A model generated the notes under the pieces. The model worked only from the letters and a program-made list of their open reading frames with translations, did no database searches and was not told where the DNA came from. DNA of 63,967 nt, filler included, from Phoronis australis (lineage: Eukaryota > Animalia > Phoronida): assembly GCA_002633005.1 (NCBI GenBank). It is 6 parts of 6 records of this genome, joined end to end, with 100 filler letters (N's around TTAATTAATTAA, not from the genome) between each part and the next. Parts side by side here need not be neighbours in the genome. Positions count along the whole stretch, not along the records: positions 30,210 to 41,757 come from NMRA01000064.1; 5 more parts are not named here. One strand, 5' to 3'. Position 1 is the first letter of the stretch. Every line of letters begins with the position of its first letter. A program made the position numbers and the translations under genes. Below, piece after piece: positions 1 through 63,967 of this stretch.

Positions 1-136
1 AGGGGGCATGGGGCAGGGCAGAGTATAAGCCAGGATTTCGCCTGTCAGACATTCGCACCCCCGAACTGCCAAATGGAATCTGGGAGAATTTTAGGGGGAC
101 CATGGCCCCTTGGTTCCCCTCTAAATCCGCCACTGG
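1..136 (-). mobile_element. hAT-like MITE, truncated at window edge
   Basis: Ends in TAAATCCGCCACTG. It is the reverse-complement homologue of the copy at 26432-26587 (shared GGAATCTGGGAGAATTTT core). Confidence 0.65.
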
Positions 137-250
137 AAATCGTCCCAAATATCAGATCAAAGATTTTTTAAGAAGGGTTGCCCAAGTCACTCTCACACTC
201 CTCTCACACTCTCACTCCCTCACTCCCTCACAACCTCACACTCTCACACC

Positions 251-772
251 CAAGAGTTTTATTATACATCCCATGAGAGACGGCAACGGCACAAATAGTT
301 ATGTTTTGCAGAGATGACGCCCACCTTCTCAATTCGGATGGATTTGACACAATATGTGGCATCTAATGGGCATTCTTATAATTCTAAAAATATTCATTGA
401 AGCACACCATGTGAGTGCATTTCAACGCTCCGCGTTGCTCTTGTTGACAACTGTATTTATATCTACTTAACCTCTGTTTGCAATTTGGCGTGTGTAGACT
501 TATTATAAACAACAATTGGACCAATGCTGTGCCTCCGAATGGAATTATTTCCTTAAAAAACTGAGTTACGCCGGCTGTCTATCTTTAGCGTTCCTTTGTA
601 GATTTTCACTTAATTTTGCCCGACCTTGTACTTAGAGAGAAGACAATGCCTCGTTTTGGATATGTTCAATGTATACAGTGCCGTTTAATGGCCATTTTTA
701 CGATATTAAAAACGCTACTGGAATTGCATTGCAGTCGTGGGTGTATTTCAACGCTCCATGAAGCTCTTGTAT
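251..772 (+). mobile_element. Helentron/HINE-like non-autonomous element remnants
   Basis: The terminal motif GCATTTCAACGCTCCGCGTTGCTCTTGTT at 417-445 is identical to 33061-33089, with a degenerate copy at about 743-772. Boundaries are approximate. Confidence 0.4.
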
Positions 773-795
773 TCAAGGAGCGGGTTCAATGAAAC

Positions 796-1089
796 CTGGC
801 GTGCGTTCAGTAGACGCTAGGACCTAAGCTAGGACCTAGCCAAAAGCTAGTCAAGGTCACGTGCTCTTATTTGAAATACACGGCAATATCTCGCGTAATC
901 TCGCAAAGTCTTGCTTTTAAGCTAGGTCCTAGCGTTACTGAACGGGAGGCTGGCGTGCGTTCAGTAGACGCTAGGACCTACGCTAGGACCTAGCTAAAAC
1001 CTAGTCAAAGCCACGTGTTCTCATTTAAAATACACGGCAATTTATCACGTAATCTCGGGAGCGAGGTCCTAGCGTTACTGAACGGGAGG
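796..1089 (+). mobile_element. Two head-to-tail ~150-bp PIF/Harbinger-like MITEs
   Basis: Imperfect TIRs GCGTGCGTTCAGTAGACGCTAGGACCT ... AGGTCCTAGCGTTACTGAACGGGAGG. CTG occurs at 796-798 and 950-952, consistent with a 3-bp CWG TSD shared between the copies. Confidence 0.7.
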
Positions 1090-2604
1090 GTGGTTTAAAG
1101 TATCCAAGGCACCCCACTGTGTGGAGCTGGGTCTAACAAAGAAACTACTGAAGTGCTTCCATGGAACTGTGATCACGTGGGCTTCAATGACAGCACACAG
1201 TTCGGGTAGAATCAGTGCAGACGTATTTTCCTGGTGGCTCTGTCGTCAATAAAATAAATAGAAAAAGGCCAGAACACTTTTCTCCTGTGGAAAAGATTTC
1301 CTCACAGGACTGATTACAGGACAAATTGATGTCATAGAAGAAGAGCAAGGAAAGTGATACCTAAACATGTCAACAGAAGCAACAGGCCTGGAGGGACAGT
1401 GGGTCCAGACTGGGTAAACTGTTCCCGCAATCAGAAAAACGCATAAAAAGTTAAAGCACTTTTGGTAACTGAGTGGAACGAGGGAAGTGGTGTGGTCGTC
1501 CGAGGACATGAGATCACAGAAATAGTTTTATAAAGGTATTTTTGAGAGCGATTAAACAACTCGACAAGTCAACGCGGGCTGGTAAGAAAGCTAATGACCT
1601 TACTGAATTAGCCTATACATGTAGCTTGTTTTGCTCTATATGCGTAACATACATTACTGTTTAGCCCCATTTTGAGTGTTTTGGTACGACAACAACGCGA
1701 AGTCCGTTGCATCCAATCTGCAAAATTTAGCAATTCATGATACTTTGATGAGTAATTGGTCACATTGATCGAGAGACGTACGTGAACGTCGTTTTTTATG
1801 GAAGTACGGTTGTGTGATGATCCTAACCTTGCAGTTTGTCTAGGCGAATTCAATTAATGAAAATACGGCCGACGCCTATCCAGAATCAAGAATAGATAGC
1901 CTTCCCATTATGTGTGTCCTTGGTCTCGCTGACTATGGACATACATGAAGCCATTGACTAGCCGGTTGAATGAAATACGCACTCTGCATTCCCTTCATTG
2001 TCCAAACTCTTACTATTTTATCTTCTCTATTTTTAACATTCATAGCGAGAGTAGATTAAACGACGTCGAAGCCTTTTAGAGTACTATATTGAAAATGAAT
2101 AGCACGGCTGAATTTATTTCCATTGAATGATCCTAATTTAAGAGGCGTCTACATTTATTTTCATTAAAATACTAGGGCCCAGCTTTCAGAATATTAGAAA
2201 ATGTCATGAATAAAAGAGGTCCTTACAATAAAGATGAAGAGGCAAGAAAAAATGCCATAAATGAATAAATAAAGTGAGCAAACAAAGTCCACAAAGTGTG
2301 AGAAGATTTAAGGAACGTAGTGAAATCCGCTAACAGATCCCCTGGGTTCCATCTCGATGCATGGCAGCAAGGTGTTTTCAAGAATTAATGTTTCGTAAAA
2401 TGCCCGCTAACTGCATGGAAGAGAAAACAAAAATAGAGCACGGTGAATTTGAACAATAGCTAGCTACTGACAAACCACAGGCCGGTCTCTAATCTTTGTA
2501 CTCGAAACGAACTCGAAATTGTATTTGTCAATTTCTTTGCTCCTTTTGTCCGAACTCATTATAAGCATGGTTATCAGACTGCTCGAATACATGATAGTTT
2601 ATGC

Positions 2605-2895
2605 CTATGAGTTTCTAGTCCAAGTTTGCATTTGAAGACCCTTATAGCACAAATATGCAGTAATTTTAAGGGAAAAGGGTGGAGTCGCTATTTGGGGCTG
2701 ATTCACTGGACCCCCAGCATCTGTGCCAGATGGTATCTGAAATGGGTAACGAAATTGGGGTGGGTTGTGTTGAATGAAACTGGAGTCAAAAGGGGTAGGG
2801 GTTGAAAACCAGCAACAGATGGAATTCCTGTCTGCATTACAATAAACCTGCATTATATGCCCATAGCCAAGACGCTCATTGGATACACAGTCCAT
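2605..2895 (-). pseudogene. Possible highly decayed Gypsy integrase fragment (Zn-binding/core junction)
   Basis: The translation VYC..ICCWF..P...YPFQ..GTDAGGP loosely resembles the Gypsy IN pattern C..C...(G)YPF.RI..D..GP. Confidence 0.3.
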
Positions 2896-5504
2896 TTAGG
2901 GTAGTTTTTAGGATGCGTTCCAGCTCACTTTTTAAAATCAACTATCAGCAGTTAGTTAAGGCATATTCAGCCTACATCGGCAGGTAAAAGTGGCCAACTT
3001 CAAAGTAAATAACATAAGGACGCCTTATTTCCAGACTTGATGTTTTAAGACCCGTGTCAAAACAAAAATCAGAAGAAACGACATCGCCACTAAGTGTGAC
3101 GGGATTTCCAAGGTAGTACACATACTACCGAAGTCATCACCGATGTAATACTCAACGTGCTTTTAAAAGAACGCTTCGTTCGACACTTCTTATGGAAAAT
3201 TATCAAGCGGGTTACCAAACCATACAATTATTATTTATTATTCAGGACTGAAGTCCATATCATGATTATATAATATAAATTATTGACCAACGATGGCCAG
3301 AATGTTAACTGTATGGGATCACAAAAAAATAATTTAAATAAGCAACAGCGAATCAATAAAACAATGGAGAAATAAATAAAAATAAATAAAAATAAATAAA
3401 AATAAATAATAATAATTACATAATAATAAAACAAATATATGATTATAAAATTAGTAAATAAGTAGTAATAGTAAATGTTATAATCTTTTAGATCTGAATG
3501 TATTAAGACTGCAGAAAGAAATGAAAGAAAGTAATCAATGGGCATAGAATAAACTAATCAATAGTTCCCAAAATCATGCAAACAATTAACGATAATTTTC
3601 TAAGTGATCAAATGCAGAGAACAGTAAAGACATTAAGTTCAAATCACCCGCATTACTGGCTGACTGGCAGCAGTTTCACACAAAAACATTCTTTGTTTCA
3701 ATCTCGAACATCATCTCTATTAGTCAGTGAGGAAGCAAAAAAGTCACGAATTTTCAATTAACTGTTGCTGCAAGCGCAGGTATTGCAGAAAAGCACCGTT
3801 GCTTTTTACCGACTTGAGCCTTCGTGTCTTGCCATATTTGTTTATTGCACACACGCCCGCTAGACGTCTCTACGGTTCATGGAACAACAATGGCCGCCAG
3901 TGGCCGTCCAAAGGGATTTCGCAAGGTGGTTTGTTTCCCTCTCTACGGTCTCTTGTACAGCACAGGGTTGAGGGTTTTTGGCAAACATCTACATGTATCC
4001 CATACATTATGGCTACAGTGAATTCATTCTTAGTCATACAAACATGTAGTGAGTGACACATAGTAGCAGAAGTGCCCATGTGGACGATTTTCCTCTTCTT
4101 TCACAATTTTCCAAAGAAGCGGCTTGTCATCCAGGTTCCTCATGGGAAGTCTAAGCACACTTTTTCTGAAGTCTTGTAAAGGTCATCCAAAGATGTACTG
4201 ATTTTAAACAACAGTTTCCAATCAAGTTGCTCGGTTAGTTTAGACATGTTTGATAAGAAAGGGTTGGCTTGTTGATAATTCTCAGATACTGAATGCCCAT
4301 ATAGTCAACTAACTGTTTGCTCCTGTTGGCTTCTTAGAAACAGATGCAAGTGGCGTAACTGCAACTATTTCGTTTTTACAGCCGCGTGCTTGAAGCACTA
4401 TAATAAACACACATGAACCGGTGTGTTACTTATACCGTGTGAATACAGGACAGCAACATAAACGTAAGTCAGCGACAGTTTAGAGATGTACTCCTAAAAG
4501 GCGCAACCACAATTTTGTGGGATTCACACTTCTTGAACGTCATGAATTAAGCACCGGACTTGTCTGTACCCGGAACAGACCACAATTGCGTTTCCTCCAT
4601 CAGTCATGCCAGTTTGTTTGCGTAAGGCGCTACCTATTGAGAATTCGAACAGCCAATCAGAAACGGCGGGCTAAATAAAATTCCTGACGAAAATTGAATG
4701 ACACCTGCGTGCTCTCTACCACCAATCAAACTTATAATCCAGAGGATAAGTTTTGAAGCTTAATGCAACTCAGCGCCCTGGCGTGTTAAATTTTGGTCCT
4801 GATGTGTTAAATTTTCGGTCCTGAGGATATAACTTTTTGGTCTTGAGGTGTTTTTTTAATCTTGCAGAGTGAAAAGTGGATTTTCTTGCACAAGTGAAAA
4901 TCACTAAGTCTGGTTTTTGCCGAGGAATTTATTTTTGATCCTTCAAAATAAAAATAATGTTTTGACTTGTTTTTAAATCTTGCATAGAAAACATGTGTTC
5001 TGGATTTTTTCCGCTTTGGCATTCCATATATTGGAAGACCAAAATGTTTAGTTTGCGGCGACCATGCTGCTAACACATCGGTCAGGGGCTGCTATGGCAG
5101 ACTTCATAAACTGTCATTTTCATCTTCAGTAAAACTGGATAGGGAACACCGGCCAGTCTGTTATTCACCGACTTATTTGCATGGAAATAGAATACGCAGT
5201 TTCATGATTTGAGAATAACGTAACTGAGAAACAGTTATTGAAAGACATACATTTAAATTTTTTAATAAAGTAAAAAGGCAATAAACCGGCGTTTCTTCTT
5301 ATTTAGATGAGAAGTGATTTTGGTCTTCAATGAAGACTGACAGTCCATCATAGATCGAGACTATGTTTACCATGACAAGCCAACTTATATAACCTAATGT
5401 CAAAACAATGACGAACTGCTAGGCATTTCCATGCCCCCAAATCACACCTAGGCCTACATTGCCGGAACACTGATTTCATAACGTTCAGTTGGCTAAATCA
5501 AAAT

Positions 5505-6598
5505 TCAATTTGTGTCCAGAAAACGCATGCATGCTTGCGGTGTTTTAATTCTAGTATCATACGGCAACTTCACGATAGGGATCCCACGGAGGTAGCTCGG
5601 GACCCCTCTCCTTCCGAGAAAAGACCAAAAAACGCCACCGTTCTTCGCCCTGTGATTGCTTTCCCAATAGCGGCATTCGAGATCCACCAGTGTTTAGAGC
5701 GAGAGTGAGCTTAATTACGGTCCCCGACCCGGGCGTACATTCCTTCGATCTATCAGACACATTTAACCGAATACCTCTCAGGCCTAGCAAATTATCTTTG
5801 GTTAAAAAAACTGACTCAGATTTCGGTAACACCGGGGAGATGGTCGATGTTTTCGTGATATATATACTTGAATCACTCCTCAGTGAATCACTCGATTCGC
5901 TCTAAGCACAGACCCATGCTTTACTGAGCAGGCGGTTCACGTCCTTCATTGGCCGGAACCCAATACCAACAGGGTCTGGTTGCCAGACTAGGGCTCATAA
6001 AAGCGCTTTCTCGTAGTCGATTGTGTCACTTTAAAGTCCCGGTCGTACAACTATTTGATCGACATGCGATTTCTCTAAGATATGACAGCCATGGCAGCAC
6101 TACCCGGCGACGGGTGAAAACATTCCACCCCATATCATCTGGCACCGATTATGCGGTGATCCGAATCTACAGACCCGAGCGACCCCAATTTTTAACTCAC
6201 GGCCACAGTGGAAAAACTTCAATACCGTAGACCAAACACCAGTTATGGACCAGTGCAATTGTTGTGTCCGTAAAACACATGCAAGTGGGCGGCACATCCC
6301 CCAACCAACTAGCCCTTCTGAATACAGATCTCCCTGCCCCCTTACGGGCAAAAAAGTACAAGTACATGTAGGCTACCTAAGCTTAACCGTGATGGCCACA
6401 GTGACAGGCACAGCTGATTTTCAATTCAGAATTCTTTTTTATAAATTTTGGTGATGCCATTCTAGAGGCCTTCTCTGGTTCTCTGGTAAACCAGATTAAC
6501 TTTGACCTCGTAACCGACTCAGTCACCGACACAGACCAAACTTTCACAAGGAGCCACCTACCGACGCTGCTATCATTTATCGTACAGGCTGACTTCAT
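5505..6598 (-). pseudogene. Decayed LINE (CR1/L2-like) ORF1 region
   Basis: Broken minus-strand frames contain Cys/His-rich PHD-like pieces, a KDNLLGLRGI segment (compare RRNNL.I.GI) and IPIVKL (compare RPIIVK). Confidence 0.3.
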
Positions 6599-8061
6599 AG
6601 CCCCCCAAAAAACTTCACTGAGAATAAAAGTACAACGAAGATAGATATTATCTCACAAAAACGTGACACCAACTTTGCAAAGTAGGGCCTAGTTTATGAA
6701 TTCTATTTTGTCTTACAATTTATTTAACACTATCTTATGGGGTAACTAATTTATGCAAATGCTGATAATGATAAATCATACGACTACGGCAATAAATACA
6801 CATCTTGGAACAATAACAAAAGACATTACTGCTGAATATTCCAATGTAACTTTTGATGGTACCCATGACAAAATACCAAAAAGAAATTAAAAAACGGCCA
6901 TAACAGCTTATTAGGTAAAATGATTTACTCTTATTAAAATGAAATTAGCAAGAAATTGAAAGTCGGGTCCATATATTAATACAAGAGATCTGACAACTGA
7001 AATTCAATTTCTTTCCTATGTCATTTTAATAAGAATAAGTAGTTTTAAATAATAATCTGTTTAATAACATCTTCACACAATTACAACATTCAAGCCATCC
7101 GCCTACTAAGTACAGTAAGAGATTGGCATGAAGCTATACGGACAGCCACATCCCGAAACCCATCTGCACTCTTCAAAAACTATGGTGTTCACCCAAACTG
7201 CTTCCTATCCAGAGTGTGCTTTTGAGTTAAAGTCAGAATTAAGAGATTTGACACGAACTAAGCAAAATGCGACCCCTGTAGGAAGAATTGTACGAACTAG
7301 AACAATAATTACTGTACCACAGAACTTCGTTCGATTTGAGCGAATATCCAACTTATAATGCGTGACAGACCGCGAGGTTTACTGTATGCAGTTTTCATGC
7401 GATTTAGTTTTTTATGTTGCTTTACCAGTGGTCATTGTAGTGTCCTTCCAATGCAATTGAAGTTCGCAATTTCCAACTCGAACTCGTAACTTACAGGTCA
7501 CAAGTTTGTGTCGATGATCCATGTTTGAGAATTCTGATAAGCGACTGTGTTGAAAAGGCGTTTTGCTTTTGCAATTTACAAAAGTAATCACTTTGATATG
7601 CTGGAGTTATCTGCTCAATATCAGTTTATAATTTGACTAGAAACATGATACTCTGATCTCGCAGCACATTACAAGAAATAAATTTCTAGTCCTTAGAACT
7701 GTGGAAGTTTCAATTTAATCCAGAAGCCAGAAAGGAGTTCCTTAGAACGTTCGGTAGTATGAGTTTTCTTGTTTGTTTCATGGCTATGTAATACCCCTGA
7801 AGCATTTTAGCTGGTTTCTAACTATAACAACCCTGACCATTACTTTAAATGGGCAAATGAAGGCCGCCATTATGCAAAATTCTATTTTTGATGATAACTT
7901 CCTCACTACGTACTGCTGGTAAATTAGTTTATGTTTTCACCCATGCTTGTATGGCCAGTGAATTTTATGAGGCTACTTTAGAGGTGGATACATTGAAAAT
8001 TTGTAGAGATTATGCAAACTACGGCAGCCATGATTGAAAATTCTTCTCGTGCTTATTGCTT

Positions 8062-8206
8062 CAGCCTCATGTTCAGTAACGCTAGGGCCTCGCTTAAAAG
8101 CAAGACGAGTTACGTGAGATATTGCCGTGTATTTTAAATGAGATCATGTGACCTTGACTAGCGTAGGTCCTGGCGCAAGGTCCTAGCGTTACTGAACGCA
8201 CGCCTG
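8062..8206 (-). mobile_element. Harbinger-like MITE, same family as 796-1089
   Basis: Reverse-complement copy with the same TIRs, flanked by CAG/CTG. Confidence 0.7.
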
Positions 8207-8344
8207 GTACCAGACACCACAGGCTAATTATATTGACATTTCCACCCAAAAATATTTCTTGTTTTTTAATGAAATCAGTTGGCAGCTTAGTCCACGATAA
8301 ATTTGCATAATTCATGCAATTAATGACCACCATTATTTAAAATT

Positions 8345-8503
8345 CTGGCGTGCGTTCAGTAGACGCTAGGACCTACGCAGCTAGGACCTAGCTAAAACCT
8401 AGTCAAAGTCACGTGTTCTCATTTAAGATACACGGCAATATCTCACGTAATCTCGCGAAGTCTTGCATTTTAGCGAGGTCCTAGCGTTACTGAACGGGAG
8501 GCT
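8345..8503 (+). mobile_element. Harbinger-like MITE, same family as 796-1089
   Basis: Near-identical to the 950-1089 copy and preceded by CTG. Confidence 0.7.
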
Positions 8504-8546
8504 CAGTGTTTCAACGCATTATAACTTCTTTCCGGGCGCCTATATG

Positions 8547-8919
8547 CAGTGCTGTAGTGGTAAAATTAGAGGTCAGTAGGCGCCCAATGCCCACCGTATC
8601 ACCTTGAGCACTGAATTTTAAAAGTGCATTGAATTCGCAAAATCTGGCTCACAAACATGTAGGCCTATTTTTGACTCACGAGTGGGCATTTACTTCTAGT
8701 CTACAGTGGAAATTTAGGATGAAGCAGAAAGGAGCCCAACCACACATATAGGAAGTCAAAGGTGCGCATGCATTCCAAGCGGTCTCTGAAGAGGGGAGGC
8801 AAACACAATTTTCAAGGAAAATAGGCGCGTAACGCCCAGAAGCGATATGCTGGCGGCGTTTTTTATTCGCCCGTGGTGTGTGTCCTCAGGGCCCTTCGGT
8901 CACCCTTGATCCGCCTATG
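8547..8919 (+). mobile_element. hAT-like non-autonomous element
   Basis: Runs CAGTGCTGTAGTGG...GATCCGCCTATG with flanks ATATG/GTATG (5-bp TSD, one mismatch). A second copy lies at 24456-24805. Confidence 0.6.
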
Positions 8920-9026
8920 GTATGACACCTTAACTGTTACTTTGTCCTGAAATATTAATTTAAAATGTCCTTACTCGGTAACAGATGTTAGTCTGTACTC
9001 TTCAAAGACTAATTACACACGATGTT

Positions 9027-9171
9027 CATGGGCGGTACAGCTCTGAAATAAGCGGGGGGCTATAGCCCCCAGCCCCCTATGATGCACCGCCCATGGAGTC
9101 CATGGGCGGCGCAACACTGAAATAAGTGGGGGGGCTGTAGCCCTCCAGCCCCCTATGGTGCGCCGCTTATG
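9027..9171 (+). mobile_element. Dimer of a ~70-bp micro-MITE (CATGGGCGGCGCA TIR)
   Basis: Two palindromic-ended units joined by GAGTC; outer flanks are ATGTT/ATATT. Confidence 0.65.
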
Positions 9172-9633
9172 ATATTTCAATGAGCTTTAGACAATGTACC
9201 TGGAACAACATGCACGCGCGCATGCACTCATATATAATGTACACTTGAAGTAGTTTCTTCTTGCAAGCAGCTGTTCTTATTTTTTATTGAATTTTAAAGT
9301 TAATAAAATACCAGGTACTAGTGACCAGTCCAAAGATAGAGTGCTTACTACAATTGTTACAGAATCCTCCACAAACTTTTTATCGGCAGTCTTGTTTTTT
9401 CCAATTTACATGATTATTGGACTGAGATCTGTTAGCAGTTCCGTGTTGTCGAATCATACCCCGGTACATGTTTCGGTATAAGGTTGTGGGTCGAACATGG
9501 AACGCGGGGAACCAATGACCTTGCCAAGCAGCGAGCTGGAGGTATTTTCTAATAGCAAACAAGAGCGTTAACTTCGTCTGTTACTATCCTATTCATTTCG
9601 CTGAATAATCGTACTGCAAGAAATAGTTTTAAT

Positions 9634-9774
9634 CATGGGCTGCGCAGCACTTAAAAATGTGGGGGGCTATAGCCCCCAGCCCTCTTGTCGTGTACCGCTC
9701 ATAGACTATGGGCGGCGCAACACTGAAAAAGTTGGGGGCTATAACCCCCCTCAGCTCCCTATGGTGAGCCTATG
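9634..9774 (+). mobile_element. Dimer of a ~70-bp micro-MITE
   Basis: Same family as 9027-9171, with a perfect 5-bp TTAAT duplication flanking the whole dimer. Confidence 0.65.
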
Positions 9775-10540
9775 TTAATGTAGAGGTCCAGTTGTCGTAG
9801 AGCACTTGGTAGGTTGTCTACTCTACTCCTCCATTTCTACGAACTCACGCATTCCTCTGATTGCCGATGTGCCAACCAGCTCAAACCGATAGCAAATTTG
9901 CTTGACTTCGTGTTCGCCATGTTTTAATGCCGGATCCCATGGGCCACGTTCTTGTGTCCAAGATGCCCAGAATAGAGCAAAATGACTGCTCATCAATGTC
10001 AAGCCAACGCAACTCCAAGTTCGCAACATGTTTTTATAAATTACACAGGAAGTATGGTCACGCGCGCAGGAATATTCGGTAACACTGCTGTCGCCAGCAT
10101 AGCAGTGCATCGATACCGTTAGGCAATGACATCGCCCTGGATGCCACAGCCGCAGGCATACAGGTACGATAGTACATCCCCACAAAAAGTTATTCATTTC
10201 AAAATACAGCAAATAAAATCAAATGAACCATACATATAGGAACATGGAGTTATAATTAACACATACCATTACTCTAGATACAATTTAGACAGCAAAACTT
10301 GAACAAATCAATGAAAATCTGTCGCGGTTTGCTCAAGTTTCTCTTACCGGGTGCCATTTTAAGAAAGTTACGTGAAATCACGCATGTTGACGAATAAAAA
10401 GTCCAAAGGACACAAATCTTACAAATTTCAACTGATACCTTCTCATGCTATTTTGCTAGTGTCACGCGCTAGTGTCACGCGCTTCGTTCAGTCTCGCGCT
10501 AGCCTTTGCCTAACTCACGTGACTCAGTTGACCTACTTAA

Positions 10541-12189
10541 GGTTATCGCGCGCGTGGTGAAAAAGTTAACAGAAACCAAAGAAGTGGAATTGGAATTTTT
10601 CGCCAAAGTCACGATAATTCTCACAACTAAACTTCGCAGAAGATATGTATAGAAGTAGAAAGGACCAATGAAGAAAGTAAGCGCTTTTTTAAGTGATAAT
10701 TTTAAGCGTGAAATGTATTTTTGACGAGGTGAAAACTCAAAATCGGTGACCGGATTTGGGTTACTGCCCGTTTAAAACACTTGTAACAAAATGCGTACAG
10801 AAAGTGAATGGAAGTACTGTAGCCCCTAAATGGCCAACCGAGGGGCTACGTGTTGCCTACGATACCGTAAGCTATTGTATCAAGACTACGCCCCACTATA
10901 CAGTCACTTACTGTGCGTAGGCGCTACGTTAAGATGTAAAAAGACGTTTGGCTGAGCATGCACCCTACTATAACGTAACAGGCCGTGTGTAGGCGCTATG
11001 TTTAAATGCCAAAAGGGTGGTTGGCTGCGTCAGCGTGCGCCTATGCCCCACGGAAGGCTATATGACGCTGTACAACAGCATATTCAGAATCACTTTCAAA
11101 AAAGTCGTAACCAAATACTTCAAGTTTTTAATGGCTCAGGTAATTTATTTAACAAAGACACACGTTGATTGTGTGAGGAGTTTAAGCCAAAAGTAGTGGA
11201 ACGAGACTTGGAGAGAGATTACGTTTTCCCAAAATATTATAGACTGACGGTCGAAATTTGAAACATTTAGGGGAAGCTGGGCCTGTATGCTGGACGTGTT
11301 TAAACACTTCTGTAATTATGGGTCTCATTTTAGAAACTACCTATAGATTGAACAACGGTTGCCTTGAACGGCAAAGTTGAATTTCCAGACTGGCGATCAT
11401 GAAACACAAAGTTCAGGGTACGAAGTTGAATCGCTTATATTTTTCTTCCAGTGCCCTAGAAAAATGTCTAATATTGGACAAGTTCGAAACACCGTATCTC
11501 AGAAATAACTGATCGTATTCACACGAAACTTTTAGATACTATATGCTTTTTACAATGTTTTACAAAACTCTGCTAGAAATTGTTTTCAAAATGTTCCACT
11601 TTTGCATAAAAATAGGACTTGTATATTATGAAAAAATCAAAGTTGCCTAAAACGGAAACGAGGCGATAATTTAGAAAACTGAAAGAGCATTTTTCAGATT
11701 TCATGTTCAACATTTTCATCATGTAAATTTGGTCATGTTACTGATCCTGTTGTTTTTGCTATGAATGAACATTTCTTTTGTGACATTTTTTCTAAAAAGC
11801 AAGACCCCATGACCTAACTAGTGGTAGATTGGTATAAAGTTTGAGGAGACAGTGTAGCTCAATGGTTTGAGCACAGAATTCCCTTTGGGAAACCCGGTTC
11901 AAATCCTGATTTTACTGGCAAATGCATCATTTAACAAAGATGTCTCCTACTCCTCTGAGTTAGGTGCTACTAGTGAACGTATGCAATGGAGTGAACGAGA
12001 ACTTGATATAATGCGGAAGTGGTTTTGGGACAGTGCTCATATTTTTAATAGGTTTGAATTTAAATATCAAATTTTACATGATTTCCACTTTCAGAAAAAT
12101 GTGCACTTTTTCTGAGATAAAATCTATAGATTTGTAAATATTTTGCTAAGCACACACTATCAGACTTGTCGATAAGGTCGCACATAACT
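10541..12189. mobile_element. Kolobok-like non-autonomous DNA transposon (TTAA-flanked)
   Basis: TTAA|GGTTATCGCG ... CGCACATAACT|TTAA: short imperfect TIRs with RR..YY termini and a TTAA TSD. The duplicate is at about 13852-15488. Confidence 0.5.
11844..11990 (+). mobile_element. tRNA-derived SINE (also at ~15144-15290)
   Basis: Pol III A box TAGCTCAATGG (~11855) and B box GGTTCAAATCC (11896-11906) are at tRNA spacing. There is no acceptor stem, and a SINE-like body follows. Confidence 0.6.
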
Positions 12190-13398
12190 TTAAGTGTCAG
12201 ACAAGTGGACGGTAATTGAAGTGTGATTTCGCGGGCGGGCAGAAACACATGAATCGTTTTATTCGTTTCAGAATAACTGACTACATATATATTTTTTAAT
12301 ATTAAGATAATTGATCAAAACCGATAAAAGACAAATATGGACCTAAGAATCAAAAATGGACATAATGGGTCAGAGTGGATAAAATGGATTAAACTGGACA
12401 AAACTGACACAATGAGTAAAATTTGGAAGAGATAAACAGGATTGTAAAATGGAAATAACGGTCACAACAGACATAACGGGTCAGAACATACGTCACATTT
12501 CATTCGTTGAATGCCGGGTTTCCAAAGTAGAATGAAACCACTCAATGGAAACTGAGAACGTAAATTTAGATTTCCAGCCAACAGGTGGCCTTGATGACAA
12601 ATTTCCACAAATCACAAACCGTTAAAAGATCGATTGCCTAGGCTCTTTCCCAATCCAAAGTTTTGTCCTCTCCAGGAGGCGACGGATAGAAGCCAGTTAT
12701 CTCTAACGAAGCTAAGTCATCCCTTTTATCCGCTCTTGCGTGTGTATTCCACAATTTAGGCGCGAGTCGTCCGGTATGTATGAATCGTTAAAAANAACTC
12801 TGAAGTCGAAGTCCAAGCGGCCACAGTCTCAGCGATGTGTGGAAAATCACCAATTTACCTTCAATTCAGACCCCTTTTCACTCACATTTTATGCAAGTAC
12901 AACCGTGCAGGGGTACATGACTGGCCCCAGTTAGATTCCCGGTTCGGAAATTGATCTGAGTCGGCATTTACAACAGTTGTTCAGTAACATTTACAATTTG
13001 ATTCAGAAACGCCTAAATCATAAATCGCGAGCCACCATGTTTACAAAAGCGCCGTCTACCGAGCAAAAGGATAGAAGTGAACTACTTTCGCGCAGGCTAA
13101 TGTACTCCATATGAGTAAGATAATACACACCGTGTTGACTTACGTAGTAAATGACCCTCGCTGGTTCCGTGCGTGTAGAGAACACGCAGGTAGCACGCGC
13201 TTCATTACTGTTTGATGTAACCTCGGCAGTCATTGGTTATCTTCAACAATGAAAGAAAATGGCGGACCAGGAACGATTATCACCCTCGTACATACATGTG
13301 GCATAACTGTAACTATTTCGTTTTTACAGCCGAGGCTGAAGAATACAATGGTAAAGGGTCTTAAGGGTACGGACATTATAGGTGGTGCTGTGTCAGAG

Positions 13399-16094
13399 GG
13401 TAACACTGCTGTCGCCAGCATAGCAGTGCATCCATACCGTTAGGCAATGACATCGCCCTGAATGCCACAGCCGCAGGCATACCGGGACGATAGTACATCC
13501 CCACAAAAAGTTATTCATTTCAAAATACAGCAAATAAAATCAAGTGAACCATACATATAGGAACATGGAGTTATAATTAACACATACCATGACTCTAGAT
13601 ACAATTTAGACAGCAAAACTTGGTCAAATCAATGAAAATCTGTCGCGGTTTACTTAAGTTTCTCTTACCGGGTGCCATTTTAAGGAAGTTACGTGAAATC
13701 ACGCAGGTTGACGAATAAAAAGTACAAAGAACACAAATCTTACAAATTTCAACTGATACCTTCTCAAGCTATTTTGCTAGTGTCACGCGCTAGTGTCGCG
13801 CGCTTCGTTCAGTCTCGCGCTAGCCTTTGTCTAACTCACGTGACTCAGCAAGGTTATCGCGCTCGTGGTGAAAAAGTTAACAGAAACCAAAGAAGTGGAA
13901 TTGGAATTTTTCGCCAAAGTCACCCTAATTCTCACAACTAAACTTCACAGAAGATATGTATAGAAGTAGAAAGGACCAGTGAAGAAAGTAAGCGCTTTTT
14001 TAAGTGATAATTTTAAGCGTGAAATGTATTTTTGACGAGGTGAAAACTCAATATCGGTGACCGGATTTGGGTTACTGCCCGTTTAAAAGGCTTGTAACGA
14101 AATGCGTACAGAAAGCGAATGGAAGTACTGTAGCCCCTAAATGGCCAACCGAGGGGCTACGTGTTGCCTACGATACCGTAAGCTATTGTATCAAGACTAC
14201 GCCCCACTATACAGTCACTTACTGTGCGTAGGCGCTACGTTAAGATGTAAAAAGACGATTGGCTGAGCATACGCCCTACTATAGCGTAACATGCCGTGCG
14301 TAGGCGCTATGTTTAAATGCCAAAAGGGTGGTTGGCTGCGTCAGCGTGCGCCTATGCCCCACGGAAGGCTATATGACGCTGTACAGCAGCATATTCAGAA
14401 TCACTTTCAAAAAAGTCGTAACCAAATACTTCAAGTTTTTAATGGCTCAGGTAATTTATTTCACAAAGACACACGTTGATTGTGTGGGGAGTTTAAGAGA
14501 AAAAGTAGTGGAACGAGACTTGGAAAGAGATAACATGTTTTCCCAAAATATTACAGACTGACGGTCGAAATTTGAAACATTTAGGGGAAGCTGGGCCTGT
14601 ATGGTGGAAGTGTTTAAACACTTCTATAAGTATGGATCTCATTTTAGAAACTACCTATAGATTGAAAAACGGCAAAGTTGAATTTCCAGACTGGCGATCA
14701 TGAAACACAAAGTTCAGGGTACGATTTTGAATCGCTTATATTTTTCTTCCAGTGCCCTAGAAAAATTCCAATATTGGACAAGTTCGAAACACCGTATCTC
14801 AGAAATAACTGATCGTATTCAAACGAAACTTTTAGTTACTATATGCTTTTTACAATGTTCTGCATAACTCTGCTAGAAATTGTTTTCAAAATGTTCCACT
14901 TTTGCATAAAAATAGGACTTGTATATTATGAAAAAATCAAAGTTGCCTAAAACGGAAACGAGGCGATAATTTAGAAAACTGAAAGAGCATTTTTGAGATT
15001 TCATGTTGAACATTTTTATCATATAAATTTGGTCATGTTACTGATCCTGTTGTTTTTGCTATGAATGAACATTTCTTTTTTACATTTTTTCTAAAAAGCA
15101 AGACCCCGTGATCTAACTAGTTGTAGATTGGTATAAAGTTTGAGGAGACAGTGTTGCTCAATGGTTTGAGCACAGAATTCCCTTTGGGAGACCCGGTTCA
15201 AATCCTGATTTTACTGGCAAATGCATCATTTAACAAAGATGTCTCCTACTCCTCTGAGTTAGGTGCTACTAGTGAACGTATGCAAGGGAGTGAAGGAGAA
15301 CTTGATGTAATGCGGAAGTGGTTTTGGGACTGTGCTCATATTTTTAATAGGTTTGAATTTAAATATCAAATTTTACATGATTTCCACTTTCAGAAAAATG
15401 TTCAGTTTTGCTGAGTTAAAATCTATTGATTTGTAAATATTTTGCTGAGAACACACTATCAGACTTGTCGATAAGGCCAAACATAACTTAAAGTGTCAGA
15501 CAAGTGGGCGGTAATTGAAGTGTGATTTCGCAGGCGGGCAGAAACACATGAATCGTTTTATTCATTTCAGAATAACTGACTACATATATATTTTTTTAAT
15601 ATTAAGATAATTGATCAAAACCGATAAAAGACGAACATGGACCTAAGAATCAAAAATGGACATAATTGATCAGAGTGGATAAAATGGAGTGAACTGGACA
15701 AAACTGACATAATGAGTAAAATCAGGAAGAGATAAACAGGATTGTAAAATGGAAATAACGGTCACAACAGACATAACGGGTCAGAACATACGTCACATTT
15801 CATTCGTTGAATGCCGGGTTTCCAAAGTAGAATGAAACCACTCAATGGAAACTGAGAACGTAAATTTAGATTTCCAGCCAACAGGTGGCCTTGATGACAA
15901 ATTTCCACAAATCACAAACCGTTAAAAGATCGATTGCCTAGGCTCTTTCCCAATCCAAAGTTTTGTCCTCTCCAGGAGGCGACGGATAGAAGCCAGTTAT
16001 CTCTAACGAAGCTAAGTCATCCCTTTTATCCGCTCTTGCGTGTGTATTCCACAATTTAGGCGCGAGTCGTCCGGTATGTATGAATCGTTAAAAA
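13399..16094 (+). repeat. Copy 2 of the ~2.7-kb direct duplication
   Basis: Matches 10078-12794 with scattered substitutions and small indels. Confidence 0.95.
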
Positions 16095-16200
16095 TATATT
16101 GCGAGTTGTACCGTCGCATTTAATCCAGTGAGTGTTATTCACATATGTTGGCGCTTACTCCAGTACTGACAGAGTTGAAGTAACATTTCCTTTGCACAGA

Positions 16201-17649
16201 ATGGGGCTAAACAGGTGGATCCGTGGAATCTATTTCCGAAACTTTACATTCATTCTTGGTTGTGGCATCCTTGTATACTTCATACTTAACCCAAATCCAC
16301 TAGATATTAAAGCAACGGCACTACTGAAAAGAACCATGCGCGTGGGCTATGACAGCAAGCAGACGCCAGCACCAAATCAACAAACAACAACGACGAAACA
16401 AGCTATTCCTCATAATTCTGTGGCTAACTTATATTTAGGATGCTGGTCCAGACAGCTTGAAAAAGAAACATACGTGAAGAACGTGGCAGAATGTATTAAG
16501 TATTGTCAATCAAAAAAGCGTCCATACGCTGGAATACGCTCTGCTACGTTTTGTAGGTGCTGCAAAACCCTGGGCGATGTACCTGAGCCGCGTTCCTGCA
16601 CGAGTGATTGTTTCGACGATCCCCGTGGACGGTGCGGTGGCCCCGCAACTTTGAGCATGTATGCCACTGGCGAAAGCTACTCCAAGCTATCTGCTCAAGC
16701 CCGAAAGGTTCTAGTTCTAAGTTATTGGAGGAGTGGAACGACGTTCGTCTCCAAGATCTATGGAATGCACCCGTACTCCATATATATCTTCGAGCCTTAT
16801 TGGAACCTAGAACTTCGCCCGAATACTAATCCATCAATAATCAAAGATCTACTGACCTGTAACTTATCCGTCTTGCCACCAGTAGTACTCGTGAATCAGT
16901 GGAAGTGGGCAAGACGATATGATGCGCAAAAGTCTCTAATGCCGTTTTACAAGTGTATGAACACCAAGCCGTATATTCGCTGTGTCAGTCTTGTCAAAAT
17001 TGCTTGTGAAAAAGCGACATTGCGTGTGGTGAAAGTTATTCGAGTAGCAATGCGCGACGCCGTAAAAATATTGAAAGACCTCCCCGATATGAAGATAGTC
17101 CATGTTGTTAGAGACCCGCGAGGTACTCACGAATCCAGGAAACCAATTGATAAAGAGTACCAGAACCTGAACACCTCAAATCTATGTAAAGATATCGTCG
17201 ATGATTACGAATCTTCAGCAAATTTATCGAAGAACGTTATAATGAGATTGAACTACGAAACTGCTGCAGAGCAACCGGTTGCAACTGCTATTAATTTGTA
17301 CAAATTTATAAATTTTACACTGCACAAAAATGCTCTATCGTGGGTGGAACGTTCTACGGGAATTAAGCTCAATTGTGAGAAAGAGGACAAGTCAAAAAAA
17401 CAAACATATAAAAAAAAATCATTTCAAGACTCGCTGTGCAGTTTTGTGCCCAGCAGGTACTGGACGAACAGGAAGAACGCCTCAGAATCTGCGTACTTGT
17501 GGAAGAAAACTATTCATTTTGACACAGTCAAGTTTATCGACTCCGAATGTAGGGAAACGTACGCCAGATTTGGTTACCTGCCTATAAACACAGCCATGGA
17601 ATTACGAGACTCACTCATACGACACAGGATTATTAATGCCACTAACTAA
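16201..17649 (+). CDS. Type II membrane carbohydrate sulfotransferase (CHST1/GlcNAc-6-O-ST-like) with a WSC domain, 482 aa
   Basis: The ATG at 16201 directly follows a splice acceptor (TTTCCTTTGCACAG|A ATG). Domains in order: TM helix FTFILGCGILVYFIL; Thr/Gln stem; WSC domain (YLGCW...CIKYC...YAGI....CRC...CTSDC....RCGG...LSMY); 5'-PSB SYWRSGTTF; YIFEP; 3'-PB HVVRDPRG..SR; YE..A..P. Confidence 0.9.
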   Translation: MGLNRWIRGIYFRNFTFILGCGILVYFILNPNPLDIKATALLKRTMRVGYDSKQTPAPNQQTTTTKQAIPHNSVANLYLGCWSRQLEKETYVKNVAECIKYCQSKKRPYAGIRSATFCRCCKTLGDVPEPRSCTSDCFDDPRGRCGGPATLSMYATGESYSKLSAQARKVLVLSYWRSGTTFVSKIYGMHPYSIYIFEPYWNLELRPNTNPSIIKDLLTCNLSVLPPVVLVNQWKWARRYDAQKSLMPFYKCMNTKPYIRCVSLVKIACEKATLRVVKVIRVAMRDAVKILKDLPDMKIVHVVRDPRGTHESRKPIDKEYQNLNTSNLCKDIVDDYESSANLSKNVIMRLNYETAAEQPVATAINLYKFINFTLHKNALSWVERSTGIKLNCEKEDKSKKQTYKKKSFQDSLCSFVPSRYWTNRKNASESAYLWKKTIHFDTVKFIDSECRETYARFGYLPINTAMELRDSLIRHRIINATN

Positions 17650-18071
17650 AACTAGTACTAAACTTCGTCAAATGAAACTCAAAGGCTCAACAGATATGTC
17701 AACGTGAGGCCAGATCTTCTCAAATGAAACTGGAGTTTGAGTTTTGAAATAAATTAGTCAATCAATGATATGTTGCTTTGACTGGACCCTTCATCGTACG
17801 TAAGTTTATTTTTACCGTTAGGCGACTTACCGATGGACAAAAACATCAAAAAGTTCACGTTCTTAGTGACCATACAATCCAGTGTTGCGTGGTCTTAACA
17901 CAGTTGCAGGCTACTTTTTACTCAAGCTGCAACACAGTTTAAAATGTCAACTTGTCCAAAACACGCTAATAATTGGCAACCCAATGCGCAGACCCGTAGC
18001 CAGCATTGCTCGGGGGGTGNGCAGCTCAAATTCGGATGTAATGTGGCCCAGAATGTATCGCTGGCCGTACG

Positions 18072-19018
18072 GGTGAAAGTGTCGCGCGTAATTACGGCCG
18101 AAATCATTATATCCAATGAGAAATTGGTTTGTTGGTTACGTGAGCTCTGAAACAGTTGTGCGCTGGTTATTCTACAATCACATTTTTCGCTTGTAGTTTT
18201 ACATGTACTTTCGTTAATTTACGCTCGTATTTTTTCACATGTTATGAAGTATTCAGAAAGTAAAATCTCAGGTGCAAAGTATGTAAGTGCAAAAGGTTGA
18301 AAATATCAAAGACTTTTACTTGCTGCCGTAACCATTGGCTTGGTTTTAGTACATCGCCAAAATGTATATCTAGCAGGTTGTCTGACAATGCTTTTATATT
18401 ATTTGTTAAAATAACCATGCTTTTTCATTTATTTAGGCAAAGTTTCGTTCTATTACTCTGAACAATGCGAGCAGGTGACTTATGACATCGCAAAAACATT
18501 GGTTCAAAACGTGTTTAGGGGGTTATGTAGTAGAATTTCTAAATGTTGGTGGTAAATCACTCAGACATTTGAATAACAAACCATTTGCATAACAAAAAAC
18601 AATGTCAACTGCGTTTAATGGCTAGTAGTATCGTGGACTCGTACTTAAATATATTGATTATACTTGCTAAAATTACGAGCGAAAAATACAAGCGAAAAAT
18701 ACGAGCGTAAAACTTCTTTAGACTGCTCACGTGACTTTCAAACCAATTTGTTATTGGATATAGCGATTTCGGTCGTAAAACACGAGCGAAGTCTCGGTCG
18801 TAATTACGCTCGTAATTACGTGTGAAGCATTGCGCTCGTAAAACACGAGCGAATTGATGGTCGTAATCACGAGCATAATCATGGACGAACGATTTCGATC
18901 TTAAAACCCGAGCGAAGTCTCGGCCGAGGTCACGAGCGTAATTATGGGCGAACAATTTCGGTCGTAAAACACGAGCGAAATCTTGATTACGAGCGTGATT
19001 ACGCGCGACACTTTTGCC
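18072..19018. mobile_element. Non-autonomous TIR element with internal TACGAGCG-type repeats
   Basis: TIRs GGTGAAAGTGTCGCGCGTAAT / ATTACGCGCGACACTTTTGCC. Its flanks rejoin into a sequence seen uninterrupted at about 25611-25800. Confidence 0.7.
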
Positions 19019-19153
19019 AAATTTTCAAATCAGGCGTGCCCTTAAATGAGTGATTACACATCATCACATACTCGGACGGAAATATTTAGTCGGGGAATAA
19101 CATGACGTAATTGTATATTTGCGTGTCACTTAGATGCTTTCATAGCTGGAGAT

Positions 19154-20010
19154 GGGAACAGCCCGCTATTCTGAAGATTCACTACTTCGAAGGTTCACTA
19201 CTCCGAAGGTTCACTCACTCCTAAAATATCTAAAATTTTGGACCCAGGTGTAATTTTTATACTTTTGCAAGCAAAAATAAACTACACTCCGGTTATTAGA
19301 TGCACTCAGTGTTGTACCTATTCCGAAAACAACGCCCGGGTAATAAAACACTTTATTTGGATTACATGCGGATGCGAAATTGCCACATGCCTTAAGAATA
19401 CGGAAAAATGAGTTCGTACTTGCATTTCTAAAAGACAATGAAGTAGGAATACTGATGAATCATCAACCACGATACATTTATCAAATCCATGTCAAGATCT
19501 CATCATTCCACAGCGTGACTGAAAGGTTTAGGGCCGATGCGCCTCAACCTTACCCACCGGAGTCAGGCGCATGGCCTTACAGAAACTAAACGTAGTTAGT
19601 AGGCTACCTTGTCTCTGTCAGTCTTCACAAAGTCAGAGAGTCTCATTCAGTTTGATAAAATTTAAAACCACCGTTGGTCGCTGCAGCCCTCAGGCCTGAC
19701 CCGCTCCCTAGATGTTGTCCCTGCTTCAGAATGAGTCGTTACTTAGATTTGGAGAATCACGATTGGCAGTAATTTGTAAACAATGTAATCAATGTTTTAA
19801 TAACTATTCAACTCTTGCACACCCTTTAAATGGTTACTAAATGGACACAAATATAAAGCTTTATTCATGTCAGTCCCGACTCATTAGCAGACAATCAGAG
19901 TAATGAACTGTCGAAATTCTGGTTTCGGAATTGAGAACATTCGAAGTAAGGAACTTTCGAAGGTAGCGAACCTTCGGAGTAGTGAACCCTTTGGATAGTG
20001 GCACGTAACC
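19154..20010. mobile_element. Non-autonomous DNA transposon with subterminal ~16-bp tandem repeats
   Basis: The left end has (CACTACTCCGAAGGTT)n and the right end has the inverted (TTCGGAGTAGTGAACC)n. A partial left-end copy lies at about 25802-26160. Confidence 0.65.
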
Positions 20011-20196
20011 TTGGAAACATTCTCAATGAAGTTTGTTCCTCGTATGAAGCCTACGAGACTGTGCACCACTGACACTGATTGACAAGAGAAGACTTTAATC
20101 ATTGACCAAAGATTTTATTAGGTCTAGAGCTACCTTTCCCTTATATTGTAAACATGCTTGTCGGGGATTTCTCAGTGAAAGAAAACACGGTTGTTA

Positions 20197-21175
20197 CAGT
20201 GGCGGATCTAGGATATCACAAGGGGGGGCCAACATTTTGTCCGGCTGTAAGAATTTGTGTAACCTGAACCACGATTGTAGATGCGCATAGCACCCCTCCC
20301 GCCCGGGAAATTTTTCTGTTTTTACCTCTAACAATCAAGCATCATTTTCCTTGATTCCTGAAGTATTATTCACGAAAAAAGGCAAAAAACGGAGAACGTG
20401 TCCAACAGGAAAAAACGCAAATAGCAAAGACTCGAACTCACGACCTGGCGATTAGTGCGCGCGTGCGTTGCCACTACACCACCACGATTTAACTACTAAT
20501 CTTATACTAAGAGACCTACTTGTTTATGGTCCACAGCGTTTGCGCGCGAAACCTACTTCTTTTTGTAATGCTTATTACACTTTTATATTTTGTGCCATAG
20601 ATTCTTAACAAATTTGTCGTATTTAAAATAGTCTTCAAATGCCAAAAAGACCAAATCCATTTTTCGTGTTGGCAATAATGACGGGATTGCTTTGGAAATC
20701 GTCTTAAGATAAGGTTTGGCAAAGAGAGTATTGCGAGTTTCTGAGTGATTCACTAAGGCTTCGATTAAAATTCACATCTTACCAGCAGCTTCTGTTTTTT
20801 CATCGTCACTCAGGTTCCATTTTCTTTAAAAAATGAAGTAAATTTTCTTCATTGTACAGTGGAGCAGACGACGGAAACAGAGTCGTAGTGCGCAGCGCCG
20901 CTGCCTGTAGCCTGCGATATCGCGGGAGAGCCTATACTTAGCCGTGATAGTTCCGTTACGAATGCGCCGTGTTCCGAATTTGACACTTGAAATTGGATTT
21001 GAGCCCCCCCTCCCCAACACTAAAATTGCACACATTTAAATCTTTTTTCATCCGTATAATTTTAATTGCCGGGGTTAATTAACAAGCTCAACATTTCCCT
21101 GCGCTCTTACTGTTTTATTTTTTTGCGGCAGCCAGGGGGGGGCGGGCCCCCTGCCCCCCCCTAAATCCGCCTATG
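20197..21175. mobile_element. hAT-like non-autonomous element with 5-bp TSD
   Basis: TGTTA|CAGTGGCGGATCTAGG ... CCTAAATCCGCCTATG|TGTTA. Confidence 0.7.
20428..20487 (-). mobile_element. tRNA-like SINE head / tRNA pseudogene
   Basis: The minus strand has A box TGGTGTAGTGG and B box GAGTTCGAGTC, but no complete cloverleaf. Confidence 0.5.
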
Positions 21176-21641
21176 TGTTAATGTCAGGTTTTTGAGCAAC
21201 GAAGGAGGACTGCCAATAGTGAACTTACCGTCGACGCCGTAGGCATCCTGAATTTAAAGAGAAAGGAAGAGCACACAAGCGAACACGCATGCATGTCAAT
21301 CCACCGATCCACAATAAAGTGATGAACAAAATATTTGAGGATCACTTTCAATTTGAAATTTGAAAGTGTCTGCACTTTATCGTACTATGCTATCAAGTAT
21401 ACCAAAACAGCAGACGACAAATCTGTTTCCTGCTGTTTTGTTTTTGGTCGATTTTAAGGCATTCACACCGCACTATACTTTTTGTGATCATTTGGGAGCT
21501 CTCTCGTTGCTATATAGCTTAGCTAGTCACAGACATTTGCTTCTACACTTTTTTGGTTACACTTTGGTGTAGCTACCACGTGCATTCAATGTCCACGAAT
21601 TAAACATAAAGCCTCATCTAATCGTCTGCACCAATGACCTA

Positions 21642-21647
<6 letters not shown>

Positions 21648-21677
<30 letters not shown>

Positions 21678-21794
21678 TGTATGTATGTATGTATGTATGT
21701 ATGTATGTATGTATGTATGTATGTATGTATGTATGTATGTATGTATGTATGTATGTATGTATGTATGTATGTATGTATGTATGTATGTATGTAT
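21648..21794. repeat. (TATG)n microsatellite, ~36 units
   Basis: Perfect tetranucleotide array. Confidence 0.98.
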
Positions 21795-22065
21795 ATATAG
21801 TTATATTTATCTCAGTCGTCTGCACGCTGCTGTCATCCACGCATTGCACCAGTTCACCATTCGGGCGAAGTTGGCCGGGTAATCTAGAACCAGCTTGAAT
21901 TCCGAGATTCGGCAAAAAATACAAGTTAACATATGTAGTGAGCATTGTGACATTATTACTCATGTCAGACTGCGTACATGACATTAATATCTGTTACAAA
22001 TTCTGTCGTTAAAAGCACATGACCGTATCTCAGGAAATGTGAGTTGAAATACATTTATAGATCTG

Positions 22066-22216
22066 GGCTGGATTGCATAAAACTTCAAAATTATATCCGT
22101 TGGATAAGTTTGATTGTTGCATGACATCAGGTGTTTTGTTCAACAATGACAGCATGACGCGTGATGATAGGACGCCATTGTTGCTCTACGGCGTATAACT
22201 TTAATGCAACTGGGTC
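22066..22216. mobile_element. Harbinger-like MITE
   Basis: CTG|GGCTGGATTGCATAAA ... TTAATGCAACTGGGTC|CTG: imperfect TIRs with a 3-bp CTG TSD. Confidence 0.5.
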
Positions 22217-23289
22217 CTGTTACAAGTACCGTTAAACACGGCACGGCGGTATAGTTACTTGTAAATTTCTGTCTACATTTCTCAATCTCTCTGAATATCC
22301 CTCTTGTCTCTGGGTCACTGATGACATAGAGTTCCGAGAGACATGACGATGTTAAAACGTAAGATTAAATTTAATGAGACCGTATCATCAGTGAGACATT
22401 CTCCCAACTATACATTCGAGTATTGTCTATTATAGGCCTACTATGCAGGTCATACTCTAGACATAAAACGTGAATCGGTTCATTTTGAAACCTACGCTGA
22501 CCGATTAAAACAACATGAAAACGCCCGTCCACTTGCATCAATTTCTGTCAAAGTCTCACGTTTTTAAAGCTGCACACAGGCGCGTAAGCAAGGTTTGGAG
22601 AGCCACGATCGGTTGCCAATTAAGCGATGAGTAAAAAACAAATCACCCATCAATTCTGCATGTAGATTTTCTTTTTTGAAAAAGTGAGTCACTAAAAACA
22701 CAGAAAGAACCAATTTACTTTTGGCCTGAACCCTGGTATAAGAATAAAATAACAAGCAAGGGTCTTTATACGGTACTTCCGGCAGGGCTTACAAATTCAA
22801 TCATGGACCGGTAGACACAAATCACGTAACCGGTTTCGCGGTTATTTGATATATACCCACAAAATCAACAGTGGTTTTGACCAAATTGTAATTCTGAAAC
22901 AAAATAAAAAATAATAACCTTATATATGGAGGCTCTGATTGCTTAGTGAAAACACGGAACTCGGTAGAAGGAGAGAGTAAAAACATGATTACATAGTACA
23001 TGTCATGTGTTCGCTGGACTCCTCCCGCATGTGCTGTCGTGTGCTGTAGACGAAAGTAAAACTCTCACTTACGTCAAATGTTGTGAATCAGTGTGTCGTA
23101 ATGGGCCAAGCTAAGGTACAAAGTAGTATTTCAACATTTTCAAATGCTAGGACTTTTAAGAACAACCAAGATTCAGGCTTTCCTGTCGTCTGTTCGTTAG
23201 TTAATACTGTTGTTTAATTTACACTACACCATAGGATCTCTGGACTTTTGTACAAAAGTGTGTGCTCTACTTACTTGTAAATATGGTGG

Positions 23290-24354
23290 TATCTGCTACC
23301 CAGCGTCGTCGTCAGCTAGGAGTCCATCTTCATCGTGGGTTTCGACATTGACCTAGAACCCTCTCCGATGGTAGGTCTCTGAAGGCTGATCAGACCTCCA
23401 GCCGACGCTGGGGTCGCCATTTGTTCTGACGCTGTAACCACAGCCACACGGTTGCTTCCTCCGCTGCTCTTACAGTAGACTTAAACATATCAGCTCGCCC
23501 TCTTGATGAAATGCCCAGTAGCTTCGTCATCCACCACATGCTTCCAGCAATAAACCCTCGACATCCAACTTCTATGGGGATACAGAAGCATTTCCAGCCT
23601 TTCGCTGCACATTCCTGCGATAGCTCTGCGTACTTGAGTAGTTTCCTCTCGTGAGCCTCTTGCACCCTAGTCTCCCACGGCACAGTTAACTCTATCAAAG
23701 TCACTATCTTCTTGCTGTCTGCCCACAACACTATGTCTGGTCGTAACTGGGTTACTGCAATATGGCTTGGGAATGAACCCCTAGTTACCACATCCGTCAC
23801 CATCTTCCAGTCTGCAGCCATACCTAGAATGCCTGAATCACGCCTCATAGTGGATACCCCGCCTTTATTGACCTGCAGCTGTCATCCTCAGTTTTGCCCC
23901 ACGTTCGAAGATTGACAGGTGTTGGGAGAGTGTCATACATGGAACCAGGTAAAAAGCCCAATCTGAATTGGTCTGAAGACAGAAGGTCTTTACCAGTTAT
24001 CCTTCTGGTGTTCACTCCTTCCCATGATGTCCATGCACCCTGTTTCCTCAGTCCGACCGCTTCAGCATACCTTCTCTCGTTCTCCTGGGATCTAACTTCG
24101 TCCAAAACCATTTTGCGCCTCTCTTTGCCTGTTGACAACTTCCACCTCTTCCCCGGAACCATTCCCAATCGCTGTCTTCCATGGCAGACGGTTCCCACGA
24201 TATCTTTATGCCGTAACCTGCTCTCTGCCTCCTCCACTGCTACAGCAGCCTTCCACTTTCTTCCAGAATCTACCGATAATTCACTCTCTCTGATCATCTC
24301 ATCTCTCGAGTTCCGCAGAGTCAGTAATGTTCTGCACTTTATATTAATGTGCAC
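23290..24354 (-). mobile_element. 5'-truncated RLE-type non-LTR retrotransposon (HERO-like), internally deleted
   Basis: Post-RT region (GRKWKA..AVEEAESRLRHKDIVG; QGAWTSWE; YDTLPTPVNLRTWG), then a frameshift/deletion through the CCHC knuckle, then a PD-(D/E)xK endonuclease (RPDIVLW...LIELTVPWE...ERKLLKY...PIEVGCRGF). Confidence 0.85.
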
Positions 24355-24455
24355 TTTACAAAATGGTTTAAATTGTTTGAGGTGAGAATTGATCCCATTC
24401 TACAATATAGGTCTGAGATTTGATGCTGGTGACGTCATTGACGGGGTACGTAGCA

Positions 24456-24805
24456 CAGTGCTGTAGTGGTAAAATTAGAGGTAAGTAGGCGCCCAATGCC
24501 CACCCTATCACCTTGAGCACTGAATTTTAAAAGTGCATTGAATCGGCGAAACCTGAATCACAAACATGTAGGACTAATTTTTTGACTCACGAGTGGGTTT
24601 TTACTTTGAGTCTGCAGTGGTGAATCTTGGATGGCGCAGAAAGGAGCCCAACCAAACAGGAAGGCAAAGGTCCGCGGGCATTCCAAGCAGTCTGAAGGGG
24701 GGTAGGGCGAACACAATTTTAAAGGAAAATAGACGCGTAACGCCCAGAAACGATATGCTGGCGGCGTTTGAGTGGCCCATGGGGTGTGTCCTCGGGGTCC
24801 CGTTC
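24456..24805 (+). mobile_element. Second copy of the 8547-8919 element
   Basis: Colinear similarity starting at CAGTGCTGTAGTGGTAAAATTAGAGG. Confidence 0.7.
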
Positions 24806-25392
24806 AGACAACTATTTTTGAAACACAGGCGAAATTTAAAGTCTTTCATCCCGATACAGTTTTCAAATTCTCCGCCCCTAATAATCTATATGCGCACTGC
24901 ATGCCCTCAAAATCTAAGGTCAGACTAAGGACGGATTGGCTGCTGCTTGAAATCGTCATTGTTTTATTTACATTAAATGTCAAAGGTCACATTTTCCATA
25001 TTAGCAGGAAGTGATAACCATGTTATCTCTTCCTGATATTAGGTAAATGTGCTGCGTTTATGTCTTGCCATACCAAATAAGGAGACGTGCCTTACCCTAT
25101 GGGAGAAAAATCGACTAAGTGACGAGGAATTTTTGGAATTTGAAATTAAAAGAAAAATGCCTTGACATCAACAGAGATTCAAAGTTTTTAACAACAAACC
25201 GTAAATTAACAGTTTGGCTTCTGTTTCACTGGCAGTGAGTCACTTTGAATGATGCAATTTAGTCCGTTTTTCACATTCTATGCCACTTTAAATCGAGCCC
25301 GGTGTGTGAGGGCTGCATTTTTAGCCCCATTAGATATCCAAGCCATCACATGATAATTGATATGGGTCGTTGGGGGGGGGGGGCCTTGATGC

Positions 25393-25486
25393 NNNNNNNN
25401 NNNNNNNNNNNNNNNNNNNNNNNNNNNNNNNNNNNNNNNNNNNNNNNNNNNNNNNNNNNNNNNNNNNNNNNNNNNNNNNNNNNNNN
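25393..25486. other. Assembly gap (N run)
   Basis: Ns flanked on both sides by GCCTTGATGC. Confidence 0.95.
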
Positions 25487-26431
25487 NGCCTTGATGCAGC
25501 TTAGATGAAGAGAAATCTGCATAAATAACTAGTCAACTCTATGTTTCATACATGAGGCGGGATTCGAAATACCAGAAATAAGGATGCAGTGACAGTTGCT
25601 TGCAAAGAATGGATGTAACGTGGTCCAGAATGAGAACGACCGGATCTCGCGTTACCTCCTGCCAAACTTCTTTCAAATTAGGCGTGCTTAAAACAGTGAT
25701 TGCACCTTATTGCACACTCGAACGGAAATATTTAGTCGCAGAATGACTTGACGAAATTTTTTATCTCGTTGTAGTTTTGCGTGTTATTTAAGTTACCCAC
25801 ATGGAAACAGCCCACTATTTAGAAGGTCCACTACTCCTATGGCTCACTATTCTGAATGTTCAATACTTCGAAGGTTCACCGACAAATCCGGGGCTTCACT
25901 ACTCCGAAAATATCTAAAATTTCGGATTCATGTGTAATTTAGCCTATATACTTCTACATGCAAAATTAACGATACTTCGGTTATTAGATGCACCGAGTGG
26001 TGTACTTATACCGAAAACAACCCCTGTTTATTAAAACATTTTGTTTCAGTGGATTTCATGTGCATGCCCCGTCTTACGAATACAGAAAAGTGAGTACGTA
26101 CTTGCACTTTAAAATAATATGAAGTATTAATATTGATGAATTATCAACTTCGATACATTCAATGAATTAAGTTGTGTTTTTCTTATTACTACTTTCATTT
26201 TATAGGTTTGTGGTCTCAAGACCAATGGACCTTTATTCTAGACAGTGTTGAAATATACCTGATTACAGGCCCGTAGGAAAGCAAAAAATAATGGGGGGTG
26301 GGGCACAAACCATTTTGACGTCGCCAAATAACTCCCCCATCGCCACCATCTCCGCTACCTCCCCCCACTCTCGCCCCGTCCTTCAAATGCGACCATATTT
26401 GTACCGAATCTCCCACGTGGAGAGCCGGGCA

Positions 26432-26587
26432 CAGTGGCGGATTTAGGGGGCCAAGAGGCCATGACCCTCCGAAAATTCTCCCAGATTCCATTTGTCAGTT
26501 TGGAGGTGCCAATTTATGACTGGTAAAACCCTTGCTAATACTCTGTCCTGCCCCCCCTTCGAACTCAAAATCCTGGATCCGCCTGTG
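26432..26587 (+). mobile_element. hAT-like MITE nested in the 26266-29734 element
   Basis: CAGTGGCGGATTTAGG ... CCTGGATCCGCCTGTG; homologous to 1-136. Confidence 0.65.
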
Positions 26588-28769
26588 GAACGGCAATCCC
26601 GGGGATCCAGCCATAAGATTGAGTTGTGTAACCGTGAACCAATTCGAAAAGTAAGAATGGGCCAAGTACACCGGTAGCGAGGAGCTGCCTCAAGTAGCTA
26701 CAGCTGAGATATACTAGTGTGAAAATACGAAATTTTCGATGAACTAAAGCTAGGTGCTGGTCAGAACAACTATGATTCACTTGAGACAGGCAACTTAGCT
26801 CGTACCGGCCGTCTGCGCTCGTTCTAAGGTCAATATTCATTTTGTTGTGATCCAGTTTCGGAAAAACTGTATTTTATTATGGTCATTCTTCGAAAGAGTT
26901 TTTGTTTTTTGAAAAGGTGAGGCCCCAAAATCCCTGTGCCTTTGGGACTGTTTCAAAATCCCTATTTGAAACACGATCGGTAGTTCAGTTTCTGGTGGCT
27001 GAGGGAAAGCAATCAATTCAGTTTTGAAGGACAAAAATTCATTACTCAATACTACTAGAAACTAAAAACACCAACGAACTGTGAAGACAACCTTTCCAAG
27101 AAATGAGTTTAATTATATCTATTTGAGGATTTTAAAACGTTTTTTCTATCTACGGTTTGTGTGTACGAATTTCATCAATGTCTTTGAGAGTTATTTTTGA
27201 TATGCAAAAATCGTCTAAGTGTACTTTACTATTTGGGGATTGGATTGGCAGAGTTTTTCCAACTTCAGGCAGCAATTAAATTCACTGAATTATCACCAAT
27301 TCTTACAAGATTAGCTTCTAACTGTCAAAAATCACCTATGAATCTATCGATATTTGTAGATACATAAACAAGTAAATCAGAAACCAACGAATTTGTTTAT
27401 CAAACATAACGTAGAAAATATATCTGAAACTAAATAAGGCGATCCAGATCCTCCCAAGGATACTATTGTTTCATGAAATGGAGAATATAAATCGGTAAAT
27501 AAAACAACAAGAATGGATCAACTGAAATTTGAAATTTTCGGAGGTAACAACTTCCTTTATCAACAAAAACAGAAATAAAGTAAAATCAAACACAAAATGA
27601 CAATTGACATATAAGATATGGTGTAATGAAAATGATACATTTTTTGCGTAAAAACAGGAACGTTATGCGCAAATTTTGCAGGGTATTCGTATTAAGTTTT
27701 TTTCAGTGGTACCTATAACGGTTCACGATGGAAACTTGAATTTCACTGACAAAAAAAACGTTGAAATCTTTGTTTATGATTGTGAGATTTGTTTGAGTAC
27801 CCCTTTCGGCATGTACACGATCATCACAAATAGTAGCCTAGACAGCAATGTTTTCCACATGTGGGAATTCCTTACAAACAACTCATAGTGACCATGTTCA
27901 AAAGAGATTCTATTCTTGTGATACTACGGGAAACAGTAACATTATTTTATAACTAACCATCGGAAATAGTCCTTTTGTGTAATTCACAAGTAGTGGTTTT
28001 CACGTTCTTCAAAATTTACGTGAACAACCTCGTGGAAAACGTCTGTGCACATCAAAGTTGGGTGCAAAACATATAACAATTTATTTCAATTGAAACTGAA
28101 TTAATAAATGATCCAATGCATTTTTATGTCGTCTAGAGTAACTGTAAGCACTGTAGTTGATTTGTGTGGTCTTACGTCGGTCACAACTTTAGGGCCTCAT
28201 TCAAAATGGCCGGCGACATATACATGTGTATATATATTTGTGAAGGCTGATATATGTCCATGACATCACATGAACAGTTGCTATCGGACATTGGGTAGTA
28301 TGACCATCAGCTGCTTATTATGCTTATGTTCACACTTTAGGGTACTGGTGTCTAATTACAGAAATTCATTAGCAGTAATAGAATGGCTGCAGGACGGGAT
28401 TGAACTGGAACCTGGTACAACACTTCGGGGCGGCAGGTGGCACCAGTGGATTATTAATTAATTTGCGTTTGCCTGACTTACTTGAATGAATCTATGTAAT
28501 ATTTCTGATGCTAAAATGTTTAGTGCCAATCATTACGAATTGTTGTGATCATCGCTCACATATATCAGTCTGATTAGGATCGTTTTTGGTCAGTGACAAG
28601 AATTCGTATAAATTATTAGGGCTGATGAAAAAACTTAGATCTTATATTACACCTTTCGTTAATATAAATTCTTATCAACATCTTATAACATGTCATACCA
28701 TTCTTAGAAATAGTCGAAATTAATCTATTTTAAAGAGTCATTTGTAATAAATTTATCAAAAGTAATTCT

Positions 28770-28872
28770 TTGTGTACACCTGTCGTGCACGCGCAGACTT
28801 AGTGCTTGTGTGCACCTGTCTTGCACGCGCAGATATCGTCCCTGTGTACACTTGTCCTGCACGCGCAGATAT
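28770..28872. repeat. Three ~36-bp degenerate tandem repeats
   Basis: TGTGTACACCTGTC.TGCACGCGCAGA occurs three times. Confidence 0.75.
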
Positions 28873-30109
28873 ACATGTATATAGAGGGACAAAGAAAAAT
28901 TTACCCCGAACTACTCCACCGAGAGAGGGCACCGTCTGAAATGGGACACCTTAAGTTGAAAGGCTAAACATCATTAAGCTGGGAAAAAAGAGACAGTTCA
29001 TTTCACCGTCGTGTGGTCCCAAAACGATGCAGGGAGTGAACTCCTTCAAAATGAAATCACAATTTCACAAAAAACAGGAAAATAGAGGTAATCGACTCCA
29101 ACATTGGGCCCTCTCTCCGTGAGCGGCCCCGAAAGAATTTGTCAATAAAAACACAAAAAGGTGGCCACTTCAATGTCATAAATGGCCTCCTTCACGGACG
29201 AGGACTCCTAAATATGAAAAAACCTATATTTTCAAATATCAAGAAGTGCGCAACAATTGTTGTTATCTATCAGGTCATCAATTTTTCTCAAGCGATATAC
29301 AGTTTCGAGAAAAGAGTACATGTATAAAGCTAAGGTTGTCTCCGTTATCCCTTGCCAGAGAGGGGCTTCTAGAAAAATATAGTTTTGCATTCGCAAAATT
29401 GACTTACTGAATTTAAACATCTAGTAAATTAGTACGCTCAGCAAAAGCTTCGCTTTACAAATTTTCTCGATTTTTCGAAATACATGGGTGCGTTTAGACG
29501 ACCGGTGATGCAAAAGCGAAGACCATAACGACAGTGTCCTGGCCAGAGTCCTCAAAAGGTAATCCATGCACTGATGCAGGTTTGTTTAATGTTCTCTTGA
29601 ATTTTCTCTTATCCGTTTTTCGCAGTCTTTCTTTTTTTCGGCTGTCCCCGGCACCACGCCTATGTCGGTTGCCACGGTTTAATTTTTTGGGGGGCCCGTG
29701 CCCCTCCCGCCCCCCCCCGTTTCCTACGGCACTGGATTAGCAGGCATGAAAAAGTGTAAGGTAACTATATCGCCATGACCACGATTGGTGGGTGGCAGGG
29801 CTAGGATGGCAAGAAAAAAATCCCGAAAAAAACCTGCATTTTCAAAACAAAGTCTTTAATATTTGCATTCATAATAATTCTTAATTGCGCTAAAATGTAC
29901 TAAAACAGCGTTCATGTGTTGATTTGAAAATATTCTAGTTGCATTTCTTAACTCAAATATTTAAAAATTACAGAGAGTGCAATTAAGGTTGAGGAAAATG
30001 ATGAAATCATAGACTGAGGAACATGTTAAAATTGCTTGCAGAAAATGTTTTTCAAAGTTCTATGCAAAAGGGCTTGTTTGGAGATACGACTGTTGGAGTA
30101 ATCAAATGA

Positions 30110-30209
30110 NNNNNNNNNNNNNNNNNNNNNNNNNNNNNNNNNNNNNNNNNNNNTTAATTAATTAANNNNNNNNNNNNNNNNNNNNNNNNNNNNNNNNNNN
30201 NNNNNNNNN
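30110..30209. other. Artificial scaffold-joining spacer
   Basis: N44-TTAATTAATTAA-N44, which places stops in all six frames. Confidence 0.97.
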
Positions 30210-31571
30210 TGAAACAGAATTCCAACAAGCCGACTGATAATGACCCAGCTTTCCACACTTGAAACACCTGGGAGGAGGATTAGAAGATCTTCCCAGAGAT
30301 GAACTCGGTGAAACTCTTGGTGAAGATGGAGAAGGTCGCTTCGGCGACTGTGTCTGTAACATTGCAAACAACTTGTTAAAATTGTTTGATACTTCCCTCC
30401 GATTTTCTAAAAGGTCAGACTTTAACTCATCCATCTTCTTATGAAGCTTAGCATTGTCAGTCATAAGGAATGAAACCGACGCATCTAAGTCATTGCACCT
30501 ACCCTCAAGAACATCTAATCGAGACTCTAAGGAGCTACGAGGAATGAACTTAAGAGCTGGCTTCTTGGTTACTTGGCGAACAGCAACTTCATCTCCTTCC
30601 ATATTCCCTTCTCTACAAAAAGATACTGACTTCGGTGAATTGGAAGTAGCCATCAAGTCTTTGGTTGTTGAAAACCACCTAGCGGCATTCAAGGCAGCCA
30701 TGAGTGTACTTGGTCGACTGTTTATAGCCAACTGCGCAACCTCTCTATCCTGTAGACCTAAACAGAACCGAAGAACCGCCTGAGCTTTATCAGAGTCCCT
30801 CGCCTCTGGAAAGGCCAACAAGAATAAACTTGTAAGACGGTCAGCCCATTGTTCTAAGGACTCGTCAGAAGTCTGCTTGGCTGACTGGAACCTAAGTTGG
30901 TGCACTTCATTGCACTCGACATCTGCCCCAAAACGATAGGTCATATGATCCACAATTTGGTCGAAACTTGAGTGTGGATGAGCTTTAACATGGTTGAAAA
31001 ACCAACGAGAGGCATCACCTTCCAAGCACATGCCCAGCTCCGTTCTACATTTTTGACCTGACCAAAAATTGTCTCGGACAACATTACTGAATTTCCATAG
31101 AAAGTCCTCCCATGTACCTAACTTGCCACTAAAGATTAGGTTGCGTGGGAGACGTGACAGGTAATGAGTGCCAGAGCCAGAGGGCGTAGGTGACATGCTA
31201 GTATGCGAATGAGACTTTGCATAACCAACGCCACTACCAGTCTTTGACGACGGAGTCAGTTTAGCTGCCAACTTGGAAAATGAATAGTCAGGGCTAGAGG
31301 TAAGTATTGATGAGGTTTTCTTACCATATTCGTCACAAACCTTGACTACTTCCTCCAAATCTTCTGGCAGACCGCATGGGACTGTAAAGTCTATGGAATT
31401 CTGTACAGTCTTGGTTGGCTTCCAACTGGAATGTATCTTGCACACATTCTCCGGAGTAATAGCTAATATTGCTCTGAAGTCCATAACTGCAGCAGCAACA
31501 TCAGGAGTCATACCCGGAAGGTCCAACAGTGTTGTAGCGTCACAAGAATTGATAAGAATCTTGGACGTCAT
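30210..31571 (-). CDS. gag: Ty3/Gypsy Gag with an N-terminal helix-hairpin-helix-like domain, 3'-truncated by the contig end
   Basis: Uninterrupted frame of about 454 codons. HhH-like INSCDATTLLDLPGMTPDVAAAVMDFR; capsid motifs FSGK..WEDF..KF and CLEGDASRWF; MHR-like FQSAKQTSDESLEQWADRL; coiled coil; CCHC knuckle CFKCGKLGHYQSAC. Confidence 0.9.
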
Positions 31572-31867
31572 TATAAGGTGCCAAAAATAGGTGTGGCACT
31601 AGGGAAATAGTAAGTCTGCAAAGACTGAAATAGTAAATATCAATACCAAAAAAGATACTAATGGTTATTATATTTACTAGACAAAAATGAAAAATGAAGA
31701 ATGTAATAAGCGAAACAGCTGAACACCCGTGTTCAGTGACCTACCCGCTACGACACGGGTGGTACCGAGCGACAAGGAAAAACAAGTCCACGAAAGTTAT
31801 TTTGAACTACGCGCTTCTCGGTGTAAAGGTAGAAACTGCACGTAGCAACTACGCCAAATGTTGGGAA

Positions 31868-31990
31868 TTATACAGGAGCTGAAACAGTTTTGGATGGTGT
31901 TTCCTTACCGTAACTGTCAACCAACTCTACAACTTTAGCTAAATCTTCTGGCAGACCAGACGGGATGGAGAAGTCGATGTGTTTCTGCAT
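31868..31990 (-). CDS. 40-aa leader mini-ORF homologous to Gag residues 56-94
   Basis: MQKHIDFSIPSGLPEDLAKVVELVDSYGKETPSKTVSAPV*. The ATG overlaps the PBS end. It matches Gag VQNSIDFTVPCGLPEDLEEVVKVCDEYGKKTSSILTSSP at 21/39 positions without gaps. The homology is clear; translation is unproven. Confidence 0.6.
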   Translation of the reverse strand: MQKHIDFSIPSGLPEDLAKVVELVDSYGKETPSKTVSAPV

Positions 31991-32006
31991 CCTGCCAACT
32001 ACGCCA
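31989..32006 (-). promoter_or_regulatory. Primer-binding site (tRNA-Ser)
   Basis: TGGCGTAGTTGGCAGGAT lies 2 nt after the LTR end and is complementary to the tRNA-Ser 3' end ATCCTGCCGACTACGCCA (one G:U pair). Confidence 0.85.
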
Positions 32007-32008
32007 AA

Positions 32009-32423
32009 TGTTTTGACTTGATACACAGGTTCTCGTGCAGCTTACCTTTACTCATATGAAAGCTTGAATACACGCTTGAGTTGAAGACCCACAAACGCAG
32101 ACGTCCTGCGTGCAGCAGTGCCACACGAACAGAGAGCTCTCGATTCCCCAGTCACGTGACAAAACTAGAACTTACAACATCCGGCCACTGACGGAAACCC
32201 ACGGACGAACACGAACACACAAGACAATACGAAAGACGAGACCACACAAACCAACATTCACAACAATAGCAATTCTTCGGAAAAAGATTTTTTTTTCAAA
32301 AATATTACATGTACATGTACACAATATTACATGTACATGTACACTGTATGATACTGCGCAAGACAACTTTACTATACATCAGTTGCAAACGTGTGGAGTG
32401 TAATATAATGACACGGCATAACA
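32009..32423 (-). mobile_element. 5' LTR of the Gypsy element (415 bp)
   Basis: The minus strand runs TGTTATG ... CAAAACA (TG..CA with a short inverted repeat) and is immediately followed by the PBS. The 5' boundary is inferred from the inverted repeat only. Confidence 0.7.
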
Positions 32424-33026
32424 GATGAGGTNCATTATGAAAAATAAGAACTATACTACGAAAAATGCTAGAGTAACTAAAACCTATATGGCCGGATTTC
32501 CAAAAAAAAAGCTAAATACTTCACAAAAGTACGTGACTGGGGATACTTGAAAATTTGAAAAATACTAGTTACAAGGTACATATGGTCAAAAAAATTAAAC
32601 TTGTGACAAGAAGAATTTACTGTACTATATATTTAGAAAAAAAAAAACTATTAACATTTGGACCATATGAAGAAGTAATGAACACAGAACATATAGTGCA
32701 CAAAACAACATGCAACAGCAAGGTAGCACAGTAAGCTACTACAGAAAATTAACAGATGGTGGACAGAACATGAGGTCTGCTGGTTGCGTGACCTCACGGT
32801 TAATAATGAAACAAAAATCAGGATCTGCGGACTGTTTAGCGTAAATATTTAAAACATTTGGAGATGTTGTATTGTTATAAATAAAACAGCCATCAGGTTT
32901 CAGATCAAACTTTTCATTATCTGCACCATCTGAAGCAATAATGCCGGACAGACCGAAATCTGTCTCGTCAAGGTCACATGGAGAAAGTGACTGAGTAGCC
33001 AGTGTAGGGTTGGAGAATAAACAACC

Positions 33027-33800
33027 CTAGAAGGATACCGTATGCGGTGCAATTGTGGGCGCATTTCAACGCTCCGCGTTGCTCTTGTTATCTATAGAGT
33101 TGTCATGAGCGAAACTGTAGGGCTCAGTCAAACATATCTAGCCTTTTTTTACACCCACAAATGTGGTCGCATTTTGTTGTCATCCTGTGGTAGATATCTC
33201 AAAAGCTCCTGGTCGGATCTTGATGAAATTTGGTATAAGTGCGTGTGACACTACTGGAACAGTGCATGCCACTTTTGTGAGGGAAAGAATGTTTTCAGAT
33301 GATATCTAGAGAACGGATGGACGGATTGCAATGAAACTTGACACAGGGGTGTGTGATGACCAGTTGGTTTTCTGTTTGGATTCGACATGTGCAGCAATCT
33401 CTAGTGTAGCTGTCTTGGTTTTAACAAGGGAAATTTCTCAGTGTATAATTTCTCAGATAAAAGAGTTTATGGATGATGTCTAGAGAACTGATCAATGTAT
33501 TAACTTGGCACGGGTATTTGATGACAATTTGCAAGGACCAGCTAATTTGGATTCAACCACAGCAGCACCTCCTAGTGGCCATTTTGTCTGGTTCAGTCCA
33601 GTTATGTGCTCAATTTCTTAAAATTCCGTAATCATATTTTTATGATATTTGGCGCAAGGGTGTCAGAAATTGGGGGCCAGGGGTTGGGCTTTTCAGTATT
33701 TATGGAGCAGAGTGTTTCAGGATATCTAGAGAACTGATTGACAGATTTCATTGATCACAGGGATATGTGATGTCATTGCTCCAGTACTTGACGATTTTTT
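33027..33800. mobile_element. Helentron/HINE-like remnants with degenerate internal repeats
   Basis: Contains the terminal 29-mer shared with 417-445, and recurring GATATCTAGAGAAC...GGATT..AATGAAACTTG units at about 33203, 33301, 33475 and 33722. Confidence 0.5.
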
Positions 33801-33914
33801 GGGATGTTTTGACTTGTGGAGTATTCCATGCCTTGAGCAGCTGTCACTATACTGAAATATGTGCGTTTGTTGTTGATTGCTGATCTTCTTAAACTTCTTT
33901 TCTTCAGATTACAA

Positions 33915-36900
33915 ATGAGTACCCTGAAAACGGTTTCACCCAGTCGTTCTGTGAGAAAACAGCAGAAGATCTCATCTACGCCTGTGTCAGCTGTTAAACG
34001 TACAAAGGACGCATCTTTTGCCTCATCATCTGGAAAGGCAATAACGCCTGTTAATCAAAGTTTGGTAAGTACAACAGGCATCTTGTGTGAGGTGTAACAC
34101 GCATACCCTTCCTTCTTGTTGTCTTCATCCAGCTTCACCCTCCCTCTAGTAAGCATGCTGTATTATTTGACCTTCTAGTTGTCACCCTCCCTCTAGTATG
34201 CTCTGTAAATAAGTAATTATTGCTCAGCTCAGCTGTATTTTGCCCTTGTTAAGAAAGTGAATGTACTTTCGATGAATGATCTATAGTTACCTTTGAGATT
34301 ATCGTACTGCCAGCAGAAAGGAAAATGGTAGATTTATTATTTATCTCTTGCATTTCATTTTGGTATTCAAAACTGATGTGTGAGTATTTCAGCCAAGTTT
34401 CGAGAGATAAAGCACCAGGAGATTGGAAAAGAAAAATTTTCATTGAGTTTTTTCCTGATGTAAAGTTATCCGTGACATTGGGTTTCTATTTCTGGTTTTT
34501 ATGCATGAAAGCAACAGCTTATTTGGCCAAAAATGGGATCAAGCGTAGGATGTTTTTTTTTTTTTACTTAGAAAGTGACACTATTTAGCGGCACACAGTC
34601 TGTTTACCCAGAATTCTAATACCTCCATTTCACCATTACATTCTTCCGTAGGGTCTCACTTTGAAGACCCCTGGGTCACTGTTGAAGAGTGGCGTGGTTA
34701 GCAAGGTAAGGAAGGTAGTCACTGATGAAAAGCGCCCGGCCAAAAGACAGAAAAGAAACATTGAGGAGGATCAAGACTTTGAAGGTGTGCGCTGTGGTAT
34801 ATTTCATACTCTTCCCAACTATAGAATTTCTTGTCCGATTTTTTTCTATACCTGGAATTATCATACAAAATATGACATTTGACAATTTTGATTTTTTAAA
34901 TATGAGATTGTACAGAGCATTTGGGCTTTTGTGGTTAGAGGGAAATAAATGTGCAGGCTCAATAAAACATTTCATGACGTCTGCTCGTAAGGTTTGTGTA
35001 CATGGTCACGAATGCAGCTTCACATTTTCAAAGTTTCTAAATAGAATTTTCTTTGTAATTCAAAATAAAAAGTTGAAATCATTTGACCAGGTCCCTATTT
35101 AGTGATATATATGATTCATTGCTAGTTTAGTTTAGTTTTCTCCGTATATATACATATTAGTCTTTGACATTTGTTTCAGATATGACAGTTAACATGTGGC
35201 AGGGTACCAGACGACGTCTGCCAGGTCACTTGATGGACCTCGATATTTTGTTGAACGAGATAGAGGCAGAATGCTTTATGTTCAAGTAAATATTATTGCC
35301 GCCTTTTCTACCTTGAGATTATATGTCTGGGCGTCATCACCCCTTCTACAAAACTGCTTGAAGTATCTTCGCGAAATTTTGTAGACATGTTGCTGTGGTA
35401 AAATGTCACTAATTCCATTCCAAAATAATTGCCAATTTTGTTCTTTTTCATTTTCAAGGACTTCTAACATGGCTGTTGATGCCCACACTTTTTCAAAAAA
35501 ATTGTCTTATGGTAGCTAGCGTAAACATGGAAAAGCATTAATTTGGTGATACATATTCTTGAATTACCTTTTTACGTCACTTTTACCTTTTTGTGTCAAT
35601 ATCAACTTTTTGCATCTGCTTATGTTTATGTAACAACTACGTCCATTCTCTAGTGCGTGAAAATGTTTGAAATGTTAGCACTACTTATGTATTTGGCATT
35701 TGTAATGCTCTTGGATTGTTGAGTTATTGTTACAGTATCTTTTAATCATTGTTTTTTTTTCATTTTCCACCACAGACTTTATTGTGGTTTCTCAAAATCT
35801 TGAACTGAACCTGACGAAAAATGAACCGACTATTCACATATCTAGATGACAACATCTCAGAACTCCAACCAATAAAACGTACAGTTATTTCTATATTATT
35901 AGTGTTTTCAGTATTATCACTAAATATTTAGTTGGCACATGAATATATATCGCCTCTGACATTCCATAATAATTGCACAACAACCCACAAGCTCAAAAAA
36001 TTTGATGTTTGTGATATTCAATGACTTTTGTGTACTGCTGTATCTACATTTTAAGCTACGTAAAAAGATGACTTGTTGACTTCCCTTCTTGGGGTCATTT
36101 TCACTCACTTTCACATTATACAAACTTAAGTTTTGTATGACAGCTACCATTTTACAGAGTTTTGTATGACAGCTACCATTATACAAAGGTTTGTATGACA
36201 GCTACCATTATGCAAAGGTTTGTATGACAGCTACCATTATGCAAAGGTTTGTATGACAGCTACCATTATACAAAGTTTTGTATGACGGCTACCATTATAC
36301 AAAGTTTTGTATGACGGCTACCATTATACAAAGGTTTTTATGACGGCTACCATTATAAAAAGTTTTGTATGACGGCTACCATTATACAAAGTTCTGTATG
36401 ACGGCTACCATTATACAAAGTTTTGTATGACGGCTACCATTATACAAAGGTTTGTATGACGGCTACCATTATACAAAGTTTTGAAAATTGTGGGCATTCA
36501 CATCTTGGAAGTCCTTGAAAAATCAAAAAAGCATTCTTTTAAAATTATTTTTGTTCGAAATTAATGAAATTGTACAGAACTTATCTACAGCCATTAATTG
36601 TGGATGAAAATGTTTTTTGCTATATTTTTTTCATCGTCATACTTCTCTCAAATATTCATACAAACTTTTTTTGCAGAGAAAGGAGTCATCAAAAAGTTGT
36701 GCGTAATGCCATTGTGCATTTCTTTCGTAATGTGCAACGAGACATCACAAATTCAGTAAGTGCCATCAATTTGTGTTCAGTTAGTTGTACATCCGTTGTC
36801 TTCCAAACGCAGTACACGCCAAAAGTATTCAGACAGAATCACCCAGATTTCCCTGTCATGACGGCTGAGCGGAATTAACAGGAAAGTAAGACAGGTGTCT

Positions 36901-39030
36901 ATACCATTTTGTAATTAGTGTTTTGTTGCTATAATAGTTATTACCACTTGTTCCTTTTCAGATTGACATGGCTGAAGAAGTCAAGTCGAAGAAGTTTCAA
37001 TTGAGCAAGGTATTGTCAAAATCTCTTTCTTAGAGTGATGAAATAAGCATTTTGTGTATACTGTTCACTTTGTGTATCGCAACCATGTTTCACGAGAGCT
37101 CTGTGCCATATAACAACAATAACTACTTTCTTCAACCATGCTGTTGTCGTGCAGATTCAGTGAGTTGTCAGAGTTTGGAGTTAATGCCAGTGGCGTAATA
37201 CTTGAAGAATTTGCATATGTATACTGGAAATGGTCGAATAAATTGTACAAACGTGTGTTGTAAGTAATGTGATTATTGAAGATTCCGATTGGTTCATAGG
37301 ACAAAAATGAAGCCAGTCATCATAGTTTGTCTACACAAGTATGTTTCTACTGATCTTTGTCAAGGTGTGAATGCGGAAGGAAAAACTTGAAAACCATATT
37401 TGTTAACTCAGTTGTAGAGTAGATGCATGTCACGTGATTCATGCGATTAGAATACGCAAATGTAAAATAAATAGCTAATTCATGCATTCCATGCTATAAA
37501 AATCAATATACTTCTGGTGTAGGAGAATGCTGACAAGACAGGTAATTGTCTTGCTTTCAGGCTAGTTCAAAAGTGAGATCACTGAGAAAGGAACTTCTCC
37601 AAATACAACGTGAAAGCTCTGCGTAAGTATCTTGGTTATAGAAAAGCAGAAACAAGTCATTGCATCACGACTGATGAGTTTTTTCTTCACCAGTTGACCG
37701 CGTTGTGGTCTCTGGTAATGAAAGATTTGAAACTATGTAAAAATGAGGAGACTTACATTGCTAAAGATATCTTTATTTCAAGATGGCTTCCTCATCTTGC
37801 ATGGAACCCAATAGGTGTCATTAGCTTACAATAACCTTTTTCTGATTTGTTGATGACATGATGAAATATGCCTTGTGGGTAGATGGCAGTAAGGTAATTT
37901 TGTGGACAGTGATGTGAATGGATTTAATGCAGACGGACATTTTCCAGTGTTTTTTACAAATTGTATGCACTTCTGTGCAGTGAAAATATTCGAATGATTC
38001 ACCCAAAGATGTTTAACATCTTAAAATGTCCATTAATGAGAGAAATTACATTTAATCCGTCAATTCAGCCACTCCCAACACTAAAGCGTCTCCATGCTGG
38101 TGAAGAAATGTGTATAAATTGCAATCGTCAAACTAATGCATTTTGTATATTGTATTTTGTAGCCTTGCTTAGTAGTCTTGTCTTCAATAAAATTTTCTTT
38201 TCTGAAGTTCACTGTTAGTCACCCTGCGTGTTTCGGAAGCGTACGCTTTGTTGGTTTAATAATCAACAGCATTCATATAGCTATGCGTTCTCCATCTATG
38301 AATACTTTTCAGATTAAAAAGTGAGTTAAGGAGAAAGAAGGCTGAGCACGAAGCAACAAACACCGACACAAAGAAAATGATTTCACTGAGTAAATGGATG
38401 GAGAGTTTTCAACAGACTGTACGTGGACACGAACAAGATGTTCGTGAACAAGAATTGGTAAGATACACAAGTCATTGCTCTTCTTACATAACTGAAATTG
38501 GCAATACTTCCTCAATTTAGAACATACTTCCAAGTTAAAAGGATTTGGTGGGCAAGAGGAATTTTTGTTGTACAGTTCTGCAAAAACTTGACATGGTTTA
38601 CCGTGCATATTCAAGCATAGTCTAGTATTTATCAAAAAGAAAATAAACCATAATTTTTGCTCTGACACCCAAACTATCTCGTCTGGGACATTTTCAAATC
38701 TATGACTATTTTTTTGCTGGAAACCATCATTTGGAACGTTTTTTTTTGGTGAATTATATTTTGTCACCGTTAAATGTTTTGTTGCTGATAACTAAGGTCC
38801 GACACTGATATGTCTGCAGTATTACAATAGTCAGCTCAGGGTTCAAGAACTCTGGTTCTTAACCTGAACATGTAGTTTTACTAAACTCTCAATATTGTTC
38901 CCTTCAGGAATACGACCACGAAGACAATGCGGAGGCGCTGCTGTTAGAAGCAAAGATCAATCTCGAGTCTATGCAGAAGCTGAGGGTTTATAATGACAAA
39001 CTGGATGAATGCTTGTCGTCCAATGGTTGA
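33915..39030 (+). CDS. CENPU: Centromere protein U (CENP-U/MLF1IP) orthologue, 8 coding exons, ~281 aa
   Basis: GT-AG, phase-consistent exons: 33915-34064, 34652-34784, 35180-35285, 36677-36755, 36962-37009, 37561-37622, 38313-38457, 38908-39030 (846 nt). A basic disordered N-terminus is followed by W...RRLP..LMDLDILLNEIE...FKER..QKVVRNAIVHFFRNV, a coiled coil, and YD..NAEALLLEAK..L....LR..N.KL, which matches the CENP-U C-terminal pattern. AATAAA at about 39073. An additional upstream exon is likely. Confidence 0.8.
36128..36484. repeat. 29-bp minisatellite, ~12 units, in CENP-U intron 3
   Basis: (GTTTTGTATGACGGCTACCATTATACAAA)n with no spacers. Confidence 0.95.
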
Positions 39031-39671
39031 CTCATCAATATGTTGATGGTGTGCTTGTTATTGTGTTTTGTAAATAAAGATGTTTATTTAACACATTTAT
39101 TGTTGTCATTCTCCAACAATCACATGCATATACATTTACATTAATTAAATTTACCCAGGTTTTAGTAGTCATTAATTAATATGAACAATGTACGTTAAAT
39201 AACACACACCACTCGTGTATTGCTGAACAACCAGCATTATAGTCTATACAGAGCGAGTTTGTACAATTTATCACAGTGTTTACAGTAACATCTAAATGTT
39301 ATTATCAATGGAGTGCTGCTGACCAACCAGCATTACACTTTCATGGTCTATACAGAGTTAGGACATGTAACTCGTCACAGCGCTAAGTGACCACTGAATG
39401 TGATCAACACACATTCTAATAGTGCCTCGTTAACTGGCTGCCCAGAACTACCAAATAAGGTTTATATGGGCACACTATATTATTTATCTTGTCACACATG
39501 AGTCGTTATACAGAAGACAGCCATGACAATGGATCTGATGTGATCTTCCAGCATAAGATGAATGAGCATTCAAAAGAAACCCGACACTTGGGGCCAGTCA
39601 TTTGTTACAACAGGACATAATGTCACTATAAACCACATTCCGACATCATACACCCGGGGGGGGGGGGGGTT

Positions 39672-39931
39672 NNNNNNNNNNNNNNNNNNNNNNNNNNNNN
39701 NNNNNNNNNNNNNNNNNNNNNNNNNNNNNNNNNNNNNNNNNNNNNNNNNNNNNNNNNNNNNNNNNNNNNNNNNNNNNNNNNNNNNNNNNNNNNNNNNNNN
39801 NNNNNNNNNNNNNNNNNNNNNNNNNNNNNNNNNNNNNNNNNNNNNNNNNNNNNNNNNNNNNNNNNNNNNNNNNNNNNNNNNNNNNNNNNNNNNNNNNNNN
39901 NNNNNNNNNNNNNNNNNNNNNNNNNNNNNNN
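39672..39931. other. Assembly gap (N run) at a poly-G tract
   Basis: CCCG(n)TT appears on both sides of the gap. Confidence 0.95.
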
Positions 39932-40323
39932 CCCCGGGGGGGGGGGGGTTCTGATGTCTACTTTCTTCACAGGCATCTTTTGTCTTAGAAAGCGGCACCA
40001 TCTCATTCTTATTCTTTGTTCGAATTGAAATTGATAACTAATATTGACACGAAATCGTACTGCTTTAAAGGTTGATACTAAGCTGCCATAACAAGCAACT
40101 GCAATGAGTGTGGACAGTTCATCTCAAGTTCAGAAATTGTTTCTAATTTGAGAAACAAACACGAGATTAATTTTAAAATGATACAAGGGGCTGGTTTATT
40201 TCATCTTTGATAACTGTTTTTTGAACTTGCTGAGAACTAAACTCTCAGCTGGTGATGCTGCTGTATTTGAGGTCTTTAATGGATACAGAAAATAACTAGT
40301 CAATCTGTCACCACGAAGACGGT

Positions 40324-40914
40324 TTAATTAAATGATGAGCACAATGCTTCCATGAGCGCTGGCTTGAGAATGAGCCCAGAATTTGTTAGATAGTGCATGA
40401 ACCTGTAAATAAAAGGGAATATAAGAGGATTTTGTCAAGGTCGGATGCATTAAAACACAGCTTGCAGAAGTGGATTTTTGCGAAATATTTACCCAAATAA
40501 ATCCGGAGCCTTCCAGTTTTGTGAAAACCACAACCTTCAAGAACTTTCACAACATAACCTCAACAATTTATAATCTATATTATTATACGACCAAATACCT
40601 GTCCTCTGATTAGCTAAAACATAGTACGTTGACTTCTGTTAGGTGATGTTGACCAGCTAGCCGTGCGACATTGAGTAATTAGCTTTGAGGGTCACATTTT
40701 GTAACAACTTCCATGCAACCCAAGGACACTATCTATGCACTATAAGAATGCCTACCTGCGTTTCACTTTAGCTACTTCTCGGTTTTGTTCAGTTTTACAT
40801 ATCTGCCTCAGGGCTGGGACGTAGTCAGTAGAGACACCATATGAGGGTCTCCGCGCAATCTCTGGTAGCAGGCGCTGCACACTTTCCACCATCTTCAGAT
40901 TGGACGCCAACAGA
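40324..40914 (-). CDS. ATAD5: ATAD5/ELG1 (RFC-like PCNA unloader), last two coding exons
   Basis: Exons 40914-40756 and 40402-40324 (phase 2, GT-AG) give ...VSTDYVPALRQICKTEQNREVAKVKRR|FMHYLTNSGLILKPALMEALCSSFN*. This matches the ATAD5 C-terminal motif (E/D)YLP.LR.ICKTE...E..K.KRRFLHY. Confidence 0.8.
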
Positions 40915-41757
40915 CTGTAAAAGCATGGAGTTAAGGAATCGGTTTTGGTTATTGTCAGTCACACAAATACAAGTTACAAGAGAGTGTACAATCACATCCC
41001 GCATTGCACAACTAGTGTTGTTATTGTGTTTGGACACAAGTGTAAATTAGGGGGTATTGCTTTATGATGACTTTGCATTTATCAAAAAAACAATGCCAGT
41101 TAATGCTTATAGTTTTCGTGACTGCACTATGTTCAGGGTAGGGCTGGCAGTATTTTCTGGCATGATGAAGAACTTGTAGACTTCTGGACCTGGGAAAGCA
41201 TGTGAGTCGCATTTGGTCTTAAGTGTTGAACTGAGGGAGGCAAACTCATATAGAAACAGAATTAATAAAAATATGACAGTAATTAAGCTTTAAATCTGGG
41301 TAAACATGCACAAAATGCAAAAAAGGGCTTTCTTTTGATCACAGCTTGAAGGAACTTTCCATAACGTTGCATGTTGACATAACTTCAAATCCCCATTTCT
41401 GAGCTGGATACTAATTTGATCATTTGTCAATGATTCAGTAATTGTTAGAAATCAAGGAATGCTTTCCTTAACAAAAACAACTGAGCTAAATTTCATTGAC
41501 AGAGAATTATTAAACTGTTTCCAAAGAACTTAACCGACGAACATGAAAAATATGACAGTTGACCAAGCAGATACTCTCAATCAATGGCGAAATAAGAATC
41601 CTAGTTTTTTGTATTAAGGTTACATGTACCCCTAATTAAATTTTTTCTTGAAATAGCTAAGTACCTAGCGACAGTCAATTCTTACAAGTGCATATTTTCT
41701 GAAACAAGGAATTGAAACAAACCTAATCATGTCATTCACAACACTACCATTCTCGTA

Positions 41758-41857
41758 NNNNNNNNNNNNNNNNNNNNNNNNNNNNNNNNNNNNNNNNNNN
41801 NTTAATTAATTAANNNNNNNNNNNNNNNNNNNNNNNNNNNNNNNNNNNNNNNNNNNN
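41758..41857. other. Artificial scaffold-joining spacer
   Basis: N44-TTAATTAATTAA-N44. Confidence 0.97.
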
Positions 41858-42210
41858 CTCACGGACCTGCAAATACCGTCCACTGACTCACAAACACGGG
41901 AACGGACTCACAAAACACGATTCACGCACCCAAATACACGGGACACGGACTCATATTCACGAGGAAACACGGTTAACAGACCGCCACAAATGGGTCACTG
42001 ACTCATCGGCTTCCTGGGTCAGCTGACATCTTCATTTTGTCCGTGACCCGTGTTTGGCGGTCCGTTAACTGTGTTTCCTTGTGAATATGAGTCTGTGTCC
42101 CATGTATTTGGGTGTGTGAATCGTGTTTTGTGAGTCCATTCCCGTGTTTGTGAGTTAGTGGACGGTGTTTGCAGGTCCGTGGGTCGTGTTTATGAGTCCG
42201 TTGACCATGC
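41858..42210. mobile_element. Foldback/palindromic element with ~145-bp inverted arms
   Basis: 41858-42002 is the imperfect reverse complement of about 42039-42185. The left end is cut by the contig edge. Confidence 0.8.
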
Positions 42211-42888
42211 AGTTTAGGTACCTTGCAACTGATGTGTAGAGCCTCATGGAATTTTAAGCTCCTTTGTTGTTACAGCCTGGTCTATTATTGTAAAGTCATT
42301 GAAAGAGCACTGCTGATAACAATGATTGGAGCTCTGTAGGTGAATATTTACATGTGAACCTCTGTCACAATTTAGATGATCTTTGGTCCTGGTTTTCAAA
42401 TGGCGAACTGTTTCGCCTATATAACTGAAGCCACATCCAGCACAGATGAATTTGTACACTCCCCTGGACTGTAGACCATAGGAATTTTGTCCTTAGGGTT
42501 AAATAAATTCGACAGCTTCAGAGACTTGAATGTTAATACAAGTCTTAAGTTTACACAATAATCATTCACCAATTTGTTGAGTTTTCGTTGAGCAATCTTG
42601 GCGTAAAACCCAACATACGGCACTTTAAAATACTTGTAGTTAGTTTTGTCTACAGGATGAACATCATCAGGGTTACGTTGGAGTCTTGCTTTCAGTACCC
42701 TATTGACTAATTCTAGGGGATAGCAATTCTTTTGCAAATTCGTTGTAAGTTCTTTAATATTAGAAACAAATCTAGCCCAAGTGTTGTTAATGCGATATAC
42801 CCTGTCTATTAGAGTTTTAATGATACCTACTTTGTAAATAAAGGATGTGAAGCTATGAAAACAAGTGTACAGTCCTGTGTAGGTCTTC

Positions 42889-44473
42889 CATGCTATGAAC
42901 ATTCGCACTAAATAAAATTGGTTCTAACCCCGGTGTTTAAGGTAAACGGCGGGGTATGGAAAATTGAACTAGACCGTATTTACATGCTATGAACATTCCC
43001 ACTAAATAAAATTGGTTCTAACCCCGGTGTTTAAGGTAAACGGCGGGGTATGGAAATTTGAACTAGACCGTATTTATCCACCTTGGCTGAGACGCGCTCG
43101 GCTCATGCTCAAAGGGATGCCGCCAAGCTGCTCTATTCATCGAGTCACGAGCGAGGATAATTGACTTCGCACATGCGGATATGATCAGCTGATTACAGTC
43201 TAGCCTAACAACAGTACTTTTTATGGAGAGAAGTTTACATAGTTTTTACTGTAATATTTGAAAAGAGGAGCGAAAACAAATACGAATACAACTTTGAATT
43301 TTTCAAATCGGCCCAGGATAAGAGATTTTGCAACACAGAAACACTCACGATTACTTTCATTCGGCGCGCACGAATACAAAAATATAGGACCCAAGTTAGG
43401 ATTGTATAAATGTAGAACTACTCCGTGTGTTATTTAGGTTTTGGAAAAAATGCATTTTAATACTCAAAATACGTTTTGTATAGCTATTACAAGCTCTAAA
43501 ACGACTTTGTGTAATTTCATTGAGATCGTTCTTTGTCATCCGTCAAACCGGAAACTTCCGAGATGTGACTCTGCGAGCGCACTCACCTTGCACGTTACAG
43601 CCGTTTAAGTGAAAAACAATCTAGTAAACGCCATTTTCTTGCATAATCCTCCGCCTTTTGTAACAAAAAAGTCTATCGTCGATGACCCGCACACGCACGC
43701 TCACTCACTCTCATACGCAGACGACCTTCAAAACAAACGTCACGTGACAACAACATGTGTGTTCATCCAGAGATTTTTCTCGTGTTGTGGAGTACGATGT
43801 AGCGCACATTTGGACTTAATCGCAATTAATCTGGACTCCACAGGAACTTTAAAAATTGTAAAACATCAGGAAGATTTCAGGTAATTTGTTGAGTCGAAAC
43901 TATATTTTTATTCAAGAGTACAAGTTTTCCTATTGACGATCGCGATTCAGCGACGCATCAGTCGGCAAGTTTTCGCCCTGTGATGAGCACAATTTTTTGA
44001 AAAATTATCGTAATTTAACAACGGAAGTTGATAGCAATGCACCACAATTTTGTAGAAAGGCTGTCATAGGCTACAAATACGTCACAGAGCGTAAATTTGA
44101 TGAATCCTAGCTTCCGATTTTACCCGTTTGGGAAACCGGGTTTCAACTGCCGTAGGCTCACTACAATAAGCGTCCCCTCCCCGTGAAATGAATTTTTCTA
44201 AGCGTTTGTTTGAGCCAATACAGTATACAGCTTTCCACCAAGGCTAGGTGATGCAAGACATTATTACTTGTTCTTTGTTGCATTATAGTAACTGGTCTTG
44301 GCTAATTATCATTTTATGGCCTGGTCATCCATTCAGCCCAAAGTAGTTCCAGAGGTGGCTTATCAGCCAATTATTCACGCATGCTGACTCACAATAGAAG
44401 CCTGATAAGAGTGAAGGTGGATAAATGCGGTGTTCCTACAGTTTCTTGTTTTAGTGGATGTGTTCACAACATG
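42889..44473 (+). mobile_element. Non-autonomous TIR DNA transposon, copy A (94-bp duplicated left end)
   Basis: Termini CATGCTATGAACA ... TGTTCACAACATG; 42889-42982 is repeated at 42983-43076. It is inserted within Penelope codons H-K-K-T with an apparent 2-bp TC duplication. Confidence 0.75.
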
Positions 44474-44866
44474 TCTTATGAAATACTGATGTTATCACTG
44501 AGGTACCCTCACGCTCCACTAACATGTCCAGAAATGGCAAAATGTTGTCGACCTCTAATTCTATACTGAATTTCAAGTTAGGATGCCTCTAGTTTAAATA
44601 CACCAAAAATTCCAGACTGCAGACTGGCAGACTGCTGATTTTCAAATATACAAAACACATCATCTACATATTGTCGGTAGAAATAGACATGAGGACCAGT
44701 GTACATCTCAATCCATGTTTTCTCATGTTGTAAACACATCCACTACCACAAGAAACTGTAAGAAAACCACATTTATCCACCTTCACTCTTATCAGGCTTC
44801 TATTATGAGTCGTCATGCGTGAATAATTGGCTGATAAGCCACCTATGGAACTACTTTTGGTTGAAT

Positions 44867-44901
44867 CAATGAGCTATACCAGGTCCTGGTATAGCTCATT
44901 A
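44867..44901. mobile_element. 35-bp palindromic insertion with 7-bp TSD
   Basis: GTTGAAT|CAATGAGCTATACCAGGTCCTGGTATAGCTCATTA|GTTGAAT; absent from the paralogous site at about 45248-45254. Confidence 0.75.
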
Positions 44902-45596
44902 GTTGAATAGATGGCCAGGCCATAAAATGATAATTAACCAAGACCTAGCTGCATGGAATAGTTAATACCTTCATGGCAATTTTGAAAGAGTGGGCATCTG
45001 CTAGTTTTTCGCTGAAAGTGTTTTAAAAAAACTTGGTTTACCGACCTCTGATTTTATGAATTATGCAAACATTGAAATTCAAACATGCAACGTTTTCATT
45101 TCTGCCATCATCATGTTGTGAACACATTCACTACCACAAGAAACTGTAGGAACACTGCATTTATCCACCTTCACTATAATCAGGCTTCTATTGTGAGTCA
45201 GCATGCGTGAATAATTGGCTGATAAGCCACCTCTGGGACTACTTTTGGCTGAATGGATGACCAGGCTGTAAAATGATAATTAGCCAAGAACAGTTACTAA
45301 TGCAACAAAGAATAATGTCATGTGAGCATTACCTAGTCTTGGTTTATAGCTGTATACTGTATTGGCTCTAATAAACGCTTAGAAAAATTCATTTCACGGG
45401 GAGGTGACGCTTGTTGTAGCCTACGGCAGTTGAAACCCGGTTTCCCAAATGCGCAAAATCGGAAGCTAAGATTCATCAAATCTACGCTCTGTGTCGTATT
45501 TTTAGCCTATGGCAGTCGTTCCACAAAATTGTGGTGCATTGCTATCAACTTCCGTTGTTAAATTACGATAATTTTTCAAAAAATTGTGCTCATCAC

Positions 45597-45934
45597 ATAG
45601 CGCAGAAGCGTGGCTTTCTTGCGCGGATCCCGAGTAATGTTCTTTGCCACCACATAATTGTCAAGTCGCTTAATCCACAATTCCCAACGGGAACCAGCCG
45701 ACTCCGTGGGATGAAGAATAAATGGTTTAACCGCAAGATCTTCCATTTTTATCCTCGTCGCCAAAATGTTGTGTTCGTAGAACCAGTAAAACAACACAGA
45801 TGAGAGTAATATATAGTACGTCTATTCACTTGCAGAACTAATGCAAGAAGGGGACGAGCACGTGGCCTCTGGGCATTAATACCACGTGACTATATTCTAA
45901 GGAAAACCACAAGTAGCATTGCCAATACACAACA
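45597..45934 (-). mobile_element. Gypsy (Mag-like) 5' fragment: 168-bp LTR, PBS and gag start
   Basis: LTR 45767-45934 has a perfect TGTTGTGT/ACACAACA inverted repeat. PBS TGGCGACGAGGAT (tRNA-Ser) is at 45751-45763. The ATG at 45746 starts MEDLAVKPF...WELWIKRLDNYVVAKNIT...KKATLL. Confidence 0.8.
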
Positions 45935-47446
45935 TCATGTTGGGGACGAGGTGAACTACCCGGGCTGCATGAAATTTCTGGATCTAACGCAGTGGTACCT
46001 ATAGTCAGCCACCTCGCTGTATCAAGACTATCGTCAAAATCCAAATTTGTTTTATCGTGTCCCTGTCAATAAATAACGGCATGCTAAAGTTTCTTAATGT
46101 TCGTACTTCAGGAACATAAGGATCCTGTTTTGTATACATATGCGCACGCCGCTGATCACATCTCGGAAATTTCTGATTTGACGGATGACAATGAATGACC
46201 ACAATGAAATTGAACAACGTCGTTTTACATCTTGGAAGAGCTATAATAAACGTATTTTGAATATTGCAAAGCATGTGTTCCAAAATCTAAATAACGGGTC
46301 CTATATTTTTGTATTCGTGCGCGCCGAATGAAAGTAATCTTGAGTGTTGCTGTGTTGCTAAATCTCTTATTCTGGGCCGATTTGAAAAATTCAAAGTTGT
46401 ACCAACATTTTTTCTCTCCTCTTTTCAAATATTACACTCAAAACTACCTAAAACGCTCTTCATAAAAAGTACGGTCATCCAGGCTAGATTGTAATCAGGT
46501 GATCGTATCCGCATGAGAGAAGTCAATTATCCTCGCTCGTGACTCGATGAATAGAGCAGCTAGGCGGGATCCCTTTGATCGTGAGCTGAGTGCAACGCAG
46601 CCAAGGTGGATAAATACGGTTTAGTTCAATCGGCCAAACCCCACAGCTTTCCCTGATCAGTGGGGTTGTGACGTCATCTTGTTTAATGGGAATGTTCACA
46701 GCATGTCATGGTGACCTAAAAACATGCCGGCTGCCAAAACAGATTAATATCTCAATACCACTGTAAAAAGTGATTCAATTATTTGACATTCACTGATTTA
46801 TGTAATAACTGAATCCACAAAAAACTGCAATTTAGCATTCTAGATGTATAGATGAGAAACATTTCATGTACAGTTAGTAATCTGCAAAGCTTCTGAAAAT
46901 TTTCTCAGCTCCAATAAATTTAATGAATTTCATCATTCTTTTCATTAAATGAAATCTGAAAAATCCAAAAAACAATTCTATGTGCCCAAATACAACCACT
47001 ACCCAAGGTTCCACAACATAGAAAATATTTTCCTATAGCTTGATTTACAATTCAGGTAAACCTGCCAGTGGTCTTTTATTTCGTAACTATCTCATTTAAA
47101 TCACTTTGAAAATAATCTTTTGTACTATTTTTTCTATTATGAATGTATCCTTGCTACACTTTCACTTAAATCACACAAGACTGAGCCCTACCAGGAAAGT
47201 GAGATGTTGATCATTTCACACCTGTTGTCTGGCAAGTCTATATGCACAAACCAGGAAAGCTTGGAAAAGTTTATCTTTGAATTGAGGTGTTTGATGAGGA
47301 AGTCACAAGGATATCATAACCAAGTATTTATAGAATGTGAAACCAGGCTAAGTGTCAAATAACACGTATGACCAAGTTTTATAGTGATATCAAGGAAACA
47401 GTTTAGATAAGCTATAAAGAATACTCAGGTATGTGAGTCAGCAGCC

Positions 47447-48152
47447 ATGTTGTTAACAAGCTGTGTACCTGTTGCTGTGTTACTTCTTCAGCATACCTAC
47501 CATGTATACACAGGTAAATATAATTCTACAGTTTGTTACATTTCTAAACATAACCAGAAGCTATCATGTTAGTATGTCCAACTTAGCTTAAGAACTCGAA
47601 CCGTGGTACAACTAGGATTATTTAATCTTGTAAAAATATAAACAGTAAAAATGTAACATCATTCAGAAATTTAGCTGCTGCTCGAAACATTTCTGTTCAA
47701 ATTTCATTACAAATCAGTAATTACCAAATGTCCAGTTCAATTAATCATTCCAAAACAACAAAAAACAAGAGTTTTCTTTAGCCACACTTTATTCTGTATA
47801 TCATGGAGTGTTTTATTACTACTATATAAATGACACATTTTGTCTTATTTAGAAACATTTGAAGGCTTAGCAGTGCAGAAAGCAATGATATGTTCCAATG
47901 GAAACATACCGCTACAGTGCAACTCTGAAAACATTTATGTGTTGGCATCAGAGTTTCTCTACCAAGGGCAGAGCACTAGCTGTGACCCATGGTCAGTTGG
48001 GAAAGTTTGCACAATACCTGCAGGACATCACCAGGAGATTGTATCCAACTGTTCAACATACAAACAGTGTACAGTCACAGCAGACATCCCTTACCAGCTG
48101 TGTGAATCATACTGGGTCAACTCAATGATTGTCAACTATGTCTGTAAAGGAG
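47447..48152 (+). CDS. Secreted or surface protein with a SUEL/rhamnose-binding-lectin-like domain (first two exons, 3' incomplete)
   Basis: TATAAA at 47413. Exon 47447-47513 encodes a signal-peptide-like MLLTSCVPVAVLLLQ. Phase 1-1 exon 47853-48152 has SUEL-like Cys spacing (IC....LQC...IYV...C...C...IVSNC..YKQCTV...C...MIVNYVC). Confidence 0.65.
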
Positions 48153-48165
48153 GTATGATTTACAC

Positions 48166-48284
48166 GCTTTTTACTTGGCGGAATTCTTTGAATTCCGTCA
48201 AGTATGTTGGTCTGACAGCAAGTTTTTTACTTGGCGGAATTCTTCGAATTCCGTCAAGTATGTTGCTCTGACAGCAAGTTTTTT
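48166..48284. repeat. Two ~56-bp tandem units with an internal hairpin
   Basis: TACTTGGCGGAATTC.T.GAATTCCGTCAAGTA...CTGACAGCAAG occurs twice. Confidence 0.8.
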
Positions 48285-48297
48285 TTTTTTTTTTTTT

Positions 48298-48397
48298 NNN
48301 NNNNNNNNNNNNNNNNNNNNNNNNNNNNNNNNNNNNNNNNNTTAATTAATTAANNNNNNNNNNNNNNNNNNNNNNNNNNNNNNNNNNNNNNNNNNNN
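48298..48397. other. Artificial scaffold-joining spacer
   Basis: N44-TTAATTAATTAA-N44. Confidence 0.97.
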
Positions 48398-51300
48398 AAA
48401 ATTTGGGCAACCGACCCCCATGAGATTCAGCATGTCAAAAAGTACTAGTGTGCCAAATTTGGTGCTTTAATCCGACGTGTAAATGTTTTCGGGTTAAGGG
48501 CCTGGACTAAAATCCCACATATCAAGCAGTACAGTGAGGGACATCATGGCTGTGTGTGGCCCTCTGACCACTCAATAATTGATTTAATGTATTCTGCAAA
48601 GACTGATTTCTACCAAAAACAACCACGCTAACCCTCGTCAAGTAGTATTCTTCAGACCTCAACTGAATAGTCACAAAATATACAATAAGGCGTGACCTAT
48701 TTAACAAAAACCTACAAGAGTAAGTGTTCTCACCAGGATTTTTGAGCCCCCATGGTTATACTTTACCAAAAGACTCTAATTTCAAACCCCTATACTCAAT
48801 TTCTGACTGAAATTAATATCCATATCGATATTGTGACTACAGTGCATCTAAGTAGTCTCAACCTGTAAACCACTAGTCTTCCTGCAATGTGTATCTTGCC
48901 ATTTTGTAAACATTTTGTTTCTTAATGCTGCACTTCGCTGTTTAGCTAGCTAAAAATGAAAATCAAATGATATATTTTACTCTAATAAAATCGGTCTCAT
49001 AATATTCTTAAAAATCCATTAAAATCATCAACTACCTTTTTCACTTCATGAATATTTTTAGAATGGTGCCACCCAAACAATTAGAATCAAAAACTGATAA
49101 AATAAAAACAGCAAAACCCACAGATTCTCTAAGTTGACCATAGATTTAGGGTTATGTGATTCAATACTGAACCATTGGCAAACATTTCAAAAATGATCTC
49201 TAACATTAATGAAGCAGTACTTGTATTCAAATTACGTATCTAGTAAAAGTGAAAACAAAAATGACCTTTGGAAGTGGCGTACCTCCCAGGCACACATAAA
49301 CATACCATGCACCAATTAACAGCACCGATTACTGATTTTTGACCAATCACTTTCACCCACAAAACTGGTTCTTAAAAACCTTTAAGTAAGTTAAATACCA
49401 CTTTATATTTACATGTTGCATTTCCAACTCCTTGGCCAAATAATCTCAGCAAATTCCAATTTAAATCTCAAGAAAGGTTGTAACTGATTAGAAGTTAATT
49501 AGACATAGATCTTTGGTCATTAGTCCTTCAGTAAAATGTGTCAGGCCATCACTGTTGAACAATGTTTCCAACATCATGCATTAATAACACTACATAATGC
49601 AGTGAATCCAGTGCAGGTAGTGTCAAGCAGATCTTTCAACTGCAGGGCTCCATGCTAAGCATAATGTCAACTCGCCAAATGAGACCTGCAAAATTCCCTG
49701 GTCGCCAATCAAGAACTGAGGTCACGAAATCTCAATGATGAAGTCGAGGGGTTACTTGAAATGAAAAACTGACAAGCTGAGCAAATGTCCACCAACTAAA
49801 CCAAAATCACAGCGACAGCATTTTTTCAAGTGTTTCGCGTGCTCAGAGATAGCCAATTTCCTCCATTTTATTCCAAGCACAAACTCAACTACTGAGGCAG
49901 ATGAACATGATCGGGCCCTTCCTATTTTTCGAATGAATCAAACTTCCGTCTACTTACTACATGTGTACACAGAATGTAGCGTTGCTACTTCACAGCGACC
50001 TGAGATTTTTAACAGGTCGTCAAATGAAATCTGAGGTCGCATTGGTAACTTGTAGATTACTAAGTTGAGCCTTGAATGGAATCGTACATTTTATTGCAGA
50101 AACTGGTTTGTTTTTACATTTAGGCATTCATGTACCATTCCGCATCATTCTTCATCTTTAAATTCATATGCAGCAAAAGAATAAATTTATCAAAATAAAG
50201 AACTTATACATTATGCTGAAGGGTTTATAAGAAGCACATGAACTCATTGACTCATCTGAGGTCATAGGGGACAAGATGAAGAGACACCTGTGCACTGGTG
50301 AACACCCCGGGAAGTACTCGACTCCCTTCATCAATAACATTCATTTATTGGCCACATTGGTGTTTAATGTCATGCCCACTTCAACCCACATTGTCAATAT
50401 TAACAGTAACCTGTCATGGACCCTCAATGACTCTTTAGTTCACCTTATGAAAATCCTGCTGTATATCATGTGTCAGTGACCTCTCCAACATACCACAAAT
50501 TAGGTAATCCACAACAATGTTTATAATCAGGCGACCTCCAGTCTCCATTTCACAATTCAAGATTTCAGACAGGAGCATTTTTTCAAAGAAACAATTTCAT
50601 ATTTTTGATGACTGGTACGTTCAAAAAACAACAAATACTTATTTAGTTGTGAAATTATGATTTTTATCAACTCGCAACTGCACTACAAGAAAACAATAAG
50701 AAATACCAGATCAAAAATATGAACTTGTGCTACGGTACAGTAATATTGTCTTTTACAGAAATAATGATCGATGGAATTTCATGCTGGCAGCCACGACGAC
50801 TTTGCTCATTGAACAGGTCATGAATACAGTCAACCATTATCACGGCATGACATCATAGATGTTTGAAGCTACGATTGGCCAGTAATAATTAATGAGATTT
50901 GGCTTTAACTCTGTTCAGACACCATTGCACAAAGAAACTGGAAAACTTCCACTTCAATACCTAGATCTGTGAAAAAGTTCCAAATTGCCAACTACTTTCA
51001 CAGAAAAGATAGCTGAGCGATGGAAAATCTTGGAACTTTTGGAGGTCACGTTTGACGAGTTGAGCAACTGAAATTTGATATCATGTTTCGCGAGTAGTTT
51101 CCAACTGAAGTCACCAACGGCAATCTGCCTCATATTTTGCAAGCCCGCACTTGCCAAATTGGACACTGGATTGAAATGTTATAAGCTACAGACCAATCTG
51201 AAGGTTACTTTCCTGTAAATAAGATTCTGAACAACAATAATTACTGTTTTATCCTCTACTATAATATTAATCTCTTGCACAGAAACTTTCAAATTTAAAA

Positions 51301-52685
51301 AAGTATTTGAATGGAAAAATAACCTTCCCTTGAATACTGTCCCCCACATAATACTCTAAGCGCAGTCACACAAGAGTACAAATTATCTACATACTTGCAA
51401 TGAGGACAAAAACAGGAATGCACATTAGTTTCAAATTTTTACACAATCTTGACTACTAAAAACATGTGCACTTATTTGCCATATCAGTTCAAGTCTGAGG
51501 TCAGCAACTTTTTCAAACAACTTTGAAAATCAAAAGTAACAGTTACTGAACAAGTCGGCTAAATAAGTTGATTTTTGCCATTCATCTAATAAACCTTTCA
51601 ACAATCTCATTCATTTGGTCAATATATGTGACATCACATCCACATCGCCCAAATAAGCTTATTACTGTTATTCACCCAATAAAAAATGACCATAGCTGAT
51701 GACTTATTTATAAAGAGTTTCTATTTCAAGTGGCATCAGTGTCAATTTTAATTTACTGGTATTGCTTACAAGAAAATTACTTTAAATTGGTATTCCAGTA
51801 ACCATCTATAATATTAGTAATTACACAATATTGTACAGTTCCATGTATTATGTAGTTGAAGTGACTTTAACCCGATTTTAGTGGAATTTCAAGTGACAAT
51901 TTGAAGCAAAGAATTTAAATTATAATGGAATTCGTTCCACCCTTTGACTTTTATACGCCAAAACAAAACAACCATCATTTGGCAGGTAAAAATGAATTCG
52001 TTTTGGCCTGACATGTCGAATGAAAAGCAAAAACCAGTTGACTTTGCCCACAAGATTGTGACTTTTATTTCAAGCAATTAGAATGTTGAAGCTGTCATGG
52101 TAGATAGCAAAAATCGTCAAACACCTTTTTGACATCGCAACAAGGCTTTGTCAGGTGAGTCGCAAAAATCAGCTAATTTGCCCGACAATGCTATGACGTT
52201 GTCTTGACCAATAACAACTGACACGTTTGTCGCATGCAGTAAATATAACAAAATTAGAATATTAATTTACAGAGATATGGCGTTACAAATGTTGACCAAT
52301 AAGGACAGTGAATACATACTCAGGGAAAAGGGCAAAAATTGGCTTATTTGACTGATTTGACAAGTGAATAGCAGAAATATGTTTCTTTGACCAATTTGGC
52401 AGATAAACAGAACAAATTATTTTATTTGGCAGACTTTTTGGGTAAATAGCAGAAATTTATTAGATCAACTTGTCGGTTAAAAAGCTAAAGAATTTAGCTT
52501 GTTTGAGAGACTTGTCCGGTGAATAACAAAAAATCGGCTTATTTGACCCACTTGTTGGGTGAATAGCAAGTCAGTTTATTTGACGAACTTGTCAGATATA
52601 TAGCACCCTTGAAAATAAACAATGATTCACTAGTAAACAAGATGCAGCACATATCAAAATGTTCACACACAAGATAACCACTTTA

Positions 52686-52896
<211 letters not shown>

Positions 52897-52996
52897 NNNN
52901 NNNNNNNNNNNNNNNNNNNNNNNNNNNNNNNNNNNNNNNNTTAATTAATTAANNNNNNNNNNNNNNNNNNNNNNNNNNNNNNNNNNNNNNNNNNNN
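52897..52996. other. Artificial scaffold-joining spacer
   Basis: N44-TTAATTAATTAA-N44. Confidence 0.97.
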
Positions 52997-53302
52997 GACC
53001 ACACAGCCACGTGACTTGTTGCCGACATTAGTAACAAATTTGAGATTTAAACTTCATGTCTGGTCCAGCTGCTACGTGGATGTAACAGTAGTACCAGGGT
53101 GGTGCCATTTATTTCAAAAAATAGAAACAACGATATCTTTGACAAGTGTTGGATTTAAACGACAATTTCTAATATTTTTGCACTAGTTTGCCCCATGAGA
53201 GTTGTTTCGCTGTCTTACTGTACCCTTCAGTTCGTAACTTTACATGTATGCTCTTTCCCGATAACGTAGCTGATTTGCCTTTCGATATTCGAATCATCCA
53301 TG

Positions 53303-56300
53303 TTAAACCAAGTCCCTTTTCCCCCTTATGACGTTAACCTCATTCCGAACATAGCATCGGTTGAATTCGCCCAACACGTTGCCAAAAATCTCTATAAACT
53401 GATGGGAGGTAACTATTAAGCTAATTTAATGAACATAAGGTGTACCAGTGTATTACAAAGTATCACGTCCTTGGTTCATTTTTTTCGGGATGATCAGTTT
53501 TACAATTCAATCACAGTCAACCATTTTACTTTTTGTCATCCCCAAGAATCTTGCAGTTACATGTACATGGAATGCAATGTGTGTTACCTTGTGCATCTTC
53601 AATTGTTGCTGTGGATGTGTCTTGAGAAGTTACTCCGCCTGCTGACGACGATGTCAAGTCTACAAAGATAACGTGGACGCATGCGTAGACGAACATATCT
53701 CGCCAATTAAGCGCAGCCTATTGATGACTGACCTACAACCTTAATGCCAGAGGTACAGTGTACATGTAGCCATTAATTGAAACATTTCCAAATACATGTT
53801 TCTAATACAAACTGACGCGCATACCAGAGTGCCTCCAAAATAGCGCAATGCTTGGCAATGTACAAATGTACAAGTCGACATTTATTAGCCTTTACAGCTT
53901 CCATAAATCCGAAACGGGTGAATTTTAAAACCATTCTTACCGGAAGTTGACAAAACGGTAATTGTGATTAATTATACGTCATATCTCCAACTTTAGGTCA
54001 TTTACACCATAAGTGGCTTATTCCCCCTGTTAGCCAGCTTGACCAGCACGTCACTATTGGAAATTCTATCTCCCGGTCTGAGATACCTCCAGGACTTACA
54101 TTTCACAACAGTCTTGTTCCCAGGTATGTTCACACCACACTCGTACCATCTTACGAAGTACTTGCCGGTCCAGGAGGGTTTAGCGCCGACGTTTCCCACT
54201 TGCATGGACTGCTGGCTGTTGTAGCGGAAATATCCTGCACGAAAGACCAATCGTGTACACGTACATTAATTTTCAAAATACACTGGACAGACTCGAAGGA
54301 ATTCTGTCAGACCAACTTCTATGAGCTTCTTGGCATATTCTTCTCAAGTCAAATTTTAATGTGACGTGATGGCGTTTAGCCGGGAATCCTTTGTTTGTAA
54401 AAGAGTTGGGTTGCAAGTAGTCACGATTTCCACAAATGGCGTGAGGCCACACTTCTCGAGGTTCTATCGAGAATTTGCTGGAACTGAAACAAGTTCTAGA
54501 CGTTTGAGAAGAGGATATTTTGTCACGGTTTTGAAAGTCGAAACTTTGTAGAATTTCGAGGCTGTCCAGATTATTTTTGAAATTACACTACATGTATATA
54601 CACTGTACATGTAGTGCCCTGGTCACTCGAAGTGAAATGGATAAATTGGTTCAGTCTTAGGTATTATATTTCACCAATTCGTATGGCCAGGAAAAGACAA
54701 TTGACGTTTTATTCAAAATCTGTTGCTTTTCAGTTCCAAGTTCCTCAGTCTTCTTTGCATACCGTCATGGAACATGCGTGCGCCCAGGAAGCGAAGTGGG
54801 CAAAAAAGTCCGAGGAAATGAGACAAAAGTCCACAAAACAAGCACAAACGCGCAATTCACAGTGGTTTCCCTTTTTTCCCTTTTTTAGTCCGCCCGTTTT
54901 TCCTTTTTTAGTCCGCCCGCGTTTTTGTTACCAAAAGGTTCACGTCGCCAGAAATTCGAGTCCCCATATTAAAGGCTGAGTGCGCGCGTGTGGAACTAGA
55001 GTACTTTGACTCTTGCAACAATTGCCGGTACAATATTTAGTGAAATAAAGCTATAATGAACACTATTTCAGCGAATCAAAAATACCAATGTCCAATGAGC
55101 GGAAAACTAAACATTTTAAGCGAAATAATTCATGAGTGGAGCGCACCATACGGGGCTGGAGGTGTATAGCCACCCCCCATTTTTTCAGTGCTGCACCGCC
55201 CATGAATACCTACGTCTTTATGCTTTATTTTGACAAGTACTAACCTGTCTTTATTTTGACAAGTACTAACCTGTCTTATTTCATTATTCGAATTTTGCAA
55301 CCGCTGACAACAATTTACTGATTTCTTTGGTAAAATTGTTTTGGATTCCATATCACAGGTAAATCAAAACCTTATCATTAGCATATTTCAGAAACATAGA
55401 CATAAACTGAAATCCCCAACACTGCATCACACAGTCACGTGAACTGCCGAGTGTCGACCCTGTCACTTTATGTCGGTTTCATTGCGTAGAAGTAGTGTCC
55501 AACGGGAGCATACATGTACATAATTTTTTTTTCTTAAAATACCAGCTCACCAGTTGTGCTTGGACAGTCCCAGAAGTGATTTGGAAGATTGGCTGTGCTC
55601 ACGTCGCCTCCAACAAAATCACAGTGATCTTCTCCGTGTCCAGATCCGTCTGCGATATCCAGAAACAGGCCGTGAAGGTCATCGCTCATAAAGAGCTTGT
55701 ATCTAAATGTAAAACAACACCATTATGGAAATGGAATTAATGTAGTTGACGGTAGTGATATCCTGATGTTTTAAAGGTGGCGTTACATGGGTGGCGCAGC
55801 ACTGAAAAAAGTGAGGGGGCTAAAGCCCCTCAGCTCCCCTGTGGTGCAGCGCCTGTAGACCATGTGCGGCATAGCACTGAAAAAAGTGGGGGCTATAGCC
55901 CTTCAGCCCCCAATGCGTTAGTCGGTGGTGCTGGCAGCAACGTTGAAGGTGGCGACATAGTAGAGGCCGGTGTGACGCAAGGAGTTCATGTGACGTCAGT
56001 TGTTAGAAATATGGTGACAGAGACGAATACTGGGTGCTGCAGGAGTTCCACTTCTAATGTCACTCTAAAGAGGTTCCAATACTAATCACACTCTACAAGG
56101 GGCCCCAATACTAATGACACTCTAGACGGGGTTCCAGTACTAATGACACTCTACAGGGGGTTCCAATGCTTATGACACTATACAGGAGGTTCCAATACTA
56201 ATGACACTCTGTTGAGGGTTCCAATACTAAAGACACTCTAGTTTGGATGTTCACAAATATTTACGGAAATGAATTCTTTTTGTGTCATTTCTCAGTGCAC

Positions 56301-57652
56301 TGAAGAATAGCGTTTTCATGAATGTGATCAGCCCGCCAAATTCTCCCCAATGAAAATAAGAACGAATGTCACTTCATTTGATCATGTAGAAATGAAAAAA
56401 TGCGCATCCTCAGCAGCTAGACATTCCATCCCATAGAATCGCATTTGAAGTATCACGTTCCTCCGATGTCGTGTTCTTAACCATCGACTTCTCTCTGAAT
56501 TTTCCCTAACTTTACTATAAATAGTTCTAACTTGTACTTGATCCTCAAATATTTAGATAAAATCTCAGCCTAGGTGTTCTGGTACTCAGGTTTCTAAGAA
56601 AAAAATTTGTTTTCCAGAAAATTAGTCAACAACCTTGTTTCTAAAAGTGCAGTTTCTTGCACCTACTATAGGAAAGAAGACATATGAGGGCTGTAATTCA
56701 TTTTCATAGTAAAGGACATAATTACACACTTGCACCGTAAGCAATCGTGAGCATTTACCATCATGGCTTATCAGAATGAAAGTTGCTCCAAGACTCTAAA
56801 TTGTCCAACCTTGTAATAGTAATTGCTTATTGGACGCGTACTCTAGACAGGAAATCACATTTTTATTGTTATTTATAATTTTAATTAGTGTACAAGATAA
56901 GTAAAAATCCGAATCACGGGTTTCGATTTGCTGGGATTTAAACCTGACTGTCTATACTTTCGGTACGCCCTACTAGCCTTTTGCTGATGGCAGAGGACTG
57001 TATGGAATACGCTGCCGTTTGTGCCATGCCCGCTGTGGCCCCGCGTGTGCAGAGAAAGTCGTCGCGATGAAGGAGTGATGGTGGAACTGTTCATAAAAAC
57101 TGACGGTGCTAATTAAGTCTTGGTATTTTTTTAAGAGCAATTACACGTCCAGAGTGTTTCACTCTTAGCCATTTTTTAACTTAAAAGTTGTTCGGATGGT
57201 TCGCAAATGGCTACGAAATGTGAGATTTAGCAGCTATAAACCACGCATTTTGTGAAAAAAAAAAGAAATGATCCATGTCACTTACAGTTCTACACGTACC
57301 AATATGTTCCATCCTCGGGTTAGGGGTGATTTCTGGGTTTGATAGGAATGAGCAGTTCCTGTTTGGGTATCAATAAATTCGAGAGTGAATTTAGAACGGC
57401 AAGTGGTCTAAATCAAATTTACGCTAGGCTCAAGGCGGGGTTGGCCAAGTTTAAATACACACATAGGGGTTTGAAAAAAAGAGAACTACATGGTTATCTA
57501 CCTGCTTTCCGTACACAGAACCACTCCTATGTATTTTCCAATTGTCGCACCTCTGTAATGCACGAATCGTCTCCCATGGCAGTCCGTCCAGACTCGACTG
57601 TACCTGAAGTTGAACTCCACCCAACAGCTCGTGGAGGTAATGCATTCCTCAA
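53303..57652 (-). CDS. Protein with a TARSH(ABI3BP)/FNDC1 C-terminal domain; spliced, 5' end unresolved
   Basis: Phase-consistent exons: 57652-57502 (CWVEFNF...DCHGRRFV...KYIGVVLCTESR), 55702-55551 (YKLFMSDDLHGLFLDIADGSGHGEDHCDFV) and 54234-54100 (GYFRY...YFVRWYECGVNIPG). Probable further exons are 53659-53588 (S/T-rich) and terminal 53391-53303. These match TARSH motifs FVGVQLC..RYKIYLSD..G.F..IGD..GHGEDHCQFV and YVQWYECG..IPG. Confidence 0.75.
55131..55204 (-). mobile_element. Monomer of the ~70-bp micro-MITE
   Basis: Reverse-complement unit of the 9027 family. Confidence 0.65.
55786..55915 (+). mobile_element. Dimer of the ~70-bp micro-MITE (second unit truncated)
   Basis: Two units joined by GAC, as at 9634-9774. 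Confidence 0.6.
56043..56241. repeat. 29-bp minisatellite, ~7 units
   Basis: Degenerate (GGGTTCCAATACTAATGACACTCTA.A.G)n. Confidence 0.9.
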
Positions 57653-60600
57653 CTGGGAAAGAGGGAACACTGGAGAATTATTTGAGTTAAATATGGGCTC
57701 AGTAATGTGTACCTAGGACAATATTGCATGCAAGAACGTGATTTACTGTGGGAGTGGGCAATTTTACGACAGATCGCAGGCTAAGTATGTATGGCCATTG
57801 CGTTCGTAATTGTTTCGGCGATACTAAAGCTCAGTTAAGTTACTCCAAAACGAAAATGCATAAGACACTTGTTCCTGAGCGTTATGAGTAATCGCTTTCG
57901 TCAATGCTGGCAAACCATCTCCAGAGTTGCATGTACTTACGAAGTGGCGAGAAGAGAGTACATTGTATAACCAGTAAAGACCTACTGTATTTGGGATGGA
58001 ATGCCTCAGGTGAATTGACGTCAATTCTCAGAATCTGTTGATACCAACAGAAAAATACAACGTAATTAAGTTTCTCCATCAACGCAAGACAAACGGAGTG
58101 GAAACATCAGACTTCTGACTGCCAACAAAAACAAAAACGAACACTGTTCATTGCTCAAGGTTTGCATAGTGCGTTGCAATACACTTTGTTGCTTGAATGC
58201 AATATTCTAAATTTCCAAGACGATAAATTACATGGGCAACTGGATAAAAGCAATAAAAAGTTTTACGTGGAGTAAAAAACAACCTTCCTCGGCATTCAGG
58301 GCAGCCTCTTTTCTTGCAGTGCGTTCTCGGCAGCCGTCTTCGACTACTCCAACAGAGAGTGTCCATGCCTCCGCCTCTCTTTGCCCGGTGAAAGATGTGA
58401 TGAAGCCGTTAATAGCTGTTGCTCTGTCAAGACTATGGCGTCCATCGTAGGTAACCGACCAGTCAAGCAATGCAGAAGTTGGCGATGGCGTCCTCTGACA
58501 GTTACTGCCAACAGTGTGTCTAGTTCGGGAATTTCGTGACAACTGTAATTACAGACGGGTGAACAGTCGGAATTTATCTAATTTTTCTTGAAAAACTTTG
58601 TTTTTAGACCATGCACTTACCGTTAAAAAATTGGTTTTCAAATACATGTAGATCTTCAATCAAATTGGAGATTAATTCACTGACCTTGGAAATAACTGAC
58701 CGGTCAACACAGCACGGACCAGGCCCTACGAGCTGGCTTGTCACGGCGCGTCATTTTATGTGCCAAGCATAGTCTTAAAGACCTACATGTAGTAGGTACG
58801 TTTTAACCCTTATTACGCGCTTAGAACATGTTGTAAGGAAGCCATCAGTACCAACGAGTTTATCCAAACGAAATCCCTAAGGGAAAAATCATAAAAATTC
58901 TCACATGTCACGAACTTGAGCCGAGTCATCTATTTTAGATTTGCCGCAAAGTGGGAAGTGAGATTCAGATTGAATAACAAGGCCGTCTAGTCGACTGGAG
59001 TAAGCGTGTTTTACAGGGAGTAAGTTAATCCTGGTAAACAGTATAAACATAACAACGAACATGCAATATCAGAAAAAAATAATTAAAATTCCTATATATG
59101 TGCAGTAATAATATCCTGACAACTTGCCAAAACATTGAAAATAAATTTAGGCAAGGAAAAATACGATAACGGTGGTCTACATGTACATGTACGGCGATTT
59201 TGTTAGGCGCGGCGGCCGACGGCCAAGAATGAGTGGTGGCCTATTTCGTATGGAATACCAAGTGGTGGCGAAATAACGTCACAAAGAAAACTTATTATGT
59301 TTCCAAATATTATAGTATTTTAATGTAAAACGAAGAACTTTCATTCAGCCTGAAGCATTCGTAAAAGCTACTACCGAAGGACTGCTTAGTGGAGCGCTGA
59401 ACCATACTCACCAGCGTCACATTTCCAAGTATAATTGAGCTGCTTGCACACGTGATCACCCACTCGATTGGCTGACGCGATGACGAGAGAATGAGATCAA
59501 CTGGCCTCGCTTCACTTCCCGGTAGTTTTACCAGGTTAACCTTCAAGAAAAGCAACCGTATTTGTTTTCCGCTTTCCACCAGATTGATTTTCACAGCGAA
59601 AAGAGCTTTCAGTCAAAAAATCGAAAATTCTGTCACTGTATTTTATCAGAGCAGACAAATCACGTTTCTTAAGACCATGCCAGAAGAGTGTTAGTGTAAC
59701 AGGTCAGAGCTTACATTTGTTGTAAATATTACTGGCCTCCAGTTGTTTCGCAGGTACATGTATTGTTCCTGAACTTGGAATGAACTGGCAAGTTGTTATC
59801 GCTTGAGATTATGCCCTGCAACTTGTCTTGTTGCAGCGTGTCACTTTATTCGCCAAGCACGGTCCCGAGCAACGGCGAACTGTTGATGCTTAGTTTACAA
59901 AACCAAGTATAATCGCACTAGACGGTAAGGAACAAATTGACCTAATTTCATTTTAGCGGAACTAGTGATCTAAATAAAAACTGTTTTTTTTTCGGCGAAA
60001 CGGTTTATTGCCACTTTAATTCTGGTAGGGTTTTTCTCAAAGACGAATTGTAAATGAATTTTGGAGCTGACAACAAATTTGATAACACCGGCGGATGTGT
60101 TGTTTTTGATTGTTTTTTTCTCACATCGCCCAATTTTCAAATTATTATTAATAGATCTGATAAGCTGGGTAGTTAACTAAAGAAGAGCGTATTGGTCAGT
60201 CATTCACGAAAGACAGTGCAGGAACATCCCTTCATCAATCTTAACCCGGCACTGGCACTATCGACATCGACTGCGGGACTCGATTGGCGTGTTATGCGGG
60301 TAGGTAGCAGCTATATGTAGTCCCATTTTAAGTTTACAAACAACAAAGTCTTGCTATTTAGTACACGCCTGCATCATTGGTTTACGACGTTAAACCAAGA
60401 CTTGTGCAGTGAACGAGTCTTCAACGGAAATCGACGTGACTCGGCGCACCAGTGCACAGTGTTATAATGCACATCTCCCGCTGGGTGACGCTGCGTTACT
60501 CACGTTGACTTGCTGCCGACGCAGTCCGAAGAAAGACCAAGGTGAAGCCCTCGAGACGGCTATAACATGAACTTCTTTGTCCTCAGCTTTATCGGTGACA

Positions 60601-62644
60601 CACGAGTAGTGATTGAAGTTGTGTGACGCTGGTGATGCTCTCCTCTCCAATGAACCTTGCGCTGGTCTGCAGGTCGCAGGGTTTTCTAAAACGGAGCAGG
60701 GTAACTTCTTAGTCAACACCTTGATAGTGTTCGGGAGTATAGGTTACATTTCTAGATTGGGACAGGTACATGTACATGTAACTTCTTAAGACTGCCAAAT
60801 AGTGTCTATGTAGGCGAAATAGAAGGTGCATTGCAGACTGATTTTTTGTGGGTACATGTGCTTTCGCATTGTAAACAAATTACCCATAGGGTGATATTTA
60901 CTGTTAGTATTTAAAGAGGCATGGAAAGCGACAGCTCGTAAAAAATATGTTTCAATGAGTTCCTGAAGAAATTACCGTTTCGTAACGGCTGCTGCAGCGC
61001 TATTCACTTTTCCCTGTGCGGGAATTTCAAGAATAAAATAACAAAATTCGCGATTTTTGAAACGCGTGCGAAGGAAAACCTGTGGTCACCTCTTTACCAT
61101 TTATAGTAGATAAATGCGCGCATCAGGCATGCGCTCACAGTCATTGGACAAGCACCTGACAAGTTGGATACTGAGGGCAGATTTACATGTATGATTTGTG
61201 CAACAAACCTGAGGTCGGCAGAGCAGTATGAGGCATGCCAGTGAAGCAAACAATTTTCCGCAACAATTCCAAGTGCACTTTAGAATATAAGTCAATACTC
61301 CGATAGCTTCATAACTAATTTTAAACAGTTAGTGCTTAACCAATTGCACAGGCTACCGCATGCATGCTTGAAGTCATCACTGTTTCGTTTACAACAAAGG
61401 TCAAAGTCATATTTTCCATATTATTAGCGAAATAAGCTACGTCCATGTAACGAATTGCTGTTAACTCGTAGATTTTAACTAATAAAACATCACTTTATTA
61501 TATCATGACCTCATGGTCTGAGACAGGAAGTTGATGACAACAGGAAATAGCTCTGACTAAACTATCATTACGACTAAAGTCCAATAATCCGAATAAAACG
61601 TGTAATCGAACATCACGTCACAGTCTATGGCTTCACCCACCACAAATTAAAAGGAGACGCACCTTGCTTTGTGGGATAAGAATGAGACAACCCGAAGAAA
61701 GATCGTTTTTGAAATTTGAAACTACACGTAAAGGAAAATGTTTTGACATCAATAGAAATTCAATATCTTTGAGAACAAACAGTAAAAATACATGTACCTG
61801 TTGTGAAGGTTCAGTTCTGTTTCAGTGGCAGAGAACCACTTTGAATAATACAATTTAGTATTTTTCTTGAGTTTCATGCTTCCTTGACCTTGAACGACCT
61901 TCCCTTTGACTAGCAACATTAAGCATTACATCATTCGCTTTATACGCCTATCAAATTGATACGTGGGTTTTTGTGCGAAAAACTTGAACATAACATTTTT
62001 GAACAATGCATTGTCTCGGACATAGCGCATGCAGTTAAAAAAAAACGGTGATGCCACCTGATTTACATATGGTGTGTGACTTTCAAGTAGATAGATGGGA
62101 TTAATTTTAATAGAAAAACTTGTTTTGCTGGCTGCAAGAACATATGTGGTACGTTAAGCAGAAATTTGTTGCCCAGCTGAGATCTTGGGCTAGGATACCT
62201 TAAATTCCTAGAAGCACACGTTTTTAACCTTTGACTGGTTCGAATATGATAATAAGGAACGACACAGTACTTATCTCATAACCAACACACAATTCGTAGT
62301 CGAAGAAAGTTTAAATGAAAGCTTCACTCACGATTTCAACCTCGAGATCACACCGCCATCTTGAACTAACCGCGAAACCGGAAGTAGAATATACTGCGGA
62401 ACGCGAAAAGGCCACTCTTCTTTTCTCTACTACACCTGAAGAGCTGGGGTCTGTGCGCGCGCAGGGAGGTCAGGCAGGTGACCTCTACATTAACCTATTT
62501 TATTACCGGATGCTCTATGTGACCTCCTTCTGGTTTCCGGCATTGCTGAGACAGAAACTCAACTGCGATTCATAACGCTAAACCCTCGTGAGAGACCGCC
62601 CCGAGATGGATGCTGGAGCAACTCGGGGCGGTCTGGGATCAAGC

Positions 62645-62744
62645 NNNNNNNNNNNNNNNNNNNNNNNNNNNNNNNNNNNNNNNNNNNNTTAATTAATTAA
62701 NNNNNNNNNNNNNNNNNNNNNNNNNNNNNNNNNNNNNNNNNNNN
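62645..62744. other. Artificial scaffold-joining spacer
   Basis: N44-TTAATTAATTAA-N44. Confidence 0.97.
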
Positions 62745-63967
62745 TCACCCAATTTCTCTCATCCCTAATGTGATTTATCAGACTAAACATGGATCTGAAT
62801 GGCTGACCCCCCACCTTGCCGCCTGTTGGCTGTACAGTGGTCTGTGGATCCGTGGACTGATACTTAAGACACAAATTCAATCTTTTAATATTCAACATAA
62901 ATTATCTCATAGCAGACGCCTTTGAAGTTCTACTTAAAATGTTCCTGAAGTACAATAACATGCAGAATGTTTGAATGCTGTTATCCAACCTCTTTGAATG
63001 TGCGATTGTTACTTCGTTCTCTTTATAAGTGAGAAGCTATGTTACGTGATCTTTTCACAGTGCTACTTCGTCGAACCATTTGGAGATTCACGCTGAAACA
63101 TTTCGCATATGGCTGCACCTCAGTGATTCCCCGGGTCAATCAGCTAAGACATCTGATTGGCCTGTATGTCATCGAGAAACAATCAAGGTTGCGTCCAGTA
63201 AATTCAAAGTTACATGTAGCTTGCTCGTGAGGGGAAAATCTAGGGTAACAGAACGGAAGCAATGAATTCTATCCTATAAGTTATAAAAGTTATAAATGCA
63301 ATCCCTTATTTGAACATTCCAACCTCACCGACCAATCACTTCAGTGGCCGTTATTTTACTAGGATGAGCTAGTAAGCTCGTGAGTATATCCGCGAAACAT
63401 TTGTCTTTCGTTCGACTGAATTTGTGTGGTTTTGCATGATCTTGCATTTCTCGCGACAAACGTGGTCTACAGAACACTGTCCAAATTTCTTAGCCGGCGT
63501 GCGCTCTTCAGACGCGAGAGCCTCACGAAAACACAAGATCACACAAGGCACGGGATATGTAGGCCTACTTGTTATTTAGTAGAAGTAAGCTCCTAAGCTA
63601 CACCATTCCTATTCATTTTGATCAGGCATAGGTCATACATGGTTAACATTAAAATGTGTGTAAAACCTGGGAGTAATATGAACGGGAGAAGCAACGCGGC
63701 GAAGCCTTTTGATCTATGATTGCCTCGCGCATTCCACAGCTGCTTCGTAACAATAGCGATGGACGATGAAAGGCTTGCGCATAGTCACTGATTCAGGCAT
63801 GCGCAGTATACGAGTAGTCCCGTTGAAGGTTTGGGTTAGAGATTAAACACGCATGCGCATAAAAGACTTTCTGCCCTTTAATACCAATACTGGCAATACT
63901 CCCCAATATTGTGATTGTTCGCCGCTGGTTTTTCTTAACTTACTGGTTGATTAAGGAATGTTGGCTT

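What the first reader, a model, noticed from the sequence alone, without database searches (positions are those of the whole stretch)
31846..32012. Gypsy leader holds a PBS-repeat-flanked cassette encoding a 40-aa mimic of its own Gag
Seen: on the minus strand the 17-mer AACATTTGGCGTAGTTG (LTR end + start of the tRNA-Ser PBS) occurs at 32012-31996 and again exactly 150 bp later at 31862-31846. Almost the whole interval is an intact ATG-to-TAA ORF (31990-31868), too short for the ORF track. It aligns without gaps to Gag residues 56-94 (nt 31406-31290) with 21/39 identity. At least nine identical residues use different codons (ata/atc, ttt/ttc, cca/ccg, ttg/tta, gta/gtt, gtc/gta, tat/tac, acc/aca, tca/tcc), so the sequence diverged under protein-level constraint and is not a recent self-duplication. 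Inference: it is either (a) a gag fragment captured from a related element at the LTR-PBS junction in a repeat-spacer-repeat layout, or (b) a maintained uORF/decoy peptide that regulates Gag or interferes with competing elements. The second idea is conceptually like the Ty1 Gag-derived restriction factor p22 but differently built. I do not know of a description of this arrangement.
Basis: partly seen in the sequence, partly recalled or inferred. Interest (0 to 1): 0.85.

Follow-up and report, generated by a model that had tools for sequence, protein, structure and literature searches.

The report
Sister-family gag caught between primer sites
A jumping gene carries a 135-base piece of a related element's coat-protein gene between two copies of its primer site; this is likely a one-off copying slip by reverse transcriptase rather than a working mini-gene.

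Summary
In detail: the 17-mer occurs twice 150 bp apart, and the 40-codon frame matches Gag 56-95 at 21 of 40 residues (2,000 shuffles: best 12). Public reads of the same species show its source. A sister element's gag matches 31991-31857; it leaves the window at both ends of that stretch and, on the 5' side, rejoins this element's gag in exact register. Copies without the cassette exist in RNA and DNA. The ATG and 6-7 of the 17 letters of the second repeat lie inside the sister-matched stretch. None of 19 RNA reads at the stop codon has the window's base. So the synonymous divergence (dN/dS 0.37) is that of two sister gag genes, not selection on a peptide. Best reading (0.72): two reverse-transcriptase template switches at 3-nt and 6-7-nt microhomologies during the second strand transfer left a fossil of inter-family capture. 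How many copies carry the cassette is unmeasured; none was positively seen outside the window. Reading (a) is supported; reading (b), a maintained decoy peptide, is not.

The parts
32009..32265 (-). 5' LTR, 257 bp, TGTT...AACA
   Evidence: Loose ends with mixed flanks at 32265 (agreement 0.44-0.71, four runs) and at 32009 (0.51, X6); termini read
31989..32006 (-). First primer-binding site, 18 nt, two bases after the LTR
   Evidence: Position and TGG start shown by the sequence. The 18-nt length and the tRNA-Ser match are recalled, not tested (searches found no tRNA gene to compare)
31857..31991 (-). 135-nt segment matching the gag of a sister element; overlaps PBS1 by 3 nt and includes the first 6 letters of the second repeat
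   Evidence: joints 31991 to 31444 and 31446, loose ends at 31991 and 31857; register arithmetic
31868..31990 (-). 40-codon frame; ATG inside the sister-matched segment; stop base not seen in laid reads
   Evidence: table 3, row 31869
31846..31856 (-). Second primer-binding site, 11 nt, continuous with the family's normal leader
   Evidence: joint 31844 to 31994 in RNA reads, joint 31863 to 32026 in a DNA contig
31572..31845 (-). Leader of the element
   Evidence: Between PBS2 and the gag ATG; covered in all four runs
30210..31571 (-). gag, 453 codons up to an assembly gap; weak N-terminal HhH, capsid-like region 181-298, CCHC knuckle 435-449
   Evidence: Retrotrans_gag E 2e-5 (above cut-off), zf-CCHC 0.0017, HHH_3 0.029, Ty3_capsid 0.05
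31287..31406 (-). The element's own gag codons 56-95, homologous to the cassette
32266..32431 (.). High-copy repeat into which the element appears to be inserted
   Evidence: Summed contig depth up to 72,215 in X4 against about 1,000 in gag; a uniform other continuation at 32263 in RNA reads

Best explanation
The cassette is a 135-base piece of a sister element's gag gene lying between two primer-binding sites of a Gypsy-like retrotransposon, likely put there by two template switches of reverse transcriptase in one replication round and likely without a selected function. Inferred steps: minus-strand synthesis ran through the leader and PBS to the end of the element's RNA. It then switched, at a 6-7-nt match between the LTR end and sister gag codons, to a co-packaged sister RNA and copied about 135 nt. 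The plus-strand strong-stop DNA (LTR plus 18 nt copied from the tRNA primer) then paired with it through a 3-nt match instead of PBS to PBS. The product is LTR, long PBS, gag piece, short PBS, leader. The ATG is read as an internal Met of the sister gag, and the stop as a later substitution in this lineage. Shown: the donor, both borders, the overlaps, and cassette-less copies. Inferred: the RT route, co-packaging, the tRNA origin of PBS1, and lack of function.
For. (1) Four X4 contigs (depths 113.2, 35.5, 30.2, 24.8) and one X3 contig leave the cassette at 31991 and rejoin this element's gag at 31444 or 31446 with 36 or 38 letters between, exactly the numbers a colinear gag gives. RNA reads do the same (X6: 2 joined, 10 loose; X7: 4 joined, 9 loose). 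(2) Twelve X6 reads leave at 31857 with one uniform continuation. (3) LTR joined straight to leader: 8 X6 reads (5 starts), 2 X7 reads, and one X4 contig (31863 to 32026), so the LTR and leader belong together without the cassette. (4) X4 depth inside the cassette adds up from those four contigs plus one of depth 106.9. (5) At 31869, 14 of 14 X6 reads, 5 of 5 X7 reads and the one contig in each DNA run differ from the window. (6) The cassette-less joint skips 149, which fits a family PBS of about 13 nt, shorter than PBS1. (7) Both families occur in the same RNA samples. Precedent: template switches yield insertions and duplications (PMC3187697, passages); second-strand transfer can go astray at the PBS and m1A58 ends plus-strand synthesis (PMC12657518, passages).
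Against: No read or contig bridging either junction was shown either way; one search hid 588 pieces, 159 loose ends, 548 variant rows and 2 joints, and contigs drop rare variants, so copy number of the cassette is unknown. The RNA samples are other individuals than the DNA sample and may lack the insertion. The tRNA match of PBS1 is recalled. One X4 contig matches the PBS side through 31992 and joins the gag start, so a relative with a longer PBS could have supplied the extra bases. Non-homologous recombination is at least 1,000-fold rarer than homologous (PMC3187697, passage), and two such switches are needed. The ATG has an A at -3, so the frame could be translated.
Confidence: 0.72

Rival explanations
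1. The same structure arose at the DNA level: a templated insertion during break repair at the PBS, or a sister element nested at the PBS and later deleted down to 135 nt.
For: Microhomologies of 3 and 6-7 nt also fit end-joining. A relative with a longer PBS exists in X4 (joint 31520 to 31992). A 149-bp insert at an LTR/PBS boundary with a 26-nt flanking duplication was read as an integrase-type insertion in cqgypsy_1 (PMC3286476, section 13 and passages).
Against: The LTR upstream is the family's own (cassette-less joints). No sister LTR, target-site duplication or other sister sequence is visible. The 5' border falls at the end of an 18-nt PBS, where plus-strand synthesis is expected to stop.
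Confidence: 0.13
2. The cassette is an assembly or library chimera of two related elements.
For: The assembly is gapped (15 N runs), the element ends in a gap, and no bridging record was displayed.
Against: The overlaps are only 3 and 6-7 nt, too short for a graph mis-join, and two junctions would be needed 135 nt apart. The X4 and X3 contigs over 31869 both end 13 letters away, at the 3' junction, as expected if the graph forks there; a nearby variant could also explain that end.
Confidence: 0.08
3. The capture founded a sub-family in which the cassette is kept, as a repressive upstream frame on gag or as a peptide or RNA that interferes with the sister family.
For: The frame starts 3 nt inside the captured segment with A at -3, is out of frame with gag, and is closed by a stop. 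A duplicated PBS can spread, as in HIV-1 MAL-type isolates (PMC3185550, passage). Cassette copy number is unmeasured.
Against: 0 of 19 RNA reads at the stop carry the window's base (95% upper bound 15%). Twelve of 45 codons of this frame are one change from a stop, and the window differs from all or nearly all laid reads at several other listed positions, so a chance stop is unremarkable. The piece lies outside the capsid-like region that p22 uses. No tandem-PBS match in metagenome contigs and no protein relatives, both weak blanks.
Confidence: 0.07

Closest known systems
Non-homologous template-switch products of retroviral reverse transcription, including aberrant second-strand transfer in HIV-1 (PMC3187697, PMC12657518; passages)
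   Same: Foreign sequence placed directly after the PBS; junctions with short or no homology; one replication round suffices.
   Different: The HIV inserts seen in the passages are tRNA read-through joined to a deletion. Here the insert is gag of a sister family (63% nucleotide identity to the own gag), nothing is deleted, and the PBS is doubled.
cqgypsy_1 of Culex quinquefasciatus, Osvaldo lineage (PMC3286476; section 13 and passages)
   Same: An insert of about 150 bp at the 5' LTR/PBS boundary of a Ty3/gypsy element, flanked by a short direct duplication.
   Different: Its insert is a tRNA dimer, the duplication is 26 nt of LTR, and the authors suggest integrase-type insertion. Here the duplication is the PBS plus a chance-looking microhomology.
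HIV-1 MAL-type partial PBS duplication (PMC3185550; passage)
   Same: A second, partial PBS downstream of the real one.
   Different: A 23-nt insertion spread through 14% of isolates, with no captured foreign coding sequence described in the passage.
Ty1 p22/p18 restriction factor (PMC4599808 and others; search listing with abstract starts only)
   Same: Gag-related sequence in addition to full Gag.
   Different: [quoted passage not shown] This piece is 40 codons from the pre-capsid region of another family's Gag and is missing from other copies.

Membership tests
Ty3/Gypsy LTR retrotransposon | LTR with TG...CA ends followed at once by a PBS | tested here: met
   257-bp LTR 32265-32009, TGG-starting site two bases later
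Ty3/Gypsy LTR retrotransposon | Gag with capsid-like domain and CCHC knuckle | tested here: met
   Retrotrans_gag above its cut-off; zf-CCHC and Ty3_capsid below theirs
Ty3/Gypsy LTR retrotransposon | pol order protease, RT, RNase H, integrase; second LTR and target-site duplication | not testable with these tools
   The element ends in an assembly gap at 30209; no whole genome is held. The clade is therefore not assigned.
RT template-switch recombinant | Donor is another retroelement present as RNA | tested here: met
   Sister-gag reads in RNA runs X6 and X7 beside reads of the element's own family
RT template-switch recombinant | Short sequence matches at both junctions | tested here: met
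   3 nt at 31991-31989; 6-7 nt at 31863/31862-31857
RT template-switch recombinant | 5' junction at the tRNA-copied end of plus-strand strong-stop DNA | tested here: inconclusive
   Position fits 18 nt; no host tRNA gene was available to compare; tRNA-Ser label recalled
Ty1 p22-type Gag restriction factor | Sequence identical to part of the element's own Gag, covering the capsid C-terminal half | tested here: not met
   21 of 40 identical; maps to residues 56-95, upstream of the capsid-like region 181-298
Ty1 p22-type Gag restriction factor | Encoded by the family's ordinary copies | tested here: not met
   Cassette-less copies in RNA and DNA; 0 of 19 RNA reads with the stop base
Ty1 p22-type Gag restriction factor | Trans-dominant inhibition of transposition | not testable with these tools
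   Needs a bench assay
CRISPR-like repeat-spacer array | A repeat independent of the spacer, duplicated whole | tested here: not met
   6 of the 17 letters of the second repeat lie in the sister-matched segment
CRISPR-like repeat-spacer array | Several or variable spacers among copies | tested here: inconclusive
   One unit here; no other spacer among the rows shown, but most rows were hidden

The most novel reading that the evidence does not exclude
The second strand transfer of Gypsy elements is a repeatable spacer-acquisition route: elements pick up pieces of co-packaged rival RNAs between duplicated primer sites, carriers spread, and the captured piece (as an upstream peptide or as a source of small RNAs) tunes their own Gag or suppresses the rival family. 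This would be a repeat-spacer memory in a retrotransposon leader.
Probability: 0.06. Interest if true: 0.85.

Novelty: new variant of a known kind. Interest (0 to 1): 0.3.

Why it matters
As it stands it is a well-resolved fossil: both junctions can be read, and they point to RNAs of two gag families about 37% divergent in this region meeting in one reverse-transcription event. That bears on how retrotransposon families exchange sequence and on how extra primer sites arise. It also shows how a captured coding fragment mimics a selected mini-gene. It would matter far more only if cassette-bearing copies proved to be amplified or to carry varied captures.

Tried and rejected
Recent self-duplication of own gag: rejected (76 of 120 nt; a closer donor exists). 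dN/dS 0.37 as evidence for a peptide: rejected, since it compares two gag genes. Protein searches: no candidate for the 40-mer at 22-70 aa; 0 of 9 candidates at longer lengths; 0 of 360 for Gag 1-140; the 2 hits among 1.84 billion representatives were repeat-driven and unrelated. Tandem-PBS pattern with a 118-148-nt gap: 0 matches in metagenome contigs. Gag in metagenomes: 1 weak 22-residue hit of 94 candidates, not used. PBS-like patterns in viral contigs: 1 and 42 matches, no tRNA gene in any of 43 loci, so the tRNA label stayed untested. No listed holder of the stretch is on record as RNA; not used as evidence. Rfam: no match at gathering level near the cassette (6 weak microRNA-like hits in the upstream repeat). 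RNA fold of 32030-31800: z -1.3, not special. Single-sequence model of Gag 1-120: mean pLDDT 39.6, unusable. Atlas look-up of the 40-mer gave no answer. No complex prediction was run, since no binding is claimed. Paper searches listed no description of a gag fragment between duplicated PBSs; only listings were screened for most hits, and no supplements were opened.

Full report
Observation. The 17-mer is at 32012-31996 and 31862-31846 on the minus strand and nowhere else in the window. The frame 31990-31868 has 40 codons. It matches Gag 56-95 without gaps at 21 of 40 residues, against a best of 12 in 2,000 shuffles, and at 76 of 120 bases, with ten synonymous codon pairs.

The element. Loose read ends with mixed flanks put the LTR at 32265-32009, 257 bp with TGTT...AACA ends. 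It sits directly below a very high-copy repeat. The gag frame has a Retrotrans_gag match above cut-off and weaker CCHC, Ty3 capsid and HhH matches. It ends in an assembly gap at 30209, so pol, the second LTR and the clade cannot be checked; no whole genome is held.

The donor. Eight runs of one species label were listed; four were laid on 30215-32431 at 80% likeness: two DNA runs of one sample and two RNA runs of two other samples. Four X4 contigs and one X3 contig match the cassette, leave it at 31991 and rejoin the element's own gag at 31444 or 31446 with 36 or 38 letters between. The cassette-to-gag register predicts exactly 36 and 38 for a colinear gene. RNA reads show the same joint (2 in X6, 4 in X7) or loose ends at 31991 (10 and 9). 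At the other end 12 X6 reads leave at 31857 with one uniform continuation; that it is further gag is inferred from the colinearity on the 5' side. So 31991-31857, 135 nt, is part of a sister element's gag.

The normal form. Eight X6 reads (5 starts) and 2 X7 reads join 31844 to 31994, and one X4 contig joins 31863 to 32026: LTR, one PBS, leader, no cassette. The skip of 149 fits a family PBS of about 13 nt if nothing lies between, which the tool marks as not known. The LTR and the leader therefore belong to one family, and the sister piece is an insertion between two PBS copies.

The junctions. An 18-nt PBS1 would span 32006-31989 and overlap the sister-matched segment by 3 nt, which include the AT of the start codon. 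The 18-nt length and the tRNA-Ser label are recalled; no tRNA gene was available to test them. At the 3' end 6 letters of the second repeat lie inside the sister-matched segment, 7 counting the base at 31863 that cassette-less contigs also match. Only 11 letters are a true second PBS.

The mini-ORF. The ATG lies inside the sister-matched stretch. At the middle base of the stop, 14 of 14 X6 reads, 5 of 5 X7 reads and the single contig in each DNA run differ from the window. The window likewise differs from all or nearly all laid records at several other listed positions (for example 31815, 31816, 31949, 32013, 32228), so it looks like a copy with its own substitutions. dN/dS against the own gag is 0.37, as expected from two gag genes diverging before the capture. 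The ATG has A at -3 and is out of frame with gag; three other ATGs lie upstream in the LTR. If this copy is transcribed, the frame could lower gag translation in cis, but nothing shows selection for that.

Mechanism. The order LTR, long PBS, foreign piece, short PBS, leader is what a failed second strand transfer would give. Minus-strand synthesis reaches the PBS at the end of its template, switches at the 6-7-nt match to a co-packaged sister RNA, copies 135 nt, and meets the plus-strand strong-stop DNA through 3 nt. Template switches are known to give insertions and duplications, and non-homologous ones are rare (PMC3187697, passages). Aberrant second-strand transfer at the PBS and termination at m1A58 are described for HIV-1 (PMC12657518, passages). 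Co-packaging is a condition for recombination in retroviruses (PMC5086612, passages). These steps are inferred here, not shown.

Against and open. One search displayed no record bridging either junction, but hid 588 pieces, 159 loose ends, 548 variant rows and 2 joints, and contigs drop rare variants. X4 depth at 31949 (310.5) equals the four departing contigs (203.7) plus one contig of 106.9. That contig, and one in X3, ends 13 letters from 31869, at the 3' junction; this may mark a fork towards PBS2, meaning the cassette form exists in that sample, or only a nearby variant. One X4 contig matches the PBS side through 31992 and joins the gag start, so a longer-PBS relative could have supplied the extra bases. 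The number of cassette-bearing copies is thus unmeasured, which leaves an amplified sub-family (0.07), a DNA-level origin (0.13) and a chimera (0.08) open.

Comparison. cqgypsy_1 has a 149-bp insert at its LTR/PBS boundary with a 26-nt flanking duplication (PMC3286476, section 13 and passages). HIV-1 MAL-type isolates carry a partial PBS duplication (PMC3185550, passage). [quoted passage not shown] Passages of PMC12789967 and PMC10886601 added nothing specific. Five paper searches listed no description of this exact arrangement. An earlier scan note on repeated LTR-end/PBS junctions in another genome (e1-7217699) is an unchecked lead that extra primer sites may recur; it is not support.

Verdict. 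A real, neatly readable chimera: a new variant of a known kind of reverse-transcription error, with no evidence for a maintained decoy peptide. Interest 0.3.

Noticed in passing
window 31571-31473 (minus), Gag residues 4-33: The Gag starts with a ComEA-like helix-hairpin-helix motif: Pfam HHH_3 E 0.029, below cut-off; Atlas top hits 0.85, ten of ten in that family or clan, a lead only. One paper search listed a single paper, not opened.
   Followed up: partly
window 32059 and 30571; 31363-31426; 30273-30344: One search shows joints in DNA contigs, two of them also in RNA reads, that suggest internally deleted or diverged relatives, including gag joined directly to LTR sequence.
   Followed up: no
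window 32266-32431 and upstream: A very high-copy repeat with a GTACAT-type palindromic core lies directly upstream of the LTR and seems to be the insertion target.
   Followed up: partly
window 31811-31831: About 12 of 20 X6 reads in the leader share several differences from the window, suggesting an expressed sub-family.
   Followed up: no
window 23390-24959 (minus): Broken frames that look by eye like the C-terminal part of a non-LTR retrotransposon protein (label recalled, not scanned).
   Followed up: no
window 10078-15891 and 43020-46667: A tandem duplication of about 3.3 kb at 93-97% identity, and a long nested inverted repeat at 84-94%.
   Followed up: no
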